Shown here piece after piece: positions 1 through 64,000 of a DNA stretch of 64,000 nucleotides (positions are counted from its first letter, which is position 1; the number at the start of each line of letters is the position of its first letter). Source of the DNA: an archaeon (GTDB lineage: Archaea; Nanobdellota; Nanobdellia; SCGC-AAA011-G17; GW2011-AR17); contig JAZDPJ010000002.1 of the NCBI GenBank assembly GCA_043797705.1, positions 20,833-84,832 of the forward strand. The letters are read 5' to 3'. The position numbers were made by a program, and so were the translations under genes. The notes beneath the pieces were generated by a model. The model worked only from the letters and a program-made list of their open reading frames with translations, made no database searches and was not told the DNA's origin.

Positions 1-385
1 AACATCAAGAGGCAAATACCTCTACAAAAAATACCTAGCCATACAAGAACCCTACCAAAAACTTCTCAAAAAAGCCAGAAGCAAAGTTAAAAAAGACAAA
101 CTCCTACTATTTACATACCCCTCGACAAAACTAAGCCTAACTGGAGAGTTATCAAATGAATTACTCTACCTATACCCTGACAAAGTAATTTTAATCGGAA
201 GAGAAAAAGAAGACAGAGTGATAATGAGCATAAGAAGCCAAAAAGGAAAGCTACCAAAAATAGTAAAAAAAAGTATGGAAGGACTTGACGGCTACGGCGG
301 CGGACATGAAAACGCTTGCGGAGGAAGTGTGAGCAAAAATGATTTCAAAATATTCATAGAACGATTCAAAAAAGAGGTGAAATAA
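1..385 (+). CDS. DHH/DHHA1-family phosphoesterase, C-terminal part (5' end lies outside the window)
   Basis: Frame 2 runs open from position 2 to the TAA at 383-385. It encodes ...LDGYGGGHENACGGSVSKNDF..., and the GGGH motif is characteristic of the DHHA1 domain of RecJ/nanoRNase-like proteins. Confidence 0.5.
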   Translation, partial: TSRGKYLYKKYLAIQEPYQKLLKKARSKVKKDKLLLFTYPSTKLSLTGELSNELLYLYPDKVILIGREKEDRVIMSIRSQKGKLPKIVKKSMEGLDGYGGGHENACGGSVSKNDFKIFIERFKKEVK

Positions 386-497
386 CATAAAAAAACTATT
401 ATTCCTAGTATTCCTCCTAGTTATCCCCATAATATCTGCAAGTGAAAGCTACCTAGACCACAGCGGCCTTAAACTAACCTCTGACATTAGCGGAAAA

Positions 498-2345
498 ATG
501 AATGTAATAGAAACAGGCACAAAACCAAACTTGGAATCAATAATAGTAAACATAAGCTTCATACCCCTTGTTTCTGAATACCAAATAGGAAAAATCATAT
601 CAACAGCAATAACCCCTGCAGGACAAATAACTGAAGGCGCCGGATCACTAGTCATAAACTGGGAAAATCCCCGCCACGAACAAGAATTTTCATATCTAAT
701 AAAAACAGAAATAACAACACAGAACACCCTAAAAAAAGTATTAAACACCCAAAGATTCCCAATTTCAAATCTAGACAAAAACTATATCAGCCTCACAGAA
801 CCCACAGAATTTATAGATACAAATGAGGACATAACAAACAAAGCAGTAGAAATAATCGCCGGAGAAACCGATCTATACAAAGTGATGTTCAAGCTTGCAG
901 ACTGGGTAAAAACCAACATTAACTATGAACTAACAACACTTACCGCTGACGCTGTACAAAAATCAAGCTGGGTCCTCGAAAATAAAAGAGGAGTATGCGA
1001 TGAAATAACAAACCTATACATCTCATTACTGAGATCTGTAGGAATCCCTGCAAAATTTGTAGCAGGGCAAGCATACAGCAACATAGGCGACAGCTTCGGA
1101 AATCACGGATGGGCAGAAGCCTACTATCCTGGAAAAGGCTGGATACCCTTTGATGTAACATACGGACAATTTGGATGGGTAGACCCAACACATGTCAAAT
1201 TCAAAGAAGCAGCAGACTCAGGAGCAGCATCAGTAGACTACTCCTGGAAAGCAAGAGATATAGACCTAATATTTGATGACCTCAAAGTAGACACCAGGAT
1301 CCAAGAAGAACACAAAGACCTTGAAACATATGCAAAAATATCTGTTGAACCTATGAAATACAAAGTTGGACCCGGAAGCTATGTCCCAGTACAAGTCATA
1401 GCAGAAAACCCAAATGATTACTATGTGCCTCTTAAGATAATAGTTAAAAAAGCACCAAAACTTCTTGAAACAGAAAGCACAAAAGAAGTTCTCCTAGGAC
1501 CCCATGAAAGTACATCCGTGTTCTGGACAGTAATAATACCTGAAGAAGTTGATCCTAACTCAGTTTACTCAACTATAGTTGAAGTATACAGCCCCTTTGC
1601 CGGAACAGCAGAAAGCACAATAAAATTTGCAGAAAACTATGAAACCGTATCAAAAATGTGGGCCGAAGACATAACCGCCTCCTTAAGTGAAAGAGAAGAC
1701 AAAAGTTTCTTTCCAAACCTAGACTGGAAATGCAGCCTAAATAAAGAAACATACTACCAAGAAGAAATTGCAATACTAACCTGCAACGCAAAAAACATAG
1801 GAAACACTGTTCTGCAAAACATAAAATTCTGCTTTGAAGAAGACTGCAAAACAAAAACATTAGAAAAAGGAGTAGAAGAACAGACTACATGGAACCTCCC
1901 TCTAACAAATGAAGAAACAAGAAAAACAATCGCAACCGCTGAAAGTGAAAGCCTAATACGGTACTCGTACCCTAATCTAAAAATAATACAAGACCCTAAA
2001 GTCGAGTTAATCAATCTAAACCAAAAACCAATACCCTACAACTCAGAAGGTGAAATGACATTCACAATTAAATCAGAACACTATGCAAAAAACATAAAAC
2101 TACTGATAAACAAAGTCATACAATATGACCTCTCAGAACTAGAAGGAGATCATTCTGTAATAACAACATACCAAGGAAGATTCTTCTATACTGGGAAAAT
2201 GACAGTACAAATAATATACGAAGATGAATTAGGCAAACAATACCTAACTAATAAAGTATTTGATGTTATAATAACAGAAATCCCTTGGTATATACAACTA
2301 GTAAACTGGATAAATAACTTATTAGGTATTGAGATCCAAATTTAG
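498..2345 (+). CDS. Transglutaminase-like (Cys-His-Asp) domain protein, probably secreted
   Basis: 615-aa ORF. Core motif CDEITNLYISLLRSVGIPAKFVAG...GNHGWAEAYYPGKGWIPFDVT is typical of the transglutaminase-like cysteine protease fold. The in-frame upstream extension from 387 encodes a signal-peptide-like segment (KKLLFLVFLLVIPIISASES) with no ATG/GTG/TTG start, so the true start is uncertain. Confidence 0.6.
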   Translation: MNVIETGTKPNLESIIVNISFIPLVSEYQIGKIISTAITPAGQITEGAGSLVINWENPRHEQEFSYLIKTEITTQNTLKKVLNTQRFPISNLDKNYISLTEPTEFIDTNEDITNKAVEIIAGETDLYKVMFKLADWVKTNINYELTTLTADAVQKSSWVLENKRGVCDEITNLYISLLRSVGIPAKFVAGQAYSNIGDSFGNHGWAEAYYPGKGWIPFDVTYGQFGWVDPTHVKFKEAADSGAASVDYSWKARDIDLIFDDLKVDTRIQEEHKDLETYAKISVEPMKYKVGPGSYVPVQVIAENPNDYYVPLKIIVKKAPKLLETESTKEVLLGPHESTSVFWTVIIPEEVDPNSVYSTIVEVYSPFAGTAESTIKFAENYETVSKMWAEDITASLSEREDKSFFPNLDWKCSLNKETYYQEEIAILTCNAKNIGNTVLQNIKFCFEEDCKTKTLEKGVEEQTTWNLPLTNEETRKTIATAESESLIRYSYPNLKIIQDPKVELINLNQKPIPYNSEGEMTFTIKSEHYAKNIKLLINKVIQYDLSELEGDHSVITTYQGRFFYTGKMTVQIIYEDELGKQYLTNKVFDVIITEIPWYIQLVNWINNLLGIEIQI

Positions 2346-2465
2346 AACTACTTGGCCTGACGCTTGCGCTTCTCTTTCTTCATTCTTTTACGCTGCCATT
2401 TCCAGCGCATCTGACCTTTCTTCTTCCAACGTCTTGAGCTTCTTTTCATGGTTCTTGATATTTAA

Positions 2466-2540
2466 TGCCTCAGCCGAGATTTGAACTCGGGTCCTCGCCT
2501 CGAAAGGGCGAAATGATTGACCGGACTACACTACTGAGGC
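2466..2540 (-). tRNA. tRNA-Glu (anticodon UUC)
   Basis: 75-nt cloverleaf read on the minus strand: GCCTCAG...CTTTCGA anticodon loop (UUC)...CCGAGTTCAAATCTCGG T-arm...CTGAGGC acceptor with discriminator A. Confidence 0.85.
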
Positions 2541-2776
2541 TCGAATTCTAAAATAAAACCTGCAGTTCTTTTTAAACTTAACTGTTAGAGACTGTTTTAT
2601 TTGTTCCCAATATTTTGCACCAAATAGTAGTATTTGTAGTCTCTTTTAAGTAGTTATAAAACTATGGGTTTATAAAGAAGTAATCTGCAGGAATAATTAA
2701 AATATACAAAAAACAGGAAACTCAAAAAAAGAACAAAAAGAAGAACTAACCCCACACTACTTAGACATACTAAGAA

Positions 2777-3118
2777 ATGCAAAAAGTCAAAACCGTAAGC
2801 ATCCTTGCAAAAGAATCTCGTGAAACATGTTCTGCTTTCCCATCAAGATTAGATACAAGAACATGCCTAAAATTTACAAAACAAAACCAAAAATGCAAAA
2901 TTGATTTCAAAATAGCCTCAACAAGAGATATTGCAACAATCAAAATCAATGAATGTCTAAACATCGACAAACCTTACGAAGAATATTATAACCCCATTTT
3001 CAAAATACCTGCAACTGTAGTAGAACTAGGTCTAATTCTAAATACCAGGCCCAACAACACAGTAAAAAGATTAAATGAAGCTATGATATCCCGCCCAATG
3101 CTATACAGAACTTCCTAA
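2777..3118 (+). CDS. Hypothetical protein (weak call)
   Basis: 113-aa ORF in the gap between the tRNA and the RuBisCO gene. No recognisable motifs, and the top-strand composition bias alone favours long ORFs here. Confidence 0.2.
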   Translation: MQKVKTVSILAKESRETCSAFPSRLDTRTCLKFTKQNQKCKIDFKIASTRDIATIKINECLNIDKPYEEYYNPIFKIPATVVELGLILNTRPNNTVKRLNEAMISRPMLYRTS

Positions 3119-4386
3119 GCAGTTCCCCATTCCTTAATAGCCTTAGCCAATTCAGGATGAGTAGCAGCATACTCCCTTATAGGAACATTTCTAAGACAAG
3201 CATCCAAAGCCTGCCTAACAGCCTTAGCACCAGCTCTCGTACCATCTGGATGCGCATGAATACCGCCACCAAAATTAGCAAGAATATCCTTACCCATCCT
3301 CTTTACAAGCTCAGGAAGAACACCAGGCTGCAAACCACCTGAAGCAGTAGCAAGAACCGGCTTCAAACCATACCATTTCTGCTTTAAAACATGAGACAAC
3401 CCATCAGGCTGAACAACATCCTTTTGGATAACATTCTGTACAGCAGTAACTTCTTCCTCAGAGCCACCCATCTTACCAAGATCAACAGTACCAATATGCA
3501 AGGTATCAACACCAATCATCCTAGCAATCTTAGCCAAGAACAACATTGAAATACCGTGCTTCTCATTCCTTGTCAAAGCTCCATGCATAGCGCGATGCGC
3601 ATGAATAGGCAATGAAGAATTTCTCCTAACAGTCTGCAACGCAGACCACCCAGAAGTCAATATATCAACCATAATATAATTTCCACCCTTATCCTGAACA
3701 TATCTCAACCTCTTAATCATCTCAGAAGTCTCAGCAGTGATATTAGGCATGTAAGCCTTACGCTCACCAGTCTCAAGTTCAGCCCTGTCCTTTAATCTTA
3801 GAGTCAGATCAATACGCTCCTTAAATTTATTAAAATTCATTGAAGTAAGATTCTCATCATCCTTAACACAATCAATACCCCCCATCCAAGCCCCATAAGC
3901 AACCTGTGCATGCTGCTTAGCAGTAAGCCCCAACTTAGGCTTAACGATTGTTCCAACTAATGGCCTACTAGGAATATGAAGCAGCTTCCTTACACCTTTA
4001 ACACCAAGCCTTGGACCGTGAAATGAGGTTACTATCTTCTTGGGAAAAGTAACATCCTGCAATCTTAAATTCCTTATTGCCTTCATACCAAACACATTAC
4101 CAGCAATGCTAGAAAGAATCTGAGGTATGTTTCCAGCCTCAAACAAATCATAATGGTAAGCAATCCTCACCGCATTAGTCTTTGAGTTAATATAGAACAC
4201 ATGAGGCATTAGCTTCTGCCTTATTGTCTCATTCAAAGTATGTATGTCTGACCAAGTATCTATAGAGCTTTCGCCAGCCAAATGATTAGCTGCTTTCTGC
4301 AAAGGAATGCGATTCGGCTCCACATAATACTCACAAACAAGGTCGTTTTTCTGTGGTTCGTAGCTAAAATCAATATAATCTTTCAT
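3115..4386 (-). CDS. rbcL: Ribulose-1,5-bisphosphate carboxylase, large-subunit type III (archaeal form III RuBisCO)
   Basis: 423 aa. The carbamylated-lysine motif GGIDCVKDDENL matches GGxDxxKDDE, and the overall layout matches archaeal form III RuBisCO. Gene symbol is by family. Confidence 0.85.
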   Translation of the reverse strand: MKDYIDFSYEPQKNDLVCEYYVEPNRIPLQKAANHLAGESSIDTWSDIHTLNETIRQKLMPHVFYINSKTNAVRIAYHYDLFEAGNIPQILSSIAGNVFGMKAIRNLRLQDVTFPKKIVTSFHGPRLGVKGVRKLLHIPSRPLVGTIVKPKLGLTAKQHAQVAYGAWMGGIDCVKDDENLTSMNFNKFKERIDLTLRLKDRAELETGERKAYMPNITAETSEMIKRLRYVQDKGGNYIMVDILTSGWSALQTVRRNSSLPIHAHRAMHGALTRNEKHGISMLFLAKIARMIGVDTLHIGTVDLGKMGGSEEEVTAVQNVIQKDVVQPDGLSHVLKQKWYGLKPVLATASGGLQPGVLPELVKRMGKDILANFGGGIHAHPDGTRAGAKAVRQALDACLRNVPIREYAATHPELAKAIKEWGTA

Positions 4387-4492
4387 TATAGTTTTTCTAA
4401 TAAAAACAACTATTTAAAGAATAGGTATAAACTCCCCAGTAGTAACAGAATAGAAAGGTTTAAATACCTGCTAATGGTGTAAAAATCAAGGG

Positions 4493-4864
4493 TTGGAAAC
4501 CAAAATGAACAAAATACTAACAAGCATAATACTAGGATCAACATTACTAACAGGATGTGCAAGCAACTACTTCCTAAAAAGCTATTATATAAATGTTGGT
4601 GGAACAGAAATAACCTACCAAACAGGAACAGTACCAAACACGGGCAGAGAACTATGCATGGCAACCGAAGACAAAGAAAATTCTTATCAAAAACTAATAG
4701 ACTACCAATGTGACGAAACCGTCGAAACCTACAAAACAAGAAGACAGGACAAGACATTAAAAACAGTAAACAAAAACAAAAACAATGCAAACTGGTTTGA
4801 AACAACAATAAATACTCAATTCAAAGAACTCAAAAAAAAGGTGATAAAACAGTTGGAGGACTAA
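4493..4864 (+). CDS. Small lipoprotein (signal peptide plus lipobox LLTGC)
   Basis: N-terminus MNKILTSIILGSTLLTGCASN. Codon style matches the local plus-strand genes. Confidence 0.45.
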   Translation: METKMNKILTSIILGSTLLTGCASNYFLKSYYINVGGTEITYQTGTVPNTGRELCMATEDKENSYQKLIDYQCDETVETYKTRRQDKTLKTVNKNKNNANWFETTINTQFKELKKKVIKQLED

Positions 4865-4869
4865 AAAAA

Positions 4870-5064
4870 ATGCGAAGAAACCCACTATTATTCACCCCAG
4901 AGGAATTCAGTTTCCTACACAGCACCTTCCTGAAAGAAGGCGACGAGACAAAAGTGTTCAAGAAAATAAAATCCAAAAAAGGATACGATCTTGACAAAAG
5001 AGAGATAGACCTGATAAAAAGACGATTCCAAAAATGGAAAGGCGATAATACAGGAATGTTCTGA
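4870..5064 (+). CDS. Hypothetical small basic protein
   Basis: 64-aa ORF with local codon style and no motif. Confidence 0.3.
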   Translation: MRRNPLLFTPEEFSFLHSTFLKEGDETKVFKKIKSKKGYDLDKREIDLIKRRFQKWKGDNTGMF

Positions 5065-5069
5065 TAGAT

Positions 5070-5711
5070 TTAACCCAATAACCCATGCAGTTCAGCGACT
5101 GACTTCAGAATATAATCAGGCTTCTCCTTCTTTAGTTTCGCACGCGAATGATTACCAGTCAGAACAGCAATAACCTTTAACCCCGCACCCTTACCAGCCC
5201 GAATATCATAAACAGTATCCCCCACCATGTAACCATTCTTAATCTTAGTCTTTTTCATAGCAAGCTTCAAAGCATCAGAAGCAGGCTTAGGATGCTTAAC
5301 CTCATCATTACCAATCAGAAACCTAAAAGTAGACTTCTCAATACCAGCAGCCCTCAAAGTAGCAACCATCTCCTTATGCTTAGTATTAGAAATCAAAACC
5401 AAAGCATATTTTTTCTTAAGAAGTTTTAAAGTATGCTTAGCACCGCGAATCACACGCACATACTGAACAGTATCACCAACAACAAAACGATCATGATCAA
5501 CAACAACCTTCTCCACCTGCTTATCAGACAACTCAGGAAAAATATCCCTAACCAAAACCCTACCAACAAGACCAAACAAAGAAATAATCCTCTTAGAAGA
5601 AACTTTCGGCAAACCATTCTTCCTGAAAGCCTTATGAAACGCAGCAACATGCACACGATCAGAATAAACCAAAGTATTATCCAAATCCAAACAAATCAAC
5701 TCTTTTTTCAC
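5070..5711 (-). CDS. HAD-superfamily hydrolase (phosphatase, phosphoglycolate-phosphatase-like)
   Basis: N-terminal motif I LICLDLDNTLV matches DxDxT. Size and layout fit a HAD hydrolase. Confidence 0.7.
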   Translation of the reverse strand: MKKELICLDLDNTLVYSDRVHVAAFHKAFRKNGLPKVSSKRIISLFGLVGRVLVRDIFPELSDKQVEKVVVDHDRFVVGDTVQYVRVIRGAKHTLKLLKKKYALVLISNTKHKEMVATLRAAGIEKSTFRFLIGNDEVKHPKPASDALKLAMKKTKIKNGYMVGDTVYDIRAGKGAGLKVIAVLTGNHSRAKLKKEKPDYILKSVAELHGLLG

Positions 5712-6133
5712 TTCCTCTTCCTCTTCAAACGCTTCCTCAGACCCTTCATATGACCACGCACATACCTCAGATGTTTAGCAAATTGAGACCTGAGACCCTC
5801 AGCCACAACCCAACCTATCAAAAAAATAGCAACCAAACTAAACACAACATAAACAACAGAAGCAGTCTTCCCAACGAGACCAGCCATACGCTCCTCAGAA
5901 TCCTCCTCAGAACCCATATACCCCCTCATAGCACTCTCATTATCAAACATCACATTAACATACGCAACAGAAGGAAAATTATCAATATCAAAACACAAAG
6001 AATCCGCAGAACCTCTATGCTGCGAAACATGATACAACTCATGCGAAACAAGATTGACAAACAACATACCCGGCAACAAAACTAAAACTAGCAAAACCGC
6101 AACCCCAACCGTAATCAAAGTAAGCCTCTTCAT
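5708..6133 (-). CDS. Small membrane protein with an HExxH motif (putative membrane metalloprotease-like)
   Basis: N- and C-terminal transmembrane segments with SHELYHVSQHRG between them. Overlaps the HAD gene by 4 nt (ATGA), consistent with an operon. Confidence 0.4.
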   Translation of the reverse strand: MKRLTLITVGVAVLLVLVLLPGMLFVNLVSHELYHVSQHRGSADSLCFDIDNFPSVAYVNVMFDNESAMRGYMGSEEDSEERMAGLVGKTASVVYVVFSLVAIFLIGWVVAEGLRSQFAKHLRYVRGHMKGLRKRLKRKRK

Positions 6134-6170
6134 GAAAATAAAGGAACGATACCCTCAAAGCACCGTCCCG

Positions 6171-7091
6171 TCACCTCTTATCCCCAGAATCTCCAAGGAA
6201 AAATGATTTCTTAACCTGCCTCACAAAATCAGCAGGCCACAACACACCCAACTCCGAAACAATAGCAGTAATATGCTTCTTATCAACAATATCAAAAGCA
6301 GGATTCAAAACCTTAACCTTCGCAGGAGCATTCTTCCAAACCTCATCAGGACTACGCTGCTCAATCTCCTCCGCCTTATGAACAGTATCTGGATCAAACT
6401 TCCACGAATGAGCACAAACATAAACAGGAACATTCCTAGAAGCAGCAACCCTAGCAAACATGCCACTACCAATCTTGTTAACCACAGAACCATCAGCAGT
6501 AATAGCATCAGCACCGATAAACATAGCACTGCAATTCGAAAGAGCAACAGAAGCAGCAGAATCCACAACATAAGTCACCGGAATGTTAGCTTTACTTAGT
6601 TCAATAGCAGTTCTTCTGCCTTGGAACAAAGGCCTTGTCTCAGTATTGTAAACCCCAAACTTCTTGACACCATAAGCCTTCTTGAAAATATTCATAACAG
6701 TAGAAGCATGACAATGAGTAAACACATTAGTATTATCCCGCATCAACCCAATAGCAAAACCCTCCAGCTTCTCAGAATCAACCTTGTTATCATCAGCAAT
6801 CTTCTTAGCAGTCTCTCTAACAATCCTCTTTAAATCCTGAACCTTCTCCAAGTTAGACTCACGAACACGCTCAAGAGTAAAATTAATGAAATTACGCATC
6901 ATAGGCTCAGTAGCCCTAGTTGCGAAAAGTTCAGACTTCGCAGACCCCAACTGCTTAATAAAAACCTCCTTATTAGAAACATCAATTTTAGATGAGAAAG
7001 AAGCAAAAGCCCCCAAAGCCGCAAAAGCAACATTCTCAGCCCCCTGAATCTTGAGCTCCTTAATTCTTTTGCACACCTCTTTAAACTTCAT
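6171..7091 (-). CDS. Ribose-1,5-bisphosphate isomerase (eIF-2B alpha/beta/delta family, e2b2)
   Basis: IKELKIQGAENVAFAALGAF at the N-terminus and ...FIGADAITADGSVVNKIGSGMFA... are typical of the eIF2B/R15P isomerase family. Start set at the internal Met (MKFKEV...); the ORF track begins at 7136. Confidence 0.75.
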   Translation of the reverse strand: MKFKEVCKRIKELKIQGAENVAFAALGAFASFSSKIDVSNKEVFIKQLGSAKSELFATRATEPMMRNFINFTLERVRESNLEKVQDLKRIVRETAKKIADDNKVDSEKLEGFAIGLMRDNTNVFTHCHASTVMNIFKKAYGVKKFGVYNTETRPLFQGRRTAIELSKANIPVTYVVDSAASVALSNCSAMFIGADAITADGSVVNKIGSGMFARVAASRNVPVYVCAHSWKFDPDTVHKAEEIEQRSPDEVWKNAPAKVKVLNPAFDIVDKKHITAIVSELGVLWPADFVRQVKKSFFLGDSGDKR

Positions 7092-7173
7092 GCATAAAAC
7101 TAAGGCTATAAAGTTTATAAAGATTCTTGAAAGCAAAAATAAAGCTTATAAAATACAGAATAATCAATATAGT

Positions 7174-7578
7174 ATGCAAACGATAAAACTAAAATTCACA
7201 AAAATAGAAGTCCCAGAATTTGAAAGAAAAGGGTTCCTGCCTGTAAGGTTCCATTATGAACAGAATGGAGAAGATAAAATCCTTGAAAAGCAGTATGGAT
7301 ATGTAAAAGAAGATCCAGTAGCCTTTGCTGAAGACCTAATAGCAGAAGTGAGAAACAAATGCCGCAGAAACACAAACTCAAACTACACAGATGATGGAGT
7401 GCTATCCGGATTCATAAATGTACAACTGCAAGAAGACAGAGAAGAACTGACAGCAGAAAGAATAGCAAACGCACTAAAACAATTACGGGATAGAATAAGA
7501 AATATCAAAAACATGGCACACTCAGAGAATTACATGAACAAATATGTAGAAGTAAGAGGGATAGTACTGGAGCTGTAG
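7174..7578 (+). CDS. Hypothetical protein
   Basis: ORF 7051..7578 trimmed to the first Met that does not overlap e2b2. No motif. Confidence 0.35.
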   Translation: MQTIKLKFTKIEVPEFERKGFLPVRFHYEQNGEDKILEKQYGYVKEDPVAFAEDLIAEVRNKCRRNTNSNYTDDGVLSGFINVQLQEDREELTAERIANALKQLRDRIRNIKNMAHSENYMNKYVEVRGIVLEL

Positions 7579-7579
7579 A

Positions 7580-8458
7580 TTGACAAAAAAAATAGCTTAC
7601 ATTTACGTTGCACTAACCGTATTCTTATGGAGCTCAGTTGCAGCTGTTGGAAAAATATTACTAAAAGGCCTGGATAATTTCCAAGTACTTTTTTACATGC
7701 TAATAACTGCAATAATCGGATTGTTTATCATAATCCTATTAAAGAAAAAACTTAAAGAACTACTCAAATACAAACTAAAAGACTACTGGAGCTTCACATA
7801 TATGGGATTCCTTGGAATCTTTCTGTACAGCGCACTATTCTTCGGCGCACTAATGTTCGCACCCGCACAAGAAGCATTCATTGTCAATTATACCTGGCCA
7901 ATATGGGTAGTCATCTTTGCATCAATAATCCTCAAAGAAAAATTCACAGCAAGAAAACTAACCGCGATAATACTGGGGTTCATAGGAGTCTACACAGTAG
8001 TCACAAATGGTAAAATCCTAGAATTCACAATAACAAATGTCAAAGGAAACCTATTAGCTCTTGGAGGAGCAGTATCCTACGGGCTATTCTCAGTATTAGG
8101 GAAAAAAGACAACTATGACAAGCTAAACTCCATGTTCTTCTACCACATTTCCGGACTAATATTTGCAATACCCGCTTTACTGATATTCTCAAAAATAACC
8201 ACAATAAATCTCCCACAACTAGGAGGATTAATCTGGTTAGGAACCTTCACAACAGGAATAGCATTCACATTATGGTTCCTCGCACTAAAATACGGAGACA
8301 CGGCCAAGATGTCAAACATAATCTTCCTAACACCTCTCCTATCACTAGTATGGATATATTTTCTAATCGGAGAAAAAATATTGCCCTCCTCTGTAATAGG
8401 ACTCGTACTCATCGTAACAGGGATAATAATACAATCAGGCGACAAACTCCAGAAATGA
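7580..8458 (+). CDS. EamA/DMT-family transporter (10 transmembrane segments)
   Basis: 292 aa with two repeated 5-TM halves, typical of EamA domains. Confidence 0.75.
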   Translation: MTKKIAYIYVALTVFLWSSVAAVGKILLKGLDNFQVLFYMLITAIIGLFIIILLKKKLKELLKYKLKDYWSFTYMGFLGIFLYSALFFGALMFAPAQEAFIVNYTWPIWVVIFASIILKEKFTARKLTAIILGFIGVYTVVTNGKILEFTITNVKGNLLALGGAVSYGLFSVLGKKDNYDKLNSMFFYHISGLIFAIPALLIFSKITTINLPQLGGLIWLGTFTTGIAFTLWFLALKYGDTAKMSNIIFLTPLLSLVWIYFLIGEKILPSSVIGLVLIVTGIIIQSGDKLQK

Positions 8459-8512
8459 CCCTCAAAGATCTAACAAAAATAGAGAAAACTATTTAAATAC
8501 CCCATTATAATA

Positions 8513-8812
8513 TTGAAGAAAATGGCATATATAAAGTGTAACTACAAAGAAGCACCAGCCCCATATGGCTACTTCGTGACATTAGGACTGCCAGAAAAGG
8601 GAGGATTCTTCAAAGGCATGTTCGTAAGCAAAGAAGAGGTAATACCAACACCACTCAAAGGATACAACGGTCTGGTAAAAGCAGTCCTGCTAAGCACAAC
8701 TAAAGACCACATAGCAGTCGGAGTGAAAGATGCACTACACCATAAGGTAACAAGCATTTACATACCAAGAGACAACCTACTAGAGCATCAGAAAACTATT
8801 TTAACAGCATAA
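8513..8812 (+). CDS. Hypothetical protein
   Basis: 99-aa ORF with local codon style. Confidence 0.35.
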   Translation: MKKMAYIKCNYKEAPAPYGYFVTLGLPEKGGFFKGMFVSKEEVIPTPLKGYNGLVKAVLLSTTKDHIAVGVKDALHHKVTSIYIPRDNLLEHQKTILTA

Positions 8813-8826
8813 ACTTCTAAGAACAC

Positions 8827-9543
8827 ATGACAAAAAGCTTCTGGGAAGCAGTAAACCGAGTAATAAAAGAATCAGATGTGATAATCGAAGTACTAGACGC
8901 AAGATTCCCAGAAGAAACAAGAAACAAAGAACTTGAAGACAAAGCAAAAAAACTCGGCAAAAAGCTAATCATAGTCCTAAACAAATCAGACCTCGTAAAA
9001 AGAAAAAACCACGAAGGCATATATATATCAGCAACAAGAGAAATAGGAATTGGCAACCTAAGAAGAGAGATAAAGAAAAACCTAGAAGAAAAAGAAAGAA
9101 ACGTAATAGGCATAGTGGGATACCCTAATGTAGGAAAAAGCTCAGTCTTAAATGCTCTAGCAGAAAGAGAAGCAGCAAGAACCTCCCCTGAAAGCGGATT
9201 CACAAAAGGCATGCAACTAATAAAAGTGCAAAAAGGACTATACCTGCTGGACACACCAGGAGTAATACCCTACATGGAAAAAGACAAAGCAAAACACGCA
9301 CTAACATCAACAACAGACTTCTCAAAAATAAAAGACCCCGAAGGAGCAGCACAAGACCTAATAGACCAATTCGGCAGAGAAATAAAAAACTACTACAAAG
9401 TCAAAGGAAAAGACCCAGAAGAAATACTAGACGCAATAGCAAAAAAACTAAACAAACTAAAAAAAGGCGGAATACCAGACACAACCAACACAGCCAGAAC
9501 TATACTAATGGACTGGCAACGCGGAAAAATCAAACGCCTATAA
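8827..9543 (+). CDS. Circularly permuted GTPase (YlqF/RbgA-like ribosome-biogenesis GTPase)
   Basis: G4 (LNKSDL) precedes G1 (GYPNVGKSS) and G3 (DTPG), the order expected for a circularly permuted GTPase. Confidence 0.7.
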   Translation: MTKSFWEAVNRVIKESDVIIEVLDARFPEETRNKELEDKAKKLGKKLIIVLNKSDLVKRKNHEGIYISATREIGIGNLRREIKKNLEEKERNVIGIVGYPNVGKSSVLNALAEREAARTSPESGFTKGMQLIKVQKGLYLLDTPGVIPYMEKDKAKHALTSTTDFSKIKDPEGAAQDLIDQFGREIKNYYKVKGKDPEEILDAIAKKLNKLKKGGIPDTTNTARTILMDWQRGKIKRL

Positions 9544-9732
9544 CTTCTTAATAACTATAGCCTGAACAGGACAGATATCAGCAGCCTCTTGATTGCAACC
9601 AACCTCCTCAACTTCTGACTCCTTAGCCTTAGCCTTAGGATTGTCATCAGTAGTCATCTCAAAGTTATCACACTGAGCAGCACAAGCGCCGCAACCAATA
9701 CACAACTGCTTATCAACACTTATCTTAAACAT
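9538..9732 (-). CDS. Single-cluster 4Fe-4S ferredoxin
   Basis: CIGCGACAAQC...CPV cysteine pattern in a 64-aa protein. Confidence 0.75.
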   Translation of the reverse strand: MFKISVDKQLCIGCGACAAQCDNFEMTTDDNPKAKAKESEVEEVGCNQEAADICPVQAIVIKKL

Positions 9733-9736
9733 TCAT

Positions 9737-10048
9737 TCACCTCCCTTTAGCTGGTTTAACCTTATAAAAATTAACTGCGCAGAACAAAACATTGTCACCA
9801 AGACCAGTTCCCCAGGATAACACATAGCCTTCTGCGCCACCATACATCTTTGAATACAACTCCCAATGCTCATCAATCCATGAACCCATACATAAAGTCC
9901 CACTGTGCGCTCTCCCTGAAAGATCAGACATATGCTTATGTAATAACACAGGCTTTTTTGTAAGAAGCTTACCCAAAACCTTCTTGCCTTCAGAATCCTT
10001 AAAAGTATCCCCAGTTATATGTTCAAGCCTTCTTGATTTCATTATACC
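9737..10048 (-). CDS. Hypothetical; possibly a truncated remnant of a metallophosphoesterase-like gene
   Basis: The C-terminal ~100 aa of ORF 9737..10333 (…LHKHMSDLSGRAHSG…GDNVLFCAV…) look protein-like. The upstream part overlaps nrdG in another frame and reads as junk. Confidence 0.25.
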   Translation of the reverse strand, partial: GIMKSRRLEHITGDTFKDSEGKKVLGKLLTKKPVLLHKHMSDLSGRAHSGTLCMGSWIDEHWELYSKMYGGAEGYVLSWGTGLGDNVLFCAVNFYKVKPAKGR

Positions 10049-10091
10049 ACTGGGAAAGGAGTAGATACTGAGAACATATAAAGTTTTTGCA

Positions 10092-10787
10092 TCAAACATT
10101 CCGAACATCACACTTCTGCACAAACTGCCCGGCAAAATGAGCAAACCCCCGAAGCCGCTGCTCAGAAAAAGGCTCAACTGTTTCGTACTTTGAATCAACA
10201 AGCTTAACCTTAGGATTGAACTGCTGAATAAAATACTTCTTGGCACCAACAATCTCCTTGCAAATATGCTGCAACCTCTCCATATCAAACAAACCAGGAA
10301 CAGCAGTAGTGCGGAACTCATAATCAACATCACTCTTCAACAAAATATCAATAGACCTAAGAATATTCTTAGTATCAACATCAGCATTAACAACCTCAGG
10401 ATAACTATCAAAAGAAGACTTAATATCCATAGCGACATAATCAACAAGCTTGCGATCAATAAGATTACCCAACATCCCAGGATTAGAACCATTAGTATCA
10501 AGCTTAACCTTCAAACCCAAAGACTTCAACTCAGCAAGAAACTCAGGAAGATCACCATGAATAGTAGGCTCACCGCCACTAACACAAACACCATCAATAA
10601 ACTTCCTATGCTCCTTCAAATCCTCAAGAACCCTTGGAATCTGAATCCAATCAGAATCACCATTACCAACCAAACCAGGATTATGGCAAAAAGGACAACT
10701 AAAATTACAACCACCAACAAAAACAGTGGAAACTATATTACCTGGATAATCAACAAGCGAAGTCTTCTGAAAACCTTTTATTATCAT
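10092..10787 (-). CDS. nrdG: Anaerobic ribonucleotide reductase activating protein (radical SAM)
   Basis: CNFSCPFCHNP matches the CxxxCxxC radical SAM motif. Lies immediately downstream of nrdD. Confidence 0.8.
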   Translation of the reverse strand: MIIKGFQKTSLVDYPGNIVSTVFVGGCNFSCPFCHNPGLVGNGDSDWIQIPRVLEDLKEHRKFIDGVCVSGGEPTIHGDLPEFLAELKSLGLKVKLDTNGSNPGMLGNLIDRKLVDYVAMDIKSSFDSYPEVVNADVDTKNILRSIDILLKSDVDYEFRTTAVPGLFDMERLQHICKEIVGAKKYFIQQFNPKVKLVDSKYETVEPFSEQRLRGFAHFAGQFVQKCDVRNV

Positions 10788-10789
10788 CT

Positions 10790-11017
10790 TCAGTACTGCC
10801 TCAGAGAAGGAGACACACGCTTAACCTTATCCTTATCGCTCTTCATACTGACCTCAGTATCATAAGCCTTCCTCTGCTTAAACTCCTCGTACTTGCCCTT
10901 GTTCCAGAACTGCACAGGCCTATGGTACCCCACAACCCTGCTATAAACCTCACATGGAACAACTCTCTCGCCAGTTCTCGCCTCAACCTCTTCCTTAACA
11001 TTTTCTATTTCATACAT
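10790..11017 (-). CDS. nrdD: NrdD C-terminal glycyl-radical segment encoded in a +1 frame relative to nrdD
   Basis: EVYSRVVGYHRPVQFWNKGK is the RxxGY glycyl-radical motif of class III RNR. Its ATG overlaps the nrdD stop (GTA TGA A). Confidence 0.6.
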   Translation of the reverse strand: MYEIENVKEEVEARTGERVVPCEVYSRVVGYHRPVQFWNKGKYEEFKQRKAYDTEVSMKSDKDKVKRVSPSLRQY

Positions 11018-14000
11018 TCATATCACCCTTTATATCTCTCACAATACCATACATCTTAAGCTGCTCCTCTGTATGCTCATGAGGACACTCAAAATGTTCA
11101 CCCTTCACATAACCATGAACTGGACAGATACTGAAAGTAGGAGTCAAAGTGAAATAAGGCAGCTTGAAATTAGTAGCAATCTTCCTAACAAGTGCCTTGC
11201 ATGTCTGAATATCATCAATGCGCTCGCCAAGGAAGCCATGCAATACAGTACCACCAGTATACTTTGACTGAATCTCATCCTGCAGCTGCAACGCCTCAAA
11301 AATGTCATCAGTATAATTCACCGGAAGATGAGTCGAGTTCGTATAATAAGGCTCACCTTCGCCAGCAGTGATGATATCCTGGAACTTGCTCTTGTCAGCC
11401 TTCGCAAGACGATAAGTCGCACCCTCAGCAGGCGTGGCTTCCAAGTTATAGTTATTGCCTGTCTTCTTCTGATAATCAGCAATACGCTCAAGCATCGCAC
11501 CCATCACCCTAAGAGCAAACTTACGACCCTCCTCACTAGCGATACTCTTGCCGAACAGGTTCAAACAAGCTTCATTCATGCCAAGAATCCCGATGGTGTT
11601 AAAATGATTGGACCAATAACTACCTGAAGACTGCTTGACACCAGACAAGTAATGCTTAGCATAAGGATAAAGCCCAAATTCAGTGAACTTCTCAACAGAC
11701 TTCCTCTTAATCTCAAGGCTCAAACTAGCGAGATCCATAAGCCTGAACAACCTCTGCATGAACTCATCCTCATTCTCAGAAAGATAACCTATACGAGGAA
11801 GATTCAAAGTAACTACCCCGAGACTACCTGTCAGAGGATGCGCCCCAAAGACACCGCCCTTACGCCTGATCTCACGGTTGTCCAAACGAAGCCTGCAGCA
11901 CATCGACCTCGCATCATCAGGATCCATATCAGAATTCACAAAATTAGCGAAATAAGGCATGCCATACCGAGCAGTCATCTCCCAAATAATATCATACTCT
12001 GGATTATCCCAATCCAAATCCTTAGTCACATTATACGTGGGAATAGGAAAAGTGAAAATCCTCCCATTAGCATCTCCCGCCATCATCACCTCTGCGAATG
12101 CCCTGTTAATCATCTCCATCTCCTTCTGGAACTCGCCATACTTCTCAGGATTAGGCTTGCCTCCAATGATAACAGGCTTGTCAGCCAACGCCTTAGGACA
12201 CTTAAGATCCAAAGTAATATTTGAAAAAGGACACTGAAAACCTACTCGCGTAGGAACATTCATGTTGAACAGGAATTCCTGCATGGCTTGCTTGACTTCC
12301 TTGTAGGACAGATTGTCATAGCGAACGAATGGTGCGAGGAAAGTATCAAACCCTGAGAACGCCTGCGCCCCGGCACAATTACCACACCAACAAGCCTTTC
12401 CGTTCCTCCTAACATACAATGTATGATTAGGCACCTCCAAGCAATAGACATTCCCCGAATACCTTACTTTCTTAATATTAGACTTCGACAGCCTGAAGTA
12501 TTTAGTCCTTGAAACCCCGATGTCGTACCATCTAAATTTGCCTTTCTTCCTTTCATAGATATTAGCATTCCATCCCAGCTTCAAAACTACCTCCTGAAAA
12601 TCATCTGCCAACCTCCTGCTTTTCGTAGAATATTCCACATTTCCATTTGCAATATACCCGTCACCATTCATCATCCAATCAAATAAAATCTTTAATTGCC
12701 TAGAGGACAATGATTTAACATCATTAGGCAAAAACTTGTCTCCAGCCTTGCCAAACTTCTCCAGATAAGAAAACAATTGCTTATCACAGATAACAAATTC
12801 CAGTTTCTTGCTGTCCACAATCTTTTTATTGTAATTAAATGGCAATTTACTAAGAATGTTTTCAAAAGAATCAGCCACCTTACCCTTATTCTGGGTTATC
12901 CTAACCGCATACTCATAGAAAACCTTTTTTCTCCCTTCTCGTTTTCTTTCCCGCTTATACAAACAGCCTTCTGCTATCCAAAAGCCAAAAAAAGCTAACC
13001 AAACATCCATCGGTATCTTTTTAGGCCCTACTCTCTTTAGAACATACTTATCTCCAAAATGTTGATACTGCCTTATCTCAATGCCTGGCAGAACAAAATT
13101 GGCCTTATCCTTGGTTTTCCAGATAGAAACTTTTGGAATCCAGTTAGTATTAGGGTTAAACTCATTTGCCTTAACAAATTTTGTCGAATTATCTTTCTTG
13201 GCATGAAAATACTGCCAAACCAGCATACTATGCTCTGGAGTCACAAGAAGATCAAGTTTTTTTGTCCTAAAATTATACAGCTCCTGAGACCTTTTATATT
13301 TAAAAAATCTTAAGGGCTTATGCAAGCTTATAACCCCCCTATTGTTCCTAGTGAAGACTTTATCCACCTTCTTCACATCATAAAAATATTTCCAGCCCTC
13401 CTCAGTAAGGACTTCTGTGTCCTCTGAATAGCATTCCCCCTGCAAAGTATAAACAAAATTAGTCACCTGCCCCAAAGCAGCACGCAAGTGCTTCGGCGGA
13501 GCACTCTGAAGCTTGCCCGATACTCCCCCGAATCCCCGGATAAGAAGGTCCTGCAAGTCCCACCCACAGCAATAACTCGCAAGAATCTGCAAATCATGCA
13601 AATGGAAATCACCCTCAACATGCGCATCCCTAATCTCAGGAGGATACACCTTATGAAGCCAATAGTTCGAACTCACTATAGAAGAGATATGATTGTTCAG
13701 CCCCTGAAGAGAATAAGCCATGTTGCTGTTCTCCTTCACACGCCAATCAGTCTCACGCAAATAACCATCCATTATATCATTAGAGTTCACAAAAGACCTG
13801 AACTCCCTCAAACGCTTATGCTGCTCACGATAGATTATGAAAGCCTTAGCAGTCTTGGCATGACCCTCCTCAATAAGTATCTTCTCCACCGCATCCTGAA
13901 CATCCTCAACATTAGGCACAACCTTATCAGAGAAACCCTTGTTCTCCAGATAAGCAACAATCTTCCTTGTCAGCTCCTTCGCCTTGTCATAATCCCTTCC

Positions 14001-14114
14001 GCCAACAGACTTCGCAGCACGGAAGATAGCATCGCAAATCTTCTGAGGATTGAACAAAACAACCTCCTTGTTACGCTTCTTAACCTGAGATATTTCCGTA
14101 GATACCATAATCAC
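11010..14114 (-). CDS. nrdD: Anaerobic ribonucleoside-triphosphate reductase (class III) with N-terminal ATP-cone and one intein
   Basis: ATP-cone at the N-terminus, SMCCRLRLD thiyl-radical region, and a C-terminal zinc-ribbon half. 1034 aa, of which about 352 aa is an intein. GTG start. Confidence 0.85.
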   Translation of the reverse strand: MIMVSTEISQVKKRNKEVVLFNPQKICDAIFRAAKSVGGRDYDKAKELTRKIVAYLENKGFSDKVVPNVEDVQDAVEKILIEEGHAKTAKAFIIYREQHKRLREFRSFVNSNDIMDGYLRETDWRVKENSNMAYSLQGLNNHISSIVSSNYWLHKVYPPEIRDAHVEGDFHLHDLQILASYCCGWDLQDLLIRGFGGVSGKLQSAPPKHLRAALGQVTNFVYTLQGECYSEDTEVLTEEGWKYFYDVKKVDKVFTRNNRGVISLHKPLRFFKYKRSQELYNFRTKKLDLLVTPEHSMLVWQYFHAKKDNSTKFVKANEFNPNTNWIPKVSIWKTKDKANFVLPGIEIRQYQHFGDKYVLKRVGPKKIPMDVWLAFFGFWIAEGCLYKRERKREGRKKVFYEYAVRITQNKGKVADSFENILSKLPFNYNKKIVDSKKLEFVICDKQLFSYLEKFGKAGDKFLPNDVKSLSSRQLKILFDWMMNGDGYIANGNVEYSTKSRRLADDFQEVVLKLGWNANIYERKKGKFRWYDIGVSRTKYFRLSKSNIKKVRYSGNVYCLEVPNHTLYVRRNGKACWCGNCAGAQAFSGFDTFLAPFVRYDNLSYKEVKQAMQEFLFNMNVPTRVGFQCPFSNITLDLKCPKALADKPVIIGGKPNPEKYGEFQKEMEMINRAFAEVMMAGDANGRIFTFPIPTYNVTKDLDWDNPEYDIIWEMTARYGMPYFANFVNSDMDPDDARSMCCRLRLDNREIRRKGGVFGAHPLTGSLGVVTLNLPRIGYLSENEDEFMQRLFRLMDLASLSLEIKRKSVEKFTEFGLYPYAKHYLSGVKQSSGSYWSNHFNTIGILGMNEACLNLFGKSIASEEGRKFALRVMGAMLERIADYQKKTGNNYNLEATPAEGATYRLAKADKSKFQDIITAGEGEPYYTNSTHLPVNYTDDIFEALQLQDEIQSKYTGGTVLHGFLGERIDDIQTCKALVRKIATNFKLPYFTLTPTFSICPVHGYVKGEHFECPHEHTEEQLKMYGIVRDIKGDMNV
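12378..13433 (-). mobile_element. Intein with LAGLIDADG homing endonuclease domain inside nrdD (residues ~228-579)
   Basis: Block A CYSEDTEVLTEEG and block B LVTPEHSMLV. Two LAGLIDADG-type motifs (LAFFGFWIAEGC, LKILFDWMMNGDGY). C-terminal ...NGKACWCGN followed by Cys. More AT-rich than the flanking extein. The C-terminal boundary is approximate. Confidence 0.65.
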
Positions 14115-14145
14115 CGCTTTTTCCCCTTTTAGTCCCTTAAATCTT

Positions 14146-14153
14146 ATTTAAAC
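14146..14153 (-). promoter_or_regulatory. Putative archaeal TATA box (TTTAAATA) for nrdD, ~35 nt upstream of the GTG start
   Basis: Exact TTTAWATA-like sequence on the minus strand in the 55-bp nrdR-nrdD spacer, with GGTGA 5 nt before the start. Confidence 0.3.
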
Positions 14154-14169
14154 ATATCTGTGATGCGAA

Positions 14170-14616
14170 CTATTTCTTCAACAACTGCTTTACCTCATCC
14201 TGAAAAGAGGTTATGTCCGCAAATTCCCGATACACTGATGCGAAACGAATGTAAGCCACCTTATCAAGCCTCATCAGATGCTTCATGACCAGCTCGCCGA
14301 CAACCGCGCTCGGAACCTCATTTGACTTATAGTTCCTCAGCTTGGACTCAATCAGGCTTATCGTCTCCCCAATCTTCTCATCAGATATGCCCCTCTTCTC
14401 GCAAGCCCTAAACATGCCCTTCCTTATCTTCTCAGAATCGAAAATCTCCTTGGCACCGTTCTTCTTAACCACAAAAAGATTCAGAAGCTCAACCCGCTCA
14501 TATGTAGTGAACCTCTTCTCGCAGCCATTGCATTCCCTACGCCTGCGCGTCATCCCATTAGCATCCCGCTTATCCGTGACCTTTGTCTCTGATTTTTGGC
14601 AGAATGGACATATCAT
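14170..14616 (-). CDS. nrdR: NrdR-family transcriptional repressor (zinc ribbon plus ATP-cone)
   Basis: MICPFCQ...ECNGCEKRFTTYERVE zinc ribbon followed by an ATP-cone (VVKKNGAKEIFDSEKI...). Directly upstream of nrdD. Confidence 0.8.
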   Translation of the reverse strand: MICPFCQKSETKVTDKRDANGMTRRRRECNGCEKRFTTYERVELLNLFVVKKNGAKEIFDSEKIRKGMFRACEKRGISDEKIGETISLIESKLRNYKSNEVPSAVVGELVMKHLMRLDKVAYIRFASVYREFADITSFQDEVKQLLKK

Positions 14617-14713
14617 CTTGAATACAACCTCTTGTAGCTAACCACTTACGATTATACAAGATGTTGTGCTTTATATACATTTATATATTTCAAAATAGAA
14701 TTCAAAAAACACA

Positions 14714-15454
14714 TCATTCCATCAATATTTTCACAAGACCACTTTGATCCCTGCTGGTATTGACATCAAACACAGTCACATCAAGATCCTCAACAGGCTT
14801 ATTAGAACTCAAAATCGCGATAACACTTTTACCATGAAACCTCAAAGCAGCAACCATCTCAGCATCATAGTTAGCATCGCCCATAACACCATAATACTGA
14901 AAATGCGGACGATCCCTGACAAAATATTCTTCAACAATTGCGGCTTTCCTATATGCATTAGGATAAACACCATCAAAACCTAAAAAATCAGCATAAGCAT
15001 CTGCAACAACAGAAATATTCCCAGTAACATAATACTTCTTAGCAATCTCAACCAAAGAACAAAAATCCTCAACACCAGGATAAAAAGACCCCTTAATAGT
15101 TTCTAGAGTGAACATCTCCCTCAATTCCTCAAGAGCCTCTTCTGTATCAAGGAACCTAGAAACATAATCATCCCACATCCTACACTCAGCATCATACCTA
15201 TTAAAAGCAAGATTATAAAAAGCCTTAGCACACCAAGCAAAATAAGACAAACCAGAACGCCTAGTGCCAACAGCCTTCCTAACAATCAGCTTCGCAGAAG
15301 AAGGAGCATGAGTATCATCAAGATCAAACAACCAAGCATGCGTACTAAAAACCCTTTTTTGTAGTTCGTTACAGATTTGGTCCCGAGACCTGTCCTTGGC
15401 CAACTTGTCGCTTACTGCGACCCAAGAATCACATGAGCGGGATATAACCTTCAT
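14714..15454 (-). CDS. HAD-like hydrolase (putative)
   Basis: WLFDLDDTHAP resembles HAD motif I. Confidence 0.4.
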   Translation of the reverse strand: MKVISRSCDSWVAVSDKLAKDRSRDQICNELQKRVFSTHAWLFDLDDTHAPSSAKLIVRKAVGTRRSGLSYFAWCAKAFYNLAFNRYDAECRMWDDYVSRFLDTEEALEELREMFTLETIKGSFYPGVEDFCSLVEIAKKYYVTGNISVVADAYADFLGFDGVYPNAYRKAAIVEEYFVRDRPHFQYYGVMGDANYDAEMVAALRFHGKSVIAILSSNKPVEDLDVTVFDVNTSRDQSGLVKILME

Positions 15455-15633
15455 AAGCTAACATTTCTGCAAACCATTTTTAAGGTTTACGGAAAAATCA
15501 ACACAATCGGCAATGCCTCATCCACCCAACAGTCCTTACTAGGACATAACAGCGCAGAAACAACACTCATGTATGTGCACATGGGCAGTCCAAAAATGAT
15601 CTCTGTAAAAAGCCCCTATGACAATTAGATAGA

Positions 15634-16269
15634 TTATAACAACTTCTTCAAATCATCTAGATTAATAACCGGCTTAGAAATCCTCCTGCTGTCATCATAG
15701 CCAATCCTCGGACAAGCAGTGTTGACCCAGCACTCAATATCTGGAAAGTTCTCCAGCTCACTGAAATCCAAAGTGTCAAAAAGGAAAATGAAAGTTTCTT
15801 TTTTTGTTTCCTTCTTGAAATCCTCTGCAACTTTCAGATTATTCTGACCAGACTTCAACGATACAAGAATCCCAATCTTATCTGCGTTCATGAATTTCAA
15901 AAAAGCACCACGAGTCTTCTTCTCCTGATTTTCAAGATCAGACTTAGAAATAATCCGAACGGTAAGAGTGTAAGGATCAGCACAATAAACATCCTTGCCA
16001 GTCTCGCGAACAATCTGCAGTGGATGGAACTCTCCAGAACCAATGAAAAGAAAAGCATCAACCTTACTGTTTATCTTCTTGGCAGCAGAAACATCACAAC
16101 CAAGAACCTGCCCACCAACAACACTATCTGGAAAAACTTTCTTAACATCATCCAATGTATGCAGATGCTGAACAGTAGTCAACAAACCAAACTTCTTCTT
16201 AGCTTTGATCTTCTTAATCACCGGCAGAACATCAAGCTTCGACCTTGCATGAACAAAAATAGTCTTCAT
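15634..16269 (-). CDS. Dph2-like / 4Fe-4S-binding protein (putative, short)
   Basis: The NTACPRI motif and conserved Cys positions resemble diphthamide synthase Dph2, but at 211 aa this is shorter than canonical Dph2. Confidence 0.3.
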   Translation of the reverse strand: MKTIFVHARSKLDVLPVIKKIKAKKKFGLLTTVQHLHTLDDVKKVFPDSVVGGQVLGCDVSAAKKINSKVDAFLFIGSGEFHPLQIVRETGKDVYCADPYTLTVRIISKSDLENQEKKTRGAFLKFMNADKIGILVSLKSGQNNLKVAEDFKKETKKETFIFLFDTLDFSELENFPDIECWVNTACPRIGYDDSRRISKPVINLDDLKKLL

Positions 16270-16784
16270 TTTAACTTCTTAATCTCAGCCTTCTCAGAAA
16301 TGATAGCAGAATTGCCAGAAGGATCCTCAATAACTATCTTCAAGGGAACATCACCGCACTTGACCTTCCAAATCTTCTTCAACAGATTCTTAGCATTCTT
16401 CCTAACATCCTCCTCATCAGTACTATCGCGCTCACCCTCAATAATTGACTTGAACCTGTCAATCAAACCCTCAACATTAGAAACAAAACCAATAGAGCTC
16501 GGACCAGGAGTCATAGACATCTTCATCTGAGGAACCAAAACAGTAGCCTCAGAAGACTTAACAACCCTAACCTTAAGATCCTCCTCATTCTCAGCAGTGA
16601 AAGTAACCCTGCAAGGCTCCTTGCTCTCCTCAGCCTCAACATCAGACTTGAAATACTTACAATTAGAACAGCTCATAGAAAAAACATAAGTCTTACCAAA
16701 AAAAGGGATCTCAATCTCATCCTCAGTCAAAGTAAGATTCTTAGTCCTACAAAACGGACACAGTTCATGCTCTATCTTATCCAT
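16266..16784 (-). CDS. ZPR1-type zinc-finger protein
   Basis: CPFC...CSNC C4 finger followed by a ZPR1-like domain, as in archaeal ZPR1 homologues. Confidence 0.55.
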   Translation of the reverse strand: MDKIEHELCPFCRTKNLTLTEDEIEIPFFGKTYVFSMSCSNCKYFKSDVEAEESKEPCRVTFTAENEEDLKVRVVKSSEATVLVPQMKMSMTPGPSSIGFVSNVEGLIDRFKSIIEGERDSTDEEDVRKNAKNLLKKIWKVKCGDVPLKIVIEDPSGNSAIISEKAEIKKLK

Positions 16785-16826
16785 AACCCTAGAAAAAAGC
16801 TGATTTATTTAAAAAGCTTACGATAA

Positions 16827-17423
16827 TCAACCAGGAGAAATCTTCCCGATATGGGAGCGAATAATCTTTCTCTTCTTTTCATACAACTCGCCATAAAGCT
16901 TTCCCTTCTTTCCATCCGAGAGAAACGCCATTACCAATACAGACAAAAGCCCTATTGAAAAGAAAGCTGACCCTGCATAGGTTATCACAGACTTTACGAA
17001 AGCATAAATCTGATAGTTCTCTGTGCCCTTAATTTCATCAAGCTTTATCCCAAGATAACCAGACATATTATCAACAGCCTCACCCTTGATCTCATCGGCA
17101 GACTTTGCGACCCTTAAGCTATCTTCCAAGAACCTAGACTCATAAGGCAACTCATAAACATAAGACTCAAGATTCTTTTTAGCAGTATCAACCTTTCTCA
17201 AACTTCTCTCTAACTTAGCAACTTCTCCTAATGGAACAGACTTGGCATAAGGATTCAAGTAACCTTCAAAACAAAAAGCAGACAACCCTCCTGCAGCCAG
17301 AACGAGAGACACAGCAGCACATTTCACAAACCGCCTCTTAACTGATTTAACTTTCTGAAAATACATATCATCTATGCTTTTCAGGTTCTCGTCAAGGCTT
17401 CCAGAATATTCTTCGTCAGTTGC
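16827..17423 (-). CDS. Hypothetical membrane protein with coiled-coil region
   Basis: Two TM segments. Start trimmed to avoid overlap with the SepF-like gene. Confidence 0.35.
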   Translation of the reverse strand, partial: ATDEEYSGSLDENLKSIDDMYFQKVKSVKRRFVKCAAVSLVLAAGGLSAFCFEGYLNPYAKSVPLGEVAKLERSLRKVDTAKKNLESYVYELPYESRFLEDSLRVAKSADEIKGEAVDNMSGYLGIKLDEIKGTENYQIYAFVKSVITYAGSAFFSIGLLSVLVMAFLSDGKKGKLYGELYEKKRKIIRSHIGKISPG

Positions 17424-17439
17424 CATATAGTAAAAAAAA

Positions 17440-17835
17440 TTATAATGCATCAGTTTGAACTGCTGCATTTCTGTGTATCTGCGCAAATGACGGAGTCACA
17501 ATCAGCCAGTTCTCATCAAAGCCAGCAATATCTCCCTCAATAGCCTCACAAGTCTTTCTCAACTTGTTGACCACACGCTTCAACTCTATAAGATCCTCAT
17601 TCCTTATAGGACCAATATTGATAAGAGCAATAGTATAACCCTCTCTCAGTGCTTCCAAAGGCGCCTTAACATCACTAAACTCGTTAATAACAAAAGGTTT
17701 GACAACAATCTTCTGCTTAGGCTGCTCCTTAGTCTGGTTTGTGTCTATCTCTAAATAATCTTCGCCAAATTCGTCTGGATAATCATTTGTAGAGCCAATG
17801 ATTTTGTCTCTAAGTTTTAATAATCTTTCACGCAT
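17440..17835 (-). CDS. SepF-like (DUF552) cell-division protein (putative)
   Basis: FSDVKAPLEALREGYTIALINIGPI...VNKLRKTCEAIEGDIAG resembles archaeal SepF. Confidence 0.45.
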   Translation of the reverse strand: MRERLLKLRDKIIGSTNDYPDEFGEDYLEIDTNQTKEQPKQKIVVKPFVINEFSDVKAPLEALREGYTIALINIGPIRNEDLIELKRVVNKLRKTCEAIEGDIAGFDENWLIVTPSFAQIHRNAAVQTDAL

Positions 17836-17914
17836 TTTTTAGCCCCCTTTTTCTACTAGGTAGGATATACCTTTGATATATAAGCATTTCTGTAATCCAG
17901 TAGTATTTTCGCTG

Positions 17915-18157
17915 CTAAGCACTCTCAAGCATACTAACAACATTCCAAATCTGAGGTCGGATATAAGAAGGCACATTAGGATTATCAGAGATATCATCAA
18001 GCTCTTGCAAAGCCTTATTTGCCTTGATCTTGAACTCTTTTTCCTCCTCTAAAGCAGCTATAGCCTTTCGGATCTTCTCTCGGATATTACGAGGAACTGC
18101 CGTATCCTCCTCAATCTGAGTAAGATGCTCAATCAAATCAAGAATTCTTTCCTCCAT
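17915..18157 (-). CDS. UPF0147-family small archaeal protein
   Basis: 80 aa; ...DTAVPRNIREKI...DDISDNPNVPSYIRPQIWNV resembles UPF0147. Confidence 0.5.
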   Translation of the reverse strand: MEERILDLIEHLTQIEEDTAVPRNIREKIRKAIAALEEEKEFKIKANKALQELDDISDNPNVPSYIRPQIWNVVSMLESA

Positions 18158-18489
18158 TATTTCTCCTCTTTAAGCTTTTTCACCACTTCCACCTGAATCT
18201 TATCTGCCTTTTCCTTAACACTATCTTCCTGCTTCTGCAGATTCTTAATCCTTAATTCTAAAACTTCCTTCTTCTCTTCAAGATCCTTAATCAACTTATC
18301 ATGATCCGAAGCAATCATAATAGCGCCAACAATTCTATAAGCAGTACCTTTAGAAATCTTCAACTCCTTCAAAGCATTCTCAACCTCAAACAAATGCGCC
18401 TGAAAATTCTGCTTCTGTGAAATAAAACTCTGAAGATTCTGCTCCAACAATTGAAGCTGTGAAATCTGCTGCTCAGTTTCTTTATCCAT
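18157..18489 (-). CDS. pfdB: Prefoldin beta subunit
   Basis: Coiled coil - beta hairpin (TAYRIVGAIMIASD) - coiled coil, about 110 aa. Sits in the conserved position after rpoP. Gene symbol is by family. Confidence 0.65.
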   Translation of the reverse strand: MDKETEQQISQLQLLEQNLQSFISQKQNFQAHLFEVENALKELKISKGTAYRIVGAIMIASDHDKLIKDLEEKKEVLELRIKNLQKQEDSVKEKADKIQVEVVKKLKEEK

Positions 18490-18508
18490 ATCAATTCCCC
18501 CTAAAAAA

Positions 18509-18646
18509 CTATCTTGCCTTAACATGCGTAGGAACAGTTCTTACCTTGAAAAGAATCTTGCTGCCACAATAAGGACACCTTACTTTTTTCCGGACATAAT
18601 CCGGCTTAACTTCCCGCTCGCAATTGAAACATTTATACGCCGCCAT
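18509..18646 (-). CDS. rpoP: DNA-directed RNA polymerase subunit P (Rpb12/RpoP)
   Basis: MAAYKCFNCEREV...RCPYCGSKILFKVR is a zinc ribbon typical of RpoP. The internal Met of ORF 18509..18781 was used as start. Confidence 0.7.
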   Translation of the reverse strand: MAAYKCFNCEREVKPDYVRKKVRCPYCGSKILFKVRTVPTHVKAR

Positions 18647-18647
18647 T

Positions 18648-18860
18648 TTATTCCACCTTGTAAGCTTTGCTAGTAAACTTACTCTCACACTTTCCGCAAT
18701 GCCAAATACCTGCGGACAATCTCTTAACAGTTCTTCTATTACAATAAGGGCATTGCTGCTGCTTTCTCTGAATCTTCTCAACAGTAACTATCTTCTGCCT
18801 CAACCTCTTACCGTAACGTGCGCCGAAACGGCCTGCAGAACCAACTTTCTTAGTAGCCAT
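18648..18860 (-). CDS. rpl37ae: Ribosomal protein L37Ae (L43e)
   Basis: MATKKVGSAGRFGARYG...CPYCNRRTVKRLSAGIWHCGKC matches the L37ae zinc-ribbon protein. Confidence 0.85.
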   Translation of the reverse strand: MATKKVGSAGRFGARYGKRLRQKIVTVEKIQRKQQQCPYCNRRTVKRLSAGIWHCGKCESKFTSKAYKVE

Positions 18861-18989
18861 ATTAAAACTCCTGTTTATGCTTCAAAAAGCTAGTTTATTT
18901 ATAAATCTTTTGATATTATCCCAGTTGATTGGAAAATGTTTTTATATGCTCCCAAACAGTAATACCATTAAATAATTATAATAAAAAAA

Positions 18990-19063
18990 TGGGACTGCCC
19001 GGATTTGAACCGGGATCGTCCGCTCCCAAAGCGGAAAGTATAGCCAAGTTAGCCCACAGTCCC
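18990..19063 (-). tRNA. tRNA-Pro (anticodon UGG)
   Basis: 74-nt cloverleaf on the minus strand: GGGACTG acceptor, anticodon arm TCCGC-TTTGGGA-GCGGA (UGG), T-arm CCCGG-TTCAAAT-CCGGG. Confidence 0.85.
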
Positions 19064-19101
19064 TAATAACCTAATTAGTGACCTTAACTGCTTTATAAGT
19101 T

Positions 19102-19782
19102 TTACTTCTTAACTTCCTCTTTCTTAACAGGGCCAGCAACTTTCTTAGCCTCTTCTTCAGACTTCTTAGCTGCTTCCTTAGCCTCTGTTGCTGCTTCCTG
19201 CTCAGCCTTTCTCTTCGCCGATACACTAGCGTAAGCCAACTGCTCCTTAGCAAGAACCTCTTTCAAAAGAGTTGCTTTCTCAGAAGAAACTTCAGTAACC
19301 TCATTCTTAATAAGACTATCATACTTACCAGAATCAACATCAGCCTCAATTTCCTTAGCAGGCTTACTCTCAACCATGACACCCATAGAATGACAAGAAC
19401 CAATAACAGACTTAACCGCTGACTTAAGATTATTAACAATCATCGCATCTTGCTTCATCAAAGCAATTTTGATAACCTGTTCAATAGCAATATTACCAAC
19501 CTTATTCTCATGAGCAGCACCAGAACCAGTATCAATACCTATCTCCTTCTTAATCAACTGCGAAACAGGAGGAGTACCAACAGTAATCTCAAACTCCTTA
19601 GTCTCAGTATCAACAACCAGCTTAACAGGAACCTTCATTCCTGCAAAAGACTTAGTCTTCTCATTTATCGCCGCAATAACTTCACCAATATTAATCTTCA
19701 ACGGCCCGAGAGCCGGACCCAATGGGGGAGCAGCTGTTGCCTTACCGCCTTCAACCATTACTTCTACCTTTTCTTTGCTCAT
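19102..19782 (-). CDS. rpl11: Ribosomal protein L11 with a Lys/Ala/Glu-rich C-terminal extension
   Basis: MVEGGKATAAPPLGPALGPLKINI... is the L11 N-terminal domain. The last ~60 aa are a low-complexity extension. Confidence 0.85.
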   Translation of the reverse strand: MSKEKVEVMVEGGKATAAPPLGPALGPLKINIGEVIAAINEKTKSFAGMKVPVKLVVDTETKEFEITVGTPPVSQLIKKEIGIDTGSGAAHENKVGNIAIEQVIKIALMKQDAMIVNNLKSAVKSVIGSCHSMGVMVESKPAKEIEADVDSGKYDSLIKNEVTEVSSEKATLLKEVLAKEQLAYASVSAKRKAEQEAATEAKEAAKKSEEEAKKVAGPVKKEEVKK

Positions 19783-20270
19783 TCTTCCTCCTCCTCCTCG
19801 TTTTCCCTTCTAATGACCTTAACAGAATCCAACTTCAAAGTAATCGGTATCGGAACAGCAGCCTCAAGAAGCTCGACAACAACCTCTTCTTTCTGCTCAT
19901 CAATCCTTGAAATCTTAGCTTTCTCCCTCTTGAAAGGGCCTGAAATAATCTCAACAATATCGTTCTTCTTAATGTTAACCTTAACTTTTACCTGCTCCAA
20001 CATTGACTCAATCTCTGCATACCGAACAGGTTTTGAAAGCAAATCCTTAGCATAAGGAACACCATAAAAAGCTTCCTCTGCGCTCTGCCTATCCTTAGCC
20101 TCAACAAAAATATAACCCCTCAAACCATGAGGCCTGACAACACTGTAAACTTCCAATTTTTTCTTGATAGCATTAGCTGTAATAAAATCCATAACCTGCT
20201 CTTCACGATTCGCGGTTGTCTTCAAAGCGAAAATCTGTGATGCTGGTGCCTGCTCTGTTTGTTCTTCCAT
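19779..20270 (-). CDS. spt5: Transcription elongation factor Spt5 (NusG homologue) with KOW domain and acidic tail
   Basis: NGN domain (YIFVEAKDRQ), KOW (KNDIVEIISGPFKREKAKISRI), and an EEEEE tail. In the conserved secE-spt5-rpl11 order. Confidence 0.8.
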   Translation of the reverse strand: MEEQTEQAPASQIFALKTTANREEQVMDFITANAIKKKLEVYSVVRPHGLRGYIFVEAKDRQSAEEAFYGVPYAKDLLSKPVRYAEIESMLEQVKVKVNIKKNDIVEIISGPFKREKAKISRIDEQKEEVVVELLEAAVPIPITLKLDSVKVIRRENEEEEEE

Positions 20271-20271
20271 T

Positions 20272-20463
20272 TTACCAACTAAGCAATTTTCCAAGCATGT
20301 TAATCACGAAACCAATTAACCCAATCAACACCATGCCTGCAGCGGTAACCTTAACTATAATCTTAAACTCCTCTTTTGAAGGTTTCTTTGTCAGTAAAAG
20401 CACTCTTTTACATTCCTTAACAAAGGATTTAGTTTTAATCCCAAGCTCCGCTAACTTACTCAT
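20272..20463 (-). CDS. secE: Preprotein translocase subunit SecE (Sec61 gamma)
   Basis: Single TM helix (VTAAGMVLIGLIGFVINMLG) in a ~63-aa protein in the conserved position. Confidence 0.7.
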   Translation of the reverse strand: MSKLAELGIKTKSFVKECKRVLLLTKKPSKEEFKIIVKVTAAGMVLIGLIGFVINMLGKLLSW

Positions 20464-20509
20464 ATTACAGTCCAAAAACACTAAATCATTTAAAAAGGTT
20501 GTGGTTCTA

Positions 20510-20788
20510 TTAAGAGAATAAACTTGTTAATACATATATGCCTGCCAAAATACCGGAAGCATGAAACATCTGTAAATCCAGCTTTCTTGTTATAACTTTA
20601 TTCCCAATTGAACTAAATTTTTTGAGTTCCCTGTTAAACACGTCTCTATCATCTAAAGTAGTAATATAATCAATATGCTCTTCCAGCTTTTTATCTGTTC
20701 GAGAAACATAATTGAAATACCCATAACCAAGGATGAAATCCTTTGCCTCAAGTTTGTAATAGTCAGTTTTCTGCTCTAAGTTTTCCAT
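20510..20788 (-). CDS. Hypothetical protein
   Basis: 92-aa ORF with a C-terminal TM segment. Confidence 0.3.
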   Translation of the reverse strand: MENLEQKTDYYKLEAKDFILGYGYFNYVSRTDKKLEEHIDYITTLDDRDVFNRELKKFSSIGNKVITRKLDLQMFHASGILAGIYVLTSLFS

Positions 20789-20791
20789 TTC

Positions 20792-21325
20792 TTATTCCCC
20801 TTTAATCCAACGCAACTCATACCCGCCAGTAGCCCTAGAGATATAACTGCCACCTGGTAATTCTAAACAATAAGCAATCTCTTCTTCTCCAAATTTTCTA
20901 AGAATACCTTCAGCTTCTTTTTGAGAAAAATCTAGTTGTATCATTGTAGGGTCCCATGCCCTTTTATGTCTTCCAAGATCTTCAGGAAGCAAACAATCTC
21001 TTAATTTAACTACTTCCTTGCCTTTAGCAGACCAACGAAGAGTCTCATACCAGCAGGCAGTAAACATCTCAGTTTCAAGCCTAACACGAGTCTTCTCCAA
21101 ACCTTCCGGACTAGGAGAACTGAAACTATCGCGGATATCATCCATCAGGATCTTCATGATGCCCTTGTCAGGCTCTACTGAAGAGATTTCCTCTTCAATC
21201 TCCTTAAGTGCACTCTCGTCAATAATATCTACCTGAGGTTCCATCGGCTTCCCTTCCAAAGCAGAGCGAACATAAGGCTCTATCCTTCTACACAAGCTAT
21301 CAAGCTGATCACTGAAATCTTCCAT
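20792..21325 (-). CDS. Hypothetical acidic protein
   Basis: 177-aa ORF with no motif recognised. Confidence 0.35.
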   Translation of the reverse strand: MEDFSDQLDSLCRRIEPYVRSALEGKPMEPQVDIIDESALKEIEEEISSVEPDKGIMKILMDDIRDSFSSPSPEGLEKTRVRLETEMFTACWYETLRWSAKGKEVVKLRDCLLPEDLGRHKRAWDPTMIQLDFSQKEAEGILRKFGEEEIAYCLELPGGSYISRATGGYELRWIKGE

Positions 21326-21374
21326 TAAAAAAGGGATTACTTCGAGGTTGCTTAAAAAGATTGTGGTAATTTAG

Positions 21375-21640
21375 TTTCCGACAAAAGAAACGCATTTAAA
21401 TGATTGGTGCTTTCTATATGTATTCATACTCGATAATGCGGGATTTCACAAAACAGATGTTGTAAAAAGCCTAATAGAAGAACAAAACAAATGGATTGCT
21501 CTTGAATACATCCCGCCATACTCACCAGAACTAAATCCGACTTAAACGAACTGGAAAGTCACAAAAAATGCTGTAACAAAAAATCACAGCATTTCAAAAC
21601 AATCGAATCAATGCAAGAGACACTGGAATCATTTTGGAAA
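21375..21640 (+). mobile_element. IS630/Tc1-mariner-family transposase gene remnant (C-terminal DDE fragment, interrupted by a stop)
   Basis: Translation ...FILDNAGFHKTDVVKSL...WIALEYIPPYSPELNPT*...VTKNAV reproduces the IS630 DDE tail (LDNAxxH ... LPPYSPELNPIE) but is truncated and interrupted by a stop. Confidence 0.55.
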
Positions 21641-21699
21641 GAACATATTTTTATGCAAGACTTTATGCATTATTCATGTCGTTAACTAGTTTAATGGTA

Positions 21700-22299
21700 T
21701 CAGCAGCTTGTGGAGAGTGTGAGGCCGTCCGGTATTTCTGCTTTACTTTTGAAGCACAGCAGGTTCTCTGGTTTTATCTTCTTCGCATATTTGCAGTCGG
21801 GCTTGTAGTAGACTTTGGAGTTTTTGCTTGCTACGTATGCGCATCCTTCTTTCGGATCTTCGCAGGACCATACTCCGAGGTTCTGGCTCTTGGCTATTGC
21901 TTCTGCTTCTTTCAGTTGGTCGTATCTTTTGGTGTCGTCCTTGTATTTGTCGTACACTTTTGCGTAGCCTTCTTTGACTATCTCCTCGTTTATCATCATG
22001 TCGTCTAGGTAGAGGTATCTGAGGTATCTTCCGTACGCTCCTTTGTCTGACTTGTCTCTTTCTGTGTATACTTCCTTGTTTAGTATGAGCTCTTTCAGTC
22101 GGTCTTTGGCTTCTTGGTAGTAGCATTCTCCTGTCTCAGGCGTGTTTATTCCGCTGAATCTTATTCTTTGTCCGTTGTCCAGGTCTAGTGTGTCTCCGTC
22201 TACTACTTTGGTTACTATGTATGGTCCTTCTTTTGTTATGTTACCTGTTGTGCATCCGCTGATTAAAACTATCAACAATAGGAATAGTAGTTTGTTCAT
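21700..22299 (-). CDS. Thermonuclease (staphylococcal-nuclease-like, SNc) lipoprotein
   Basis: Lipobox LISGCTTG, then VVDGDTLDLDNGQRIRFSGINTPE...YGRYLRYLYLD, typical of the SNase fold. Confidence 0.8.
   Translation of the reverse strand: MNKLLFLLLIVLISGCTTGNITKEGPYIVTKVVDGDTLDLDNGQRIRFSGINTPETGECYYQEAKDRLKELILNKEVYTERDKSDKGAYGRYLRYLYLDDMMINEEIVKEGYAKVYDKYKDDTKRYDQLKEAEAIAKSQNLGVWSCEDPKEGCAYVASKNSKVYYKPDCKYAKKIKPENLLCFKSKAEIPDGLTLSTSC
22131..22299. repeat. Direct repeat copy A (5' end of the nuclease gene); partner at 27075-27249
   Basis: About 60 bp are nearly identical (gtttattccgctgaatcttattctttg.ccgttgtccaggtct..tgtgtctccgtcta), followed by ~100 bp that have diverged but still align. Confidence 0.7.
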
Positions 22300-22405
22300 G
22301 TCTTTTGTTTTAGAAATTTGTTCTATATAACTTTAACTTAGTTTTTTTCGGAAGGTTTGCGGTATAGTGAACAATAATCTAAGAAAAATAGTTGGCACAT
22401 AATTC

Positions 22406-23239
22406 TTATCTTACTTTTATTAATTCATTAAGGTTTTCATCAATTTTTTCACAGTCTTTATTTGTTAGTTGGAAATCTGTTGCTTCGTAGTTTTCTCTTA
22501 GGTGATTTACTGATTTAAAGATTGTTACTATATTTTTCTTTGATATTAACCAATTAAGTGTTATTTGTGCTTCTGTTTTTCCGTATTTTTTAGATAGTTT
22601 TGCTAGTATTTTTATTTTTTCTGTGTTTATTTTTCCTCGTCCGAAAGGTTTATGGGCTATAATAAGTATATCGTTGTTTTGGCAGTATTCAATTGTTGAG
22701 AATCTTACACGTTCTGACCAGGGGGAGTAATTTATCTCATTAGCTACTATTTTATTTTTTGTATATTTTTGTGCTTCTTTTATTTGTTCAATATTGAAGT
22801 TACTTACACCTATATTTTTTACTAGTCCTTGTTCTATTAAGAAGTCCATTGATGCCATTGTTTCTTTAAGGGGTATTTCTGGATTGTAATGGTGTATGAG
22901 GTAAAGATCAATATATCCTATCTTTAATCTTTTAAGACTATTTTTGGCTGAGTTAATTACATCTTCGTATTTTAGATTTTTCCCATGTACTTTGGTTGTT
23001 ATTATTAGTTTTGTTCTATCAAATTCTTTGATAGCTTTTCCTAAGAGTTCTTCTGAGTGTCCTCTGCCATATCTTTCTGCTGTATCTATATGTCTAAATC
23101 CTACTTTGATGGCTTTTTTAATTGCACTTATATTTTCTTTATCATGAGCATAATCTGGCTCTCTATTGCCACCCAATCCGTAAGTTCCTATCCCTATTGC
23201 TGGTAGTTTAAAGCCATTTTGGAGTTCTTTGGTTCTCAT
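22406..23239 (-). CDS. Aldo-keto reductase family oxidoreductase
   Basis: LPAIGIGTYGLGG...IDTAERYGRG...IGVSNF are AKR signature blocks. Confidence 0.85.
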   Translation of the reverse strand: MRTKELQNGFKLPAIGIGTYGLGGNREPDYAHDKENISAIKKAIKVGFRHIDTAERYGRGHSEELLGKAIKEFDRTKLIITTKVHGKNLKYEDVINSAKNSLKRLKIGYIDLYLIHHYNPEIPLKETMASMDFLIEQGLVKNIGVSNFNIEQIKEAQKYTKNKIVANEINYSPWSERVRFSTIEYCQNNDILIIAHKPFGRGKINTEKIKILAKLSKKYGKTEAQITLNWLISKKNIVTIFKSVNHLRENYEATDFQLTNKDCEKIDENLNELIKVR

Positions 23240-23371
23240 AGTTTTTAGTTTGTTTGTAATTATATAACTTTTTTGGAGTTGTAAGCGCTTTTTTATCGAA
23301 AAGTTTATAAGCGAGAACTATCGCAAAGTAGTAACAGTTTCTAGCTTTTGAAGCTAGAAGGGAGATAAAAA

Positions 23372-23563
23372 ATGAAACAAATATACCCAAAAAATTCAGA
23401 TAGAAGTTTAGAACCAGTAATTTCCAAGGAAGAACTAAAAGAAGGTCTTAGTAAAAAGGTCAGCAAACTAATAGAGAACGCTACTGAAAAAGTAGGTCTA
23501 GAGTCCAATAGCAAAAACAGACCATATGATTTGAGTTCAGCAGGACCTTATCCGGACTACTAA
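23372..23563 (+). CDS. Small peptide ORF immediately upstream of the rSAM/SPASM gene (candidate precursor peptide)
   Basis: 63 aa with no Cys, ending ...DLSSAGPYPDY. Its stop is 1 nt before the rSAM start. Confidence 0.35.
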   Translation: MKQIYPKNSDRSLEPVISKEELKEGLSKKVSKLIENATEKVGLESNSKNRPYDLSSAGPYPDY

Positions 23564-23564
23564 A

Positions 23565-24614
23565 TTGAATCCGAGAATTGTTTCTGTAATAGCAAAGGTT
23601 ACTGAGAGGTGTAATCTGAACTGCAAGTATTGCCATCTCGATAAAATTAAGTGTAAGGATATGTCAAAAGAAACCCTAAAATCCATACTTGATAATTTTT
23701 CAAGCAAAGATGGTGAATATGTACATTTCAATTGGAGTGGGGGTGAGCCATTGCTCCAAGGAGATCTTTTTTTTGAAGAGGTAAATAGGCTTGTTACTGA
23801 AAAAGGAGCGAATGTTGATTATTCTATCCAAACCAATGGTGTGCTTTTAACAGATGAGAAATTAGAGAAATTAAGAAAGCTAAACTTCAATGTCGGAGTC
23901 AGTTTTGATGGCACCGTAGGTCTGCATGTAAAACAAAGAAGGGTTCCAGAAAAGGTTGCAAAGAGAATTTATGAAACTCTTAAACAAAGGGGCAGGGATA
24001 TGAATAATATAATCTCGGTTTTAACCAGACATGGTCTTGGGATGGAAAAAGAGATATACGATAACCTCAAAGGGTTAGCAAAAAATGCCTCTGTGAATGT
24101 ATATATCCCTACAGGTAATGGCCGTAAGAATTCTTCTGAATTATTGGCTTCTCCAAAAGAAATGGGTAATATGCTTATAAAATTTTATGATTTATGGAGT
24201 CAGGATGAAAGTAATTTTATGTTAAGTCCTTTTACTCGTATTCTCCAGTCTCTAGTTAATCCTAAAGGGAACCATATATGCGAGTATTCTGCAGAGGCAT
24301 GCAATCAAGTTGTAGGGTTGGATCCTGAAGGGAATGTATATTTTTGTGCAAGGGCAACATCTGATCCTAATTTTTATATGGGTAGTTTAAAGACTCAGAG
24401 CTTGGATGAGATATTATCTAATCCCATACGTGAAAAGGTTTATGAGAGGCGTGAGGAGTTGAGAAAAGAATGTAACTGCGAATATTTTGATATTTGTAAT
24501 GGCGGTTGTCCTCAGGAGGCTGCTGTTAATGGAGATTTTTTTAGTAAGACCTACTATTGCGAGTCTAGAAAAATGCTCTTTGATTATATGGTGGGGTCTC
24601 TCAAAAATGAGTAG
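23565..24614 (+). CDS. Radical SAM enzyme with C-terminal SPASM domain (peptide/protein-modifying maturase family)
   Basis: CNLNCKYC matches CxxxCxxC at the N-terminus. The C-terminal Cys-rich SPASM-like region reads C..C...C...CNCEYFDICNGGC...YC. Confidence 0.8.
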   Translation: MNPRIVSVIAKVTERCNLNCKYCHLDKIKCKDMSKETLKSILDNFSSKDGEYVHFNWSGGEPLLQGDLFFEEVNRLVTEKGANVDYSIQTNGVLLTDEKLEKLRKLNFNVGVSFDGTVGLHVKQRRVPEKVAKRIYETLKQRGRDMNNIISVLTRHGLGMEKEIYDNLKGLAKNASVNVYIPTGNGRKNSSELLASPKEMGNMLIKFYDLWSQDESNFMLSPFTRILQSLVNPKGNHICEYSAEACNQVVGLDPEGNVYFCARATSDPNFYMGSLKTQSLDEILSNPIREKVYERREELRKECNCEYFDICNGGCPQEAAVNGDFFSKTYYCESRKMLFDYMVGSLKNE

Positions 24615-25455
24615 AATAGATGATTTAATTGATAGAGAGTCTCTTGAATTTGTTGCAGCTTCAAAAATTTCTTATAATGACTGTTATGTTTTAATGCAAT
24701 CTGGAGAACCAAGGTATTTTTTGAAAAAAACTGGGGAAGCTGAAAAGGAAGCTACTGTATACGAAGTTTTCAAGAAAGCTAAGCTTGGAGAAACTTTAAA
24801 ACTTGTTGATCACGGTACTGATTTTATCTTAACAGAATACTATCCAAACCTTACGGAATACAGCACTGTTTTTGGTACAATCTATGAAATAGCAAGATTT
24901 CATAACGCTGGAATAGAAAATGCAAATTATATAAAAGCAAAGTTGAAAGATTCAAAATTTTTAAATCTTGATAGAACAAGGGCTATTGCCAGAATCAATA
25001 AGCATCCAGAATTGGTTAGAAAATTTTATTCCAACTCAGAGTCTTTAATTAAGTGGATTGAAAAAAATCAAGACCTACCTAAAAATCAAACAAAAATCCT
25101 AGTTCACGGAGATTTTAATGAACATAACCTTGTGAGATCTTCAGATAAAGATTTTATCTTTTTAGATTTTGAATCAGCTATGTATGATTATCCTTCTTGG
25201 GATATTTGCAGACCAATGCTGAATACAGATAGTTTTGAAACTGCAGAAGATCTAGCAAAAGAATATTTAAAGGGCAGAGGCATAAAATCAAACTTAACAG
25301 AAGATTTAGTTAAAATAAAAGTTGATTGTGTACTTAAGTATGTAAGCCTCGGACTTACAGTACTACTGAGAGATACACCTCAGATAAGGGCAAGGAGAGA
25401 TTGGTACCTATCAAAAACAAGTAACTTTATTGGGAGGATAATAGATGAGATTTGA
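24607..25455 (+). CDS. Aminoglycoside/choline-kinase-like phosphotransferase (APH family)
   Basis: Brenner motif LVHGDFNEHNL plus a DFE Mg site. Start taken at the Met overlapping the rSAM stop by 8 nt. Confidence 0.65.
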   Translation: MSRIDDLIDRESLEFVAASKISYNDCYVLMQSGEPRYFLKKTGEAEKEATVYEVFKKAKLGETLKLVDHGTDFILTEYYPNLTEYSTVFGTIYEIARFHNAGIENANYIKAKLKDSKFLNLDRTRAIARINKHPELVRKFYSNSESLIKWIEKNQDLPKNQTKILVHGDFNEHNLVRSSDKDFIFLDFESAMYDYPSWDICRPMLNTDSFETAEDLAKEYLKGRGIKSNLTEDLVKIKVDCVLKYVSLGLTVLLRDTPQIRARRDWYLSKTSNFIGRIIDEI

Positions 25456-26176
25456 AATGTCTAAAATTAAGAATTTTGTATTTTTCTTGTATATCGCTAA
25501 TAAGGACCATAAGGGTTTGAAAGCATGGGAAGAAGCTAGACATATACTTGGAGATTTTTATCTAGATAATTGTAATGTTAAGGTGCTTCCTTATTTGATG
25601 ACTCTTTCAGATGAAGTTCTTGAGTCTGTTTTAGTAGATGACCCTGCTTTGAAGGAGCATTATGATCGCTCTTTTGCTAGGTTTAGTGAGTATTTTGATA
25701 AGAACGTTAGGCTTCTTGAAAAACGTAAGGGGGAACTTAAGAAAGCGTGGTCTAATTTTGATAAGAGCAAACTTGAGGTTATGTACGATTTTTATGGTTC
25801 TGAGAAGAAAGAGCCTAAAGTGGTTTACTTGTTTGCTGGAAACTTTCATGATCAAGGTCTTGGTTACCATTACCATGGACACGCTTTTTTGTTTTGTTCC
25901 AATCTTGGAAAAGAGGGTGTGACTCGGGATTTAAGGATACTTATGCACGAATTCTGCCATCTTATAGAACATAATTTAGGTGTGGAAGATAAAAATCTCA
26001 AGCAGAATATAGCTTTCTGTTTTGCGCCTTACGGGTATTTGTTTGAGGATTTGGAGAAGATACAGAATAAGGAATTATACTTGGTTGTGAAAAAAGCTAT
26101 TCAAAATAGGAAGACTTTCAAAGATATTGAATCAGAGATTGTAAAGATTTACTCTAAGAAGGATGGAACTTATTAA
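25445..26176 (+). CDS. HExxH-motif protein (putative zinc metallopeptidase)
   Basis: RILMHEFCHLIEH. Overlaps the kinase gene by 11 nt. Confidence 0.45.
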   Translation: MRFEMSKIKNFVFFLYIANKDHKGLKAWEEARHILGDFYLDNCNVKVLPYLMTLSDEVLESVLVDDPALKEHYDRSFARFSEYFDKNVRLLEKRKGELKKAWSNFDKSKLEVMYDFYGSEKKEPKVVYLFAGNFHDQGLGYHYHGHAFLFCSNLGKEGVTRDLRILMHEFCHLIEHNLGVEDKNLKQNIAFCFAPYGYLFEDLEKIQNKELYLVVKKAIQNRKTFKDIESEIVKIYSKKDGTY

Positions 26177-26248
26177 TTTAAAAAAAATTTATCTAAATTG
26201 GGTAGAAATTGCATTAGAATCCGGAAAAGATGCTGCTAACCATCAGGT

Positions 26249-26995
26249 ATGAAAATGGAACTAAAGGTAATGACCAATAATATCTGGAGATATTATGAAT
26301 GGGAAAACCGAAAAGAGAAACTAATTAAATTTTTTAAAGAACAAGCTGCTGATGTAGTTTTCTTACAAGAAGTAGTTTTTGATGAAAGAAAGAAGTGGGA
26401 AAATCAAGTTCATGAAATTAACGAAGAATTGAATTACAAATATTTTGCTTTTGGAAAGTTAACTCAATTAACTAATTGGCATAAAGAACCTATTGATTGG
26501 ACTATGTACCTTGGTCTCGGGATACTTTCAAGGCACCCAATAAAACATTCAGGAGTTATTCTCTTACCAATACATAAAGAGCATGGCGATAAAAAGCAAC
26601 TAGGATTTCATCATGTAGTTATTGAGACTCCTGAAGGAGATGTTGATTTAATCAATGTTCACTTTTCTAATAATAACATATCCGCTAAGTTACATTTGAA
26701 AGAAACTTTGAAATGGTGTAAAGAAAAAGGGATTAAACCAATAATTGCAGGAGATTTTAACATAAAAATTGTTAAAGATTTGTTAGGTGAAGCTCAAGAA
26801 GATTATCATATTTCATACTCAATTAAGCATTACAAATCATTCTATCCAACAAAATTTTCTCATGACTCAGTACCAATAACTCTAGACTATATAATTGCAC
26901 ATAAAGGTAAGTTTGAAATGGCCGAAGTGGAATGTATAGATACTGATGTTTCAGACCATAAACCTGTAAAAGCAAATATTGAAATAAAGGAATAA
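26249..26995 (+). CDS. Endonuclease/exonuclease/phosphatase (EEP) family protein
   Basis: Conserved N-terminal Asn/Glu region (MTNNIW...FLQE), internal GDFN, and C-terminal SDHKPV motif. Confidence 0.7.
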   Translation: MKMELKVMTNNIWRYYEWENRKEKLIKFFKEQAADVVFLQEVVFDERKKWENQVHEINEELNYKYFAFGKLTQLTNWHKEPIDWTMYLGLGILSRHPIKHSGVILLPIHKEHGDKKQLGFHHVVIETPEGDVDLINVHFSNNNISAKLHLKETLKWCKEKGIKPIIAGDFNIKIVKDLLGEAQEDYHISYSIKHYKSFYPTKFSHDSVPITLDYIIAHKGKFEMAEVECIDTDVSDHKPVKANIEIKE

Positions 26996-27074
26996 CTCTT
27001 TCCAAAATCTTATAGATAAAACCTGAGGTCTTGGGTTTTAATGGTTACAAAAATCGAGTAGTTCTTTACTTAAC

Positions 27075-27248
27075 TTAGACTATGTTGTTGTTTATTCCGC
27101 TGAATCTTATTCTTTGCCCGTTGTCCAGGTCTGCTGTGTCTCCGTCTATCACATAAGTTACGAGGTATGGCCCTTCCTTAGTGACATTACCTGTTGTGCA
27201 TCCGCTGAGGGATAGTACAAGCAATATTAGTGCTATTATTTTTTTCAT
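27075..27248 (-). pseudogene. Truncated duplicate of the thermonuclease 5' end (signal peptide plus first ~35 mature residues, then stop)
   Basis: Encodes MKKIIALILLVLSLSGCTTGNVTKEGPYLVTYVIDGDTADLDNGQRIRFSGINNNIV*. This parallels 21700-22299 up to ...RIRFSGIN, where the homology ends. Confidence 0.6.
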
Positions 27249-27334
27249 AGAAGCTGTTCTAGAATTTGTTTTTTATAAGTTGTACTTAGAAATTTTCGTA
27301 AGTTTTATAAAATACTGGTTTTTACTTTCGAGGT

Positions 27335-27532
27335 ATGACTGATTTAGAGTATAGGATATGCCCGAAGGATCATGCGGTTTGGTATTCTAGTGAGAATTAC
27401 GCGCAGGACTTTTCTGATGGGAATGTTGATGTTATGACTTTGCAGCCTATGTATGAGCCAGGTTTGTATTGCTCTCAGTGCGGCAGGGCTTATGGCATTA
27501 GCAAGCTGAAGGATCCTGAGATTAAAAAATAA
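27335..27532 (+). CDS. Hypothetical small zinc-ribbon-like protein
   Basis: 65 aa with C..H...CSQC. Confidence 0.3.
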   Translation: MTDLEYRICPKDHAVWYSSENYAQDFSDGNVDVMTLQPMYEPGLYCSQCGRAYGISKLKDPEIKK

Positions 27533-27942
27533 AAAAAAAAGAAGCTGTAAGGTAGGCTTGTGTTTACTTCTTTCCTAAGGTTCTTCTTTGGGAAGCTTTA
27601 CATTTCCTTTTGTTGGCAGTTTCAGCAATATTTGGCTGAAAAGAATGCCGATTGTTTCAAGGTCTACTATTTATCTCACCCCTATTATGTCAGTTCTTTT
27701 AGAAAGATTGGTTTTTCTTTCCAAGGTTTGACTTTTTTTTAGGCAGAACACATAACAAATAATCTTCAGCGGTTATCTGCTCCACCCCCTAATTCTTCTT
27801 TGAGAAAAATTAGTCCAGAGTATTATAGGGGTTAAGGGTATTTAAATATGGCTTTATTCAAAAGCTACTTTCAAAATTTATAAATATTTATAAATGCTAC
27901 TCATAGAAACCTTTAAAAGCTAGTTAAAAAGGGGGTTTATGG

Positions 27943-28653
27943 ATGGAAAGATATTGCAGACAAGCACCAATGATTGGGGGGGAAGGGCAGAAAAAGCTTT
28001 TAGCTAGTACTGTCGCTATTGTGGGTTGCGGAGGCCTCGGATCTGTGTGTGGGGAATTGCTGGCTAGGGCTGGTGTTGGTTCTTTGATTCTTATAGACAA
28101 TGATGTTGTTGATATTACTAATTTGCAGCGTCAGGCTCTGTATAATGATTCGGATATTGGGAAGAGCAAGGCTTTGTGCTTGAAGGATCATCTTGAGTCT
28201 GTGAACAGTGATGTCAAGGTTTCTGCTCATGAGCTTAGATTGGATGATGATAATGTATCTGAAATCCTGAAGGCGGATGTTGTCTTGGATTGCACTGACA
28301 GGGTTGATAGCCGTAGGCTGATAAACAGGTTCTGCGTCAAGAATGGGATCCCTTGGGTGCATGGTGCTGCTGTTCAGAGCAAGGGGGAGGTTATGAATGT
28401 TCTTCCTGGCGGCCCTTGTTTTGAGTGTATCTTCCCAAATATCTCACAGGCGCCTTCTTGCGCTGAGGTCGGCATCTTGAATTCCACCCCTCATGTTGTT
28501 GCTTCTTTGCAGGTTGTTGAGACAATAAAGCTTTTGCTTGGTGAGTCTCCTGAGAGGGATTTGTTGAGGCTGGATGTTTATAACTATTTTATTGATAGGA
28601 TTAAGATAAAGAGAAATCCGAGTTGTTCTGTTTGTGGGGGAGAAAATGTTTGA
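27943..28653 (+). CDS. ThiF/MoeB/E1-like adenylyltransferase
   Basis: Rossmann VAIVGCGGLGS, then CFEC...CSVCGG zinc motif. Overlaps thiI by 20 nt. Confidence 0.8.
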   Translation: MERYCRQAPMIGGEGQKKLLASTVAIVGCGGLGSVCGELLARAGVGSLILIDNDVVDITNLQRQALYNDSDIGKSKALCLKDHLESVNSDVKVSAHELRLDDDNVSEILKADVVLDCTDRVDSRRLINRFCVKNGIPWVHGAAVQSKGEVMNVLPGGPCFECIFPNISQAPSCAEVGILNSTPHVVASLQVVETIKLLLGESPERDLLRLDVYNYFIDRIKIKRNPSCSVCGGENV

Positions 28654-29791
28654 TTCTGTTGTTGTTCATTATGCTGAGATTGCTTTGAAGGGGAATAACA
28701 GGTCTACTTTTGAGAAGCTTTTGATTGATAATATTAGGAAGAAGGTTGATGCGGAATCTGTTAAGAGGGATGATGGCCAGATAACTATTAATTTGAATGA
28801 GGGTTTTGATTATGAAAAAGTTAAAACTTCTTTGAAGAAGATTCCAGGTATTGCTTATTTTTCTTTTGCTAGGAGTTGTGATTCAGAATTAGAAGTTTTG
28901 AAAAAGGAAGTTGTTGATTTCATAAAGGATGAGGATTTTTCTACTTTTAAGATTGATGCGCAGAGACGTGATAAGAGATATGGGGTGAAGTCTACAGAGT
29001 TGAATGCGTTGTTGGGGTCGGTTGTTATTGATGTTTATGGCAAGAAGGTAAAAATGAAGACTCCGGATCTTGTTTTGAGGGTGGAGGTTACAGGCAATGG
29101 GGCATACCTGTCTAAGGAATCTGTTCAGGGTGTTGGCGGTTTGCCTACGAATCCTAAGCAGAAGGTTGTTGCTCTTCTTTCAGGTGGTTTTGACAGTCCT
29201 GTTGCTGCTTACATGTTGATGAGGCGTGGCTGCGAGGTTATTCTTGTTCATTTTAAGAATGAGAATCAGATGGCTTCTTCTGTTGAGGGTAAGATTGTTG
29301 ATCTTGCAGGGCAGTTATCTTGCTTCCAGATTAAGACTGTGCTGTACATTGTGCCGTTCGGTAGAATTCAGAAAGAAATTATCATGCGTGTTAAGGCTGA
29401 GAGTAGGATGCTTGTTTACAGGAGGTTTATGCTTAAGATTGCTTCGAAGGTTGCCGAGGTTAATGGCGCTAGGTTTTTGGTTGTTGGTGATAGTTTGTCG
29501 CAGGTTGCTTCCCAAACAATAGAAAACTTAGAGGCTACTTATGCTGATGCTGGTGCGCATGTGCTTTCTCCTTTGATTGGTTTGAACAAGGAGGAGATAA
29601 TCAATATTTCTAGGGGGATTGGCACTTATGATATTTCTGCGCAGCCTTATGGGGATTGTTGCAGTTATTTCCTGCCTAAGCATCCTTCTTTGAAGGTTAA
29701 TGTTGGGATTTTGAGGGATATGGAGTCTCAGTTTGATGTTGGTTCTTTGGTTGGTGATGCTGTTAAGTCTGCAGAAATAAGGAAGTTTTAG
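28634..29791 (+). CDS. thiI: tRNA 4-thiouridine synthase ThiI (THUMP plus PP-loop ATPase)
   Basis: PP-loop LLSGGFDSPVAAYMLMRRG with an N-terminal THUMP-like region. Confidence 0.8.
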   Translation: MGEKMFDSVVVHYAEIALKGNNRSTFEKLLIDNIRKKVDAESVKRDDGQITINLNEGFDYEKVKTSLKKIPGIAYFSFARSCDSELEVLKKEVVDFIKDEDFSTFKIDAQRRDKRYGVKSTELNALLGSVVIDVYGKKVKMKTPDLVLRVEVTGNGAYLSKESVQGVGGLPTNPKQKVVALLSGGFDSPVAAYMLMRRGCEVILVHFKNENQMASSVEGKIVDLAGQLSCFQIKTVLYIVPFGRIQKEIIMRVKAESRMLVYRRFMLKIASKVAEVNGARFLVVGDSLSQVASQTIENLEATYADAGAHVLSPLIGLNKEEIINISRGIGTYDISAQPYGDCCSYFLPKHPSLKVNVGILRDMESQFDVGSLVGDAVKSAEIRKF

Positions 29792-30124
29792 TTATTTTTT
29801 TTTCTTCGTAATGACGCCCATTTCTCCTTGTCTGTATCTCAGGCCCATTCTTAATAGGTAGGTTCCGCTGATTATCATTCCGAGTATTGAGGCTATGTAT
29901 TCTATTAGGAAGGTTCCGAGTAGGAATGTTATGGCTAATAAGGATATGCTTGGTATTAGTCCTTTTGTTTTGTTGATAAACAGTAATACTATGTTTGCTA
30001 TTACAAGCAGTATGATCAGATATCTAATGAAACTGGAGGCTGTGATGAATACTAGGATTAAGAATGATAGGAATATTGCTCCGATGATTCCTAATTGTAT
30101 TTGTAGTAGTTTTTTTGTTTCCAT
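29792..30124 (-). CDS. Small membrane protein (3 TM)
   Basis: Hydrophobic 110-aa ORF immediately downstream of the Cys-rich protein gene. Confidence 0.35.
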   Translation of the reverse strand: METKKLLQIQLGIIGAIFLSFLILVFITASSFIRYLIILLVIANIVLLFINKTKGLIPSISLLAITFLLGTFLIEYIASILGMIISGTYLLRMGLRYRQGEMGVITKKKK

Positions 30125-30126
30125 TT

Positions 30127-32211
30127 TTATTCATCCTTATCAAAGATTACTTTGCCTGTTGTTTCTATTGCCATTGTTTCTTTTTGGTATTGTACTGGTA
30201 CGGGGCTAGATGTGACTTCTGATTCGCCCATTATGCTTATGAGTGTTTTTGAGTTGAATATTATTTTTAGTAGTGAGTATCTTGGTTTGATTGTTACTCC
30301 TTCTCTCCAGAATTTTGATATTGCTCCAAGTGCGCTGAAGAATTTTCCTGGTCCTCCTTGGTCTGTGTGTACCCAGTGCGGTCCTTGTATGTCTCGTCCT
30401 TCCATTTGGAATGTCATGTAGTTGATGAAATTGTATAGGGAGTCGTAGTCTATTGTTACTGAGATGTCTGGGTTTTCATTTATTTGGTCTGATAATGTGA
30501 ATACTACATCTGGGTTTATTTGCAGGTATTTTAGGATGACTGGTATGTCTTTTTCATTGAGTTCTAGTTTGATGTCTAATGATCCTCCATATTTGTCTGC
30601 TATTCTTTGGACTAGTTCCATTTTTCCTTCGTCTGCTTTGATTGCTGCTATTTCGTCTGCACTTGGTCCGAAGGTTCCGTGTTCTTCTATTTCGTAGAGT
30701 ATCAGGTCTTTCATGAGTTCTTGGTCTGGTATCCAAGAGTATTCGTAGAGTGTTGTCCAGTATTTTGCGTTTTGCCATTCAATTGGTATGAATTTTTCCC
30801 AGACTTCTACGCGTGCGTTGTTTTTGTTGTAGGTTATTTCTATTTTTTCAAATCCTTCTGGCCATGTTGGTGTTTCTGAGCAGTATAGTGTTTCTGAGAT
30901 TTTTTCTTCGTTTTTTATTAGGAGTGCTAGTAGTTTTTTGAATCCTTGGTCTCCGTTTACTATTTTTTCTGGGTCGCTTTTTAGGAATTCTTCAAAGTAC
31001 CATATCGCGAATTCGTTATTTATTGATGGTTGTAGTGCTTTTCTTATAGCTACTAGTGATGTTAGGTCTTCTTCGCACCACCTATCACCATGTTGGAAGT
31101 TGTTTAGTTCGTTGTAGTATTCTAGCCCTTGTCCCCAGGAGTTTATGCGTATGTCTTGGTAGTCTTTTCCGCATCTTCCTTCTATTTGTGCTTCTCCGTC
31201 TGTTCTGTTTTCGCATCTTTGTGAGGGTTGGCAGTCTTGATGGCAGTTAGGACGATCTTTGCATACTTCGCTGCATTCTTGGTCCCATCGGCAGTTTTGT
31301 TTTGAGCATTCTTCGTCGCAGACTTGTTCTGTTTGGCATACTCCGGTTGTGCATAATGTTTCATTTGTGGAGGGATCTAGTGTACAGTTTTCTTCGCATA
31401 CTTCTTCTTCACGGCAGTTTACTTGGTTGCATAGGTCTTCGCATATTTCTTTTGGTTGGCAGTCTTGCCAGCAGTTTTGTTGTGTGTCGCATTTTTCTTC
31501 GCATTTTTGGTCGTCCCAGCATTCTTGTTTTATTGTTTCTTTTAGTTTTGCTCTGTATACTGTTTCGAATATTCTTTCTTCATTTTCAGCCCTATCAAGT
31601 ACTTTTTCCATGAATTCTTCGCATTTTTCTTTGTTTTGCATTTTGTTGACTTGCATTTTTAGTTCTGAGAATCTTTCTTGTAGTGCTTCCCATTCTTCTA
31701 TTGTGGGTTTTTCTTCGAATGATACTGCTTTTAGGTCTTCTATGAACTTAGCAAGTTCTGTTTCTAGGTCTGTTGTTATTGCTATCCCTTTTAGTGGTGC
31801 TATTTCATAGTCTATTTGGTAATATGCTTGTGCTTCGTATTCTCTTTTTTCATAGTATTCTCTGTCGCTTCTGTAGAAGTGCTGTGCGTTGAATAATATT
31901 GTGAAGTCTTTTGTTAGGAATTTTTTTTCATAGCGGTTGCTCCAGTCTTGGTTTTGGTCGTCTTGTGGGGATTTTGTGAATATTGTTTCTATCTCTGATT
32001 CTGTGAATGCTTTTTGGCCTTTTTGCTCCAGTTCTTCGTACATTTTGTTTTTTGTGTATTCAATGTAGACTACCAATTTGGCTGCGTCTAGTTCGCCGTT
32101 GTCGTATTGTGTTGCATATGTCTGCACTTGGTCCATGTGTTCTTGCAGTGTTGCGGAGCATAGGGGGGTTAGTAGTAATAGTGTTGCTAGAATTATTATT
32201 CCTCTTTTCAT
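30127..32211 (-). CDS. Secreted cysteine-rich repeat protein (694 aa), function unknown
   Basis: Signal peptide MKRGIIILATLLLLTPLCSAT. The central region is densely packed with Cys in CxxxC/CxxC-type spacing (CEEKCDTQQNCWQDCQPKEICEDLCNQVNC...). Confidence 0.5.
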   Translation of the reverse strand: MKRGIIILATLLLLTPLCSATLQEHMDQVQTYATQYDNGELDAAKLVVYIEYTKNKMYEELEQKGQKAFTESEIETIFTKSPQDDQNQDWSNRYEKKFLTKDFTILFNAQHFYRSDREYYEKREYEAQAYYQIDYEIAPLKGIAITTDLETELAKFIEDLKAVSFEEKPTIEEWEALQERFSELKMQVNKMQNKEKCEEFMEKVLDRAENEERIFETVYRAKLKETIKQECWDDQKCEEKCDTQQNCWQDCQPKEICEDLCNQVNCREEEVCEENCTLDPSTNETLCTTGVCQTEQVCDEECSKQNCRWDQECSEVCKDRPNCHQDCQPSQRCENRTDGEAQIEGRCGKDYQDIRINSWGQGLEYYNELNNFQHGDRWCEEDLTSLVAIRKALQPSINNEFAIWYFEEFLKSDPEKIVNGDQGFKKLLALLIKNEEKISETLYCSETPTWPEGFEKIEITYNKNNARVEVWEKFIPIEWQNAKYWTTLYEYSWIPDQELMKDLILYEIEEHGTFGPSADEIAAIKADEGKMELVQRIADKYGGSLDIKLELNEKDIPVILKYLQINPDVVFTLSDQINENPDISVTIDYDSLYNFINYMTFQMEGRDIQGPHWVHTDQGGPGKFFSALGAISKFWREGVTIKPRYSLLKIIFNSKTLISIMGESEVTSSPVPVQYQKETMAIETTGKVIFDKDE

Positions 32212-32287
32212 ATGGTAATTGGGTTTTTTTGTCTTTATATAATTTTTTATTGCTCAATTTTAAATACCTCTGTGATATTCCGGTTGT

Positions 32288-32974
32288 ATGCTGTCTGATT
32301 TGAAGGAAGATTTGGAAAAGCTTGCTAGTTCTGAGAAGGCTGAGGTTCTTTCTGGTTTTTTCAAGACTGGTAAGGGTCAGTATGCTGAGGGTGATAAGTT
32401 TATTGGGGTTATGGTTCCTTTTCAGAGGAGGATTGCTAAGAAGTACATGGACTTGCCTATGTTTGATTTGCAGGAGTTGATTTCGAGTGACATTCATGAG
32501 CACAGACTGACTGCTGTTTTTATTTTGATTGCGAAGTATGAAAAGACTTGTGATAGGTCTTTCGTTGATTTTTACTTGAAGAATCTGAAGTACATTAATA
32601 ATTGGGACTTGGTTGACCTTTCTGCTCCTAAGATATTGGGCCATTACCTGTTGGAAGACAAGAGGGATATTCTTTATAGGCTAGTTAAATCCAAAAGTTT
32701 GTGGGAGCGTCGTGTTGCTGTTCTTTCAACATTCGCTTTTATTAAGAAAGGGGATTTTGGAGATGCATTGAATATTTCTGAGTTGCTTCTGAAAGATCGG
32801 CATGATCTTATACACAAGGCTGTTGGGTGGATGTTGAGGGAGGTTGGCAAGAGGAATCAGGAAGTTGAGGAGCAGTTTCTAAATAAGTATTACAAGAGGA
32901 TGTCTCGTACTATGTTAAGGTATTCTATTGAGCGTTTTAGTTCTGAAAAGAAGCAGTTTTACATGAAAAAGTAG
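32288..32974 (+). CDS. DNA alkylation repair enzyme family (AlkC/AlkD-like HEAT-repeat glycosylase)
   Basis: Length and the ...WDLVDLSAPKILG...LWERRVAVLS...HKAVGWMLREVGKR blocks resemble the DNA_alkylation family. Confidence 0.6.
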   Translation: MLSDLKEDLEKLASSEKAEVLSGFFKTGKGQYAEGDKFIGVMVPFQRRIAKKYMDLPMFDLQELISSDIHEHRLTAVFILIAKYEKTCDRSFVDFYLKNLKYINNWDLVDLSAPKILGHYLLEDKRDILYRLVKSKSLWERRVAVLSTFAFIKKGDFGDALNISELLLKDRHDLIHKAVGWMLREVGKRNQEVEEQFLNKYYKRMSRTMLRYSIERFSSEKKQFYMKK

Positions 32975-33020
32975 TTTTTGTAATCATTTTATCTTTTGAT
33001 TTACTTCACGGTTAGTGAGG

Positions 33021-33911
33021 TTATCTTAGTTTTTCGAGTAGTTTAAGAGATTCTTTATCAAATTTGGAGAATGCAAACCATTTCTTGCCCAAATCTTTCA
33101 ATGAGGCTCCGAAATGGTATGCCTCTTTATCATCAACTATTAGAAATCTGTCGTGGGAATTTTTGAATTCCTTAATGACAATTGGAGAATACTGCGAGTT
33201 ATATTTTTTTAAATCAAGGGATAATTGCTTTGAAATTTCTTTGGTAAAAATTGTAACAGTAACATTCTTCTTTCTTTTGTTAAAAAGAATCAAAATAGAG
33301 TCATCTACATAGTTATCCACTAAAACAATTGATTTCTCGGCGTTTCTTATGATATCTGAAACAAAGTTATAGGCGTCAAACACTTGTCCGTCAAAAAATA
33401 TGCCTTTCTTAGGTTTAATATCTCTGCTTTCAAGTGCATCAAAAAGCTGATCAAATCGTTTGTTAGTCTTAATTTCATAGTTTAACTGCTTTTTCTCAAC
33501 ATAGTATAGCTTTTGAAATATCTGAGCATTTGATGCAATGAACCTCCTCATAGCAACGAATGCATCTATTATTTTTATACTTATTTCAACAGCAGTATCA
33601 CTTTTTAGAGTGCCTGAAAGCATAGCAACACCTTGTTCTGTAAAGGCTAAAGGCCTTTTTCTCAAGCCCATTTTGATGGAATTGGATATCACAAATTGTG
33701 ATTTCCAATTTTCAAATTCTTCTTTGTCTAATTTAAACATAAACTTGTCTGGGAAACGATTAATATTTCTCCTAACTGCTTGATTTAAAACTCTTGTTTC
33801 TACTTGATAAAGGGCGGCTAAATCACTATCTATCATTACCTGTAGTCCCCGGATAGTGTAAATCTTATTTTTTATCTGGTTTTCATTTAGGACAGTTAAT
33901 TCATTAGTCAT
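33021..33911 (-). CDS. ORF6N-domain (KilA-N/Bro-N-like) protein with a degenerate PLD/HKD-like C-terminal region
   Basis: N-terminal IRGLQVMIDSDLAALYQVETRVLNQAVRRNINRF... matches the ORF6N domain. C-terminal HDRFLIVDD...GASL resembles an HxK(x)4D...GSxN motif. Confidence 0.55.
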   Translation of the reverse strand: MTNELTVLNENQIKNKIYTIRGLQVMIDSDLAALYQVETRVLNQAVRRNINRFPDKFMFKLDKEEFENWKSQFVISNSIKMGLRKRPLAFTEQGVAMLSGTLKSDTAVEISIKIIDAFVAMRRFIASNAQIFQKLYYVEKKQLNYEIKTNKRFDQLFDALESRDIKPKKGIFFDGQVFDAYNFVSDIIRNAEKSIVLVDNYVDDSILILFNKRKKNVTVTIFTKEISKQLSLDLKKYNSQYSPIVIKEFKNSHDRFLIVDDKEAYHFGASLKDLGKKWFAFSKFDKESLKLLEKLR

Positions 33912-33990
33912 GGCATTCAGTCTATTTCTTTGATTTTATAACTTCTTGCAAGAAAATTCCGAAAAATTTACGGAGAACCTAAAATAGATA

Positions 33991-34109
33991 AGGGTTGCTA
34001 AAGAAGCAGTTTTACATGAGAAGCATTGTCGGGTTATGCCTCGTACCATGTTGCGTTATTTGATTGAGAAGTTCAGCTCTGGAAGGAGGAAGTTCTATAG
34101 GGGTGGTTA
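33991..34109 (+). pseudogene. Displaced duplicate of the 3' end of the alkD-like gene
   Basis: Translates KEAVLHEKHCRVMPRTMLRYLIEKFSSGRRKFYRGG*, which matches MSRTMLRYSIERFSSEKKQFYMKK* of 32288-32974. The first 23 nt are identical to 32948-32971. Confidence 0.55.
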
Positions 34110-34112
34110 GCT

Positions 34113-35813
34113 TCACATGGATATTGAGCCTTGTCTGAAGTTTGTTTTGCCTATTATTGCGTTAATTATGTAGGGGGTTCCTTTTTTTGCTTTTGCTTTT
34201 GCTGTTTTTACGGTTTTGATGAAGTCTTCAATGGTTTCTACTTTTTTTCCGTCGCCGCCATATGCTTTTGCGATTAAGTGATAATCAGAGTGTTTTAGAT
34301 TGGTTGCGACTTCGTCTTTTAGCGCTTTGATTTGGTCTCTGGCTATTTGGGACCAGCATGCGTCATTTCCTATTACTGAGATGATGGGTGTTTTGTGTCG
34401 TACGAATGTGTCGTATTCTTGGAGGCTGTATGCTGAGGATCCATCGCCGTAGATTATCCATACTTCAGATTCTGGGTGGCAAAGTTTTGCTCCTAGTGCG
34501 AATCCTGCGCCTACTCCGAGTGTGCCGAATACTCCTGGGTCGATCCAGCTTAATGGTCTCCGGGGCTGTAGTATGTAAGAGCCTGTTGCGACAAAGTCTC
34601 CTCCGTCAGCTATGATTATGCTGTTGTCTGAGAGTTGTGAGTTTAGTTCTTTGAAGAGGCTGATGGGATTTATTTTTGTTTTTGTTTTTGTCGCTGACAT
34701 TTTTTTGCTCTGCTTGCTATCGCGTTTTTGCAGGTGTTGTAGCCAGTTAGGATTATTGTTTTGCGCATATGTTGCGAGTTCTTGTAGGAATTGGTTTGGA
34801 TCTGCGAGGATTGCTTTGTTGGGTTTTTTGTTCTTGTAGAGGTCTGGTTTGCTTATGTTTATTGATACATATGTGCTTTTGATGTGTTGTCCGTAATTTA
34901 GTCTGAAGTCGCATGGAACGCCTGCCAGGATTACGAGATCTGCTTCTTTGAGTGCATCTTTTCGTTTGTGTATTAGTTGTAAGGGCTGTGTTGGGCCGAG
35001 TAGCCCTCGTGCCATGCCGGATAGGTATACTGGGATGTTTAGTTTTTCAACTTTTTCTGCAAGTTTTTCAACTGCATTTGTTCTCAGCATTGCTTGACTG
35101 CCGATTAAAAGTAGGGGTCGTTCAGATTTTTTTAGGAGTTTTTGTACATCGTTGATGTCAGCATAGGAATGTTGTTGGTATTCAGCAGTTATTTTGTCTT
35201 CTAGTGTGTATTCTTTGCTTGCAAACATGTTGTTTAGGTGGTGTTCTAGGTATTGCTGCTGGATTTTTCCAATTAGTGTGTTCGTGGAGGAGTTCCCGTA
35301 CCATTCGCGTACAGTATACTCGCCATATAGTAGGTCTATTGGGCATTCGATAAACACTGGGCCTGGTACTCCTGATTGGGAGATTCTGAATGCTTTTTCT
35401 ACTTTTGGGGCAATGTCTTTGTATCTTTTTATTGTAGTTGCCCATTTCACATGAGGGTTCATAAGCTTCATCTGGTTGATGTCTTGTAGTGAGCCGCGTC
35501 CTTTCAGGACAGTTGCTGTTGCTCCTCCGAATAGGATTAATGGGGATTGTGCAAGGTGCGCGTTTTTTACTGCTGTTATTGTGTTCGTTAGGCCTGGTCC
35601 TGCTGTTACTGCTGCTACGCCTGGTGTTCCAGAAAGCCTTGATACTGCGTCTGCTGCAAAGACTGCATTTGCTTCATGTCTTACATCGATGACTCGTATG
35701 CCTTCTTGTTTTGCTCCGACCAGAATTGGGGATATGTGCCCTCCGCATAGTGTGAATAGGTATTTTACGCCTTGTTTTTTTAGGATTTTTGATATAAGTT
35801 GTCCGCCGTGCAT
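34113..35813 (-). CDS. Thiamine-pyrophosphate enzyme, acetolactate-synthase-large-subunit-like
   Basis: 566 aa with three-domain TPP enzyme layout. The N-terminal pyrimidine-binding domain reads [17 protein letters not shown]... Confidence 0.7.
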
Positions 35814-36096
35814 TTTAAGGGAGTGTCCGGGAGGTCTTTTATAAGACTTGTGAAGCTTAATTTAAGGGAGGATAGCATCCTTGATTTTAAGCCTGTTTAC
35901 AGCACTTTACTGAACCGGAAGCTTTATAAGTAACCTCACTTGCTGATTGTATATAAAATTGGAAGGCAGAGACAGAGGGTAAAGATTATGCTCATTCTGT
36001 TTCACGTGAATAACCCTCAACCGATGTTATCATTGGAAAAAACTCCTTAGCAAGAGAAGAGAGTAGCACAGTATGTTCCAAAGGAGATAAAAAAAT

Positions 36097-37419
36097 ATGA
36101 GTTTCGAAAAATTAAATGTAAGGCCGGAGACAATTACGGCATTGAAAGAGATGGGGATAGAAGCCCCTACAAAGATACAAAGTGAAGCAATTCCTTTGAT
36201 TAAGGCAGGTGAGGATGTTATTGGTATGTCAAATACTGGTTCTGGAAAGACTGCTGCTTTTGGCATTCCAATTATAGAGAGGATTGTGCCTAGGGCAGGT
36301 GTTCAGGTGTTGATTATGGCGCCTATTAGGGAGCTTGCTGCTCAGATAGCTGAGGAGCTTAAGAAGTTTGGTAAGTACCAGAGATTTAGGGTTACTACTA
36401 TTTTTGGCGGTGTTGGATTTGGTCCGCAGATTAGAAACATGTCTGAGGCAGATATCATTGTTGGTACTCCTGGCAGGTTGCTTGATCATTTAGAGAAGGG
36501 GAATCTTAATTTATCGTCTATTAATTGTATTGTTCTTGATGAGGCTGATAAGATGGTTGAGATGGGTTTCATTGAGGATGTTGAGCGTATAATTCAGGCT
36601 ATGCCTGATAAGAAGCAGGTTCTCCTGTTTGGCGCGACAATTTCTGATGAGATTGAAAAGATAAAGAATAGGTATATGCATGATCCTAAAGTTGCCAAGG
36701 CAGATAAGCTTGTTAAGCAAGAGTTTCTTTCACAATATTATTATGATATTGAGGCGCATGAGAAGTTCTCTTTGCTTGTTCATCTTTTGAGGCAGGAGGA
36801 TATCGGTCGTGCTATTGTTTTCTGTGAGAAGCGTAACACCGTGGATATTCTTATGCGTAATTTAAGAAGTCAGGGTATTAGTGTTGAGATGATTCATGGT
36901 AAATTGAATCAGAATAGGCGTCTTAAGGTTATTAATGATTTTAAGAATGGCAAACCTAAGATTCTTGTGGCGTCTTCAGTTGCTGCTCGTGGTATTGATA
37001 TTAGGGATTTGACTCATGTGTTTAATTATGAGCTTTCCAGGGATCCGCAGGAGTACATACATCGTGTAGGTAGGACTGCAAGAGCAGGGGATAAAGGTAG
37101 GGCTATAACTTTGTTAAGTAGGCAGGATCATGATACATTTAATAGTATTCTTGGGTATTATGATGTTTCTGTTGAGATTCTTCCGAATGGCGAGTTTCCT
37201 AGGTTGAAGTTTGATGCTGGTAGAAGAGATTCTGGCAGAAGGAATTTCCGTGGTCCTCCTAGAGGATTTAATGGGAATAGGGGTGGCCGTTTCAGTGGCA
37301 GGTCTAATAGGAGTAGTGGGTCTGAAGATAATTCTGCAAGGCCTGCTTGGAATAGGAATTCTTCAAGGTCTAACTCTTCGAGACCTGCGTGGAATAAGAA
37401 GCCTGTGTGGAACCATTAA
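36097..37419 (+). CDS. DEAD-box ATP-dependent RNA helicase with RGG/Ser-rich C-terminal tail
   Basis: Q-motif, GSGKTAAF, DEAD, SAT and HRVGRTARAG motifs are all present. Confidence 0.9.
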   Translation: MSFEKLNVRPETITALKEMGIEAPTKIQSEAIPLIKAGEDVIGMSNTGSGKTAAFGIPIIERIVPRAGVQVLIMAPIRELAAQIAEELKKFGKYQRFRVTTIFGGVGFGPQIRNMSEADIIVGTPGRLLDHLEKGNLNLSSINCIVLDEADKMVEMGFIEDVERIIQAMPDKKQVLLFGATISDEIEKIKNRYMHDPKVAKADKLVKQEFLSQYYYDIEAHEKFSLLVHLLRQEDIGRAIVFCEKRNTVDILMRNLRSQGISVEMIHGKLNQNRRLKVINDFKNGKPKILVASSVAARGIDIRDLTHVFNYELSRDPQEYIHRVGRTARAGDKGRAITLLSRQDHDTFNSILGYYDVSVEILPNGEFPRLKFDAGRRDSGRRNFRGPPRGFNGNRGGRFSGRSNRSSGSEDNSARPAWNRNSSRSNSSRPAWNKKPVWNH

Positions 37420-37698
37420 GTTGTGGGGAAATATAAAAAAAATAAAGATGCTGTGTTTTTACGAAGATATTTTTTTATTCTTCGTCGTCTTCATCTTCGT
37501 CATCATCGTAATATGTGCCTTTTCTTTTCATGGGTATTACCTCCTGAAAGTTTTGAATAGCCTGTAGTTTTGCGGGATGTATTTATAAACATTTTGTATT
37601 TTTTTCTATATCTGGTTATTTTAGTGGTTTTTTATCAGTTTTTTGGGTTTTAGGGCTTTTTTATTGGTAGGAGGGTATATTTTATAAATTGTAGAGTA

Positions 37699-38319
37699 AT
37701 GGGTATATTCATGAATAAGGCGATTAAGTATCTGATAATATCGGATATTTTTATTTTCACTGGTTTCGGTTTGATTAATCCGATTTTGGCTATTTTTGTT
37801 AAGGAGAATCTTATTGGTGGTACGATTTTTGCTGCTGGTTTGGCTAGTATGATTTTTATGCTTACTAAGTCTCTTGTGCAGCTTCCGTTTTCAAGGTATA
37901 TTGATAGTCATGATAGTCGAATTAAGTGGCTGATTCTTGGTACTTTTATCATTGCTTTTGTGCCTGTTATCTATCTTCTATCGAGCAATATAAAGCATAT
38001 TTATCTTGCTCAGTTCTTGTATGGTATTGGAAGTGGTTTGGCTTTCCCTGCTTGGCTTGGGATTTGGAGCTTTAATCTTGATAAAGGCCATGAGAGTTTT
38101 GAGTGGAGTCTTTATTCTACGCTTGTCGGTGTTGGCACTGCTGTTAGTGCTGCTGTTGGGGCAACTATTGCTGGGCTTTTTGGGTTTAAGTATACTTTTG
38201 TTTTTGTTGGTGTGATGTCTATGGTTGGTTGTGGTGTGTTGTTTAATTTAGAGAAGAAATACGGTAAGGGTGTTACCCAGTATAGGCATCATCGTCGTAA
38301 GAATCATAAGTCTCATTGA
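37699..38319 (+). CDS. Membrane protein (6 TM, MFS-like half)
   Basis: Hydrophobicity pattern and Gly-rich helices. The C-terminus is basic. Confidence 0.45.
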   Translation: MGIFMNKAIKYLIISDIFIFTGFGLINPILAIFVKENLIGGTIFAAGLASMIFMLTKSLVQLPFSRYIDSHDSRIKWLILGTFIIAFVPVIYLLSSNIKHIYLAQFLYGIGSGLAFPAWLGIWSFNLDKGHESFEWSLYSTLVGVGTAVSAAVGATIAGLFGFKYTFVFVGVMSMVGCGVLFNLEKKYGKGVTQYRHHRRKNHKSH

Positions 38320-38327
38320 TTTTTGGT

Positions 38328-39527
38328 TCACATATATTGTTGTAGGGCATACGCACCTATTCCTGCTGCTACTCCGACACCAAGTGCAAGGAATGCTGTC
38401 CCTCCGGCGCTTGTTCTCTGATCCATGTTTATTGTGGAGTCTGGGAATGATGCTAGGTATGATTCAACTGCTATGTCCAGTGATTTTTGTGCTACTTTTT
38501 TAGATCCGGTTTCAGGAAGGTTTAGGAAGTATTTGGTTTTGTCAATGACTTCGTGTATTGATGAGTCTAGGTTGTGTATATTGCTTGATATCTCTCGGCA
38601 GGTATTTCTTAGTTTTTCTGAGGCTCTATATCCTGCTGGTCCGTTATGGTTTCTTGAAGAGGTATTGAAGTGGTAGTGTGCTTCTGAATTGTTTATTGTG
38701 AAGAATAGTCCTGGTGAGGAGTTTATTAGGTAACTTAGCTGGTTATTGACTTCTCCAAGTGTCACATTTGCTCTTGCTTTGCTTGCCCATTGTGTGAATA
38801 TTTCATTTAGCTCTTCAGGTGTGGCTATTCTGCTCTCATCTTCAAAAACTGTTTTTTGTATTGCTTTTATATCCTGTGAATTGGGGGTTAGTTGGACTGT
38901 GAAGTCTGGGTTGTGTAGGGTTTTAGGAGTGTGTATTTTTAGCATATTTTCAAGCATCTTTTGTGCGACTTCTGCTTTCTCAGAATCAAAATCAAAGTTG
39001 TGGTCAGTATTGCTGTATGTTCTTTTCATGGTAATTTTTGTGCCGCCCTTTCCGTTGGATACAACAGAGGGTACATATATGTAGTTGTCGTGACTGTGAT
39101 AATCCCATGATTGATTTAATGCTTCAGCTGTTTCTGCTACACTATCTCTCAGTTCACAATGCCTTCTTAGTTTTTTAAGGAGTTTGTTGCCTATTTCATC
39201 AATCGCTACTGCATGTATCTCTATTCTTCCCTGTTTTAGTTCGCGTACAAATCCGGAGTATGATTTTGCTTCTCTGGATAAGTTCCATGCATTTGTTACT
39301 GTCATGCATAGGTCATTGATTGTGGAATAGAATCTTAAGGCTTCATTTCTGCCATACACACTCTCTGATTTTGATAGTACTGCTGGAAACACATTTGCTT
39401 CTCTTTGCTGTACATAGTTTGCTATTGTTCCGGTTATGATTGCGGCTGCTGATCCAGAACCTATTGCAATACCTACTGGCGAGGTGATTAGGTGTTGTGC
39501 TTCGTTTATTATTTCTGTGAGGTCCAT
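38328..39527 (-). CDS. Hypothetical membrane-anchored protein (N- and C-terminal TM, large extracytoplasmic domain)
   Basis: 399 aa with no motif recognised. Confidence 0.4.
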   Translation of the reverse strand: MDLTEIINEAQHLITSPVGIAIGSGSAAAIITGTIANYVQQREANVFPAVLSKSESVYGRNEALRFYSTINDLCMTVTNAWNLSREAKSYSGFVRELKQGRIEIHAVAIDEIGNKLLKKLRRHCELRDSVAETAEALNQSWDYHSHDNYIYVPSVVSNGKGGTKITMKRTYSNTDHNFDFDSEKAEVAQKMLENMLKIHTPKTLHNPDFTVQLTPNSQDIKAIQKTVFEDESRIATPEELNEIFTQWASKARANVTLGEVNNQLSYLINSSPGLFFTINNSEAHYHFNTSSRNHNGPAGYRASEKLRNTCREISSNIHNLDSSIHEVIDKTKYFLNLPETGSKKVAQKSLDIAVESYLASFPDSTINMDQRTSAGGTAFLALGVGVAAGIGAYALQQYM

Positions 39528-39638
39528 TGTCTATTCTATCGACCTCTTTTAGCCTCAAAAACTGACAGTTATTTATAAACATTCCTGCCAGAACAAGGTA
39601 TCAAGAGCGGGTTCCGCAAAATCAAGGACAGATTCTGC

Positions 39639-40874
39639 TTAGTTTATTTTTTTTCCATTTTCAAAGACTGCCATATGTCTTTTTCTCAGTTCTTTGAAGA
39701 ACGGTTTTGGTGGTACGGAGATTTCTGGGGCTGTGCTTCCTCTTGCTGTTATTGTCCCGTTTTTTATCATTTGGGCCATTATGCTTGCAGGCATGCCGGT
39801 GTCTATGTTGCATCCTGCGTCTTCCCAGCCTTTTAGTGTGTGGACTATGCATTCCATAAGTATCTTTTTGTTTTTTCCATTTTTCTTTCCTCGGATGTCT
39901 ACCCATAGGTTTTCTTTTTCTTTGTAGCCTTTGGGTTTTTTTATTTTTTTTAGTGCTTCTGTGAGGAATTCTGCGGGTTTTATTTTCTGTCCCATATAGT
40001 CTATGGCTTTTTTGCTTCCCATCCCGGTGTTAATCAGTACAAGTATTGTATTGAATGAGTGTTCTGGGAATCCTGCGTAGAATCTTATGTTTTTTAATCC
40101 TTTGTTCTTGAAGTAGTGGTGGAATGTGTATAGTTCTGGATGTGTTACTGGGAATTCTTTTTGTTTCCCTATGGTCTTGTGGTTTGATACTCTTATGTTC
40201 TCTAATGGCAGTTTGCATTTTATGCGCCCGTTTTCTATTATCGGGGCGAGTTCTATGAATTCTCGGATTATGCTGCTTATTGAGAATGGGACGACAAAGG
40301 TTTTTATGTTTGAATCCCATGCGAATCCTGCCTCTATTGTGTTTATGCTGTCAAATTTTTCTGCGGCGTGTTTTAGCATGACATTACCTATGCCGGGTAC
40401 TGATCCGGAGCTTGTTATGCTTATGAGGTCTTTGCGTTTGAGCATTTTGTCCATGCTTAGTTGCTTTTTTGTTATGGATATATCTGATCCCAGGTCAATA
40501 CAGTTCATGTTGTTTTTTGTGCATGCTTTTAGTATCTGCAGGTTCCAGTCTCCTTCTACGCAGTTGATTGCAGTTTTGGCTCCGCTGTCTTTTAGTGTTT
40601 TGAGCAGGAGTTTTTCGTCTCTGACATCAAGGTGTTTGAATGCGGTTTTCTTGAATTCTTTTAATAGATGTAGCACTTTTGATTTGTCTCTTCCGCACAA
40701 GAGTACTGAGTAATTGTTCTTTAGTAGGTCTTTTGTCGCTATGTTTCCTTGTAGTCCTGTCGCTCCCAGTACTACGAAGTCATATGTCATGTCATAATCC
40801 TTGTTTTTAAGATATTTAAAGTTAGCTCTTTGGGAAGTTTCTATTTTTATTTCTCCAAGTATTGGTTTTGACAT
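39639..40874 (-). CDS. Saccharopine-dehydrogenase-like NAD(P)-binding oxidoreductase
   Basis: N-terminal Rossmann FVVLGATGLQGNIATKDLL plus the ~400-aa two-domain size. Confidence 0.55.
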   Translation of the reverse strand: MSKPILGEIKIETSQRANFKYLKNKDYDMTYDFVVLGATGLQGNIATKDLLKNNYSVLLCGRDKSKVLHLLKEFKKTAFKHLDVRDEKLLLKTLKDSGAKTAINCVEGDWNLQILKACTKNNMNCIDLGSDISITKKQLSMDKMLKRKDLISITSSGSVPGIGNVMLKHAAEKFDSINTIEAGFAWDSNIKTFVVPFSISSIIREFIELAPIIENGRIKCKLPLENIRVSNHKTIGKQKEFPVTHPELYTFHHYFKNKGLKNIRFYAGFPEHSFNTILVLINTGMGSKKAIDYMGQKIKPAEFLTEALKKIKKPKGYKEKENLWVDIRGKKNGKNKKILMECIVHTLKGWEDAGCNIDTGMPASIMAQMIKNGTITARGSTAPEISVPPKPFFKELRKRHMAVFENGKKIN

Positions 40875-40924
40875 TTTTTTAGATTGTATAAACTTACTGT
40901 GGGGAAATGAGTTATACTGATTTT

Positions 40925-41140
40925 TTACTTATTTGAAGATGCCCTGGTTAGAAGAACTATCATGGTTGCTGCAAAGAGAGTTATGCCTATTGAGTATATC
41001 AGCATTCCAAGGATGTTTGTTGGTGTTTCAGAAAAATTATGAATGATCATTTTGATTGTGTCATTCCATGCTAGTGCTGCAATTAGTCCGAATGACGCTG
41101 TTACTATTGTTATTAGTTTTTCTATGACTTCTTTTTTCAT
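40925..41140 (-). CDS. Small membrane protein (2 TM)
   Basis: 71-aa hydrophobic ORF. Confidence 0.3.
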   Translation of the reverse strand: MKKEVIEKLITIVTASFGLIAALAWNDTIKMIIHNFSETPTNILGMLIYSIGITLFAATMIVLLTRASSNK

Positions 41141-41178
41141 ATATACCCTCTTAAAAATATAAATAAAATAAAAAAAGT

Positions 41179-41460
41179 TTATTTTAATAGTTTTTTGACG
41201 AATTTTTTGCCAGTGTCTGTTGCTATCTTGTTTGTGTTGTGTACTGTTTTGACTACTGCTCTTTCAAGGTCTATTGCGCTGACTACTCCGCCTTTTGTTA
41301 GGTTTTTTGCTTCTTTGAATAGATCACCTGTTGCTTTTGTCAGTAGTTTTCCAGTAAATCCTATTCCTAAGAATAGTTGTTTTACTTTTGTCACCGGGTA
41401 TACGATAACTTTTCCGGCTTTTGTTTTTACTTTTAATTTTTTTGTTGCCAAGATGTTCAC
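41179..41460 (-). CDS. Small basic (Lys-rich) protein, possibly nucleic-acid binding
   Basis: 93 aa, about 25% Lys, no motif. Confidence 0.3.
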   Translation of the reverse strand: MNILATKKLKVKTKAGKVIVYPVTKVKQLFLGIGFTGKLLTKATGDLFKEAKNLTKGGVVSAIDLERAVVKTVHNTNKIATDTGKKFVKKLLK

Positions 41461-41576
41461 CTCCGTTACTTTTTTAAAGGGTTTTTCATTTAAAAGTGTT
41501 GTGTTTATATTTTGAAGTAGATTACAAATGTTTAAAAAGTTTTAATGGCTATAAAATTTTCAGGAGGTGAGATATT

Positions 41577-41786
41577 ATGGCTAAGAAAGGTATGAGCACT
41601 CTTGATTGGGTCGCAGTTGTTCTTGTGGTTGTTGGTGGCTTGAACTGGGGTCTTATTGGAGCTTTTGGTTTTGACCTTGTTGAGTTTTTGCTTGGAAGCA
41701 TTCTTGCCTTGCAGAGGGTTGTTTATAGTTTGGTTGGTATAGCTGCTGTTTATAGCATATACAGTCTTGCGAAGGCAAAAGTTTAG
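41577..41786 (+). CDS. DUF378-family small membrane protein
   Basis: LDWVAVVLVVVGGLNWGLIGAFGFDLV... matches the DUF378 signature. Confidence 0.65.
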   Translation: MAKKGMSTLDWVAVVLVVVGGLNWGLIGAFGFDLVEFLLGSILALQRVVYSLVGIAAVYSIYSLAKAKV

Positions 41787-41826
41787 AATATAAGTTTTTT
41801 TTTAATTAACTTTTAGGTTAATCAGA

Positions 41827-42393
41827 TTATTTTGCTTTTCTGCCCATGCTAAATAGTCTTTTTTTTGCTTCGTGGTTCATTGGTTCGTAGGCGTATCTTA
41901 CATCTTCTATTGTGTATACTGCTTTGTGATCGTATTTTTTTAGTAGGTCTATTATATTTTTTACATCTTTTTTTGGCAGCACCATATGGATTATTCTTAC
42001 TTTTCCTGTCATTCCTTCTGCGTATGCGCTTGTTTGTGAGTATTCTGTTTTTTTTAGCTGTTTGGTTAGCTCTTTTGCATCTTTGCTTGCTGTGATTCTT
42101 AGCATTACTTTTCCTAGTGCTATTTTTGATTCGAGTTCTATTCCCACATATGTTCCGAATGCGAATCCTGCTGCGTATCCAAAGTATGCCATGGGGTTTG
42201 TTAGGCTTGATAGTATCTCTCTTATTGCCAGTAGCCAGACTGTTACTTCGAAGAATCCTAGTATTGGCGCTATTTTTTTATGGCCTTTTGATGCAAGTAT
42301 TACTCTTATCGTTCCAAGGCTTACATCTATTATTCTTGCTAGGAATATCAGGAGGGGTATTATGACCCAAGTATAGATGCTTACTGGTTCCAC
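41827..42393 (-). CDS. UPF0316/DUF2179-family membrane protein
   Basis: N-terminal TM region TIRVILASKGHKKIAPILGFFEVTVWLLAI plus a C-terminal soluble domain; layout as in Bacillus UPF0316 proteins. Confidence 0.55.
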   Translation of the reverse strand: MEPVSIYTWVIIPLLIFLARIIDVSLGTIRVILASKGHKKIAPILGFFEVTVWLLAIREILSSLTNPMAYFGYAAGFAFGTYVGIELESKIALGKVMLRITASKDAKELTKQLKKTEYSQTSAYAEGMTGKVRIIHMVLPKKDVKNIIDLLKKYDHKAVYTIEDVRYAYEPMNHEAKKRLFSMGRKAK

Positions 42394-42448
42394 GTCATGA
42401 TAATGTCAGAATCTGTTTATAAATTCTTTTATTTGGGGTCTGTTTGGT

Positions 42449-43381
42449 TTATTGTTTCTTGATATTTTTGATGGCTTCTGTGAGTTCTTTATTTGTGTTT
42501 ATGCTTCCAATTTTTCTTCTTTTATTTGTTGCATTTTTCATGCCTTTGCAAAACCACATTGATTGTTGTTTGAGTTCTGTTAATGTTATTTCATATTTTT
42601 TTTGGAGATTGATAAATGTTTTTAGCTGTTCTTCTTTTTCTTTATCTGTGAGCTCTGGTATCTTCTTGTTGTTCTGTATTAGCTCTGCGCATTGTTTAAA
42701 GATATGGGGGTTTCCTATTGCTGCTCTTCCTATCATTATCATGTCGCATCCTGTTTCTTGAAGCATTCTTTTTGCGTCTTCTGCTGTCCAGATGTCTCCG
42801 TTTCCTATGATTGGTATGTTTGTTTTTTGCTTTAGTTTTCTTATTTTGTTCCAGTCTGCTTTTCCAGAGTATCTCTGTTCTTTTGTTCTTGCGTGTAGGG
42901 TTATTGCTGCGACTCCGGCGTCTTCTGCTGTTTTGCCTATTTTTAGGTAGTTTTGTGTTTTGTCATTCCAGCCGGATCTTATTTTGATTGTTATTGGTTT
43001 GTTTGTTGCGTTTGTTGCTGCGTTTATCATTTGTCTTATCTTGTCTGGGTGTTTTGAGAACCATGCGCCCATTTTTTGTTTTATTATGTTGTGTTCTGGG
43101 CATCCGAAGTTGAGATCTATTATGTTTGCGTGTCTTTCTATTTTTTTTATGGCTTCTTTTATTTGTTTTGGTTCTGATCCTATAAGTTGTATCGATAATG
43201 GTTTGTCTTCTTTTATGAATTTTGGTATTTTTCCTTGTATTATTGGGATTGCATATAGCATCTGGGTTGTTGCTAGTGCTGCTCCTTGTTGTCTGCATTG
43301 TATTCTAAATGCTGTGCAGTTTATTCCGTGCATGGGGGCGAGAATTAGCGGATTTTTTAGTTTTAGGGTTCCTATTTTCAT
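42449..43381 (-). CDS. tRNA-dihydrouridine synthase (Dus family, TIM barrel)
   Basis: LILAPMHGINCTAFR...IDLNFGCPEH...ITLHARTKEQRYSGKADW are Dus blocks. Confidence 0.75.
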   Translation of the reverse strand: MKIGTLKLKNPLILAPMHGINCTAFRIQCRQQGAALATTQMLYAIPIIQGKIPKFIKEDKPLSIQLIGSEPKQIKEAIKKIERHANIIDLNFGCPEHNIIKQKMGAWFSKHPDKIRQMINAATNATNKPITIKIRSGWNDKTQNYLKIGKTAEDAGVAAITLHARTKEQRYSGKADWNKIRKLKQKTNIPIIGNGDIWTAEDAKRMLQETGCDMIMIGRAAIGNPHIFKQCAELIQNNKKIPELTDKEKEEQLKTFINLQKKYEITLTELKQQSMWFCKGMKNATNKRRKIGSINTNKELTEAIKNIKKQ

Positions 43382-44925
43382 GTTGTTTTTCTCAAGGGAT
43401 GGGTTTGGGGGGTATAGATTTTATTTTTGAAGATTATTTCTTTTTGTTTCTTTTTTTCAGAGTAGGTGTATGGTACATATATTTTTTTCTTAGTTTTTGG
43501 GTCAAGTGATGTGTAGTACATGCAGGTTGATACTGTCATTGGTGTTGGTATGAATACTTGTACTGAGTCTGCGTTTTCTAGATGTTTTATTTGTTCTGCT
43601 AGTTCTTCAGCTTCTTTCATGCTTGACCCGGGGTGTGCTGTTATGAAGTAGAATGCAAGTTTTTTCCCTGTTGTTTTGAATTTTTTTATGAATTCTTTTA
43701 GGTTGCCTTGGTCTTTGTTCATTAGTTTTAGCACTTTTTTGTTTACATGTTCTGGCGCTATTTTGAGTGTTCCTGATATGTGGTGTTGTGCTATCTCTTT
43801 TATGTATTTGTCTGTTGTAAGTGAGTAGTGTATTCCGCTCCGTATATAGACTTTTTTTACGCCAGGTACTTTTCTTGCTTGTCTTAGCAGGTTTATCAGT
43901 CTTTCATTGCTTCTGTCGAGTTTGTTGCAGGTGATGCATTTGCCTTGGCATTTGTTGCAGTCCATGCCATACATGTTTGCTGATGGTCCTCCTAGGTCGT
44001 CTATGTTTCCTCTGAAGTGTTTTAGTTTGGTTATTTTTTTTATTTCTTTTAGGATTGATTCTTCGCTTCGGGATATTATTCTGTTTCCTTGTGTTAGTGT
44101 TAGTGAGCAGAAGTTGCATTCTCCTATGCATCCTCTGTGTGTTACTACGCTGAATTCGAATCCTCTTAGGTGTTTGCTGGGTATTTTTCTTGTGAATTCT
44201 AGTTCGTAGTATTCGTCTAGGTCTTTTGGTGTGTATTTTGGGATTTTGTATTGCAGTAGGTATCTGTTGTCTATTTTTTGTGCTAGGTTTTTATTGTTGC
44301 TTAGTTGGTTTTGCATATCGCAGAATTTTTCTTTGGATGTGCTGACTTCTTCATGGCTTGGTAGTTCTGTGAAGTTTTTGGGTAGGTTTTTGCTTGTTAT
44401 GCATGTTCCTTCTATTTCAGTTAGGTCTTCGTTGTTTTTGATTCTTTTTGCTATTTCGAGTATTTGTTTTTCTGCATTTCCGTATGCTAGTATGTCTGCT
44501 CTTGAGTCGAGTAGTATGGGCTTTCTTAGTTTGTTGTCCCAGTAGTCGTAGTGTGTGAATCTTCTTAGTGTTGCTTCTGTTCCTCCAATTACCATTTTTG
44601 TGTCTTTGTATTTTTGTCTTACCCAGTTGCTGTAGGTTATCACTGCTCTGTTTGGTACATTTTCATTGTAATCAAGGTTTTTGTCGTCTTTTCTTAGTCT
44701 TTTTTGTGGCGTGTAGTTTCTGATCATTGAGTCTATGCTTCCGGAGCTTATTGCGAAGAATAGTTTTGGTGTTCCTAGTTGTGTTATGTCTTCGGGTTTT
44801 TGCGGCATTTCTATTATGCCTATATTGTATCCGTTTTTTTCTAGCAGTCTTTTTAGTATTGCTGCTCCGCTTAGTGGATGGTCAAAGAATAATTCTCCTA
44901 GTAGGAATATTATGTCGTATTGCAT
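43378..44925 (-). CDS. Radical SAM protein, YgiQ/UPF0313-like
   Basis: N-terminal B12-like/Rossmann region, then HRGCIGECNFCSLT radical SAM motif. Overlaps the Dus gene by 4 nt. Confidence 0.6.
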   Translation of the reverse strand: MQYDIIFLLGELFFDHPLSGAAILKRLLEKNGYNIGIIEMPQKPEDITQLGTPKLFFAISSGSIDSMIRNYTPQKRLRKDDKNLDYNENVPNRAVITYSNWVRQKYKDTKMVIGGTEATLRRFTHYDYWDNKLRKPILLDSRADILAYGNAEKQILEIAKRIKNNEDLTEIEGTCITSKNLPKNFTELPSHEEVSTSKEKFCDMQNQLSNNKNLAQKIDNRYLLQYKIPKYTPKDLDEYYELEFTRKIPSKHLRGFEFSVVTHRGCIGECNFCSLTLTQGNRIISRSEESILKEIKKITKLKHFRGNIDDLGGPSANMYGMDCNKCQGKCITCNKLDRSNERLINLLRQARKVPGVKKVYIRSGIHYSLTTDKYIKEIAQHHISGTLKIAPEHVNKKVLKLMNKDQGNLKEFIKKFKTTGKKLAFYFITAHPGSSMKEAEELAEQIKHLENADSVQVFIPTPMTVSTCMYYTSLDPKTKKKIYVPYTYSEKKKQKEIIFKNKIYTPQTHPLRKTT

Positions 44926-44984
44926 TGTTTAGACTTAGTTTTTGGTTGTTTTTAATTCTTTTGAAATTGTTTTTTAGATTAGGG

Positions 44985-45518
44985 TTATTCAAGTTCTCTT
45001 TTCAGCATTTTGTGGGCTCTGTTTAATATTTGGAATTTTTCTGTGTTGCCGCCTTTATCTGGGTGGCATTCTTTTGCCAGTTCCTTGTATTTTTTGTTGA
45101 TTTCTTCTAGGTCTGTGCAGTTTTCGTCGATTCCTAGGAGTTCTCTTGCTTCTTTTCTTTTTTCTTCGATGTCTGTGTCTTCTGTGAATTCTCTTATGAA
45201 TTCTTCTTTTGTTTTTTTGTTATTTAGTAGTGCTTGTGTTTCTAGTTCGATTATTTTTGAGACTATGTGTAAGTTTTCGATGAAGGTTGAGTTTTTGTAG
45301 CTGAAGTAGAGGTAGTTGTCCTCCTGGTACCATGAGGCTGATGCTGGGACTTTCTTTATGACGACGGTTTCTAGTGGGATTTCTATGTCGTCTTCTTTTA
45401 CTCCTAGTTTCTTTAGGTTGCTTATTATTTTGTTTTTGAATTGAATTGCTTTCCTTGCAGAGTATCCTTTCTGTTGGAATGAGCTGAATTCGTGCCCTTT
45501 TACGTTTATTATTGTCAT
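44985..45518 (-). CDS. J-domain (DnaJ-like) protein
   Basis: C-terminal KYKELAKECHPDKGGNTEKFQILNRAHKML carries the HPD motif. Confidence 0.55.
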   Translation of the reverse strand: MTIINVKGHEFSSFQQKGYSARKAIQFKNKIISNLKKLGVKEDDIEIPLETVVIKKVPASASWYQEDNYLYFSYKNSTFIENLHIVSKIIELETQALLNNKKTKEEFIREFTEDTDIEEKRKEARELLGIDENCTDLEEINKKYKELAKECHPDKGGNTEKFQILNRAHKMLKRELE

Positions 45519-45563
45519 GATTTTAGCTTAAAACTGGGTTTTGTTTATAAAGGTAGGTATTTT

Positions 45564-46433
45564 TTATCCTGTCTCAGATTTTACATTTGCGAAGTGTTTG
45601 AAGATATTTTTTTGATATTTCGGGTGTGCATTCCTTTCTTTTAGGAGCTTTTCGTATTCTTCTTTTATTTTGCTTGGTGGCGGTGTCTTTAGCCCTTTCA
45701 GTTCGGCGAATATTAATGGGTTTCTTATCGCTTCCCTACCTATCATGACTCCTTTGCAGTCTTTCATTTTTTCAATGTCTTCTTTGGTTTTTATGTCTCC
45801 GTTCGCTATGATGTTCTTTCCTGTTTTCACGCATTCTGGGAAGACGCTCCAGTCTGCTTTGTCTGCATAGGTTTGTTTGCCGTGTCTTGCGTGGACCACG
45901 AAGAATTCTGCGTCGACATTGTTTATCAGGTTGAGATAGGCTTTTTTGTCTTTTTCGTATTTGTTCAGGCCAAGGCGCATCTTTATGCTTGTCTCGTAGC
46001 CTTGGTCCTTGATGATGTTAACCATTCTTTTTATTTTTGTTACTCTTTTGATCATTGCGCAGCCGAGGCCTTCTTTTATGAATCTTGGGTCAGGGCATCC
46101 TAGGTTCAGGTTGAATCCTTTAAATCCTTTTTCTGGTGAGAATCTTGATAGGTATTTGCTGAGCGATTGCTCCTTTTGTCCTATGATTTGTATTGCTGTT
46201 GGTGTGCTGTCGTGGAGCTTTGCTCTTGTCATGGCGGATTCGTTGTTTTTTGCCAGCGCTTCCAGGCTGATCAGTTCTGTGAATGTTAGGTCTGCTCCGT
46301 GGCAGAGGGTTCTGAAGCTTGAGTCGGTCATGCCCTCTATCGGCGCGAGCATGTAGTAGAACTTCTTTTCCATTGTGAATGAAGTGTATTCTTTGGTTTT
46401 TATATTTTCTTGTGAGAGTTCAGCTCGATTCAT
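45564..46433 (-). CDS. Second Dus-family tRNA-dihydrouridine synthase paralogue
   Basis: MLAPIEGMTDSSFR...NLNLGCPD...HARHGKQTYADKADW parallel the blocks of the first Dus. Confidence 0.7.
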   Translation of the reverse strand: MNRAELSQENIKTKEYTSFTMEKKFYYMLAPIEGMTDSSFRTLCHGADLTFTELISLEALAKNNESAMTRAKLHDSTPTAIQIIGQKEQSLSKYLSRFSPEKGFKGFNLNLGCPDPRFIKEGLGCAMIKRVTKIKRMVNIIKDQGYETSIKMRLGLNKYEKDKKAYLNLINNVDAEFFVVHARHGKQTYADKADWSVFPECVKTGKNIIANGDIKTKEDIEKMKDCKGVMIGREAIRNPLIFAELKGLKTPPPSKIKEEYEKLLKERNAHPKYQKNIFKHFANVKSETG

Positions 46434-46815
46434 ATGTGTAGTCGCACATGGTGCTATGGCAGTTGGTGCATATGATGTCGTATCCTCTTCTTCCGGATAG
46501 TGTACCGTTGCTTATTGAGTCCTCATCCTTGAAGTCTGGTGGACCGATGACTATCTTCTTGCATTCTCCGCATTCATAGGCGAGCTTTTGCTCTAGGAAG
46601 TAGCTGTAATTTTTATGGCTCCGGACATATTCTGTATAACCATGCAGGTCTCTGTTGGGTTTTACTGTCTTTCCGGCTCTCACTTTGTAGAACATGCTGT
46701 TCTCTGGGAAGGATTCCATGAGTTCATCGAGCGTGACTACATTTCCTCTCAGTTTGGATGGTATGCTGTCCCATCTTATTCTTTCAAAGTCGCTGTCTTT
46801 TGTGTCAGGCACCAT
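46420..46815 (-). CDS. Hypothetical Cys-rich (zinc-ribbon-like) protein
   Basis: CGEC...CTNC in 131 aa. Confidence 0.3.
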   Translation of the reverse strand: MVPDTKDSDFERIRWDSIPSKLRGNVVTLDELMESFPENSMFYKVRAGKTVKPNRDLHGYTEYVRSHKNYSYFLEQKLAYECGECKKIVIGPPDFKDEDSISNGTLSGRRGYDIICTNCHSTMCDYTYESS

Positions 46816-47223
46816 ATTTCCTTGTTTTTGCGGTAATCATTTATAAGTCTTTCCCATTTCTTTTTTTCTCTGTATGCTGCGGTGGAACTGCACCAGTTGT
46901 GTAGATTGTTTCTGGCTTCAAACACCTATCGAATTTTGTAACCAGTATGGCTCTGAGTGTTCTGTTTATAAGATTTGGGTGTCTGCAAAAATCAGTTAAA
47001 ATGTAGACTTTCGAAATGTGTATCAGACGGTTCTAGCTTCAAAAGAACTTTAGTTTATATTTGTCTTCTAGAAATTCGTGACATTTATCAATTAAATTGC
47101 AAATTTTCTTGGCTTTTGTAAGGGTCTTTCTTTTCCATTTTTGTATAGTTCTCCCAAGAAACCATTTATTATAAACAACTTGTATGAAAGTTGTAATCCC
47201 TGTAATATGCCAAGAATGTTCTA

Positions 47224-47235
47224 TGCGCCGGCTGG
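47224..47235. repeat. Short exact copy (12-14 nt) of the 3' end of tRNA-Gly
   Basis: tatgcgccggctgg at 47222-47235 equals 47855-47868, the 3' acceptor/T-stem of the tRNA-Gly gene. Confidence 0.3.
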
Positions 47236-47387
47236 ATACTTTCAATCTCGCTTCAAATCCCCTACTTGATTTTTGTAACCTGAATAATCCGGAACCCTCG
47301 GTTTCGTTTATAAGTTTTGAGGGGTAGTTGTTCCGGTTTATATACAAAACAATTAAGTTTATTAGTTTTCTAGTATTAAGTAATGCT

Positions 47388-47852
47388 ATGAATATAACTT
47401 GGAAAGTGCTAGTAGTGAGTTTGCTCGTAGTATTTCTTACGGGGTTTTTAGGAACTCTGGCAATGAAGGATAGTGTAAATACGCAATGGTATCTTGATAA
47501 TAAACCGAGTTTCACACCGCCAAATTATGTTTTTGGACCTGTGTGGACAACTCTTTACATTCTTATTGCCGGAGCCTTGTATCTTTCTTGGACAAAAGCT
47601 AAAAAGAAAGAGAAGAAAAAAGTTGCATGGGCTTATGGAACTAATCTGATTTTGAATGCATTATGGAGTTTTCTTTTCTTTGGACTTTTAAATCCTCTTT
47701 TAGCATTGCTTGAGATAGTGATTCTTTGGATGACAATTTTTTGGATGATTAAGGTAAGTTATAAGATAGATAAGAGAGCTGCTTGGATGTTGGTTCCTTA
47801 CTTGTTGTGGGTTGCAGTAGCTATTTTATTGAATGCAGGTTTTTTGTTTTAG
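47388..47852 (+). CDS. TspO/MBR (tryptophan-rich sensory protein) family membrane protein
   Basis: WYLDNKPSFTPPNYVFGPVWTTLYILIAGALYLSW and Trp-rich TM helices. Confidence 0.65.
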   Translation: MNITWKVLVVSLLVVFLTGFLGTLAMKDSVNTQWYLDNKPSFTPPNYVFGPVWTTLYILIAGALYLSWTKAKKKEKKKVAWAYGTNLILNALWSFLFFGLLNPLLALLEIVILWMTIFWMIKVSYKIDKRAAWMLVPYLLWVAVAILLNAGFLF

Positions 47853-47856
47853 AATA

Positions 47857-47928
47857 TGCGCCGGCTGGGATTTGAACCCAGGTCATCGGCTTGGAAGGCC
47901 GAGATACTAACCACTGTACTACCGGCGC
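47857..47928 (-). tRNA. tRNA-Gly (anticodon UCC)
   Basis: 72-nt cloverleaf: GCGCCGG acceptor, anticodon arm TCGGC-CTTCCAA-GCCGA (UCC), T-arm CTGGG-TTCAAAT-CCCAG. Confidence 0.85.
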
Positions 47929-47970
47929 GGTATTACAAGTATTTTTTGCACTTTTTACTTATAAGCTTTT

Positions 47971-48405
47971 CTAAAGTCCGCAGTTTTTGCATTTGGCTGG
48001 GTGTAGTATTTTGGTTTTTTTGCTTATCAAGTAGAGTATCAGTAGGCCTAGTGATCCTCCTAGTACTGTGACTACTATATCGAAGAATCCGTCCCAGAAG
48101 AATATGTCTTGGAGGTATGGAGGGTTTTCTACGACTAGCTCTTCTAGTGTTTCGAGTACTTCCCAGATTAGTGCTCCTGCGAGTGTGAATGTCATTGTGA
48201 GTCCTTGTCTTTTGGGTATGTGTTCTATGTTTAGTATCCAGTAGATTCCTATTCCGAGTGCTATTCCTGCGAATAGGTGGCTTGGCACATCCACTAGTGG
48301 CAGTTCTTTGTATAGGTTGTAGATTCTTATCGTTAGCTCTACGAGTAGGAATACTATGACTGATATTAGTGATATTACGAATAGTTTGTCGCGGTTCCAT
48401 GCCAT
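47971..48405 (-). CDS. Hypothetical membrane protein (4 TM) with C-terminal CxxC
   Basis: Chosen over the overlapping low-complexity frame 47933..48400. Confidence 0.4.
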   Translation of the reverse strand: MAWNRDKLFVISLISVIVFLLVELTIRIYNLYKELPLVDVPSHLFAGIALGIGIYWILNIEHIPKRQGLTMTFTLAGALIWEVLETLEELVVENPPYLQDIFFWDGFFDIVVTVLGGSLGLLILYLISKKTKILHPAKCKNCGL

Positions 48406-48414
48406 ATGTTTATC

Positions 48415-48621
48415 CTATTTATTTTTGGTTTTTAACGGTTTCGTCTTCTTGCTTATTTCTATTGCTTCGCTTGTTATTGCTCTTAGTAGTATGTTGACTC
48501 CTGCGAGTATCCATATTTGCATTTTTTGGCTGAGTGGCAGTCCTAGTCCTGGGATTGCTATTGCTATTCCTGCTAGTATGTTTATCCAGAAGGTTTTTGA
48601 TTTGAATATTGTTTTTGTCAT
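48415..48621 (-). CDS. Small membrane protein (2 TM)
   Basis: 68-aa hydrophobic ORF. Confidence 0.3.
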   Translation of the reverse strand: MTKTIFKSKTFWINILAGIAIAIPGLGLPLSQKMQIWILAGVNILLRAITSEAIEISKKTKPLKTKNK

Positions 48622-48705
48622 GGTATTTTATGTGTATAAACAGGTATTTAAATTTGTTTATGTTCGGGAAATGTTTATATAGCAGCTAATTATATATTTT
48701 TTATT

Positions 48706-49137
48706 ATGAGAACTTTCAAGATTGTGACGGCGTCTGTGTTGTTCATTTTTGCTTCTTTGTTCATTTTTGGTTCTCAGGCTCCTATGACTGGTGCTGTTGT
48801 TGGTGTTGCTGGTAGCGGTTCTTTGTCTATTTTTGGTTTTGTTGTTGCTTTGGTTTCTGGTATTATTTTTGCTTCTGGTTTGGAGGAGAGGGTTAATGAT
48901 AATCCTGCTGCTAAACTTTTGAAGGGAGGTACTGTTTACACGAAGAGTAAGGAGTTGGTGAGCCTTGCTAGAGATTGCGGTTATACTCTTGAACCTGGGA
49001 GGAAGGAGGGCACTGTTGTTCTTAAGGAAGGTAAGATTATTGCTGTTATTCCAAATCATAAGTCTCTTAATAAATATACTGCTAAGGGTATTATGAAGGC
49101 ATATGCTAGTGGCGAGTCTTCTTTCAGGAAAAAATAG
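48706..49137 (+). CDS. Hypothetical membrane-anchored protein
   Basis: N-terminal TM pair with Gly-rich stretch, then a soluble C-terminal domain. Confidence 0.35.
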   Translation: MRTFKIVTASVLFIFASLFIFGSQAPMTGAVVGVAGSGSLSIFGFVVALVSGIIFASGLEERVNDNPAAKLLKGGTVYTKSKELVSLARDCGYTLEPGRKEGTVVLKEGKIIAVIPNHKSLNKYTAKGIMKAYASGESSFRKK

Positions 49138-49220
49138 TTTTTTTACGGAATTTTTAGTTAATTACTGTAAGTTGTTAAAATCGCATCCTTAGCTTTATAA
49201 CTTATCATTTATTATAAAAT

Positions 49221-50120
49221 TTGATGAAAATAAGTAATGGACGTTTTAAAAAAGGAAGTATCCCTTGGAATAAGAACTCCATTAGGAAAGTATGTTTAAA
49301 TTGTGGAAAAGAATTTTTCATTTCTAAAAGTAGGAATCTAGAAGGGAGGGGTAAATTTGATTCAATAAAATGTAAGAAGGGATATAAGTATAAGCTTGCT
49401 AAAGAATTTTTCATTAATGGAGATATGGCAGAACTTATAGGGATTATTATTGGGGATGGTTGCATCAGTAGGGTACGCAATCGGAATGATTATAGGATTC
49501 AAATTTCAGGTAATAAAATTGAAGATAAGTTCTATATGGAAGATTATTTACCAAGCTTGGTATTTAGATGTTTAAAAATAAAGTCTAAACCCTTTTTGGC
49601 AAAGAACGGTGCGTTGATATTGCAATTTCAATCTGAACCATTTAGAATCTTTTTACATTCGTTAGGTATATGTTCACCAAAAGCTAAGACTGTTTGCATA
49701 CCGGAGATTATCAAATCTAATAGATGTCATTTAAAGAGGTGTATAAGGGGTATAGCTGATACGGATTTTACTTTGATATTTACTAAACGGAAAAAAGCGG
49801 GTTTGAATTATTACCCAAGGATTTGTGCACAATTTGCTTCAGAGTCATTAGTTAAGGATTTGGAGACAAGCTTACATATAATGGGATTTACTTTAAATGT
49901 TAAGTATAATTATTTAAGAAATGATAAACGCGGTTTTAAGTACACAACAAATTTTATAAACTTAGACGGCCCAATTAATTTAAATAGATGGATAGATTTA
50001 ATTGGCTTTTCAAATATGAGAATAAAGACAAGGTATCAAGTATGGCAAGAATACAAACATCTAAAACCAAAATCGACTATCTCAGAAAGAATAGCTCTAT
50101 TAGAGGGCGCAAGGGGGTGA
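49221..50120 (+). CDS. Free-standing LAGLIDADG-family homing endonuclease with N-terminal CxxC zinc-finger-like region
   Basis: Two LAGLIDADG-type motifs, LIGIIIGDGCI and CIRGIADTDFTL, about 100 aa apart. Codon style is A-rich, unlike its T/G-rich plus-strand neighbours. Confidence 0.6.
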   Translation: MMKISNGRFKKGSIPWNKNSIRKVCLNCGKEFFISKSRNLEGRGKFDSIKCKKGYKYKLAKEFFINGDMAELIGIIIGDGCISRVRNRNDYRIQISGNKIEDKFYMEDYLPSLVFRCLKIKSKPFLAKNGALILQFQSEPFRIFLHSLGICSPKAKTVCIPEIIKSNRCHLKRCIRGIADTDFTLIFTKRKKAGLNYYPRICAQFASESLVKDLETSLHIMGFTLNVKYNYLRNDKRGFKYTTNFINLDGPINLNRWIDLIGFSNMRIKTRYQVWQEYKHLKPKSTISERIALLEGARG

Positions 50121-50150
50121 GGGGTATATGGGCGGCAATATTTTAGTTTT

Positions 50151-50765
50151 TTGTGCCCATTCGTAGCGGACGATGAGGCCGTTGGGATGGCGGGTACTAT
50201 TGCTAAGTATGTGAAAGAAGGAAAAAATGTAATCAAGGTTGTTTTCAGTTATGGTGAATCTTCTCATCCTCATTTTCAGGAGAGGATAGTTAAGAAGAAC
50301 AGGCTTAAGGAGACTGATAAGGCAAGTAGTTTTCTTGGGATAAAGGAGACTATGTTTTTGGGTATGCGTGATACTAAGGTTACTGAGGATATTTCTAAGA
50401 ATGGTATTGCTAGGGTTGTTACAATTATTAAGAAGTATAACCCTGAAAAAATTTATATCCCTTCTGCGCAGGATCCTCATCCGGATCATCAGGCTGTTCA
50501 TGCTGCGGTTTTGGAGGCTGTGGACGCTTCAAAAAGGGGTTATCATGTTTTTGCTTATGAGGTTTGGAATTTGATGAAAGAGCAGCAGCCGTTCCTTTAT
50601 ATGGATATTACTCCTTATTTCAAGAAGAAGCTTGAATATATTCGCTTTTTCAAGAGCCAATGGCAGTACATGTATGCGTTGTGGCTGCCGGTGCATGTTC
50701 GTTCGATGTTGTATGGTTATAGGGAGGGTTGCAGGTATGCTGAGAGGTTTTATAAGATAAGATGA
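50151..50765 (+). CDS. PIG-L/LmbE-family N-acetylglucosaminyl deacetylase (5' end apparently frameshifted)
   Basis: ...DDEAVGMAGTIAKYVKEG... and HPDHQAVH motifs. The canonical N-terminus MGGNILVFCAHS is in another frame (50128-50166), so the ORF as drawn uses a TTG start. Confidence 0.55.
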   Translation: MCPFVADDEAVGMAGTIAKYVKEGKNVIKVVFSYGESSHPHFQERIVKKNRLKETDKASSFLGIKETMFLGMRDTKVTEDISKNGIARVVTIIKKYNPEKIYIPSAQDPHPDHQAVHAAVLEAVDASKRGYHVFAYEVWNLMKEQQPFLYMDITPYFKKKLEYIRFFKSQWQYMYALWLPVHVRSMLYGYREGCRYAERFYKIR

Positions 50766-51877
50766 GAGTGCTTTTTTTTGTTACTGGTGTTGGGTATGGG
50801 GATGCTACTAGGGAGCATGCCCATATTGAGGCTTTGTTGAAGAGGGAGCCTAAGACTAAGATTATGATTGCTGCTTATCAGAATTCTTATGAGTATTTTA
50901 AGGGTAAGTTTCCGGTTTTTAAGATTCGTGGTTATAATATTAAGGATGTGGCTATGAAGTTCAAGGTTATTCCTTTTATTTTCAATAATATGGTTCTTCC
51001 TTTTTTTTGGATTTCTACTGCTATTAGTATGAGGAAGCAGATTAAGAAGTTTAATCCTGATTTGATTGTTTCTGATTTTGAGCCTGCGGGTATTACTGCT
51101 GCTAAGATTACTGGCAGAAAGTGTATTATGGTTTTTGGTTATGATCCTAAGACTAGGAAGGAGTATTCGAAGAAGAATAAGCTGAGCAAGAAGTGTTGGT
51201 TGGAGGCTAAGTATTTTGAGAGTTTGTATGACAGGGCGGATTTTGTTGTTATCCCTACTTTGTTTGGTGTGAAGGGGCAGAGTGTTTTGTATCATTATGT
51301 GAATCCTGTTGTTAGGAAGATGCCTTCTGATTTGCCTGATAGTAAGAAGTTGATGAAGAAGTGGGGTTTGAGGAGGGCTCCTGTTGTTGTTATGCTTGGG
51401 GGTTCTGATTTTGGTTTGAAGCTTGCTAGGAATTTGCAGAGGGCTGCTCATAGGTTTGATGAGGATTTTCTTGTTTTTGGTTCTAGTCAGCAGTTGAAGT
51501 CAAGCAAGAATTTTAGGCATATTCGTTTTAGTGATAGCTTCTTGGATTACTTGAAGGTTTCTAAGGGAGTTATTACTCTTGGTGGTCAGAAGATGCTTAC
51601 TGAGGCTCTCGCTTTCAAGAAGCCTTTGCTTGTTTTTCCTGTTGAGAATCATGTTGAGCAGTTGATGAATGCTTATAGTATTCGTAAGGTTGCTATTGTT
51701 GGAACTAATACTAATCAGAGGGAGTTTGAGAGGCAGTTGAGGAAGTTTTTGAGGAATTTGCCTGATTTGCAGAGAAGGATGGACAAGTTGGATATTGAGT
51801 TTGATGGTGCTGGGCAGATGGCTAAGCTGTTGATTGATCTTAAGAAGAATCCTTTAGGATTGAAAGCCATGCGTTAG
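50762..51877 (+). CDS. Glycosyltransferase (MurG/GT28- or GT1-like, UDP-sugar dependent)
   Basis: N-terminal MRVLFFVTGVGYGDATREHA and a C-terminal nucleotide-sugar-binding-like region (VVMLGGSDFG). Start overlaps the LmbE stop by 4 nt. Confidence 0.55.
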   Translation: MRVLFFVTGVGYGDATREHAHIEALLKREPKTKIMIAAYQNSYEYFKGKFPVFKIRGYNIKDVAMKFKVIPFIFNNMVLPFFWISTAISMRKQIKKFNPDLIVSDFEPAGITAAKITGRKCIMVFGYDPKTRKEYSKKNKLSKKCWLEAKYFESLYDRADFVVIPTLFGVKGQSVLYHYVNPVVRKMPSDLPDSKKLMKKWGLRRAPVVVMLGGSDFGLKLARNLQRAAHRFDEDFLVFGSSQQLKSSKNFRHIRFSDSFLDYLKVSKGVITLGGQKMLTEALAFKKPLLVFPVENHVEQLMNAYSIRKVAIVGTNTNQREFERQLRKFLRNLPDLQRRMDKLDIEFDGAGQMAKLLIDLKKNPLGLKAMR

Positions 51878-52700
51878 GGTTTTTTCTTTTCATTATTGCG
51901 TCGATAGAATACACTGCTATGTTTTTGAATCCTTTTGATTGTGCGTATTTCATGTCTGTTGCTAATTCTTTTGTGTTGTTATAGTGGGGTTCGTTTCCGA
52001 ATATTCCGGAGTGTATGAGTCCTACTGAGCACATTTTTGCTTTTCTTTTTAGGGCTATGCGGAAGTTCCACCATCTTAGCAGACTTCTGAAGTGTAATAG
52101 TGATGTGTAGCACATTATGTTTTTGTTGTGTGTAGGATAATAGCAGCCCCAGTTTTTCAACATAAACTTTGGTAGTGGGAACTCGTTTATTAGTACATCG
52201 TTATTTTGTGATATTTCTTTTATTGTTTTTAATAGATACTTGCTGTTTTTTCCTTTCTTGAATGCTATTCCGAGTATGTATTTGAGAACTCCTAGGTTGG
52301 AGTATTTGTATTTTGGTAGAGGGGGTTCTAAGTCTATTTTGAGTTTTGTTTTTTTGAACTCCAATAATCTGTCTATGCAGTATCTGCTTGTGAATCCTGA
52401 GAACCAGTATCCTTCAGCTTTTGTGAGCACTGGCCACGCATTCACTTCTGAAATGTTTTTGCATGCTTTCTTTATTTCCCTTACCCACCAGTTATAATTA
52501 GAATAGCTTGTGCAGGCAACATAGATCTCTGGTTTGTAGTTGATTTCTTTCAGTAGTTTGTCTAGTTTTTTCCAGTCTACTTTGTGTGGAAATTCGCACC
52601 AGAGTATTATTCTTTCAAACATATCTATAGAGATAGTGGGGGTATATAAATAAGATTCTGTTTTTTTACAAAATCTTTTTAAATTGCATCTAATTACCAT
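51840..52700 (-). CDS. Hypothetical protein
   Basis: 286 aa, Cys/Trp/Tyr-rich, no motif. Confidence 0.35.
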   Translation of the reverse strand: MVIRCNLKRFCKKTESYLYTPTISIDMFERIILWCEFPHKVDWKKLDKLLKEINYKPEIYVACTSYSNYNWWVREIKKACKNISEVNAWPVLTKAEGYWFSGFTSRYCIDRLLEFKKTKLKIDLEPPLPKYKYSNLGVLKYILGIAFKKGKNSKYLLKTIKEISQNNDVLINEFPLPKFMLKNWGCYYPTHNKNIMCYTSLLHFRSLLRWWNFRIALKRKAKMCSVGLIHSGIFGNEPHYNNTKELATDMKYAQSKGFKNIAVYSIDAIMKRKNPNAWLSILKDSS

Positions 52701-52711
52701 ATCTGATAAAA

Positions 52712-53755
52712 GTGGACGAAGCGCAAAAAGAGGGTTCTAAGCTGGAAAAGATGCTATTTTCAGCAGGTAGGATTACAAAGAAAGGTTTGAGAGCTGGATT
52801 GATATGTAGTGTCCTATTTGGTAATGTCTTTGGGTTATTTAATTTGTATGCAAAATGGGTGTATCAAGTAAAGACTAATTATGGTGTTGTAATTACGCAG
52901 GCTGATGGTGAGAGGGTTGCTATCACAGAGTCAGGATGGCATATGCGGATACCTTTACTTTCAACGTATGAGAATGATAGAGAGCAATATGCTCTGGCGA
53001 ATCAAGTATTATTTTTGGATGGAAAGACTGATATGCATGAGGTTATCGCAAGGGATGAGGTTACTATGGCGGCGGCGGTAACATATTATGAGATAACGGA
53101 TTTGCGTCAATACGCTATAGAGAATGTTAAGGCAGAAATGAGAACATTTGAAGAGACCGAGATGATGCGGGGGGTAACAAAATTTTCTATGACTCCTAGG
53201 GGTATGCTCCAGAAAAAACTTGACTCTATAATAGGCACCAATATCCAAAAAACAGAGCAGGAGGATCTGATTCATAACAGGGGTAAGGTTGAAGATAAGA
53301 TCTTTCAGGATTTACTTGATTCTGATATCTCTAAGAGATTTGGAATAAAATTCAACGGTTTCAATTTTTCTAATACTAGCTATATGCCTGATGTTGTGAA
53401 GGCTAATGCGGAAAAACAAACCTTGCGGGCTATTGCAGAAGGGAAAAATGCTGCGGCAGAGGTGGAGAGGAAAACAATAGAGGTATTGGCGAAAGCTGAT
53501 GCGAATAAGATAGAGATTTTGGCTGAGGCTGATGCTAATAAAATAAAGATATTGGCGAAAGCTGATGCAAATAAATATTATATCCTTGAGAAGGCATTGA
53601 ATCCGCAGACTCCTGAGGAGAAAAAACATGTACAAGACATATTCAGAGCTTTAGTGAAATACAAGACAATTCAAGAAAAAGCTGGTAGTACTGTCTGGGT
53701 AGTTCCAGATTCAGCCAGCCCAATTCCTACATATAACCCCGGATCATTGAAATAA
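52712..53755 (+). CDS. SPFH/band-7 (stomatin/HflK/C/flotillin-like) membrane protein
   Basis: N-terminal TM, SPFH core, and C-terminal repeats ILAKADANKIEILAEADANKIKILAKADANK typical of flotillin/HflC-like tails. Confidence 0.7.
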   Translation: MDEAQKEGSKLEKMLFSAGRITKKGLRAGLICSVLFGNVFGLFNLYAKWVYQVKTNYGVVITQADGERVAITESGWHMRIPLLSTYENDREQYALANQVLFLDGKTDMHEVIARDEVTMAAAVTYYEITDLRQYAIENVKAEMRTFEETEMMRGVTKFSMTPRGMLQKKLDSIIGTNIQKTEQEDLIHNRGKVEDKIFQDLLDSDISKRFGIKFNGFNFSNTSYMPDVVKANAEKQTLRAIAEGKNAAAEVERKTIEVLAKADANKIEILAEADANKIKILAKADANKYYILEKALNPQTPEEKKHVQDIFRALVKYKTIQEKAGSTVWVVPDSASPIPTYNPGSLK

Positions 53756-53757
53756 TC

Positions 53758-56700
53758 ATGCCCATTCACAAGACTCAAGAGCCAATTACTGTAATATTAG
53801 AGAAAGATAGGAAACTTTTATTGGATGAGTTAGCTGATTCTTGGTCTATGGACCATAAAAAGTTTATTCTGCAGTCTTTGAGAAAGTATGCTCCTTCAGT
53901 GATAAAGCCTACAAAAACTAATCTTGATAGTATGCGGGACTTATTGTTTGGTAAGGATAAGAAGGTGGATAAGAGGGAGATCTTGCATCTTGCAAACCCG
54001 GAGATTTTTAAAAACCCTTCGGAGAGGTATAAGATTACTGGGGAGAAGGATCCTACAAAGGCATTGCATAGGATATTTGATGAGGAGATAACTTCAAATG
54101 ATCGGACTTATCTTATTCATTTACTTGACAAGGAGACAGATGATGTTTTTATCCCTCCAGAATTGATAGAAGAGTTTGCGATAGGTCACAGGAGGCATCA
54201 TCAGAATCTTCTTCTTGAGGAAAGAGCTCCTAAGGCTCCTTTTTATCTTTTTCTTGGACCGACTGGTTCTGGGAAAACAAAGACTGTTAATAGGGCAATT
54301 GAGCGTGCATTGTTTAATCAGGAGTTGGAGATAAAGTATAAGGTGGATGAGGACCTTGAGGGGATTATTGAGAGGCATCCTATCATGGCTAGGATTGATT
54401 TGGCTGCAGTTGCCCCTGAGGCTGCTGAGCGTATTGGGAAGGAAAAGCGTAGGAAGAAGTTAAAGTTTTTTTCTACGATTCCGATACTTAAGGATTTTTA
54501 CAAAGAAGAGACAGCAGAGGTGTTAAAGGAAGAGAAAAAAGAGTTTGGAATGTCTATTGATAAGGACCAGATTAATCCGAATAATGTTCAGACAATGTGG
54601 TATGGTGAGACTGGTAACAAGATGATGACTTCATTTGGGTCAAAGGGAGCTATTAGTATAAGGGTGTTGGAGGAGGCGCATGCTTTATTGCGTGTCCATG
54701 AGAGCCGTAGTGCGCAAGTGCAGGAAGATACTTTGGTGTCTACATTTAACATAATTATGGATGAGATAGAAAAGGGTGAACGGAATTGTATGGTTGTTGC
54801 ATTGACTAGGAGGGGTGAAGAGTTTCATGAGGATATTTTTAGACGTTTTCAGGAGAAGGGAAGGATCATTGATATGAGCGACTATTGGAAGAATCCTGAA
54901 ACTATCGAGGAGCTTATCAAGATAGAGGTGAAACAGCAGGATGTTGAGATGCCGGGGGATGTTGAACGTAAGGATCTTGCAAATAAGGTGTTGCAGATAT
55001 TTGAGTATCGTGATTTGGATTTGACGCCTGCGTATGTGCGGAAGCTTTTGGCGTCTATTATTGAGGAGAAGAAACAGTTGCTGAATGAATACTTGGATGA
55101 TGGGGTTCTTGTGCGGCGGGCGTTTGTGAATGTTGCGAGAAATCTTTATCCTGAAATGTTCAAAAAGACGTATAATAAAATGGTGAGGAATGTTGAGTGG
55201 GGTGATTATGTTGGGGATATTAAGGAAGAATTCCAGCGTTCGGCAAATCAGCGTCTTATTCATAACTTATCAACAGAAAAAGGAGTTATATTGGCTGGGC
55301 CTCCTGGATCTGGAAAAACATTTCTTGCAAGGGCTTATCTTTCACGTAACAAGGATATTGCGGATATAACTCTTAGTATTGAGGATTTGCAGGATGATAG
55401 GGATCCTATAGACGGGCCTGTTAGGAAATTGGCTGAGTCGATTGACATAGCGAAGATGTGTGCTCCGAGTGTGTACTTTGTTGATGAGGGGGATACTATT
55501 GCTATGGAGCGTCAGGGTAATTCGATACAGGATAGGATTCCGAATAAGCTTCTTAATGCTATTTCTGGTGAGAATGAGATTAAGGGGGTATTTTTTGCAT
55601 TGACAACGAATAATCCTGAGCGTCTTGCAGAGGCGGCTAAAAGGTCGGGTAGGTTGAGGGTGATGACAATAACTGGAAAGCTTACTGAGCGTGATATCTA
55701 TAAGTTGTTGGGTAATTATTTGAAAGGGGAGGTTGTTTCACCTGAGATAAGTGAGCAGAGGGTTTATTCTATTGCTAGGAAGATTTGTTCTACGCCTGCT
55801 GATTATAGTGCGTTTTTTGAGACTATTGTTAATTTTAAGAATGAGGAGCGTGAGATTATTAAGTTTGCTTCTAAAACTGAAGAGAGGGGTCTTGATGATT
55901 TTATAATTTCTAATTATAAGGCTTTGATAGGGATTGTTGAGAGTCTTGGTTTTTCGTCGGGTTTTGTGAATGATGCGAGGAGGGATATTTCTTTTCTTAT
56001 TAATAATAAGGATGTGTTAATGGTGAAGGTTAGGGAGGCAGTTGAAAAAAATGACTACCCGATAACTATTGCTCATCTGGATAGGGCGCATAATGATAGG
56101 ATGCAGGCGCCTAGGTTGAAGGGTAAGATTAGTTTGGATGATTATCTTGAGAGTCAGCTTTCTTCAGAGCCTCAGGTGGGTATGGTGATTGGTGCTGGGG
56201 CATCTGATACAAGTGGTTTGTTGGTGCCTATAAGGTCGTCTATTATTTATGATGGGGATAACTTGAATGAGAAGACTGTTGTTACAGGGGCTGTTCCTGT
56301 TAATGCTCCGCAGGCCGCAGAATTGAATGCTGCTGTTGAGATGGTGAAGCAGTCAGCTAAGGAGGCTTTGACACTTGTGTTGAATTATTTGGATTCTTTG
56401 TTTCTTGAGAAGGATGTAAAACGTGTTATTGGTACTTATTTGAAGAACAGGCATTTTCATCATCAGTTCCTTACAGCGCAGTATATGAGTGGGGGGCCTA
56501 GTGCGGGTATGGCTTTGGCGATAAATACTTTGTCTTCTATATTGGAGCTTCCGGTGAGGCATGATTTTGGGATTACTGGTGCTCCTTGGAGTGGTGGCAA
56601 GACTAAGAAGGATACTGGTTCTGCTGTTATTATTGGTGGTGCGGATAATAAGTCTCAGATTGTTTTGAGTTATCTTAATAGGATGTATATTCCTGTGCAA

Positions 56701-57054
56701 AATATGAAGGACATAAATCTTTTGACTCTTGAGGGTTTTTGGAAAAATGGGAAGGATATTGTTGGTTATGAGAATTTTCCGTCAATTATTGGTGAGGTGT
56801 ATTGTCTGGATAATTTAGTGACAAATTCGGCTGAGGAACTATTTGAGAAACGTATTGAGGCAAAGAGGCTTGATCTTGTTGCTGTGGATGATGCGAGGGT
56901 GTTGTTCAGTGAGGTTGATGCTCTTAGTGCGATATTAAGAAAAAATGCTGAGAAGGTTATAACCGATCGTGTAGGCTGTATAGAGAGATATATTCGTGAT
57001 GGTAATGCTGATGAGTTTATGAGTTTGGAGGGTATTTTTAAAAAGTATAATTAA
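53758..57054 (+). CDS. Large ATP-dependent protease-like protein: two AAA+ modules plus a C-terminal Lon (S16) protease domain
   Basis: Walker A FLGPTGSGKT (module 1). Module 2 has ILAGPPGSGKTF, Walker B VYFVDEGD and sensor ALTTNNPERL. The C-terminal Lon domain has the Ser motif GGPSAGMA and a Lys (VIIGGADNK) at the spacing of the E. coli Lon S679/K722 dyad. Starts 3 nt after the SPFH gene. Confidence 0.7.
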   Translation: MPIHKTQEPITVILEKDRKLLLDELADSWSMDHKKFILQSLRKYAPSVIKPTKTNLDSMRDLLFGKDKKVDKREILHLANPEIFKNPSERYKITGEKDPTKALHRIFDEEITSNDRTYLIHLLDKETDDVFIPPELIEEFAIGHRRHHQNLLLEERAPKAPFYLFLGPTGSGKTKTVNRAIERALFNQELEIKYKVDEDLEGIIERHPIMARIDLAAVAPEAAERIGKEKRRKKLKFFSTIPILKDFYKEETAEVLKEEKKEFGMSIDKDQINPNNVQTMWYGETGNKMMTSFGSKGAISIRVLEEAHALLRVHESRSAQVQEDTLVSTFNIIMDEIEKGERNCMVVALTRRGEEFHEDIFRRFQEKGRIIDMSDYWKNPETIEELIKIEVKQQDVEMPGDVERKDLANKVLQIFEYRDLDLTPAYVRKLLASIIEEKKQLLNEYLDDGVLVRRAFVNVARNLYPEMFKKTYNKMVRNVEWGDYVGDIKEEFQRSANQRLIHNLSTEKGVILAGPPGSGKTFLARAYLSRNKDIADITLSIEDLQDDRDPIDGPVRKLAESIDIAKMCAPSVYFVDEGDTIAMERQGNSIQDRIPNKLLNAISGENEIKGVFFALTTNNPERLAEAAKRSGRLRVMTITGKLTERDIYKLLGNYLKGEVVSPEISEQRVYSIARKICSTPADYSAFFETIVNFKNEEREIIKFASKTEERGLDDFIISNYKALIGIVESLGFSSGFVNDARRDISFLINNKDVLMVKVREAVEKNDYPITIAHLDRAHNDRMQAPRLKGKISLDDYLESQLSSEPQVGMVIGAGASDTSGLLVPIRSSIIYDGDNLNEKTVVTGAVPVNAPQAAELNAAVEMVKQSAKEALTLVLNYLDSLFLEKDVKRVIGTYLKNRHFHHQFLTAQYMSGGPSAGMALAINTLSSILELPVRHDFGITGAPWSGGKTKKDTGSAVIIGGADNKSQIVLSYLNRMYIPVQNMKDINLLTLEGFWKNGKDIVGYENFPSIIGEVYCLDNLVTNSAEELFEKRIEAKRLDLVAVDDARVLFSEVDALSAILRKNAEKVITDRVGCIERYIRDGNADEFMSLEGIFKKYN

Positions 57055-57057
57055 AAC

Positions 57058-57411
57058 TTATTTCTTTTTTTTCTTGTATATGTAGATGAATGCTATTGCC
57101 ATTACTGTTATGTTTATTAGCATGAAGTATCCGTTTCCCCAGCTCGTTCCGGGGAATTTCCATTCTGATATTGGCCAGAGGAATGGTGTTGGGAGGAATT
57201 CTCTTGTGTGGGTGAAGAGATCCATTGTTATTGCTACTGGCCAGGCTAGCATGTACCAATGTATTTTTTTTAGGTATAGGCTGATAAGTATTATTGCTAT
57301 TGCTGCGAGTATTAGGCTGTGGCTTACATTGTATAGTGTGAACACCCATTCCGGCATATTCGTTAGGTGTGGCTCTCCGAATTCTCGTATGAATAGCAGG
57401 TTGTAGAACAT
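57058..57411 (-). CDS. Small membrane protein (start uncertain; in-frame upstream extension lacks a start codon)
   Basis: Three TM segments. The upstream in-frame sequence WIKKPWKAVAFGLLPDTASWAVY also looks protein-like. Confidence 0.3.
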   Translation of the reverse strand: MFYNLLFIREFGEPHLTNMPEWVFTLYNVSHSLILAAIAIILISLYLKKIHWYMLAWPVAITMDLFTHTREFLPTPFLWPISEWKFPGTSWGNGYFMLINITVMAIAFIYIYKKKKK

Positions 57412-57558
57412 ATAGACTGCCCAGGATGCTGTGTCTGGTAGAAGCCCGAAAGCTACTGCTTTCCATGGTTTTTTTATCCAGTGAAAAAGTATATAGCTTC
57501 AGATTCCGTGTGAAAAATAGTCCATATCCTATCAGGAGGTCTTTTTTTGTATAAATAC

Positions 57559-58020
57559 TTAGTGGATTGTGTCTGCTACTGCTGCGCTCATTGATGCTGG
57601 GAATGTTACTAGTGCTACTCTTTTTAATGCGAGCAGGCTGTCTGTTGCCCATGGTGTTTTTTGTATGAGTGTCAAAATAATCGCTACTACTATGAATGAC
57701 AGCACATAGGTTAGTGCTGTTCTTTTGAAGTATCCTTCCCATGTTTCTTTGATTTTTTCTTTGTGGTAGTTGTAATATACGAATATTGATATGAATAAGA
57801 TGGATAATGCTACGAATCCGAGGACATTTGCGAGGGGTAGTGTTTCTGCTAGCTTCCAGGACTCTTCTGTGAACCCAACAGGTATTGCTAGTATTGATGC
57901 TCCGATTATTACTTGTAAGACATCTTTGAGGTGGAACTCTGTCCTGAGCGGGGACAATAGTTTTACCAGTGCTTTGCCGGTTTGGTCTACTATGATTACC
58001 TCTCTATGTTTTTTCAGCAT
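57559..58020 (-). CDS. Hypothetical membrane protein (4 TM)
   Basis: 153-aa hydrophobic ORF. Confidence 0.35.
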   Translation of the reverse strand: MLKKHREVIIVDQTGKALVKLLSPLRTEFHLKDVLQVIIGASILAIPVGFTEESWKLAETLPLANVLGFVALSILFISIFVYYNYHKEKIKETWEGYFKRTALTYVLSFIVVAIILTLIQKTPWATDSLLALKRVALVTFPASMSAAVADTIH

Positions 58021-58071
58021 GCTATTATTATAGTGTTTGTTATTTTTATTCTTTTGGTTTTAGAAGTTTAG

Positions 58072-58146
58072 CGGACCTGATGGGATTTGAACCCACGACC
58101 TACTGCTTAGGAGGCAGTCGCGCTATCCAGTCTGCGCTACAGGTCC
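58072..58146 (-). tRNA. tRNA-Arg (anticodon CCU)
   Basis: 75-nt cloverleaf: GGACCTG acceptor, D-arm GCGC-AGACTGGATA-GCGC, anticodon arm ACTGC-CTCCTAA-GCAGT (CCU), T-arm GTGGG-TTCAAAT-CCCAT. Confidence 0.8.
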
Positions 58147-58184
58147 ATTAGCTAATCTAATTCAGGAATTCTTTATAAAATTAC

Positions 58185-58946
58185 TTATTTTATCTCGTAT
58201 ACTACTGTTACTGTTGCTGTTATGTCTAGTGTTTGTGGTTCTATGTTTGTTGTTGCTACTTTTGCTTCTGCTACATCTTCCATGACTGCTAGCCCTATTC
58301 CTCTGTATATTGGGTAGGGTGTCCAGCCGAAGTCTGATGATGATACGCTGACTAGGTCTCCTAGTTCTTTTCCTAGTCCGGAGGTTATTGATTCTGCTTT
58401 CATTTTTGCGTCTTGTGATGCTTGTGCTAGTACCATTGCTTTGTATTCGTTTTCTTGTTTGTTTGATAGTTCAAAGTTAATAGAACTAATCAATGCTCCT
58501 TCGTCTGCTCCTGCGTCTATTATTTTTCCTATGATTTCAAAGTTTTCTGTGCTTACTTTGATGTTGTTGGATGCTACGAATCCTTTTGATGTTCTTTCTC
58601 CTTCTTTCCAGTCAAAGTCTTCGTAGATGTTGAAGTTTTGTGTTTCTATGTCTCCTTTTCCTATGCCTATTGTGTCTAGATTTTTAAGAACTGCATCCAT
58701 GATTTTTGTGTTCTCGTTTTTTGCTTGGTCTGCTGAGTCTGCTTTGGTTTCTACATTGAGGTATACTACTGCTTCATCAGGCATTACTGTCATTTCTGCG
58801 TCCCCTACTGATTGTATTGTCTCGCCAGTTAGGCTTCCTCCGAACATTGAGCTTAGAAGCCAGATTCCGGTTAAGATTCCTAGGACAATTATTGTTGATA
58901 CTATGATCGGTGTTGCGTTTAATTTTTTAATCATTATCTTATTCAA
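58185..58946 (-). CDS. SIMPL/DUF541-family secreted protein
   Basis: N-terminal TM/signal anchor. The size and overall sequence pattern resemble the 26-kDa periplasmic immunogenic-protein family. Confidence 0.55.
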   Translation of the reverse strand: MNKIMIKKLNATPIIVSTIIVLGILTGIWLLSSMFGGSLTGETIQSVGDAEMTVMPDEAVVYLNVETKADSADQAKNENTKIMDAVLKNLDTIGIGKGDIETQNFNIYEDFDWKEGERTSKGFVASNNIKVSTENFEIIGKIIDAGADEGALISSINFELSNKQENEYKAMVLAQASQDAKMKAESITSGLGKELGDLVSVSSSDFGWTPYPIYRGIGLAVMEDVAEAKVATTNIEPQTLDITATVTVVYEIK

Positions 58947-59015
58947 TTGCTTTAGTGATATTTAAATATTTCCAACTGAAAAACTATTTAAGTGAACCAT
59001 TCCTTTATGTAGTGT

Positions 59016-61574
59016 ATGCACAGTTATAGTGTAAAAGAGGTTATGAAGAATCTGAAGACTTCTGAGAAGGGTCTTAAGTCTAGTGAGATTGCTAATCGTT
59101 TCAAGAAGTATGGTCGGAATGAGATTAAGAAGAAGGATAGTATTAATGCTTTTAGGATTCTTCTTTCACAATTTACGGATCCTATTATTTATGTTTTGAT
59201 TGCTGCGGTTATTCTTTCTGCGGTTGTGCATGAGACCACTAATGCAATTGTTATTGGTGCTATCATTTTGCTTAACGCGGCTTTCGGGTTTGTGCAGGAG
59301 TACAAGGCAGAGAAAGCTATAGAGCTTTTGAAGAAGTTTGAGACAGTTAGGACGAGGGTTATTCGGAATGGTATGGAGCAGGAGGTTGATGCTGTTGAGC
59401 TTGTTCCTGGTGATATCATTGTTATTAATGCAGGTGATAAGATTCCTGCTGATGCTAGATTGATTTGGAATCTTAATCTTAAGACTAATGAGGCTGTTCT
59501 CACTGGTGAGTCTGAGCCTGTGAATAAGACAGTGAATGTTTTGCCTCCTAAGACTCCTTTGGCTGATAGAGTTAATATGGTTTTTGCTGGTACGATTGCT
59601 GTTGATGGCCGTGCTAAGGCTGTTGTTATTGCGACTAATGAGTATACTGAGATAGGTAAGATTGCTAAATTAGTAAAAGAGACTGTGGATGCTCCTACCC
59701 CTTTGCAAAATAGATTGAAAGAGCTTGGAAAGTGGATTACTATTTTCTCTATCGTGGCTGCGGCGATTATTATACCTGTTGGGTTATTTAGGAATCTTCT
59801 TTTTTATGATGTTTTCATGCAGACTATTAGTCTTGCTGTGTCTGCGATTCCTGTAGGTTTGCCTGCTGTTGTCACTATTTGTCTTGCTCTTGGTGTGAGG
59901 CGTATGATTAAGCGTAAGGCTATTATTAAGAGGTTGAAGTCTGTGGAGACTCTTGGTAGTGTTACTGTTATTTGTTCTGATAAGACGGGCACTATAACTA
60001 AGAATGAGATGACTGTTACTGACATTTTTGCTAATGATAAACTGATAAAGGTTACTGGTTCTGGTTATAAGACTAAAGGAGATTTTCTCGTTAATGGCCG
60101 AAAGGTAAGTGCAAAGAATATTGAGCTTCTTTTGCGTGCTTCTTCTTCTTGTAATAATGCTACTTTGAAGGTTGGTGATCCCACTGAGATTGCTTTGTTG
60201 GTTGCTGCTGAGAAGGCTGATGTGAAGCGAGATGAGAATCGTTTGGATGAGGTGCCCTTTAGTTCTGAGAAGAAGTATATGTTGACTAGGCATGTTGGTG
60301 TTATTTATGTTAAGGGTGCTTTGGAGAAGGTTCTCAGTATGTGTAATTTTATCATTATTGATGGTAAGAAGAGAAGATTGATTAAGAGGGATGTTGAGAA
60401 GATTATGAAGGTTAATGAGGATATGGCTGATAGGGCTTTGAGGGTTTTGGCTGTTGCTTCTGGTAAGTCTGAGAAGGATCTTGCGTTTCTTGGTTTGATT
60501 GGTATGATTGATCCTCCTAGATCAGAGGTTAAGGATGCAATTAAGCTTTGTAGGCTCGCTGGTATAAGGCCTATTATTATTACTGGAGATCAAAAATTAA
60601 CCGCCCTGGCAGTTGCAAAGGGTATTGGTATTGATAGTGGGGCTTTGGTTGGTGATGAGATTGATAAGTTGAGTGATGATAAGTTGAAGAAGGTTGTTAA
60701 GGAGGTTTCTATTTTTTGCAGGACTACTTCTGAGCATAAGGTCAGGATTTTGAACGCATTGCAGGAGAATGGTGAGGTTGTTGCTATGACTGGTGATGGT
60801 GTGAATGATGCTCCTGCTTTGAAGAAGGCTGATGTTGGTGTGGCTATGAATATCAAGGGTACTGATGTTAGTAAGGAGGTTGCTGATATTGTTCTTGTTG
60901 ATGATAATTTTGCTAGTATTGTTAGTGCTGTGAAAGAAGGCAGGGGTATTTATGATAATATTAAGAAGTTCATCAAGTTTCAGTTGTCTGCTAATTTTGA
61001 TGAGATTGCTTTGGTTTTGACTGCTATTTTTTTTGGTCTTCCTTTGCCTTTGTTGCCTATTCATATTTTGTGGATTAATTTTGTTACTGATAGTTTTCCT
61101 GCGTTGGCTTTGGGTGTTGATCCTCCTGAGAGGGATATCATGTCTCGAAAGCCTAGGCCTCCTAAAGAAGGTATTCTTAAGGGTGTTTGGGGTTTCTTGG
61201 TAATAGCAACTATCCTTGCTTTTGTAATCTCGATAGTTACTTTTTTGGTGGGTTTGAAGACTGGTAGTATTGAGCGTGCTAGGACTCTTACTCTTACTGC
61301 TGCTATTGTTGTTGAGATGTTTATTGCCTTTGCTGCTAGGACTGATAAGAGTGTGTTTAAGGTTAGTCCTTTTGAGAATAAGTGGTTGTTGGGAGCAGTG
61401 TTTTTGGCTCTTGCTTTGCATTTCACAGTGGTTTATTCGCCTTTGAACATACCGTTCGGGTTGGTGCCTTTGACTTTTCTAGAAGTGTTAGCAATCTTCG
61501 GAGCTTCTGCTTTGGTGTTCGTTATTTTTGAGTCTACAAAATTATTAAAAGAAATAAAAAAATCAAAGGTTTAG
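59016..61574 (+). CDS. P-type cation-transporting ATPase (Ca2+/Mg2+ type, P2)
   Basis: Phosphorylation site CSDKTGTIT, hinge MTGDGVNDAPALKKADVGVAM, and a 10-TM layout. Confidence 0.9.
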   Translation: MHSYSVKEVMKNLKTSEKGLKSSEIANRFKKYGRNEIKKKDSINAFRILLSQFTDPIIYVLIAAVILSAVVHETTNAIVIGAIILLNAAFGFVQEYKAEKAIELLKKFETVRTRVIRNGMEQEVDAVELVPGDIIVINAGDKIPADARLIWNLNLKTNEAVLTGESEPVNKTVNVLPPKTPLADRVNMVFAGTIAVDGRAKAVVIATNEYTEIGKIAKLVKETVDAPTPLQNRLKELGKWITIFSIVAAAIIIPVGLFRNLLFYDVFMQTISLAVSAIPVGLPAVVTICLALGVRRMIKRKAIIKRLKSVETLGSVTVICSDKTGTITKNEMTVTDIFANDKLIKVTGSGYKTKGDFLVNGRKVSAKNIELLLRASSSCNNATLKVGDPTEIALLVAAEKADVKRDENRLDEVPFSSEKKYMLTRHVGVIYVKGALEKVLSMCNFIIIDGKKRRLIKRDVEKIMKVNEDMADRALRVLAVASGKSEKDLAFLGLIGMIDPPRSEVKDAIKLCRLAGIRPIIITGDQKLTALAVAKGIGIDSGALVGDEIDKLSDDKLKKVVKEVSIFCRTTSEHKVRILNALQENGEVVAMTGDGVNDAPALKKADVGVAMNIKGTDVSKEVADIVLVDDNFASIVSAVKEGRGIYDNIKKFIKFQLSANFDEIALVLTAIFFGLPLPLLPIHILWINFVTDSFPALALGVDPPERDIMSRKPRPPKEGILKGVWGFLVIATILAFVISIVTFLVGLKTGSIERARTLTLTAAIVVEMFIAFAARTDKSVFKVSPFENKWLLGAVFLALALHFTVVYSPLNIPFGLVPLTFLEVLAIFGASALVFVIFESTKLLKEIKKSKV

Positions 61575-61799
61575 TGCTTTTTTTAGTTTTTCTTGATCGA
61601 ACCCGATTATGATTTCTTCGCCGACTTCTATTACTGGCACTCCCATCTGTCCTGATTTCTCTACCATTTCTTTTGCTTTTTCTTGGTCTTTGCTGACATC
61701 AATATGTTCGAATTTTATTTTGTGTTCTTTCAGGAAGTCTTCTGCCATCACGCAGTATGGGCATGAGGGTGTGCTGTATACGATTACTTTTTTTGCCAT
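61563..61799 (-). CDS. Glutaredoxin/NrdH-like redoxin
   Basis: KVIVYSTPSCPYCVMAEDFL carries the CPYC active site in a 78-aa protein. Confidence 0.75.
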   Translation of the reverse strand: MAKKVIVYSTPSCPYCVMAEDFLKEHKIKFEHIDVSKDQEKAKEMVEKSGQMGVPVIEVGEEIIIGFDQEKLKKALNL

Positions 61800-61894
61800 T
61801 TTAGGATTTCAGTAGCTTGTAGGTATAAATAGTTTGTGATGCTCGGGAATATTTTTGCGCAAGATATATAAACGCAGTATTATTACTAGGTTGC

Positions 61895-62521
61895 GTGGCA
61901 GATAATAAGATTAAGATTACGATAGAGAGCTACAACCAAACTGCTTCTGAATATGCGAATAAAACGGCAGATTTGCGTCCTGAGGGTCTTGAGAAATTTC
62001 TTGATTATCTTAAGCCGTGTTCTTATGTTCTTGATTTGGGCTGCGGGGCTGGTAGGGATGCGAGGAGGTTCCTTGATAAGGGGCATAGGGTTGTTGGCAT
62101 TGACTTGTCATCCGGCTTGCTGGGTATTGCGAGGAGAGATGTGCCTGAGGCTGAATTCAAATTAATGGATATAACCAATCTTGAGTTTGCGCCGGATACT
62201 TTTGATGGTATATGCGCTCTTGCTTCCATGGTGCATGTCCCGAAATCCTGTATGTTTTCTGCTTTGCGGGGATGCTATAGGATATTATCTGATAAGGGCA
62301 TTATGTATGTCTCTGTCAAGCGTGGAGACGGCGAAAGTATGACTCCTGATGCGAGGTATGGCGGTGTGCAGAAATTCTGGTCATTTTTTCAGCAGGATGA
62401 GATTGAGGGACTGCTGCATGCAACTGGTTTTGAGGTTGTGGACTCTATGTCTATAAAGAAGCATGATTCTTATGCAACTAATCCTTGGATCGATATTGTC
62501 TGCAGAAAGATTGGTATGTGA
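61895..62521 (+). CDS. Class I SAM-dependent methyltransferase
   Basis: Motif I VLDLGCGAGRD and motif post-I VVGIDLS. Confidence 0.7.
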   Translation: MADNKIKITIESYNQTASEYANKTADLRPEGLEKFLDYLKPCSYVLDLGCGAGRDARRFLDKGHRVVGIDLSSGLLGIARRDVPEAEFKLMDITNLEFAPDTFDGICALASMVHVPKSCMFSALRGCYRILSDKGIMYVSVKRGDGESMTPDARYGGVQKFWSFFQQDEIEGLLHATGFEVVDSMSIKKHDSYATNPWIDIVCRKIGM

Positions 62522-62559
62522 GAAAGATTTTTATAGTATCATATTTATGTTCTGGTTTT

Positions 62560-63258
62560 ATGTTCGATGAATCAATTGTTTGGGCAAAGTTCGCAGAAGA
62601 CTATGATACAAAGGTGTTCTCTTTGACAAGGTTTCCTGAGAGGAGAAAGCAGGTTCTTGATGAGGTTAAGGGAGAAAGGATACTTAATATGGGCACTGGT
62701 TCTGCTGCTTATTTGAATGAGGACTTGGTTGCTGCAGGCAAGCATGTCGTCGCGAGTGATTTTTGCAGGGAGATGCTTGATGTGGCAGAAAAGAATTTCG
62801 TGCATCCGAGCTTGGAGTATGTTCTGGCTGATTCAACCCATCTTCCTTTTGAGACTGGCAGTTTTGACAGTGTTGTTTCAGTGAATTCGATATTGCCTAT
62901 TGAGAGGAAAAATGTGGGCTTGATGTTCAAGGAGGCGTTCAGGGTTTTGAAGCCATTCGGTTTTTTTGTTGCGTTCTTGTGCTCTTATGACAGCGCTGAG
63001 AGGTATGCAAAGACTTTAGCAGGATATCTTAAGTTTGACAAGAAGCAGTTTAGGTTGAATGACACGTCTGGGTGGCAGTGTTTCCATAGTCCTATTAGCA
63101 TAGGAAATGAGATTGTTGATGCTGGTTTCAGGAGTTATTCGTATGAGAGAGTTGATCTTGATACTTCTGCGGAGATTATAGACTTGAAGAGGCTTTATGG
63201 TATTAACACAAGTGCTCTTCCGATTTATGAGTACTTGCTTACGGCGAGAAAGATCTAG
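62560..63258 (+). CDS. Second SAM-dependent methyltransferase (putative)
   Basis: ILNMGTGSAAY (motif I-like) ... VVASDF ... FRVLKPFGFFV. Start set at an internal Met of ORF 62485..63258. Confidence 0.5.
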   Translation: MFDESIVWAKFAEDYDTKVFSLTRFPERRKQVLDEVKGERILNMGTGSAAYLNEDLVAAGKHVVASDFCREMLDVAEKNFVHPSLEYVLADSTHLPFETGSFDSVVSVNSILPIERKNVGLMFKEAFRVLKPFGFFVAFLCSYDSAERYAKTLAGYLKFDKKQFRLNDTSGWQCFHSPISIGNEIVDAGFRSYSYERVDLDTSAEIIDLKRLYGINTSALPIYEYLLTARKI

Positions 63259-64000
63259 ATTCCCCAGACTGGGTTCTCTTTTCTTTTTAGTTCAGCGAAT
63301 TCTTTCAATAGCTCTATGTCTTCTTCTGTTAGGAATTTCTTACTTAATTTTAGAGCTTTGAAATCTCTTTCAGGCACATCAACAATCAAAACATCTTCTT
63401 CTTTGATTTGTCTTCCGGCTGTTATTCCTGGTAGTGAGATTGCTACTTGGTCTCCTCTTTTTGCTTCGTCTACTTCTTTTTGGTTGAGCTGCATTCCTTT
63501 GATGTATCCTGCGTTGGAGCCGTCCATTTTAATCAGTTCAACATCTTTTCTTAGCTTCCCACCCAGGATTTCTACTCCGACTACTGCGGGGTTGTTTTGT
63601 CTGAAGATGCATCCTTGTAGGATTCGTATTTTGGCTGGTTTTGTCAGTTTCTCTAGTTCTTCTTTTTCTTGTCTCTTTTTTTCTGCTTCTTTCCATGCTT
63701 TCAGGGTTTCTATTATTTTGTAGATGATTGGGCTTATTATAATCTTGACTTCGTCTGTTTCTATTTCTTTTATGTTGAATCCGAGTATTACTTTGTTTGG
63801 TTCTTCTGGGTCTGATGATGCGTCTGCTATGTCTTTTTTTGTTATTTCTCCTACTGATGCTTTTTTGACTTGTATCCCTTCTTGTCTTAGCATTCCGGAT
63901 AGCGCTTCTAGTGATCCTAGTGAGTCTGCTTTTATTACTACTCCTTCTTCATCGGTTTCTATGACTACTTCGTCCACTTCTTGTTGTACTTCTTCTTTTG
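63255..64000 (-). CDS. infB: Translation initiation factor aIF5B (IF2-like), C-terminal domains; gene continues beyond the window end
   Basis: VILGFNIKE...KPAKIRILQGCIFRQNNPAVVGVEILGGKLRKDVELIKMDG...GDQVAISLPG matches the domain IV beta-barrel of IF2/eIF5B. The ORF is open at position 64000. Confidence 0.65.
   Translation of the reverse strand, partial: KEEVQQEVDEVVIETDEEGVVIKADSLGSLEALSGMLRQEGIQVKKASVGEITKKDIADASSDPEEPNKVILGFNIKEIETDEVKIIISPIIYKIIETLKAWKEAEKKRQEKEELEKLTKPAKIRILQGCIFRQNNPAVVGVEILGGKLRKDVELIKMDGSNAGYIKGMQLNQKEVDEAKRGDQVAISLPGITAGRQIKEEDVLIVDVPERDFKALKLSKKFLTEEDIELLKEFAELKRKENPVWGI

Follow-up and report, generated by a model that had tools for sequence, protein, structure and literature searches.

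In the stretch of archaeal DNA considered here (64,000 nucleotides, hereafter the window), the class III (anaerobic) ribonucleotide reductase (RNR) very probably consists of two polypeptides encoded in one operon, nrdR-nrdD(large)-small ORF-nrdG. The large NrdD chain carries no glycyl-radical tail, and the RVxGY glycyl-radical motif is found on a separate 75-aa ORF rather than on the barrel polypeptide. On the evidence of sequence comparison, the split of nrdD is natural, neither a frameshift nor a sequencing error, and it is common in other microbes.

Organization of the Locus

All features of the cluster lie on the minus (-) strand. The first gene is nrdR (14170..14616), whose 148-aa product is a repressor with a Zn-ribbon and an ATP-cone (Pfam Zn_ribbon_NrdR and ATP-cone). 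Upstream of nrdR, two candidate NrdR boxes were read from the sequence (14624..14667), namely ACAACATCTTGT at 14656-14667 and ACAAGAGGTTGT at 14624-14635, with a centre-to-centre distance of 32 bp; they are candidates by their likeness to the NrdR-box consensus and its tandem spacing.

The large subunit is encoded by nrdD (11010..14114), which gives 1034 aa from the GTG start of the ORF list and 1032 aa from the ATG at 14108 preferred by gene callers. The gene is interrupted by a LAGLIDADG intein (12378..13433) which extends from residue C228 to N579, followed by C580, and matches Pfam LAGLIDADG_3 and TIGR01445 (intein_Nterm). Its boundaries were set from the translations and from homologues that lack the intein and read TLQGE(T/A)AGA, and the large subunit is left with about 680 aa after splicing. 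The tail end of the chain reads ...HTEEQLKMYGIVRDIKGDMNV.

The small subunit, a stand-alone NrdD glycyl-radical tail of 75 aa, is encoded at 10790..11017 and reads MYEIENVKEEVEARTGERVVPCEVYSRVVGYHRPVQFWNKGK.... Its RVVGY motif occupies residues 27-31 (10925..10939), with the predicted radical site at Gly30 (codon 10928-10930). The ATG of nrdG (10092..10787, 231 aa) lies 2 nt past the stop of the small ORF, so that the activase gene adjoins it; the activase carries the CX3CX2C radical-SAM cluster motif as CNFSCPFC and matches Pfam Radical_SAM and Fer4_12.

Family Membership of the Two Pieces

The Pfam NRDD profile (PF13597, 562 positions) matches the large ORF at profile positions 100-532 (residues 578-1018) and the small ORF at positions 533-562 (residues 22-52, E = 3.7e-9). 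NCBIfam NF006126 is divided in the same manner, the large ORF covering 217-651 and the small ORF 650-683. One family profile is thus cut into exactly complementary pieces, and chance is not the source of the two ORFs. The large ORF scores 596 bits with PF13597, 1001 bits with NF006126 (cutoff 548), and 497 bits with TIGR02487 (cutoff 326). According to Pfam it carries an ATP-cone plus the catalytic barrel; its finger-loop and beta-A cysteine motifs are ASYCCGWDL and SMCCRLRLD, and its metal-site motif is C-x2-H...C-P-H-E-H. C180, C385, and C386 (intein-free numbering) are invariant in an alignment of 62 sequences.

The small ORF matches only NRDD (PF13597) in Pfam and only NrdD models in NCBIfam. 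Its tail segment aligns with the RIVGY radical motif of Thermotoga maritima NrdD (PDB 4COI), and S26, R27, V29, G30, and Y31 are invariant in the alignment of stand-alone tails. The identical 75-aa protein is called as a gene of its own in both the NCBI and the ENA assemblies. The original prediction had nrdD ending in GDMNV-TGA at 11010-11012, with the radical tail residing in ORF 10790-11017, and both the ORF list and Pfam bear this out; the full end of the large chain is ...IKGDMNV-TGA.

The concatenated pieces were modelled with AlphaFold2, which gave a confident overall fold (pLDDT 83, pTM 0.78) from an alignment that included fused homologues. The model contains a single low-confidence stretch, residues 673-695, which runs across the break at 680/681. 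Docking is beyond the reach of this model because the fused homologues in the alignment drove it. Solved structures exist for distant NrdDs only (4COI/4U3E, 8P23, and 1H78), none of which is split.

Start Signals at the Junction

In the assembly the junction reads GATATGAATGTATGAAATAG. The two ORFs overlap by 8 nt, ATGTATGA (11010..11017), which contain the ATG of the small ORF (11015-11017) and the TGA of nrdD (11010-11012). An overlap of start and stop had been predicted and it stands, but the ATG marked in the quoted string gatATGaatgtATGAaatag is not the start of the small ORF: its capitals correspond to an in-frame Met codon of nrdD and to an out-of-frame ATGA (ATG AAA TAG). The true start is gatatgaATGtatgaaatag at 11015-11017. 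In the frame of the small ORF a TGA directly precedes this ATG, and there is no further start codon ahead of the CEVYSR motif.

A Shine-Dalgarno (SD) sequence, GGGTGAT (11022..11028), is located within the 3′ end of nrdD, with its GGTGA at -10 to -6 from the small-ORF ATG, that is, in the same register as GGAGGTGA in the related loci L003, L007, and L016. An SD scan of the window found a match of at least 5 nt for approximately 7 of the 55 long ORFs; because SD use is so sparse, the motif carries less weight in this genome than in the bacterial relatives.

Split Loci in Relatives

The split architecture recurs in bacteria, archaea, and viruses, in dozens of lineages; it is heritable and confined to particular clades. 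Twenty split loci were compared. The small ORF lies in frame +1 relative to nrdD in 8 of them, in +2 in 5, and in frame 0 in 7, and the pieces overlap by 26 nt at one extreme and lie 466 nt apart at the other. All but one of the small ORFs start with ATG (19/20; GTG in the other), and in most loci an SD-like motif is found a few nt 5′ of the start. In the close relatives L003-L009 and L016 an SD, GGAGGTGA, and the ATG are kept in an unchanged register, and in L003-L009 the overlap geometry is also that of the window. The comparison with close relatives that had been suggested as a check therefore returns a pair of ORFs that are conserved separately and have an RBS and an ATG apiece; together with the occurrence of separate ORFs in all three frames and at variable spacing, this supports a split gene whose small ORF uses its own ATG.

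Isolate genomes also carry the split, namely those of Thermodesulfatator indicus DSM 15286 (Thein_0123 / WP_013906755.1, 58 aa), T. autotrophicus S606, Thermodesulfobacterium hydrogeniphilum DSM 14290, and Brevinematales NS. The tail is absent from 48 of the best 120 clusters of large-subunit homologues, and these 48 share a signature, CP(Y/H)xH(T/S)xE(E/Q/D)L..(Y/F)G. There are also fused members that show this signature and then a linker of about 13 residues, for example, P0194. A profile search with tail-only ORFs returned 5079 proteins; 149 of the best 150 have at most 192 aa, and the 146 newly returned tail-profile sequences begin with M (141) or V (5). In a neighbor-joining tree of large-subunit C-termini, which is to be read as rough only, L007 stands on a long branch, probably because intein sequence is included in the aligned segment.

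Alternative Explanations

Two other readings of the junction had been put forward along with the split gene. One is a prfB-like programmed +1 ribosomal frameshift at GUA-UGA-A which yields one full-length NrdD. As had been claimed, a +1 slip at GTA-T-GAA does join the pieces in frame, giving ...DMNV-EIENV...; moreover, the window, L003, and L007 have the UGA stop and the +1 relation in common, both of which are found in L016 as well, and an SD-like sequence lies upstream, as in prfB. Nevertheless, the probability of this reading is very low, and it fails because the relatives keep two ORFs with their own RBS and ATG at variable frame and spacing. In L016 the nrdD stop (TGA) has moved 18 nt further downstream, producing the 26-nt overlap, whereas the SD and the ATG have not moved. 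In L096 (P0003), the closest relative of the small ORF (70% identity), nrdD ends in TAA and the ATG follows after 2 nt; this small ORF is in frame +2, so a +1 slip is unable to fuse the pieces and a shift in a different direction would be needed. L098, where TAG is directly followed by ATG in frame 0, would require stop-codon readthrough, as would L017, L036, L057, and L065, and gaps of 107-466 nt separate the pieces in L012, L025, L037, and L052, with two other ORFs between nrdD and the tail ORF in L012. At the junction itself, re-pairing is impossible because in the +1 frame the P-site codon GUA (GUC in L003 and L007) becomes UAU or UCU. In prfB the SD is placed about 3 nt ahead of the shift codon; GGTGA in the window ends 5 nt before the ATG and at least 7 nt before the GTA codon, a spacing that suits initiation at this ATG, which is strictly conserved. 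No significant RNA structure is present at the junction (z = -0.83), and an ORF dependent on a shift has no need of an in-frame ATG as its first codon. Judged from the small clade of the window, L003, L007, and L016 alone, where the small ORF is always +1 and overlaps nrdD, a low level of +1 fusion may occur.

The other earlier reading, a base missing from the assembly of a truly continuous gene, has a negligible probability. The sequence is derived from a MAG and a one-base indel would restore a single frame, but three assemblies agree, as the junction is identical in the window, in the NCBI MAG contig GCA_043811045.1, and in an independent ENA MEGAHIT contig. Sequencing error is ruled out by this shared junction, by its lack of a homopolymer, and by the recurrence of the same split in dozens of lineages, finished isolate genomes included; furthermore, with the frame restored, some 37 surplus residues would stand between profile positions 532 and 533. 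It is also highly unlikely that a broken nrdD is decaying with the tail ORF as a functionless remnant. Broken copies may exist, as suggested by L093 (Aenigmarchaeota), where a tail-less NrdD has no tail ORF within 3 kb. However, the large subunit of the window keeps every residue that is invariant across the 62 homologues, and 15 positions of the small ORF are invariant among 18 divergent stand-alone tail homologues whose flanks vary freely; the operon is compact, nrdG is intact, and the architecture is kept across bacteria, archaea, and viruses, with start signals of its own for each tail ORF. Finally, the pieces might be joined post-translationally through trans-splicing by a split intein, given that nrdD already hosts one intein and that Cys22 of the small ORF occupies the place of an extein +1 residue, just ahead of the conserved EVYSR. 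This is extremely improbable, and it is rejected because the extensions are far too short and contain no intein domain: the C-terminal extension of the large subunit has only about 20 residues, the N-terminal extension of the small ORFs has 6-21 residues and no HN motif (just MSEKVIP in L003), and Pfam finds no intein domain at either broken end. Reassignment of UGA was considered as well and discarded; readthrough in frame 0 gives V-X-N-R-K-C-stop, which falls short of the tail.

A Probable Two-Subunit Class III RNR

In the two-subunit explanation, ATP-cone, catalytic barrel, and metal site are all on the large subunit, which ends within a subfamily-specific linker. The small subunit would be translated from its own ATG by means of the SD embedded in the end of nrdD, and the two translations are probably coupled through the 8-nt overlap. 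NrdG would then install the glycyl radical on the small subunit, at the glycine of RVVGY, after which the small subunit would enter the large subunit's barrel, held there non-covalently, and generate the thiyl radical on the finger-loop cysteine. The process would be analogous to the complementation of oxygen-cleaved pyruvate formate-lyase (PFL) by GrcA/YfiD, made constitutive in this case. A plausible benefit is that oxygen cleavage at the radical glycine costs just a cheap, replaceable piece of 75 aa.

Comparison with Known Systems

The single-chain class III RNRs of T4, E. coli, and Thermotoga maritima (NrdD/NrdG; PDB 1H7A, 4COI, and 8P23) belong to the same Pfam and NCBIfam families and share with the window the catalytic cysteines, the metal site ahead of the tail, the RVxGY glycine, and an adjacent radical-SAM activase. 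Two differences separate them from the enzyme described here: its radical tail forms a 75-aa polypeptide of its own that is initiated independently, and in place of the fourth metal ligand motif CPxC it has CP(H/Y)xH, after which comes a conserved TEE(E/Q)L..YG extension.

The PFL spare parts GrcA/YfiD and Y06I of phage T4 are, like the small ORF, small stand-alone glycyl-radical proteins. Once activated by the cognate activase, GrcA complements a large subunit whose radical tail is missing (PMC8683613, PMC13450708). It is homologous to the C-terminus of PFL and not to NrdD, whereas the small ORF has no match to PF01228/IPR011140. In addition, GrcA occurs alongside a full-length PFL and comes into play only once oxygen has cleaved it, while the NrdD of the window has no tail at all; unlike GrcA, the small protein would therefore be an obligate subunit.

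Split catalytic subunits are also found in other RNR classes. NrdJa/NrdJb of P. aeruginosa, a biochemically characterised split class II RNR (PMC4520616), and the class I NrdA-a/NrdA-b of Aeromonas phage Aeh1 are adjacent ORFs that together make up one catalytic subunit, and their pieces must reassemble non-covalently (PMC4520616, PMC2988022, PMC3653736). These splits belong to another class and fall at another point, and the radical store stays with the barrel. The Aeh1 split arose through a homing endonuclease, which has no counterpart here. As for prfB (RF2), the likeness comprises the UGA stop, the +1 continuation, and the upstream SD-like sequence, and it ends at the missing slippery codon, the wrong SD spacing, the conserved ATG, and the varying frames of the relatives.

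Extra Tail Copies and Possible Spare-Part Repair

Tail copies also occur outside split operons. In L015 a complete NrdD is followed by an extra tail of 102 aa, and this coexistence makes L015 a better spare-part candidate than the window. In L099 the tail copy is located inside an oxidative-stress operon encoding a Fur/PerR-like protein, rubrerythrin, and desulfoferrodoxin, and orphan copies are present in viruses, among them the archaeal virus ANMV-1. A broader proposal, which is tentative and to our judgment rather doubtful, is that detached NrdD-type glycyl-radical mini-proteins are widespread, undescribed, replaceable radical cartridges for anaerobic RNR. If so, the cartridge of the split operons would be an obligate radical subunit of which only 40-75 aa would have to be remade after oxygen cleavage and reactivated by NrdG. 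The extra copies located elsewhere, with L015 and L099 as candidates, would be true spare parts for complete NrdD, and the viral orphans would sustain dNTP synthesis in the host.

Significance

The general view is that glycyl radical enzymes keep their radical on the catalytic chain, in its C-terminal domain, and the only exception known to us is GrcA/YfiD, which serves PFL. A full-text literature search, with subscription-only papers outside its reach, found no description of a detached glycyl-radical subunit of NrdD. The split nrdD genes that it found are phage genes interrupted by an intron, an intein, or an endonuclease (PMC3653736, PMC2988022), and a 2026 review gives spare-part proteins as known for formate lyases only. 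Annotation pipelines label the small ORFs as “hypothetical” or with the name of the full-length enzyme. Phylogenomic surveys of RNR may take tail-less large subunits for fragments or for non-functional proteins.

The system is testable because cultured carriers exist, namely Thermodesulfatator indicus and Thermodesulfobacterium hydrogeniphilum. A radical glycine on a separate peptide of 40-75 aa bears on how activases reach the glycine loop, as the substrate could be a free peptide. It also bears on a possible spare-part repair of oxygen damage beyond formate lyases, which has been the subject of speculation (PMC8683613); if the cartridge proposal is true, the repair principle of GrcA/YfiD would reach from formate lyases to class III RNR.

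Gene Organization of the Locus

The locus consists of three consecutive genes on the minus strand, as seen in the ORF listing and the sequence. The large ORF of nrdD (11010-14114, minus strand, 1034 aa) ends in ...IKGDMNV-TGA and is followed by a small ORF of 75 aa (10790-11017, minus strand), which begins with MYEIENVKEEVEARTGERVVPCEVYSRVVGYHRPVQFWNKGKYEEFKQRK..., and by the radical-SAM gene nrdG (10092-10787, minus strand, 231 aa), whose start lies 2 nt past the stop of the small ORF and whose product carries a CNFSCPFC motif. The Pfam NRDD profile (562 positions) is matched at 100-532 in the large ORF and at 533-562 in the small one (E = 3.7e-9), and NCBIfam NF006126 is divided likewise (217-651 and 650-683). 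Since both profiles are split between the ORFs, it is confirmed, far beyond chance, that nrdD ends at the TGA and that the glycyl-radical tail resides on the 75-aa ORF. The coordinates and the hypothetical fusion peptide of the original prediction also agree with the ORF listing and the sequence.

Divided into nrdD codons, the junction is GGT GAT ATG AAT GTA TGA. The start codon of the small ORF, the ATG within aAT-G, directly follows a TGA in the small ORF's frame, and the ORF overlaps nrdD by 8 nt (ATGTATGA). The predicted overlap of this ATG with the nrdD stop thus stands, but the capitals in the string quoted for it mark two other ATGs and not the true start.

The large ORF also matches an ATP-cone and a LAGLIDADG intein in Pfam. 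The intein (12378-13433, minus strand, 352 aa) is inserted after TLQGE and runs from C228 to N579, followed by C580; the nrdD genes of relatives hold zero, one, or several inteins, with at least two in the related locus L007. Directly upstream of nrdD, this archaeal MAG carries the bacterial-type repressor gene nrdR (14170-14616, minus strand), preceded at 14624-14667 by two ACAA-N4-TTGT palindromes, spaced 32 bp from centre to centre and similar to tandem NrdR boxes. Elsewhere in the window, a RuBisCO large-subunit homologue (3115-4386, minus strand, 423 aa, PF00016 and PF02788) and the nearby diphthamide synthase, ZPR1, and IF-2B genes fit a DPANN-like archaeon with a RuBisCO of the nucleotide-salvage type.

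Integrity of the Two Subunits

All residues conserved without exception across 62 aligned sequences, ASYCCGW and SMCCRLR among them, are retained in the large subunit, whose C-terminal signature region reads CPHEHTEEQLKMYGIVRDIKGDMNV. Alignment of 18 stand-alone tails shows 15 invariant positions (C22, E23, S26, R27, V29, G30, Y31, P34, W38, N39, G41, K42, E45, F46, and R49), while the flanks vary freely. For the large subunit without its intein, joined to the small ORF as one chain, AlphaFold2 gives a generally confident model (pLDDT 83.3, pTM 0.78), which is no docking test because the alignment included fused homologues. Its low-confidence stretch, residues 673-695, spans the break at 680/681, which in the model fits a split inside a flexible linker.

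The C-terminal extension of the small ORF (10790-10870, minus strand; AYDTEVSMKSDK...SLRQY) resembles the C-terminus of P0193, a fused NrdD that is the closest homologue of the large subunit (74% identity) and ends in AYDTNVSLASKH...LLYY. A VSL.S pattern and a terminal aromatic residue are common to several other stand-alone tails.

Conservation of the Junction and Alternative Explanations

The same 75-aa protein and junction recur in two other assemblies, one an NCBI MAG (GCA_043811045.1) and the other an independent MEGAHIT contig from ENA, which show just 1-2 differences to the window across 6.7-12 kb, and the window junction lacks a homopolymer; the sequencing error considered in the original prediction is contradicted by these observations. 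With the small ORF as query, 38 proteins were recovered, which are short without exception (41-128 aa) and in many cases encoded on long contigs. The closest contexts (L003-L009, from at least four samples) share the gene order nrdR, nrdD, small ORF, nrdG, ferredoxin, and GTPase and keep the 8-nt overlap. Their junctions read AAAGGAGGTGAAAAAAATGTCTGAG and AAAGGAGGTGACAAGAATGTCTGAA, as compared to AAAGGGTGATATGAATGTATGAA in the window, and all keep the ATG and a Shine-Dalgarno sequence, GGTGA, at -10 to -6. In a Woesearchaeota MAG (L016), these two signals stay in register and nrdD runs on for another 18 nt to its stop, so that the overlap is 26 nt. In the window, a Shine-Dalgarno match of at least 5 nt within 25 nt upstream is found for only about 7 of the 55 ORFs of at least 120 aa; judging from these starts, most genes of this genome appear to lack a Shine-Dalgarno sequence or to be leaderless.

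A prfB-like programmed +1 frameshift would join nrdD and the small ORF into one chain. This explanation fails on several grounds: tRNA re-pairing is not possible, the Shine-Dalgarno spacing is wrong, the ATG of the small ORF is conserved, no RNA structure is present at the junction (z = -0.83), and the relative frames are not conserved among split loci. In the relative whose small ORF is most similar (P0003 in L096, 70% identity), the junction is GAGGTGATG-TAA-AA-ATG and the small ORF lies in frame +2, so that a +1 slip could not fuse these two ORFs; another locus (L098) reads TAG-ATG, in frame 0. Over 20 tabulated split loci, the small ORF lies in frame +1 in eight, +2 in five, and 0 in seven, the spacing ranges from a 26-nt overlap to a 466-nt gap, and most show a Shine-Dalgarno-like motif a few nt 5' of the small ORF start. 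In the +1 clade to which the window belongs, a minor fused product could still arise. Conservation of both ORFs makes a pseudogene unlikely. UGA reassignment was rejected, as readthrough stops short of the tail, and so was a split intein, as the extensions at the broken ends are too short.

The comparison with relatives that had been proposed thus reveals two ORFs separately kept, each with its own start signals, at variable frames and spacing. The split gene, also among the initial proposals, is upheld, and the locus is very probably a genuine two-gene NrdD.

Distribution of Split NrdD

Used as a query against GTDB species representatives, the C-terminal 260 residues of the large subunit matched 80 loci (58-66% identity), of which about 60 have continuous NrdDs and about 16 are split. 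The latter include the isolates Thermodesulfatator autotrophicus S606 and Thermodesulfobacterium hydrogeniphilum DSM 14290, other Thermodesulfobacteriota, a complete Brevinematales genome, and MAGs of Anaerolineae, Patescibacteria, and Bdellovibrionales. The small proteins of isolates are separate RefSeq/GenBank entries (T. indicus Thein_0123/WP_013906755.1, 58 aa; T. autotrophicus WP_157627886.1; Brevinematales QJR21019.1), annotated as "hypothetical protein" or "anaerobic ribonucleoside-triphosphate reductase". In a virus-like context with thyX, dUTPase, and nrdG (L012-L014), the pieces are separated by two unrelated ORFs.

With the post-intein part of the window NrdD as query, the tail is absent in 48 of the best 120 homologous clusters (clustered at 90% identity). 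These tail-less clusters carry the C-terminal signature CP(Y/H)xH(T/S)xE(E/Q/D)L..(Y/F)G, replacing the usual CPxC. Some fused proteins have this signature too, with a linker of about 13 residues after it (e.g., P0194, CPYDHAEEELKSVAHRNGRVLCEVYSRIVGY), and therefore fission took place inside a subfamily-specific linker, in the interval between metal site and glycine loop. In a rough NJ tree, split forms group in a few clades and are not scattered. The NrdD at L093:1324-3756 (Aenigmarchaeota ex4484_52, NJDR01000004.1) ends in ...CPVCIKEEKNECRWSK* without a tail; the next 3 kb, which contain a convergent thiolase-like gene, yielded no tail ORF, and this NrdD may be a broken copy or have its tail encoded elsewhere.

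An HMM built from tail-only ORFs, searched against 1.84 billion representative proteins (E <= 1e-3), gave 5079 matches; 149 of the 150 best are at most 192 aa long. The 146 newly returned sequences begin with M (141) or V (5) and have diverse N-terminal extensions, features that mark the matches as complete small genes and not contig-edge fragments.

Additional and Orphan Tails

Stand-alone NrdD-type tails occur in three further settings: beside a complete NrdD, in an oxidative-stress operon, and in viruses or virus-like contigs. At L015:151-2616 (JGI 3300045917 Ga0496409_0003274), 51 nt separate a complete, tail-bearing NrdD of 701 aa from the 102-aa P0036 downstream, which repeats zinc ribbon and tail; the tail segments share 98% identity over 102 nt, and recent duplication, gene conversion, or an assembly repeat could each explain this. 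At L099:3593-5252 (Logan SRR8369165_2504), P0035 (102 aa, zinc ribbon and NrdD-type glycyl-radical tail) is flanked by a Fur/PerR-like regulator on one side and by rubrerythrin and desulfoferrodoxin on the other; the nearest 4 kb contain no nrdD. By analogy with GrcA, this context suggests a spare part for oxygen-damaged NrdD. Orphan tails of 119-144 aa with a CxxC...CxxC zinc ribbon are found among tiny ORFs of virus-like contigs (L010:5001-5360, L100:10001-10369) and in the ANME-1 archaeal virus ANMV-1 (L101:5914-6348, KP703175.1), where the annotation is "anaerobic ribonucleoside triphosphate reductase"; their surroundings lack nrdD over 5-10 kb. They parallel the T4 GrcA homologue Y06I. 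All these tails are candidates for true spare parts of class III RNR.

Proposed Mechanism and Significance

The ATGTATGA overlap would couple translation of nrdD and the small ORF, the barrel of the large subunit would receive the small subunit non-covalently, and NrdG would abstract hydrogen from Gly30 of the latter. GrcA/YfiD, acting with oxygen-cleaved pyruvate formate-lyase, is a precedent (PMC8683613), as are the split ribonucleotide reductases that reassemble, NrdJa/NrdJb (PMC4520616) and Aeh1 NrdA (PMC2988022).

Interruption of phage nrdD by introns, inteins, or endonucleases has been reported (PMC3653736, PMC2988022), and spare parts for other glycyl radical enzymes have been speculated to exist (PMC8683613). 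No description of a detached glycyl-radical subunit of class III RNR was found in the searchable full-text literature, and NCBIfam holds no model dedicated to the small protein; as far as that literature goes, split NrdD is present in databases but undescribed. The window locus is one ordinary member of a large family, which, taken together, is of real interest for the enzymology of glycyl radicals and is testable in cultured thermophiles.

Follow-up and report, generated by a model that had tools for sequence, protein, structure and literature searches.

The class III ribonucleotide reductase (RNR) genes were located on the minus strand of the window, which is the whole 64,000-nucleotide archaeal stretch analysed. 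They comprised nrdR, a large nrdD open reading frame (ORF), a second, small nrdD ORF and nrdG (Table 1). The large ORF matched the Pfam ATP-cone and NRDD profiles, NCBIfam PRK08270 (NF006126) with 1001 bits (cut-off 548) in two stretches and TIGR02487 with 497 bits (cut-off 326). Its length was 1034 aa from the GTG at 14114 and 1032 aa from the ATG at 14108. The 1032-aa form with the ATG start is recorded in public assemblies of NCBI and ENA, with an identical sequence on three contigs. A protein look-up gave no record of the GTG-start form. Intein-free NrdD homologues were 673–721 aa long.

The large ORF stopped ahead of the glycyl-radical domain. The glycyl-radical motif (RVxGY) was present as SRVVGY on the 75-aa ORF, which belongs to the host enzyme and not to the intein. 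This ORF possessed its own start codon and a ribosome-binding-like motif, and the arrangement was conserved. A split intein or a frameshift error at the 3' end of nrdD was ruled out, as the tails were too short and the conserved arrangement came with its own start codons. The two-gene NrdD, with the glycyl-radical domain on its own ORF, was more unusual than the intein, yet widespread across many lineages. A literature search for split class III RNRs gave only the split class II NrdJa/NrdJb.

Table 1. Features of the nrdD locus, in window coordinates.
Feature	Position	Strand	Details
nrdG activase (radical SAM)	10092..10787	minus	downstream, same operon; Pfam Radical_SAM and Fer4_12
Separate 75-aa ORF, NrdD glycyl-radical domain	10790..11017	minus	contains ...VPCEVYSRVVGYHRPVQFWNKGK...; 8-nt overlap with large ORF, other frame; Pfam NRDD positions 533-562 of 562
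nrdD large ORF (precursor)	11010..14108 (from ATG) or 11010..14114 (from GTG)	minus	ATP-cone, class III RNR barrel and intein
C-extein	11010..12377	minus	Cys+1 = 12375..12377; CAGAQAFSGFD..., finger loop SMCCRLRL, ends ...CPHEHTEEQLKMYGIVRDIKGDMNV*
Putative intein, 352 aa	12378..13433	minus	Cys1 = 13431..13433, Asn352 = 12378..12380
C-terminal part of splicing domain	12378..12497	minus	block F NVYCLEVPNHTLYV (F:4 Cys331, F:13 His337); block G RRNGKACWCGN (G:6 Gly351, G:7 Asn352)
Nested LAGLIDADG homing-endonuclease region	12498..13133	minus	intein residues about 101-312; missing from mini-intein P0132
LAGLIDADG motif 2	12654..12695	minus	LKILFDWMMNGDGY; intein residues 247-260; predicted catalytic acid D258
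LAGLIDADG motif 1	12963..12998	minus	LAFFGFWIAEGC; intein residues 146-157; predicted catalytic acid E155
N-terminal half of splicing (Hint) domain	13134..13433	minus	block A CYSEDTEVLTEEGW, block B DLLVTPEH; kept in mini-intein P0132
Block B TPEH	13230..13241	minus	intein residues 65-68
N-extein	13434..14108	minus	ATP-cone, HxHD motif, bottom-face Cys; ends ...FVYTLQGE
nrdR repressor (Zn-ribbon and ATP-cone)	14170..14616	minus	directly upstream; Pfam Zn_ribbon_NrdR and ATP-cone

The sequence-only reading had placed an insert of about 350 extra residues at 12378–13433, cleanly excisable at Cys228 and Asn579. Both statements were borne out, the first to the base: the insert comprised 352 aa in frame on the minus strand, with CYSEDTEVL beginning at ORF residue 228 and ...CWCGN finishing at residue 579. 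MAFFT alignment to six intein-free NrdDs gave a single gap, residues 228–579, in 6/6. The match on the N-side stopped at ...QGE and the C-extein was aligned from the first post-gap residue, again in 6/6. The N-extein was alignable to the NrdD structures 8p23, 9d3x, 4coi and 1h78 as far as the junction, and the C-extein covered positions 100–532 of the Pfam NRDD profile. The extein-only alignment suggested as a check ran unbroken through the junction for intein-free NrdDs as well as for NrdDs of solved structure, among them P. copri NrdD 8p23 (TLQGE↓CAGAQAF vs TCQNE↓MHGGQAI, the arrow marking the splice or insertion point) and T4 NrdD. Splicing in silico, a second check, restored the conserved QGE[S/A/T]AGAQA motif. 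Among 109 intein-free homologues, the residue between QGE and AGAQA at the insertion point was S in 64, A in 39, T in four, G in one and V in one. The spliced-junction peptide expected from the precursor is FVYTLQGECAGAQAFSGFDTFLAPFVR, and an intein-less nrdD site would read ...CAGGGGGAA↓GCNGCNGGNGCNCAG... around the insertion point. Alignment located the insertion point at H122↓Q123 of T4 NrdD. On the homologue P0124, it would fall in the modelled loop between helix 191–205 and strand 213–215. The flanking residues Gln216 to Gln223 were given no mention in the P. copri NrdD paper.

The Cys start (block A), TPEH block B, terminal Asn and Cys+1, as previously read from the sequence, were all present in their places, and the intein C-terminus was VYCLEVPNHTLYVRRNGKACWCGN↓C. 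Residue frequencies were counted in a family alignment of 73 members. C1, H68 and Asn352 were each found in 73/73 and T65 in 71/73. The +1 residue was S in 40, C in 23 and T in nine members, with C in the present intein. Position F:4 was occupied by Cys331 in 58/73, Asp in 10/73 and Ser in four; the present intein holds Cys rather than Asp. Neither this Cys nor the separate glycyl-radical ORF had been remarked on in the sequence-only reading. His337 was conserved in 57/73, Trp349 in 70/73 and Cys at G:5 in 46/73. The penultimate residue G:6, Gly351 here, was Gly in 68/73 and Ser in 5/73 members. The description of this Gly as non-canonical was not upheld, since it is a family-wide trait and not an oddity of one copy.

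Inteins without a penultimate His reportedly include those of Mja PEP synthase, Mja RNA polymerase A' and Ceu ClpP. Splicing in the absence of this residue is on record (Chen, Benner & Perler 2000, cited by PMC4031507), and its absence is therefore compatible with class 1 membership. Such inteins are of class 1 with a non-His G:6, like the present intein, and some splice efficiently. Judged by these descriptions, they are scattered cases, whereas in the present family Gly G:6 is fixed and combined with Trp G:4 and Cys/Ser G:5. Class 3 inteins, with the mycobacteriophage Bethlehem DnaB intein as the prototype, share Cys F:4 with the present intein (PMC2807308) but are without an N-terminal nucleophile and carry Trp(B:12)-Cys(F:4)-Thr(G:5) in place of Cys1, Met B:12 and Cys G:5. 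A class 3 intein was ruled out, as Cys1 is invariant and the WCT triplet is absent, only its middle position being matched.

Profile searches, also suggested beforehand, gave a divided result. LAGLIDADG_3 (PF14528) was matched in two stretches with 51.9 bits against a cut-off of 22.5 (E 1e-13), whereas the generic intein-splicing profiles matched at the right places below their cut-offs: TIGR01445 with 23.9 bits (24.5), PF14890 with 19.5 (35.8) and PF01079 with 13.6 (29.7). The splicing-domain assignment thus rests on homologues, key residues and fold. Full-length homologues of the intein were found with E-values down to 1e-110. A sequence search against all PDB chains yielded nothing at E ≤ 1, so that a comparison of folds was needed. 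The AlphaFold2 model of the intein reached a pLDDT of 96.4 and a pTM of 0.93, and its top 15 Foldseek matches in the PDB were all intein structures. The best were the TliVMA intein 7qsu (E 1e-17), PhoVMA 7qst, PI-TkoII 2cw7, PI-PfuI 1dq3 and PI-SceI 1vde. The profile, homologue and fold matches are beyond chance. The predicted fold is that of an endonuclease-containing intein, Hint splicing domain included. Like the present intein, TliVMA/PhoVMA (7qsu, 7qss, 7qst), PI-TkoII, PI-PfuI and PI-SceI have a Hint domain split by a double-motif LAGLIDADG endonuclease, together with Cys1, TxxH in block B, Asn as the last residue and a nucleophile at +1. Foldseek E-values for this set ranged from 1e-17 to 1e-12 with query-normalised TM-scores of 0.53–0.65, at only 10–18% sequence identity. 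The solved inteins have His and Asp where the present intein has the penultimate Gly and F:4 Cys. PI-PfuI (454 aa), PI-TkoII (537 aa) and PI-SceI (about 430 aa as crystallised) are all less compact than the present intein with its 352 aa.

The two LAGLIDADG-like motifs, reported earlier as lying about 100 aa apart, were recovered at intein residues 146–157 and 247–260 within the PF14528 match. In the family alignment, position 155 of motif 1 was acidic in 70/73 and G156 was present in 73/73. In motif 2, D258 was found in 72/73, G257 in 71/73 and G259 in 72/73. These residues point to a double-motif monomeric LAGLIDADG endonuclease with one acidic residue ending each motif. The endonuclease region of about 210 residues was modelled with a pLDDT above 87 throughout, and the order of secondary structures in the model agreed with the pseudo-dimeric alpha-beta-beta-alpha-beta-beta-alpha fold. 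It superposed on I-DmoI over about 173 aligned columns (target-normalised TM about 0.7, rmsd 3.0–3.5 Å), an acidic residue closing each motif in both; across the I-DmoI chains, Foldseek gave target-normalised TM-scores of 0.63–0.72 and rmsd values of 3.0–4.2 Å. I-DmoI is intron-encoded and free-standing and showed 14–18% identity to the region.

The intein belongs to a family ending in GN with the signature CY[SD]xxTE[VI]LT ... RNGKxxW[CS]GN↓[S/C/T]. Members were present in more than 15 different host proteins of archaea, bacteria and viral contigs, including dCTP deaminase, ThyA and sugar dehydratases; this host list was drawn from proteins of ≤616 aa and is biased to short hosts and contig fragments. 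A trimmed alignment of eight sequences served to search for related loci; the family numbers at least 334 loci among species-representative genomes and at least 567 loci among viral contigs. It is thus very large, if apparently still uncharacterised, and we know of no member with splicing or DNA cleavage on record. Splicing and nuclease residues are both under purifying selection across the family. A motif scan over the six frames of the window picked up no further intein of the family.

The same NrdD site was filled in further DPANN archaea, in Desulfobacterota and in genomes labelled Patescibacteria (Saccharibacteria, Nealsonbacteria and Falkowbacteria) and Omnitrophota; genomes of Woesearchaeota, Nanoarchaeota, Thermodesulfobacterium and Desulfobacterales were among them. 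The inteins of P0001–P0004, P0134 and the loci L006–L018 and L022 were inserted at the same point (...YT[LMV]QGE↓C...W[CS]GN↓[S/C]AGA...), carried the family signature and comprised 349–388 aa. They were 51–68% identical to the present intein, none being closer than about 68%. Most of these inteins were followed by Ser+1, whereas the present intein has Cys+1, and several of the hosts held one or two further inteins elsewhere. Related inteins occupied at least three other NrdD sites. In P0132, this NrdD site was taken by a family member reduced to a mini-intein of 151 aa. The site was empty in the closest NrdD relatives, P0122 and P0123 (81–87% extein identity), which carried a different intein at VGFQ↓C...TGN↓TPFSN. 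Empty sites were present at the loci L003 (...CAGGGAGAA↓GGGGCTGGAGCTCAG...) and L004. The best full-length intein match had 62–68% identity; neither a relative above 70% intein identity nor a near-identical (>90%) nrdD lacking the intein was found. All 200 bootstrap replicates placed the extein with DPANN copies. The intein was placed with those particular copies in none, and in at least 125 of the 200 its nearest group was a bacterial copy. The trees thus appear discordant, with moderate bootstrap support, which is consistent with homing. Sporadic occupation of the site and this discordance are indirect evidence of cleavage of the intein-less allele. No papers on inteins in ribonucleotide reductases of DPANN archaea turned up in the literature search. 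NrdD inteins have been described in the Clostridium phages c-st and D-1873, with traces in Lactococcus phage 949 (PMC3653736). A class III RNR is interrupted there likewise, the likeness being one of host gene, but the host is a phage and not an archaeon.

The GC content was 37.2% in the intein, 45.1% in the extein and 38.3% on average in the window. The insert is indeed more AT-rich than its flanks, as the sequence-only reading had it, but the deviant part is the GC-rich extein, the intein being at the average. The GC3 values of the extein, nrdR and the small nrdD ORF were 0.48–0.61, compared to 0.31–0.44 in most other genes checked. Foreign AT-rich DNA was rejected as the cause of the composition, as the GC of the intein equals the genome average.

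On the evidence of sequence and modelled structure, the stretch 12378..13433 is very probably a class 1 intein in which a double-motif LAGLIDADG endonuclease is nested, inserted in frame in nrdD after the Glu of the invariant QGE. The insert is exactly excisable and holds every residue required for the four-step splicing pathway. Once the 1032-aa precursor is translated, Cys1 would undergo an N–S acyl shift at Glu(-1)-Cys1, aided by block B Thr65 and His68. The thioester would be attacked by Cys+1, giving a branched intermediate. Cyclisation of Asn352 would free the intein without a penultimate His, presumably with help from block F His337 and Cys331, and an S–N shift would join ...TLQGE-CAGAQAF.... 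The expected product is a 680-aa NrdD large chain, which would work with the separate glycyl-radical peptide and NrdG. As the penultimate His and F:4 Asp, two common assisting residues, are missing, the splicing kinetics could be slow or conditional. The free intein, with E155 and D258 binding metal ions, would cut an intein-less nrdD at the coding site for QGE/[S/A]AGAQ. Repair off the intein-containing copy would spread the element by homing, the +1 codon being co-converted to Cys or Ser. The retention of the two acids is not in itself proof of an active endonuclease.

Splicing might be intact while the homing endonuclease is inactive. The element would then be a resident, vertically inherited intein en route to a mini-intein, persisting only since any inexact removal would ruin the essential QGE-xAGAQA motif. 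The P0132 mini-intein (151 aa), which shares family and site, shows that such a degeneration pathway operates in the lineage. The lack of intein matches above 70%, the best full-length match being at 62–68%, gives no sign of very recent transfer, and GC and GC3 values of the intein near those of the host genome fit a long residence. Against this, the two catalytic acids and their neighbouring Gly residues are kept and near-invariant in the family, the whole 210-residue region was modelled at a pLDDT above 87 and the intein tree disagrees with the extein tree. An inactive endonuclease is possible on this balance, if rather unlikely. It is scarcely conceivable that the insert is not a functional intein but an assembly chimera, part of an nrdD pseudogene or an insertion domain kept for good. 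In favour, the DNA comes from a metagenome-assembled genome, and the nrdD frame, ending before the glycyl-radical domain, looks damaged at first sight. However, NCBI and ENA assemblies have the identical 1032-aa product on three contigs, the insert keeps the reading frame without a stop and with exact boundaries, all catalytic residues are intact and the early stop reflects a conserved two-gene arrangement of many lineages and not damage.

The cysteines around block F allow a further reading, in which Cys331 serves as an auxiliary nucleophile of a hybrid class 1/3 intein, or disulfides among Cys1, Cys331, Cys348, Cys350 and Cys+1 block splicing until conditions are reducing. Redox-trapped inteins were reportedly described by Callahan and co-workers in 2011, and disulfides are known for Pab PolII and Mma PolII. 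The host enzyme is oxygen-sensitive. Cys is frequent at F:4 (58/73) and G:5 (46/73), the customary Asp at F:4 and His at G:6 are lacking, and in class 3 inteins Cys F:4 is the obligate nucleophile (PMC2807308; PMC4031507). An ordinary class 1 start is nonetheless available with Cys1 in 73/73 and an intact block B Thr/His; the WCT triplet is missing, with Met/Leu and not Trp at B:12 and Cys/Ser and not Thr at G:5, and Asp in ten members and Ser in four at F:4 indicate that Cys can be dispensed with there. Copies in hosts unrelated to anaerobiosis (dCTP deaminase, ThyA and sugar dehydratases) show this Cys pattern too, and it is thus not a NrdD-specific adaptation. Such a role of the block F Cys is distinctly improbable. 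Also unlikely is the proposal that the thiol-rich centre of the GN-ending family (Cys1, F:4 Cys and G:5 Cys/Ser, preceded by Trp G:4), in place of F:4 Asp and G:6 His, defines a distinct redox-gated, thiol-dependent class 1 variant, with maturation of the oxygen-labile NrdD conditional on reducing conditions. If this were true, and with the glycyl-radical domain supplied in trans, the RNR of this lineage would be assembled post-translationally from three parts, namely two ligated exteins and a replaceable radical-bearing peptide.

LAGLIDADG inteins in ribonucleotide reductases, at highly conserved sites, are a classic case. The class 1 intein with a LAGLIDADG endonuclease favoured here represents an intact copy of an element type that is familiar and very numerous, and the finding is correct but ordinary, with little biological novelty. 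For annotation purposes, the product of 1032 aa is best split into a NrdD large chain of 680 aa and an intein of 352 aa, as pipelines relying on length or profiles may otherwise call it aberrant. The short NrdD motif is an intein hot spot common to DPANN archaea and to bacteria carrying the labels Patescibacteria and Omnitrophota, and there are signs that inteins were exchanged between the domains. The GN-ending family is worthwhile for mechanistic study and a possible source of new splicing tools.

The nrdD gene was present as a single long ORF (coordinates in the table), and its product was also found on three contigs in a 1032-aa form, including JBDRNM010000023.1 of GCA_043811045.1 (NCBI label 'archaeon'). 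The ORF was matched far beyond cut-offs by the NrdD equivalog models NF006126 (1001 bits) and TIGR02487 (497 bits), and an ATP-cone was detected at its N-terminus by Pfam. The NrdD model match fell into two stretches, the second of which began at residue 579. In a MAFFT comparison with six intein-free NrdDs of 61-76% identity, all six showed one long gap covering exactly residues 228-579. This 352-aa segment was precisely the insert located by the sequence-only reading, and all intein motifs quoted there were found in the ORF. The nearest intein-free homologues included NrdDs of Firmicutes, Spirochaetota and Patescibacteria at 61-65% identity. Uninterrupted QGE/xAGAQA (slashes mark junctions) was present in 109 of the 120 best extein homologues, x being Ser in 64, Ala in 39, Thr in 4, and Gly and Val in one each. 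When the in-silico spliced protein was compared with solved NrdDs, the alignment was unbroken through the junction, with TLQGE/CAGAQAF aligned to TCQNE/MHGGQAI of the P. copri NrdD (8p23). By alignment, the site corresponded to H122/Q123 of T4 NrdD, 43 residues after the bottom-face Cys79. AlphaFold modelling of P0124, an intein-free homologue, places it in a short loop leading from helix 191-205 to barrel strand 213-215.

The insert itself was matched by Pfam LAGLIDADG_3 in two stretches (E 1e-13), while intein-splicing profiles matched its correct ends with scores under the cut-offs. A search of 5.8 billion proteins yielded 671 intein relatives, and most of the 120 listed among them covered all 352 residues at 28-58% identity. 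In an alignment of 73 members, the splicing residues C1 (73/73), T65 (71/73), H68 (73/73) and N352 (73/73) were conserved, and the residue following the intein (+1) was Ser, Cys or Thr throughout. The endonuclease acids were as conserved as the splicing residues, with position 155 acidic in 70 and D258 present in 72 of the 73. The AlphaFold2 model calculated from this alignment reached a pLDDT of 96.4 and a pTM of 0.93. The best PDB matches to the predicted fold were all endonuclease-containing inteins, namely TliVMA (7qsu, E 1e-17), PhoVMA, PI-TkoII, PI-PfuI and PI-SceI, followed by I-DmoI entries matching the modelled endonuclease part. No sequence-similar chain was retrieved in a search of PDB chains. 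Exact boundaries, residues and fold thus upheld the proposal of a LAGLIDADG-type intein in a class III NrdD. The insert is a genuine and intact LAGLIDADG intein of class 1, of an ordinary kind, and its family is patchily distributed and under purifying selection.

Members of the GN-ending family shared the start CY[SD]xxTE[VI]LT and the end RNGKxxW[CS]GN. The penultimate Gly had been called non-canonical; it does replace His, but it is the norm within the family, where G:6 was Gly in 68 and Ser in 5 of 73 members. Trp was found at G:4 in 70/73, Cys or Ser at G:5 in 46 and 24, Cys or Asp at F:4 in 58 and 10, and His at F:13 in 57. The set of assisting residues is therefore unusual for a class 1 intein yet typical of its family. 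A class 3 intein was ruled out by the presence of Cys1, Met at B:12 and Cys at G:5. Class 3 inteins lack the N-terminal nucleophile and carry a Trp-Cys-Thr triplet (PMC2807308); as this signature was absent, the intein was filed as class 1. No account of the GN-ending family in its own right was found in the literature searched, the coverage of which was incomplete, so that this absence proves little.

Coordinates of the nrdD locus, of further NrdD intein sites and of two-gene NrdD loci
Feature	Position	Strand	Remarks
nrdG	10092..10787		GC3 0.32
Small nrdD ORF	10790..11017	minus	75 aa; glycyl-radical domain (...VPCEVYSRVVGYHRPVQFWNKGK..., SRVVGY)
3' end of large nrdD ORF	11010..11070	minus	two-gene arrangement
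Large nrdD ORF	11010..14114	minus	1034 aa from GTG
Large nrdD ORF, public record	ATG at 14108	minus	1032 aa
C-terminal ribbon, first half	11050..11130	minus	CPVH...CPHEH
Intein	12378..13433	minus	352 aa; CYSEDTEVL from ORF residue 228, ...CWCGN to residue 579
Intergenic regions	14117..14169, 14617..14713	minus	imperfect palindromes
NrdD site VGFQ/C...TGN/TPF			P0122, P0123 (L003), L022
NrdD site PLTG/C...GN/S[IV]GV[VI]T			P0005, P0010, P0044, L019-L021, L023-L025, L027
NrdD site ANFIG/C...GN/SLQNEWAGAQAF			L031, Hadesarchaeon; four residues upstream of the window's site
Two-gene locus L003	5505-5687		
Two-gene locus L004	4515-4703		
Two-gene locus L014			
Two-gene locus L166	3587-3784		
Two-gene locus L167	3696-3863		

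The insert had been described as AT-rich. With 37.2% GC it was AT-richer than the extein (45.1%), but the part atypical for the genome was the flanks and not the intein, the window averaging 38.3%. GC3 was 0.42 in the intein, 0.48-0.61 in the nrdD extein, nrdR and the small nrdD ORF, and 0.31-0.44 in most other genes sampled. The high values spanned nrdR, the exteins and the small ORF within 10790..14616 and excluded nrdG. From its raised GC3, the nrdR-nrdD block may have been horizontally acquired or may be under different selection. In this archaeal setting, a gene for the NrdR repressor immediately preceded nrdD. The imperfect palindromes TCACAGATATGTTT and CACAACATCTTGTA of the intergenic regions are putative NrdR boxes by their resemblance to the consensus.

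The large ORF ended at ...CPHEHTEEQLKMYGIVRDIKGDMNV, and the glycyl-radical domain was encoded by the small ORF, which overlapped it by 8 nt in a different frame and had its own ATG, 4 nt downstream of a Shine-Dalgarno-like GGGTGAT. The Pfam NRDD profile was split accordingly, up to position 532 on the large and at 533-562 on the small ORF. Two-gene NrdDs also occurred in the homologues P0122 and P0130, a Thermodesulfobacterium, a Patescibacteria NrdD and a Spirochaetota NrdD, the last on at least 23 contigs. The radical motif was absent, with the end at the same place, in 76 of the 120 best NrdD homologues. The 75-aa protein matched 2784 representative clusters at E <= 0.001 in a full-library search, the best 150 of which were all short (48-175 aa). 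NCBIfam has no model of the small protein, and a literature search for a split class III RNR found only split class II RNR. The two-gene NrdD is conserved in archaea and bacteria and is the less expected feature of the locus, compared with the intein. If GrcA/YfiD of pyruvate formate-lyase is taken as an analogue, one may speculate that the radical-bearing peptide might be replaceable. At a position often occupied by Cys in fused NrdDs (CPxC), the metal-binding ribbon had His, and a His-rich form, CP[HY]EH..E[EQ]L..[FY]G[IV], accompanied the split NrdD in many homologues.

Inteins in ribonucleotide reductases are classic. They are on record in phage nrdD (PMC3653736), and the present intein is a further member of a large family. 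When one genome per species was scanned, at least 334 family loci were confirmed. Archaea were represented by DPANN, Thermoplasmatales, Thaumarchaeota, Methanoculleus, Hadesarchaea and Asgard archaea, and bacteria by Patescibacteria, Omnitrophota, Desulfobacterota, cyanobacteria, Acidobacteriota and Elusimicrobiota. Viral contigs held at least 567 loci, each at most 39% identical to the window's intein. Besides NrdD, the hosts included (named as in the sources) dCTP deaminase, FAD-dependent thymidylate synthase, UDP-glucuronate decarboxylase / GDP-mannose dehydratase and family B DNA polymerase, and many more were known by Pfam accession only. The intein-alone search returned no protein longer than 616 aa, so that both the 1032-aa query protein and P0134 (1068 aa) were missed, and this census therefore under-samples long hosts, among them polymerases, helicases and full-length RNRs.

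Of the best loci, 13, spread over archaea and bacteria, had an intein at the window's NrdD site. Related GN-ending inteins used at least three further NrdD sites (table), all three empty in the window's NrdD; some single NrdDs, such as that of locus L022, held two or more inteins. The window's site was empty in the closest NrdD relatives, P0122 and P0123 (extein identity 81-87%). At exactly this site, homologue P0132 (extein identity 68-75%) carried a 151-aa mini-intein of the same family (residues about 223-373) with a short linker in place of the endonuclease region, a snapshot of endonuclease loss. The extein clustered with two DPANN copies in every bootstrap replicate (200/200); the intein never clustered with these two, its nearest group being an Omnitrophota or Patescibacteria copy in at least 125 of 200 replicates. 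Cross-domain exchange of the intein is supported moderately, not conclusively. DNA at the insertion site was conserved at the amino-acid level and varied at wobble positions, 35-46 of 60 nt being identical. By established intein chemistry, splicing would proceed in four steps, and spread would occur by homing. Invasion would co-convert the +1 codon to Cys or Ser, which would be needed because this residue is often Ala or Gly in intein-free NrdDs. The occupancy pattern fits the usual picture of a homing-intein cycle of invasion, endonuclease decay and loss.

Follow-up and report, generated by a model that had tools for sequence, protein, structure and literature searches.

In the 64-kb stretch of archaeal DNA analysed here (the window), the top strand is A+C-rich from 1 to 21.3 kb and G+T-rich from 21.7 to 64 kb, and the two arms meet at the remnant of an IS630-family transposase gene. 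This switch is probably the breakpoint of a recent inversion or rearrangement associated with an IS, shown up by an unusually strong replication-type skew. Evidence for such a breakpoint comes from the coincidence, at one spot, of an abrupt and orientation-independent change of sign, a break in conserved gene order and a mobile element. A preliminary description of this DNA had raised a replication origin, with an IS-mediated inversion and an assembly chimera as alternatives; with skew flip, synteny break and IS remnant all coinciding, an IS-associated event is the best supported of these.

Results

The left arm (1–21364) has an A+C-rich top strand and a G+T-rich minus strand, with a GC skew of −0.26 and an AT skew of +0.16 over positions 1–21325. 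The right arm (21700–64000) has a G+T-rich top strand, with corresponding values of +0.21 and −0.23. In sliding windows, GC skew ranges from about −0.1 to −0.37 as far as 21 kb and from +0.07 to +0.41 past 22 kb; the sign change on which the earlier account hinged is thus present at 21–22 kb. Left of 21 kb, each of the 21 one-kb windows has a G+T fraction between 0.34 and 0.46; right of 22 kb, the fraction exceeds 0.5 in 40 of 42. The base counts originally given for two short segments are exact (1–60, A30 C17 T8 G5; 43381–43440, T29 G17 A11 C3). Intergenic DNA shows the same signs as the genes (GC/AT skew −0.16/+0.20 on the left, +0.15/−0.20 on the right). Neither the 64-kb window nor the 5.9-kb contig that carries ftsZ shows a second reversal.

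The asymmetry is most pronounced at four-fold degenerate sites, where the top strand has 62% A and 13% T on the left and 62% T and 9–16% A on the right. Top-strand values at these sites agree for genes of either orientation: GC4 and AT4 are −0.57 and +0.63 for plus-strand genes and −0.35 and +0.68 for minus-strand genes of the left arm, versus +0.47 and −0.58 (plus) and +0.47 and −0.75 (minus) in the right arm. This agreement bears out the earlier claim that the skew is a strand property of the replication type, to which gene orientation is irrelevant, and it led us to reject transcription as its driver. We also rejected an extrachromosomal or Borg-like replicon, as core chromosomal genes are present in each arm (ribosomal proteins, tRNAs, neighbours of the FtsZ cluster).

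Leading strands have more G than C, which is regarded as a universal rule. In the window, 76% of coding bases in the left arm and 56% in the right arm lie on the G+T-rich strand, which fits a G+T-rich leading strand and suggests that this strand is indeed the leading one. Were the leading strand A+C-rich, contrary to all characterised cases, the junction would be a replication terminus. IS elements, islands and structural polymorphism often build up near termini, and the junction is such a spot. But under the G > C rule the polarity is opposite to that of a terminus, the distribution of coding bases suits the other assignment, and the position is not conserved in relatives (see below). We consider a terminus extremely improbable.

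The reversal had been placed within ~400 bp (21.3–21.7 kb), at an IS630 remnant and with the polarity of an origin, and all three points hold. The maximum-likelihood change-point of G+T content is at 21647, with a 2-lnL support interval of 21611–21676 that falls inside the remnant (21365–21690), and the cumulative GC-skew minimum is at 21604. The last gene of left-arm type ends at 21325 and the first of right-arm type starts at 21700; both arms keep full-strength skew up to the junction itself. Scans for tRNAs and Rfam families gave no match at the junction.

The 335 bp that separate the arms consist, by protein-level homology, of an IS630-family (DDE_3) transposase pseudogene on the plus strand (21365–21690), and nothing else serves as spacer. 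The match covers positions 82–142 of the 146 in the Pfam DDE_3 profile (E = 3.9e-17), is interrupted by in-frame stops and frameshifts, and is 69–76% identical to intact metagenomic transposases of 170 aa; the homology extends back to about 21375. What is shared with the IS630/Tc1-mariner family is the C-terminal 60% of the DDE_3 domain; in contrast to members of that family, the remnant has stops and frameshifts and is without the N-terminal part and orfA. No inverted repeats flanking the remnant were found, nor could terminal inverted repeats or a TA duplication be identified. Judged from its sequence, the remnant is an inactive leftover element with only part of the DDE_3 domain. Its truncation at an internal position suggests that it was joined illegitimately or suffered a deletion later, rather than arising by clean recombination of two intact copies.

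The transposase stop lies just 23 nt from the stop codon with which the first gene of the right arm ends. That gene encodes a secreted staphylococcal-nuclease-like protein (21700–22299, minus strand; PF00565, E = 3e-24) and already has right-arm composition (top-strand GC3 +0.42, AT3 −0.88). Beyond it, from 22.3 to 27.1 kb, GC content is lower and the skew weaker. This segment is bounded by the 5′ end of the nuclease gene and by a partial duplicate of that 5′ end and its upstream region (27089–27306, minus strand), which is 77% identical to 22143–22358.

Genes of the left arm lie mostly on the minus strand and include secE-spt5-L11-L37ae-prefoldin-SepF-ZPR1-Dph2-NrdR-NrdD and others, as read from Pfam lists for a 100%-identical contig (L004). 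All of those between 10 kb and 21.3 kb point away from the junction. Nearest to it are secE (20272–20463, minus strand; PF00584), a gene for a hypothetical 92-aa protein (20510–20788, minus strand) and a gene for a 177-aa protein (20792–21325, minus strand). A repeat scan found a promoter motif of secE, ACCACAACCTTTTTAA, at 20490–20505 on the minus strand, and a motif of the same repeat set, ACCACAATCTTTTTAA, at the promoter of the 177-aa gene (21352–21367). By BLAST end points, nucleotide homology to all relatives ends at about 20505–20513, at the secE promoter.

The source is a DPANN archaeon, and by FtsZ its closest named relatives are Woesearchaeota/Nanoarchaeota MAGs. For gene order and skew we compared 17.7 kb from the sister lineage (L041) and 15.2 kb from the closest relative (L044). 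Both keep the order FKBP-hyp-hyp-ftsZ-(hyp193)-secE-spt5-L11. Their top strands are uniformly T-rich whatever the gene orientation, and in neither is there a switch at the homologous place. At least 12 more distant relatives have ftsZ 0.3–2 kb upstream of spt5.

The gene between ftsZ and secE in L044, found by tblastn, encodes a 193-aa protein that matches the window's 177-aa protein over its full length (BLASTP E = 2e-36, 38% identity), and the two genes have the same orientation. A homologue search with the 177-aa protein had returned only itself, and the one match from a scan of genome contigs, in Lachnospiraceae, proved spurious. Given the homology to the L044 gene, the gene natively next upstream of secE is the 177-aa gene, with which the left arm truly ends, and it follows that synteny breaks exactly at the IS remnant. 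The adjacencies broken at 21365 are ftsZ|177-aa gene (L044) and ftsZ|secE (L041 and at least 12 others). The comparison with related genomes proposed earlier therefore finds ftsZ-(hyp)-secE-spt5-L11 contiguous and free of any switch in the two closest relatives.

In the window's lineage, which is rich in IS elements and heavily rearranged, ftsZ occupies a different site, a 2.2-kb block with IS200/605-type and DDE_Tnp_1 elements and a nucleotidyltransferase module at its flanks. A further loss of synteny with the sister lineage occurs beyond Dph2. Two contigs (L036 and L037), which stop at the same base, carry 1.2 kb of sequence downstream of ftsZ, and its polarity matches that of ftsZ. Intergenic regions downstream of ftsZ are too diverged to align for a base-level position of the break. 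The genes upstream of secE in L008 and L010 resembled none of the sequences compared. The ftsZ contigs end in a gene of 92 residues, which was considered as a counterpart of the window's 92-aa gene and rejected, as the two share no similarity.

The spot is structurally unstable at present. A near-identical MAG (GCA_043811045.1), with 3 mismatches in 10.9 kb of right arm and none in 13 kb of left arm, diverges from the window at the left edge of the IS remnant (21364/21365). In this MAG, 20518–21364 is replaced, an 847-bp segment of which the 92-aa gene is part, and the two visible ends of the replacement (contigs JBDRNM010000023.1 and JBDRNM010000043.1) are perfect inverted copies of 137–140 nt. 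A second structural allele thus exists at this place in a near-clonal population. At 20513, exactly where a JGI contig of 100% identity breaks off, a relative that is 88% identical carries a DDE_Tnp_1 IS. The 140-nt end sequence has no counterpart in the window or in viral contigs and no Pfam match; its alignment to intact transposases hints only weakly at derivation from IS630. In another assembly (L005), 28 of 29 differences cluster in 160 bp of L11, and only three others occur among the near-identical assemblies. Dispersed SNPs are so few that a mutation-spectrum test of arm equilibrium is infeasible.

A short-read MAG with a join at an element of a repeat family invites the suspicion that two unrelated contigs of one genome were fused head-to-head at the IS remnant. 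Contig ends do fall here: those of the second MAG lie no more than 140 nt past both boundaries, and that of the JGI contig coincides with one of them. Against this, three assemblies (the window, L002 and L003) cross the IS remnant unbroken, which indicates single-copy behaviour at k = 141. The ENA contig L003 runs from the nuclease gene through the remnant and 182 nt into the left arm, on the side of the 177-aa gene, and the ENA contig L040 joins the 3′ end of the 92-aa gene to the secE promoter. The same join thus appears in a different assembly, although the full independence of the samples is uncertain. Moreover, the 177-aa and 92-aa ORFs are intact through the stretch covered by the window alone. 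These data make the assembly chimera put forward in the preliminary description very unlikely.

Could the junction be a working origin? Under such a reading, a non-canonical bidirectional origin would lie at or beside it, perhaps brought to the secE arm by an inversion ending at the origin. The polarity fits, with G+T-rich strands diverging from the GC-skew minimum, and left-side genes from 10 kb on point away from the junction. An origin would also account for full skew in both arms with no need for a recent event, and the lack of a mirror switch downstream of ftsZ is what would be expected of an inversion that had one of its ends at the origin. In Ca. Forterrea, variation and transposons cluster near the origin (PMC5905446).

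Searches for the usual components of an archaeal origin were negative. Of 50 ORFs in the window scanned with Pfam, spread from 21 kb left to 42 kb right of the junction, none matched Orc1/Cdc6, and archaeal origins adjoin cdc6. The scan took in every ORF of ≥300 aa apart from rbcL and nrdD, together with the majority of the selected ORFs of ≥130 aa; its sole AAA protein is a 1098-aa AAA-Lon type. No cluster of ORB-like repeats was found at 19.5–24.5 kb or 26.95–27.96 kb, nor did a 12-mer scan of the whole window reveal one close to the switch, and no origin-like repeats were found at 23.2–23.6 kb or 26.95–27.96 kb. These scans substantiate the original remark that neither orc1/cdc6 nor ORB-like repeats are visible nearby. 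Between the promoter of the 177-aa gene (~21367) and the stop codon of the nuclease gene (21700) there is no intergenic DNA other than IS630-derived sequence, leaving no intergenic room for an origin. The nearest non-coding stretches (22300–22405, 23240–23371 and 26996–27942) all lie rightward of genes whose skew is already of the right-arm type, and none contains a cluster of repeats. Together with the absence of a switch at the homologous place in L041 and L044, these findings argue against an origin at the switch as first proposed, and we regard it as rather unlikely.

Discussion

On the reading we favour, an IS-associated breakpoint, replication-associated mutation would have pushed silent sites to an extreme strand asymmetry, with ~62% T at four-fold sites of the G+T-rich strand. 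A lineage-specific rearrangement associated with an IS would have broken ftsZ-(hyp)-secE-spt5-L11 just upstream of the 177-aa gene, and the secE arm would have been joined head-to-head to an unrelated arm via an IS630 copy, since truncated to a pseudogene. The arms would retain the skew gained in their former orientation, and the reversal would be a compositional relic of a recent event, not a site of diverging forks. The event was presumably an inversion, which is the simplest case, as opposed to a more complex rearrangement. It also seems to have been recent.

Three points weigh on the other side. Inversion breakpoints are expected to show origin-type polarity only half the time. With full skew in both arms right up to the junction, a rearrangement would have to be very recent relative to silent-site turnover. 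In addition, an inversion with just two breaks should leave a mirror-image switch beside ftsZ, and the polarity of the 1.2 kb downstream of ftsZ speaks against one. This last objection is weakened, as L036 and L037 stop at the same base, the DNA on either side of ftsZ is new, and there may have been several events. If there were several successive rearrangements, the true origin could lie a few kb to tens of kb away, with the switch displaced by a local inversion or insertion. The new neighbours on both sides of the ftsZ block, the further synteny break beyond Dph2 and the nuclease duplicate flanking the island are in keeping with such a history. It requires more events, though, and neither the window nor the ftsZ contig has a second reversal; we hold it to be improbable.

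GC-skew discontinuities arising from recent inversions, or from misassemblies between repeats, in prokaryotes have been reviewed and benchmarked (Chen et al. 2020, PMC7111523). The junction resembles known inversion breaks in its abrupt change of sign at a repeat or IS and in the accompanying break in gene order versus relatives. It differs in that the window shows one end only, the IS is truncated internally and the silent-site amplitude is far larger. Archaeal origins with ORB repeats beside orc1/cdc6 at a cumulative-skew minimum are known from Pyrococcus abyssi and Ca. Forterrea; in the latter, the sole described DPANN case, the origin adjoins cdc6 (PMC5905446). Their polarity is that of the window, and a bacterial-type skew with a single origin does occur in a DPANN archaeon. 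Unlike these origins, the junction has no cdc6 match among the scanned ORFs, no ORB repeats, no AT-rich spacer and no conserved position.

The junction itself is thus ordinary, an IS-scarred rearrangement breakpoint, and the magnitude of the skew is of more interest. Animal mitochondrial genomes show strong strand asymmetry. Strand-specific codon usage is described for a few bacteria, e.g. Borrelia, Lawsonia and Chlamydia (PMC2671203, PMC2089121). As in mitochondria and Borrelia-type bacteria, third codon positions in the window are set by the replication strand and not by the direction of transcription. The window differs from both in being archaeal and in having a T/A asymmetry (AT4 ~0.6–0.75) that exceeds its G/C asymmetry. 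Archaeal skews have been described as low in amplitude (PMC12999951), and the silent-site values seen here (AT4 ~±0.65, GC4 ~±0.45) go far beyond such descriptions, so the skew is, as was first noted, unusually strong for an archaeon.

A bolder and doubtful proposal is that the junction represents a relocated non-canonical origin with no adjacent initiator or ORB or, in a linked version, that replication or repair in this clade exposes one template strand. If one template strand were indeed exposed for long, silent sites would reach ~62% T, a mitochondria-like level, and every recent rearrangement would be readable by composition alone. Whatever its cause, a signal of this strength makes rearrangement history, replication direction and assembly errors legible from composition, and that cause (loss of repair or a peculiarity of the replisome in DPANN) becomes testable. 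The junction also illustrates how origin calls in MAG contigs can go wrong when they rest on origin-type polarity alone. The T/A component of the asymmetry is common to the window's lineage and its closest relatives.

Strand asymmetry is independent of gene orientation

In 2-kb windows, GC skew stays below zero along 1–21 kb and above zero over the remainder of the window past 22 kb, and AT skew is opposite in sign to GC skew over most of each arm. For the left arm as a whole (the A+C-rich side, 1 to ~21.3 kb), GC skew is −0.26 and AT skew +0.16; the corresponding values for the right arm (the G+T-rich side, ~21.7–64 kb) are +0.21 and −0.23. The G+T fraction is 0.34–0.46 in all 21 one-kb windows of the left arm and exceeds 0.5 in 40 of 42 on the right. 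Base counts given in the preliminary description for positions 1–60 and 43381–43440 are exact on recount.

To separate strand from gene orientation, we scored four-fold degenerate sites on the top strand, by arm and gene strand. In the left arm, GC4 and AT4 skews are −0.57 and +0.63 for plus-strand genes and −0.35 and +0.68 for minus-strand genes; in the right arm, they are +0.47 and −0.58 (plus) and +0.47 and −0.75 (minus). At these sites the top strand is ∼62% A and 13% T on the left, and ∼62% T and 9–16% A on the right. Intergenic DNA shows the same signs, arm by arm. The agreement between plus- and minus-strand genes bears out the original proposal that the asymmetry is a property of the strand. 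As in mitochondria and a few bacteria, the strand effect dominates codon third positions.

Archaeal skews are described as being of low amplitude (PMC12999951), and a bacterial skew pattern is found in only a minority of archaeal genomes (PMC7111523, PMC12999951). Against the former, the magnitude seen here is indeed unusual for an archaeon, as had been suspected. We found no description of such skew in Woesearchaeota/Nanoarchaeota-type DPANN in the open-access literature, which is absence of evidence rather than proof of novelty. The amplitude is the unusual feature; the junction itself is of modest interest.

Many long spurious ORFs run antisense to real genes throughout the window (e.g. 13488–14132, 21634–22008 and 19450–20055), because the extreme skew leaves one strand poor in stop codons, so that ORF lists drawn up naively for this organism mislead.

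The skew reverses at a truncated transposase gene

Judged by third positions, left-type genes extend up to 21325 and right-type genes begin at 21700. A two-segment likelihood model places the change-point at 21647 (support 21611–21676), and the cumulative GC-skew minimum is at 21604. Sliding windows and change-point thus confirm the sign change described at ∼21.3–21.7 kb.

On the left, minus-strand genes for proteins of 177 aa (21325–20792) and 92 aa (20788–20510) are followed, toward lower coordinates, by secE, spt5, L11, tRNA-Pro, L37ae, prefoldin, SepF, ZPR1, Dph2, NrdR and an intein-containing NrdD. The first right-arm gene encodes a secreted staphylococcal-type nuclease (21700–22299, minus); beyond it lie an aldo/keto reductase and then plus-strand radical SAM/SPASM, kinase, EEP nuclease, ThiF and ThiI genes. 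Between the arms, at 21365–21690 on the plus strand, is the C-terminal part of an IS630-family transposase gene. This remnant, noted previously, is real: it matches DDE_3 profile positions 82–142 of 146 (E = 3.9e-17). It carries an in-frame stop and frameshifts; its closest intact relatives, 170-aa transposases, are 69–76% identical, with homology traceable back to ∼21375. To its left are only ∼40 nt, which contain the promoter motif of the 177-aa gene, and to its right the transposase and nuclease stop codons are 23 nt apart. The junction has no non-IS spacer able to house an origin.

A 16-nt motif, ACCACAAYCTTTTTAA (minus strand), occurs at 20490–20505 and 21352–21367; the start codons, of secE and of the 177-aa gene respectively, follow ∼30–45 nt downstream. 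It is probably a shared BRE/TATA promoter.

Gene order and skew in relatives

A metagenome scan with Spt5 yielded 29 related loci. In all 29, nucleotide homology to the window ends at ∼20505–20513, the upstream end of the secE promoter, and in at least 12 relatives ftsZ lies 0.3–2 kb upstream of spt5. A sister lineage (L041, 17.7 kb) has the order FKBP-hyp-hyp-ftsZ-secE-spt5-L11-L37ae-prefoldin-SepF-ZPR1-Dph2. The closest relative found (L044, GCA_017973895.1; 79% identical to the window's lineage in secE–L11 and 83% in ftsZ) has ftsZ, a 193-aa gene and then secE-spt5-L11. This 193-aa protein is a full-length homologue of the 177-aa protein (38% identity, E = 2e-36), which is thus no orphan, and the two genes have identical position and orientation relative to secE. 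It follows that the left arm is the native home of the 847-bp segment 20518–21364, which holds the genes for the 92-aa and 177-aa proteins. Upstream of it, the ancestral neighbour was ftsZ; gene order is broken where the IS remnant begins on its left side, the point at which composition reverses.

Throughout both the L041 and the L044 contig, third positions read on the top strand are rich in T whichever strand the gene is on (AT3 −0.2 to −0.95 for nearly all genes), and no skew reversal occurs along either. Silent-site skew is only weak in more distant relatives. Four-fold sites in L041 and L044 give an orientation-independent AT4 of −0.4 to −0.7 with GC4 about 0, unlike the window's lineage, which has both T/A and G/C asymmetry. 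Strong T/A asymmetry is thus a shared trait of this small clade, to which the window's lineage adds the strong G/C component; the two seem to have arisen separately.

In an 88%-identical relative (L033; identity for secE), insertion of a DDE_Tnp_1 transposase gene (L033 positions 80–1234) at this boundary on the upstream side of the secE promoter marks it as a recurrent insertion spot.

Structural alleles at the junction

The window, part of a 95.8-kb contig, was compared with another four assemblies that represent essentially one clone with it. In the second MAG (GCA_043811045.1), contig 43 matches window positions 32299 down to 21365 with three mismatches, continues into 137 nt of differing sequence X (contig positions 10936–11072) and ends. 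Contig 23 starts with X in exact reverse complement (140 nt, contig positions 1–140), rejoins the window at ∼20511–20517 and is then 100% identical over 13 kb. The second MAG thus lacks 20518–21364 here and has instead a sequence bounded by inverted X. Its X ends are perfect inverted copies of 137–140 nt (GGGGTTGGGACAAAATTAATC...), at which both contigs stop. The two versions split within the second copy of the promoter motif and have 3 nt (ACC/GGT) in common. Since the 847-bp segment is native, the second-MAG allele is the derived one; we interpret it as insertion of a long-inverted-end element at the IS edge with deletion of the adjacent 847 bp, although the X ends may be two distant inverted copies.

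ENA assembly ERZ27247128 contains the window's join, with nuclease, IS remnant and 182 nt of left arm on one contig (L003) and the join between the 92-aa gene and the secE promoter on another (L040). A 100%-identical contig from JGI sample 3300014656 stops exactly at 20513. The assemblies show almost no differences beyond a 160-bp tract in L11, so the population is close to clonal and has two or more structural alleles at the junction.

An assembly chimera was one of the earlier suggestions. However, the IS remnant is traversed without branching in three assemblies and the join recurs in a second assembly (the underlying samples perhaps not fully independent), making a repeat-induced misassembly very improbable.

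In a 9.1-kb comparison with another ENA contig (L005), 28 of 29 differences fall inside 19219–19377, the L11 C-terminal extension, which encodes a lysine/glutamate/alanine-rich tail. This tract is a hypervariable or recombined patch on an otherwise clonal background.

Rearrangement breakpoint versus replication origin

Composition reverses at precisely the point where synteny breaks, and a truncated IS bridges that break; IS elements and rearrangements abound in the lineage, and one clone still shows structural change at this spot. Of the explanations offered initially, the strongest is a breakpoint of an IS-associated inversion or rearrangement, and we consider it probable that the junction is a recent breakpoint of this kind. 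Rearrangement would have joined two arms of opposite skew via the truncated IS. This reading has a cost, in that the event has to be young on the scale of silent-site turnover and no partner junction was found. In prokaryotic genomes, a skew discontinuity at a repeat is a recognised mark of inversion or misassembly (PMC7111523), and this junction adds an example.

The ftsZ gene of the window's lineage (protein P0143) is present in the same ENA and JGI samples as the clone, and its skew (GC3 +0.67, AT3 −0.88) is as extreme as the window's. It is located in a 2.2-kb hyp-hyp-ftsZ block, out of its ancestral context (L036, 1–5876; L037, 1–4203), with IS200/605-type (Y1_Tnp) and DDE_Tnp_1 transposases upstream and a small ORF, a nucleotidyltransferase and a truncated minus-strand gene downstream. 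L036 and L037, from two independent assemblies, both stop at one base inside the minus-strand gene, as though a further repeat or polymorphic junction lay there. No mirror reversal occurs within 1.2 kb of ftsZ, all L036/L037 DNA being in its polarity. This is the chief point at odds with a single two-break inversion, whereas an inversion that ended at the origin on one side, or a succession of events, would account for it. Several events clearly occurred, as ftsZ has new neighbours on both sides.

The absence of a mirror switch at ftsZ also speaks for a non-canonical origin at the junction, as do the polarity of the switch, the divergence of left-side genes from it and the full skew in both arms. 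Yet the reversal is not conserved in the closest relatives, and the sole spacer is an IS pseudogene. In line with the preliminary description, no Orc1/Cdc6 was found among 50 window ORFs scanned with Pfam (including all those ≥300 aa except rbcL and nrdD, identified independently, and most chosen ORFs ≥130 aa). Repeat searches covering 19.5–24.5 kb and three candidate non-coding stretches, together with a scan of the whole window for clustered 12-mers, gave no ORB-like elements near the switch. Nor did scans find a tRNA or Rfam family at the junction. The single DPANN archaeon for which bacterial-type skew has been described has its minimum beside cdc6 (PMC5905446), in contrast to the minimum here. 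These data argue against the origin initially proposed, which we regard as unlikely. A more complex history with an origin nearby is somewhat less likely again, and a terminus with inverted polarity is the least credible reading of all.

Five same-strand copies of the 12-mer ATTTTTGGTTCT, counted with up to one mismatch, lie within 450 bp (48421–48865) across two small genes, of which one gives a weak HicA-like hit.

Other features of the window

A partial direct duplicate (27089–27306 versus 22143–22358, 77% identity) comprises the 5' end of the nuclease gene and its upstream region. The copies bracket a stretch of lower GC (0.32–0.34) and weaker silent-site skew, carrying the aldo/keto reductase, radical SAM/SPASM, kinase and EEP nuclease genes, which looks like an inserted island. 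In the left arm, NrdD (anaerobic ribonucleotide reductase, 11010–14114) contains a LAGLIDADG intein. The preceding gene (14170–14616), with a Zn ribbon and ATP-cone, is named NrdR by NCBI, a regulator usually considered bacterial.
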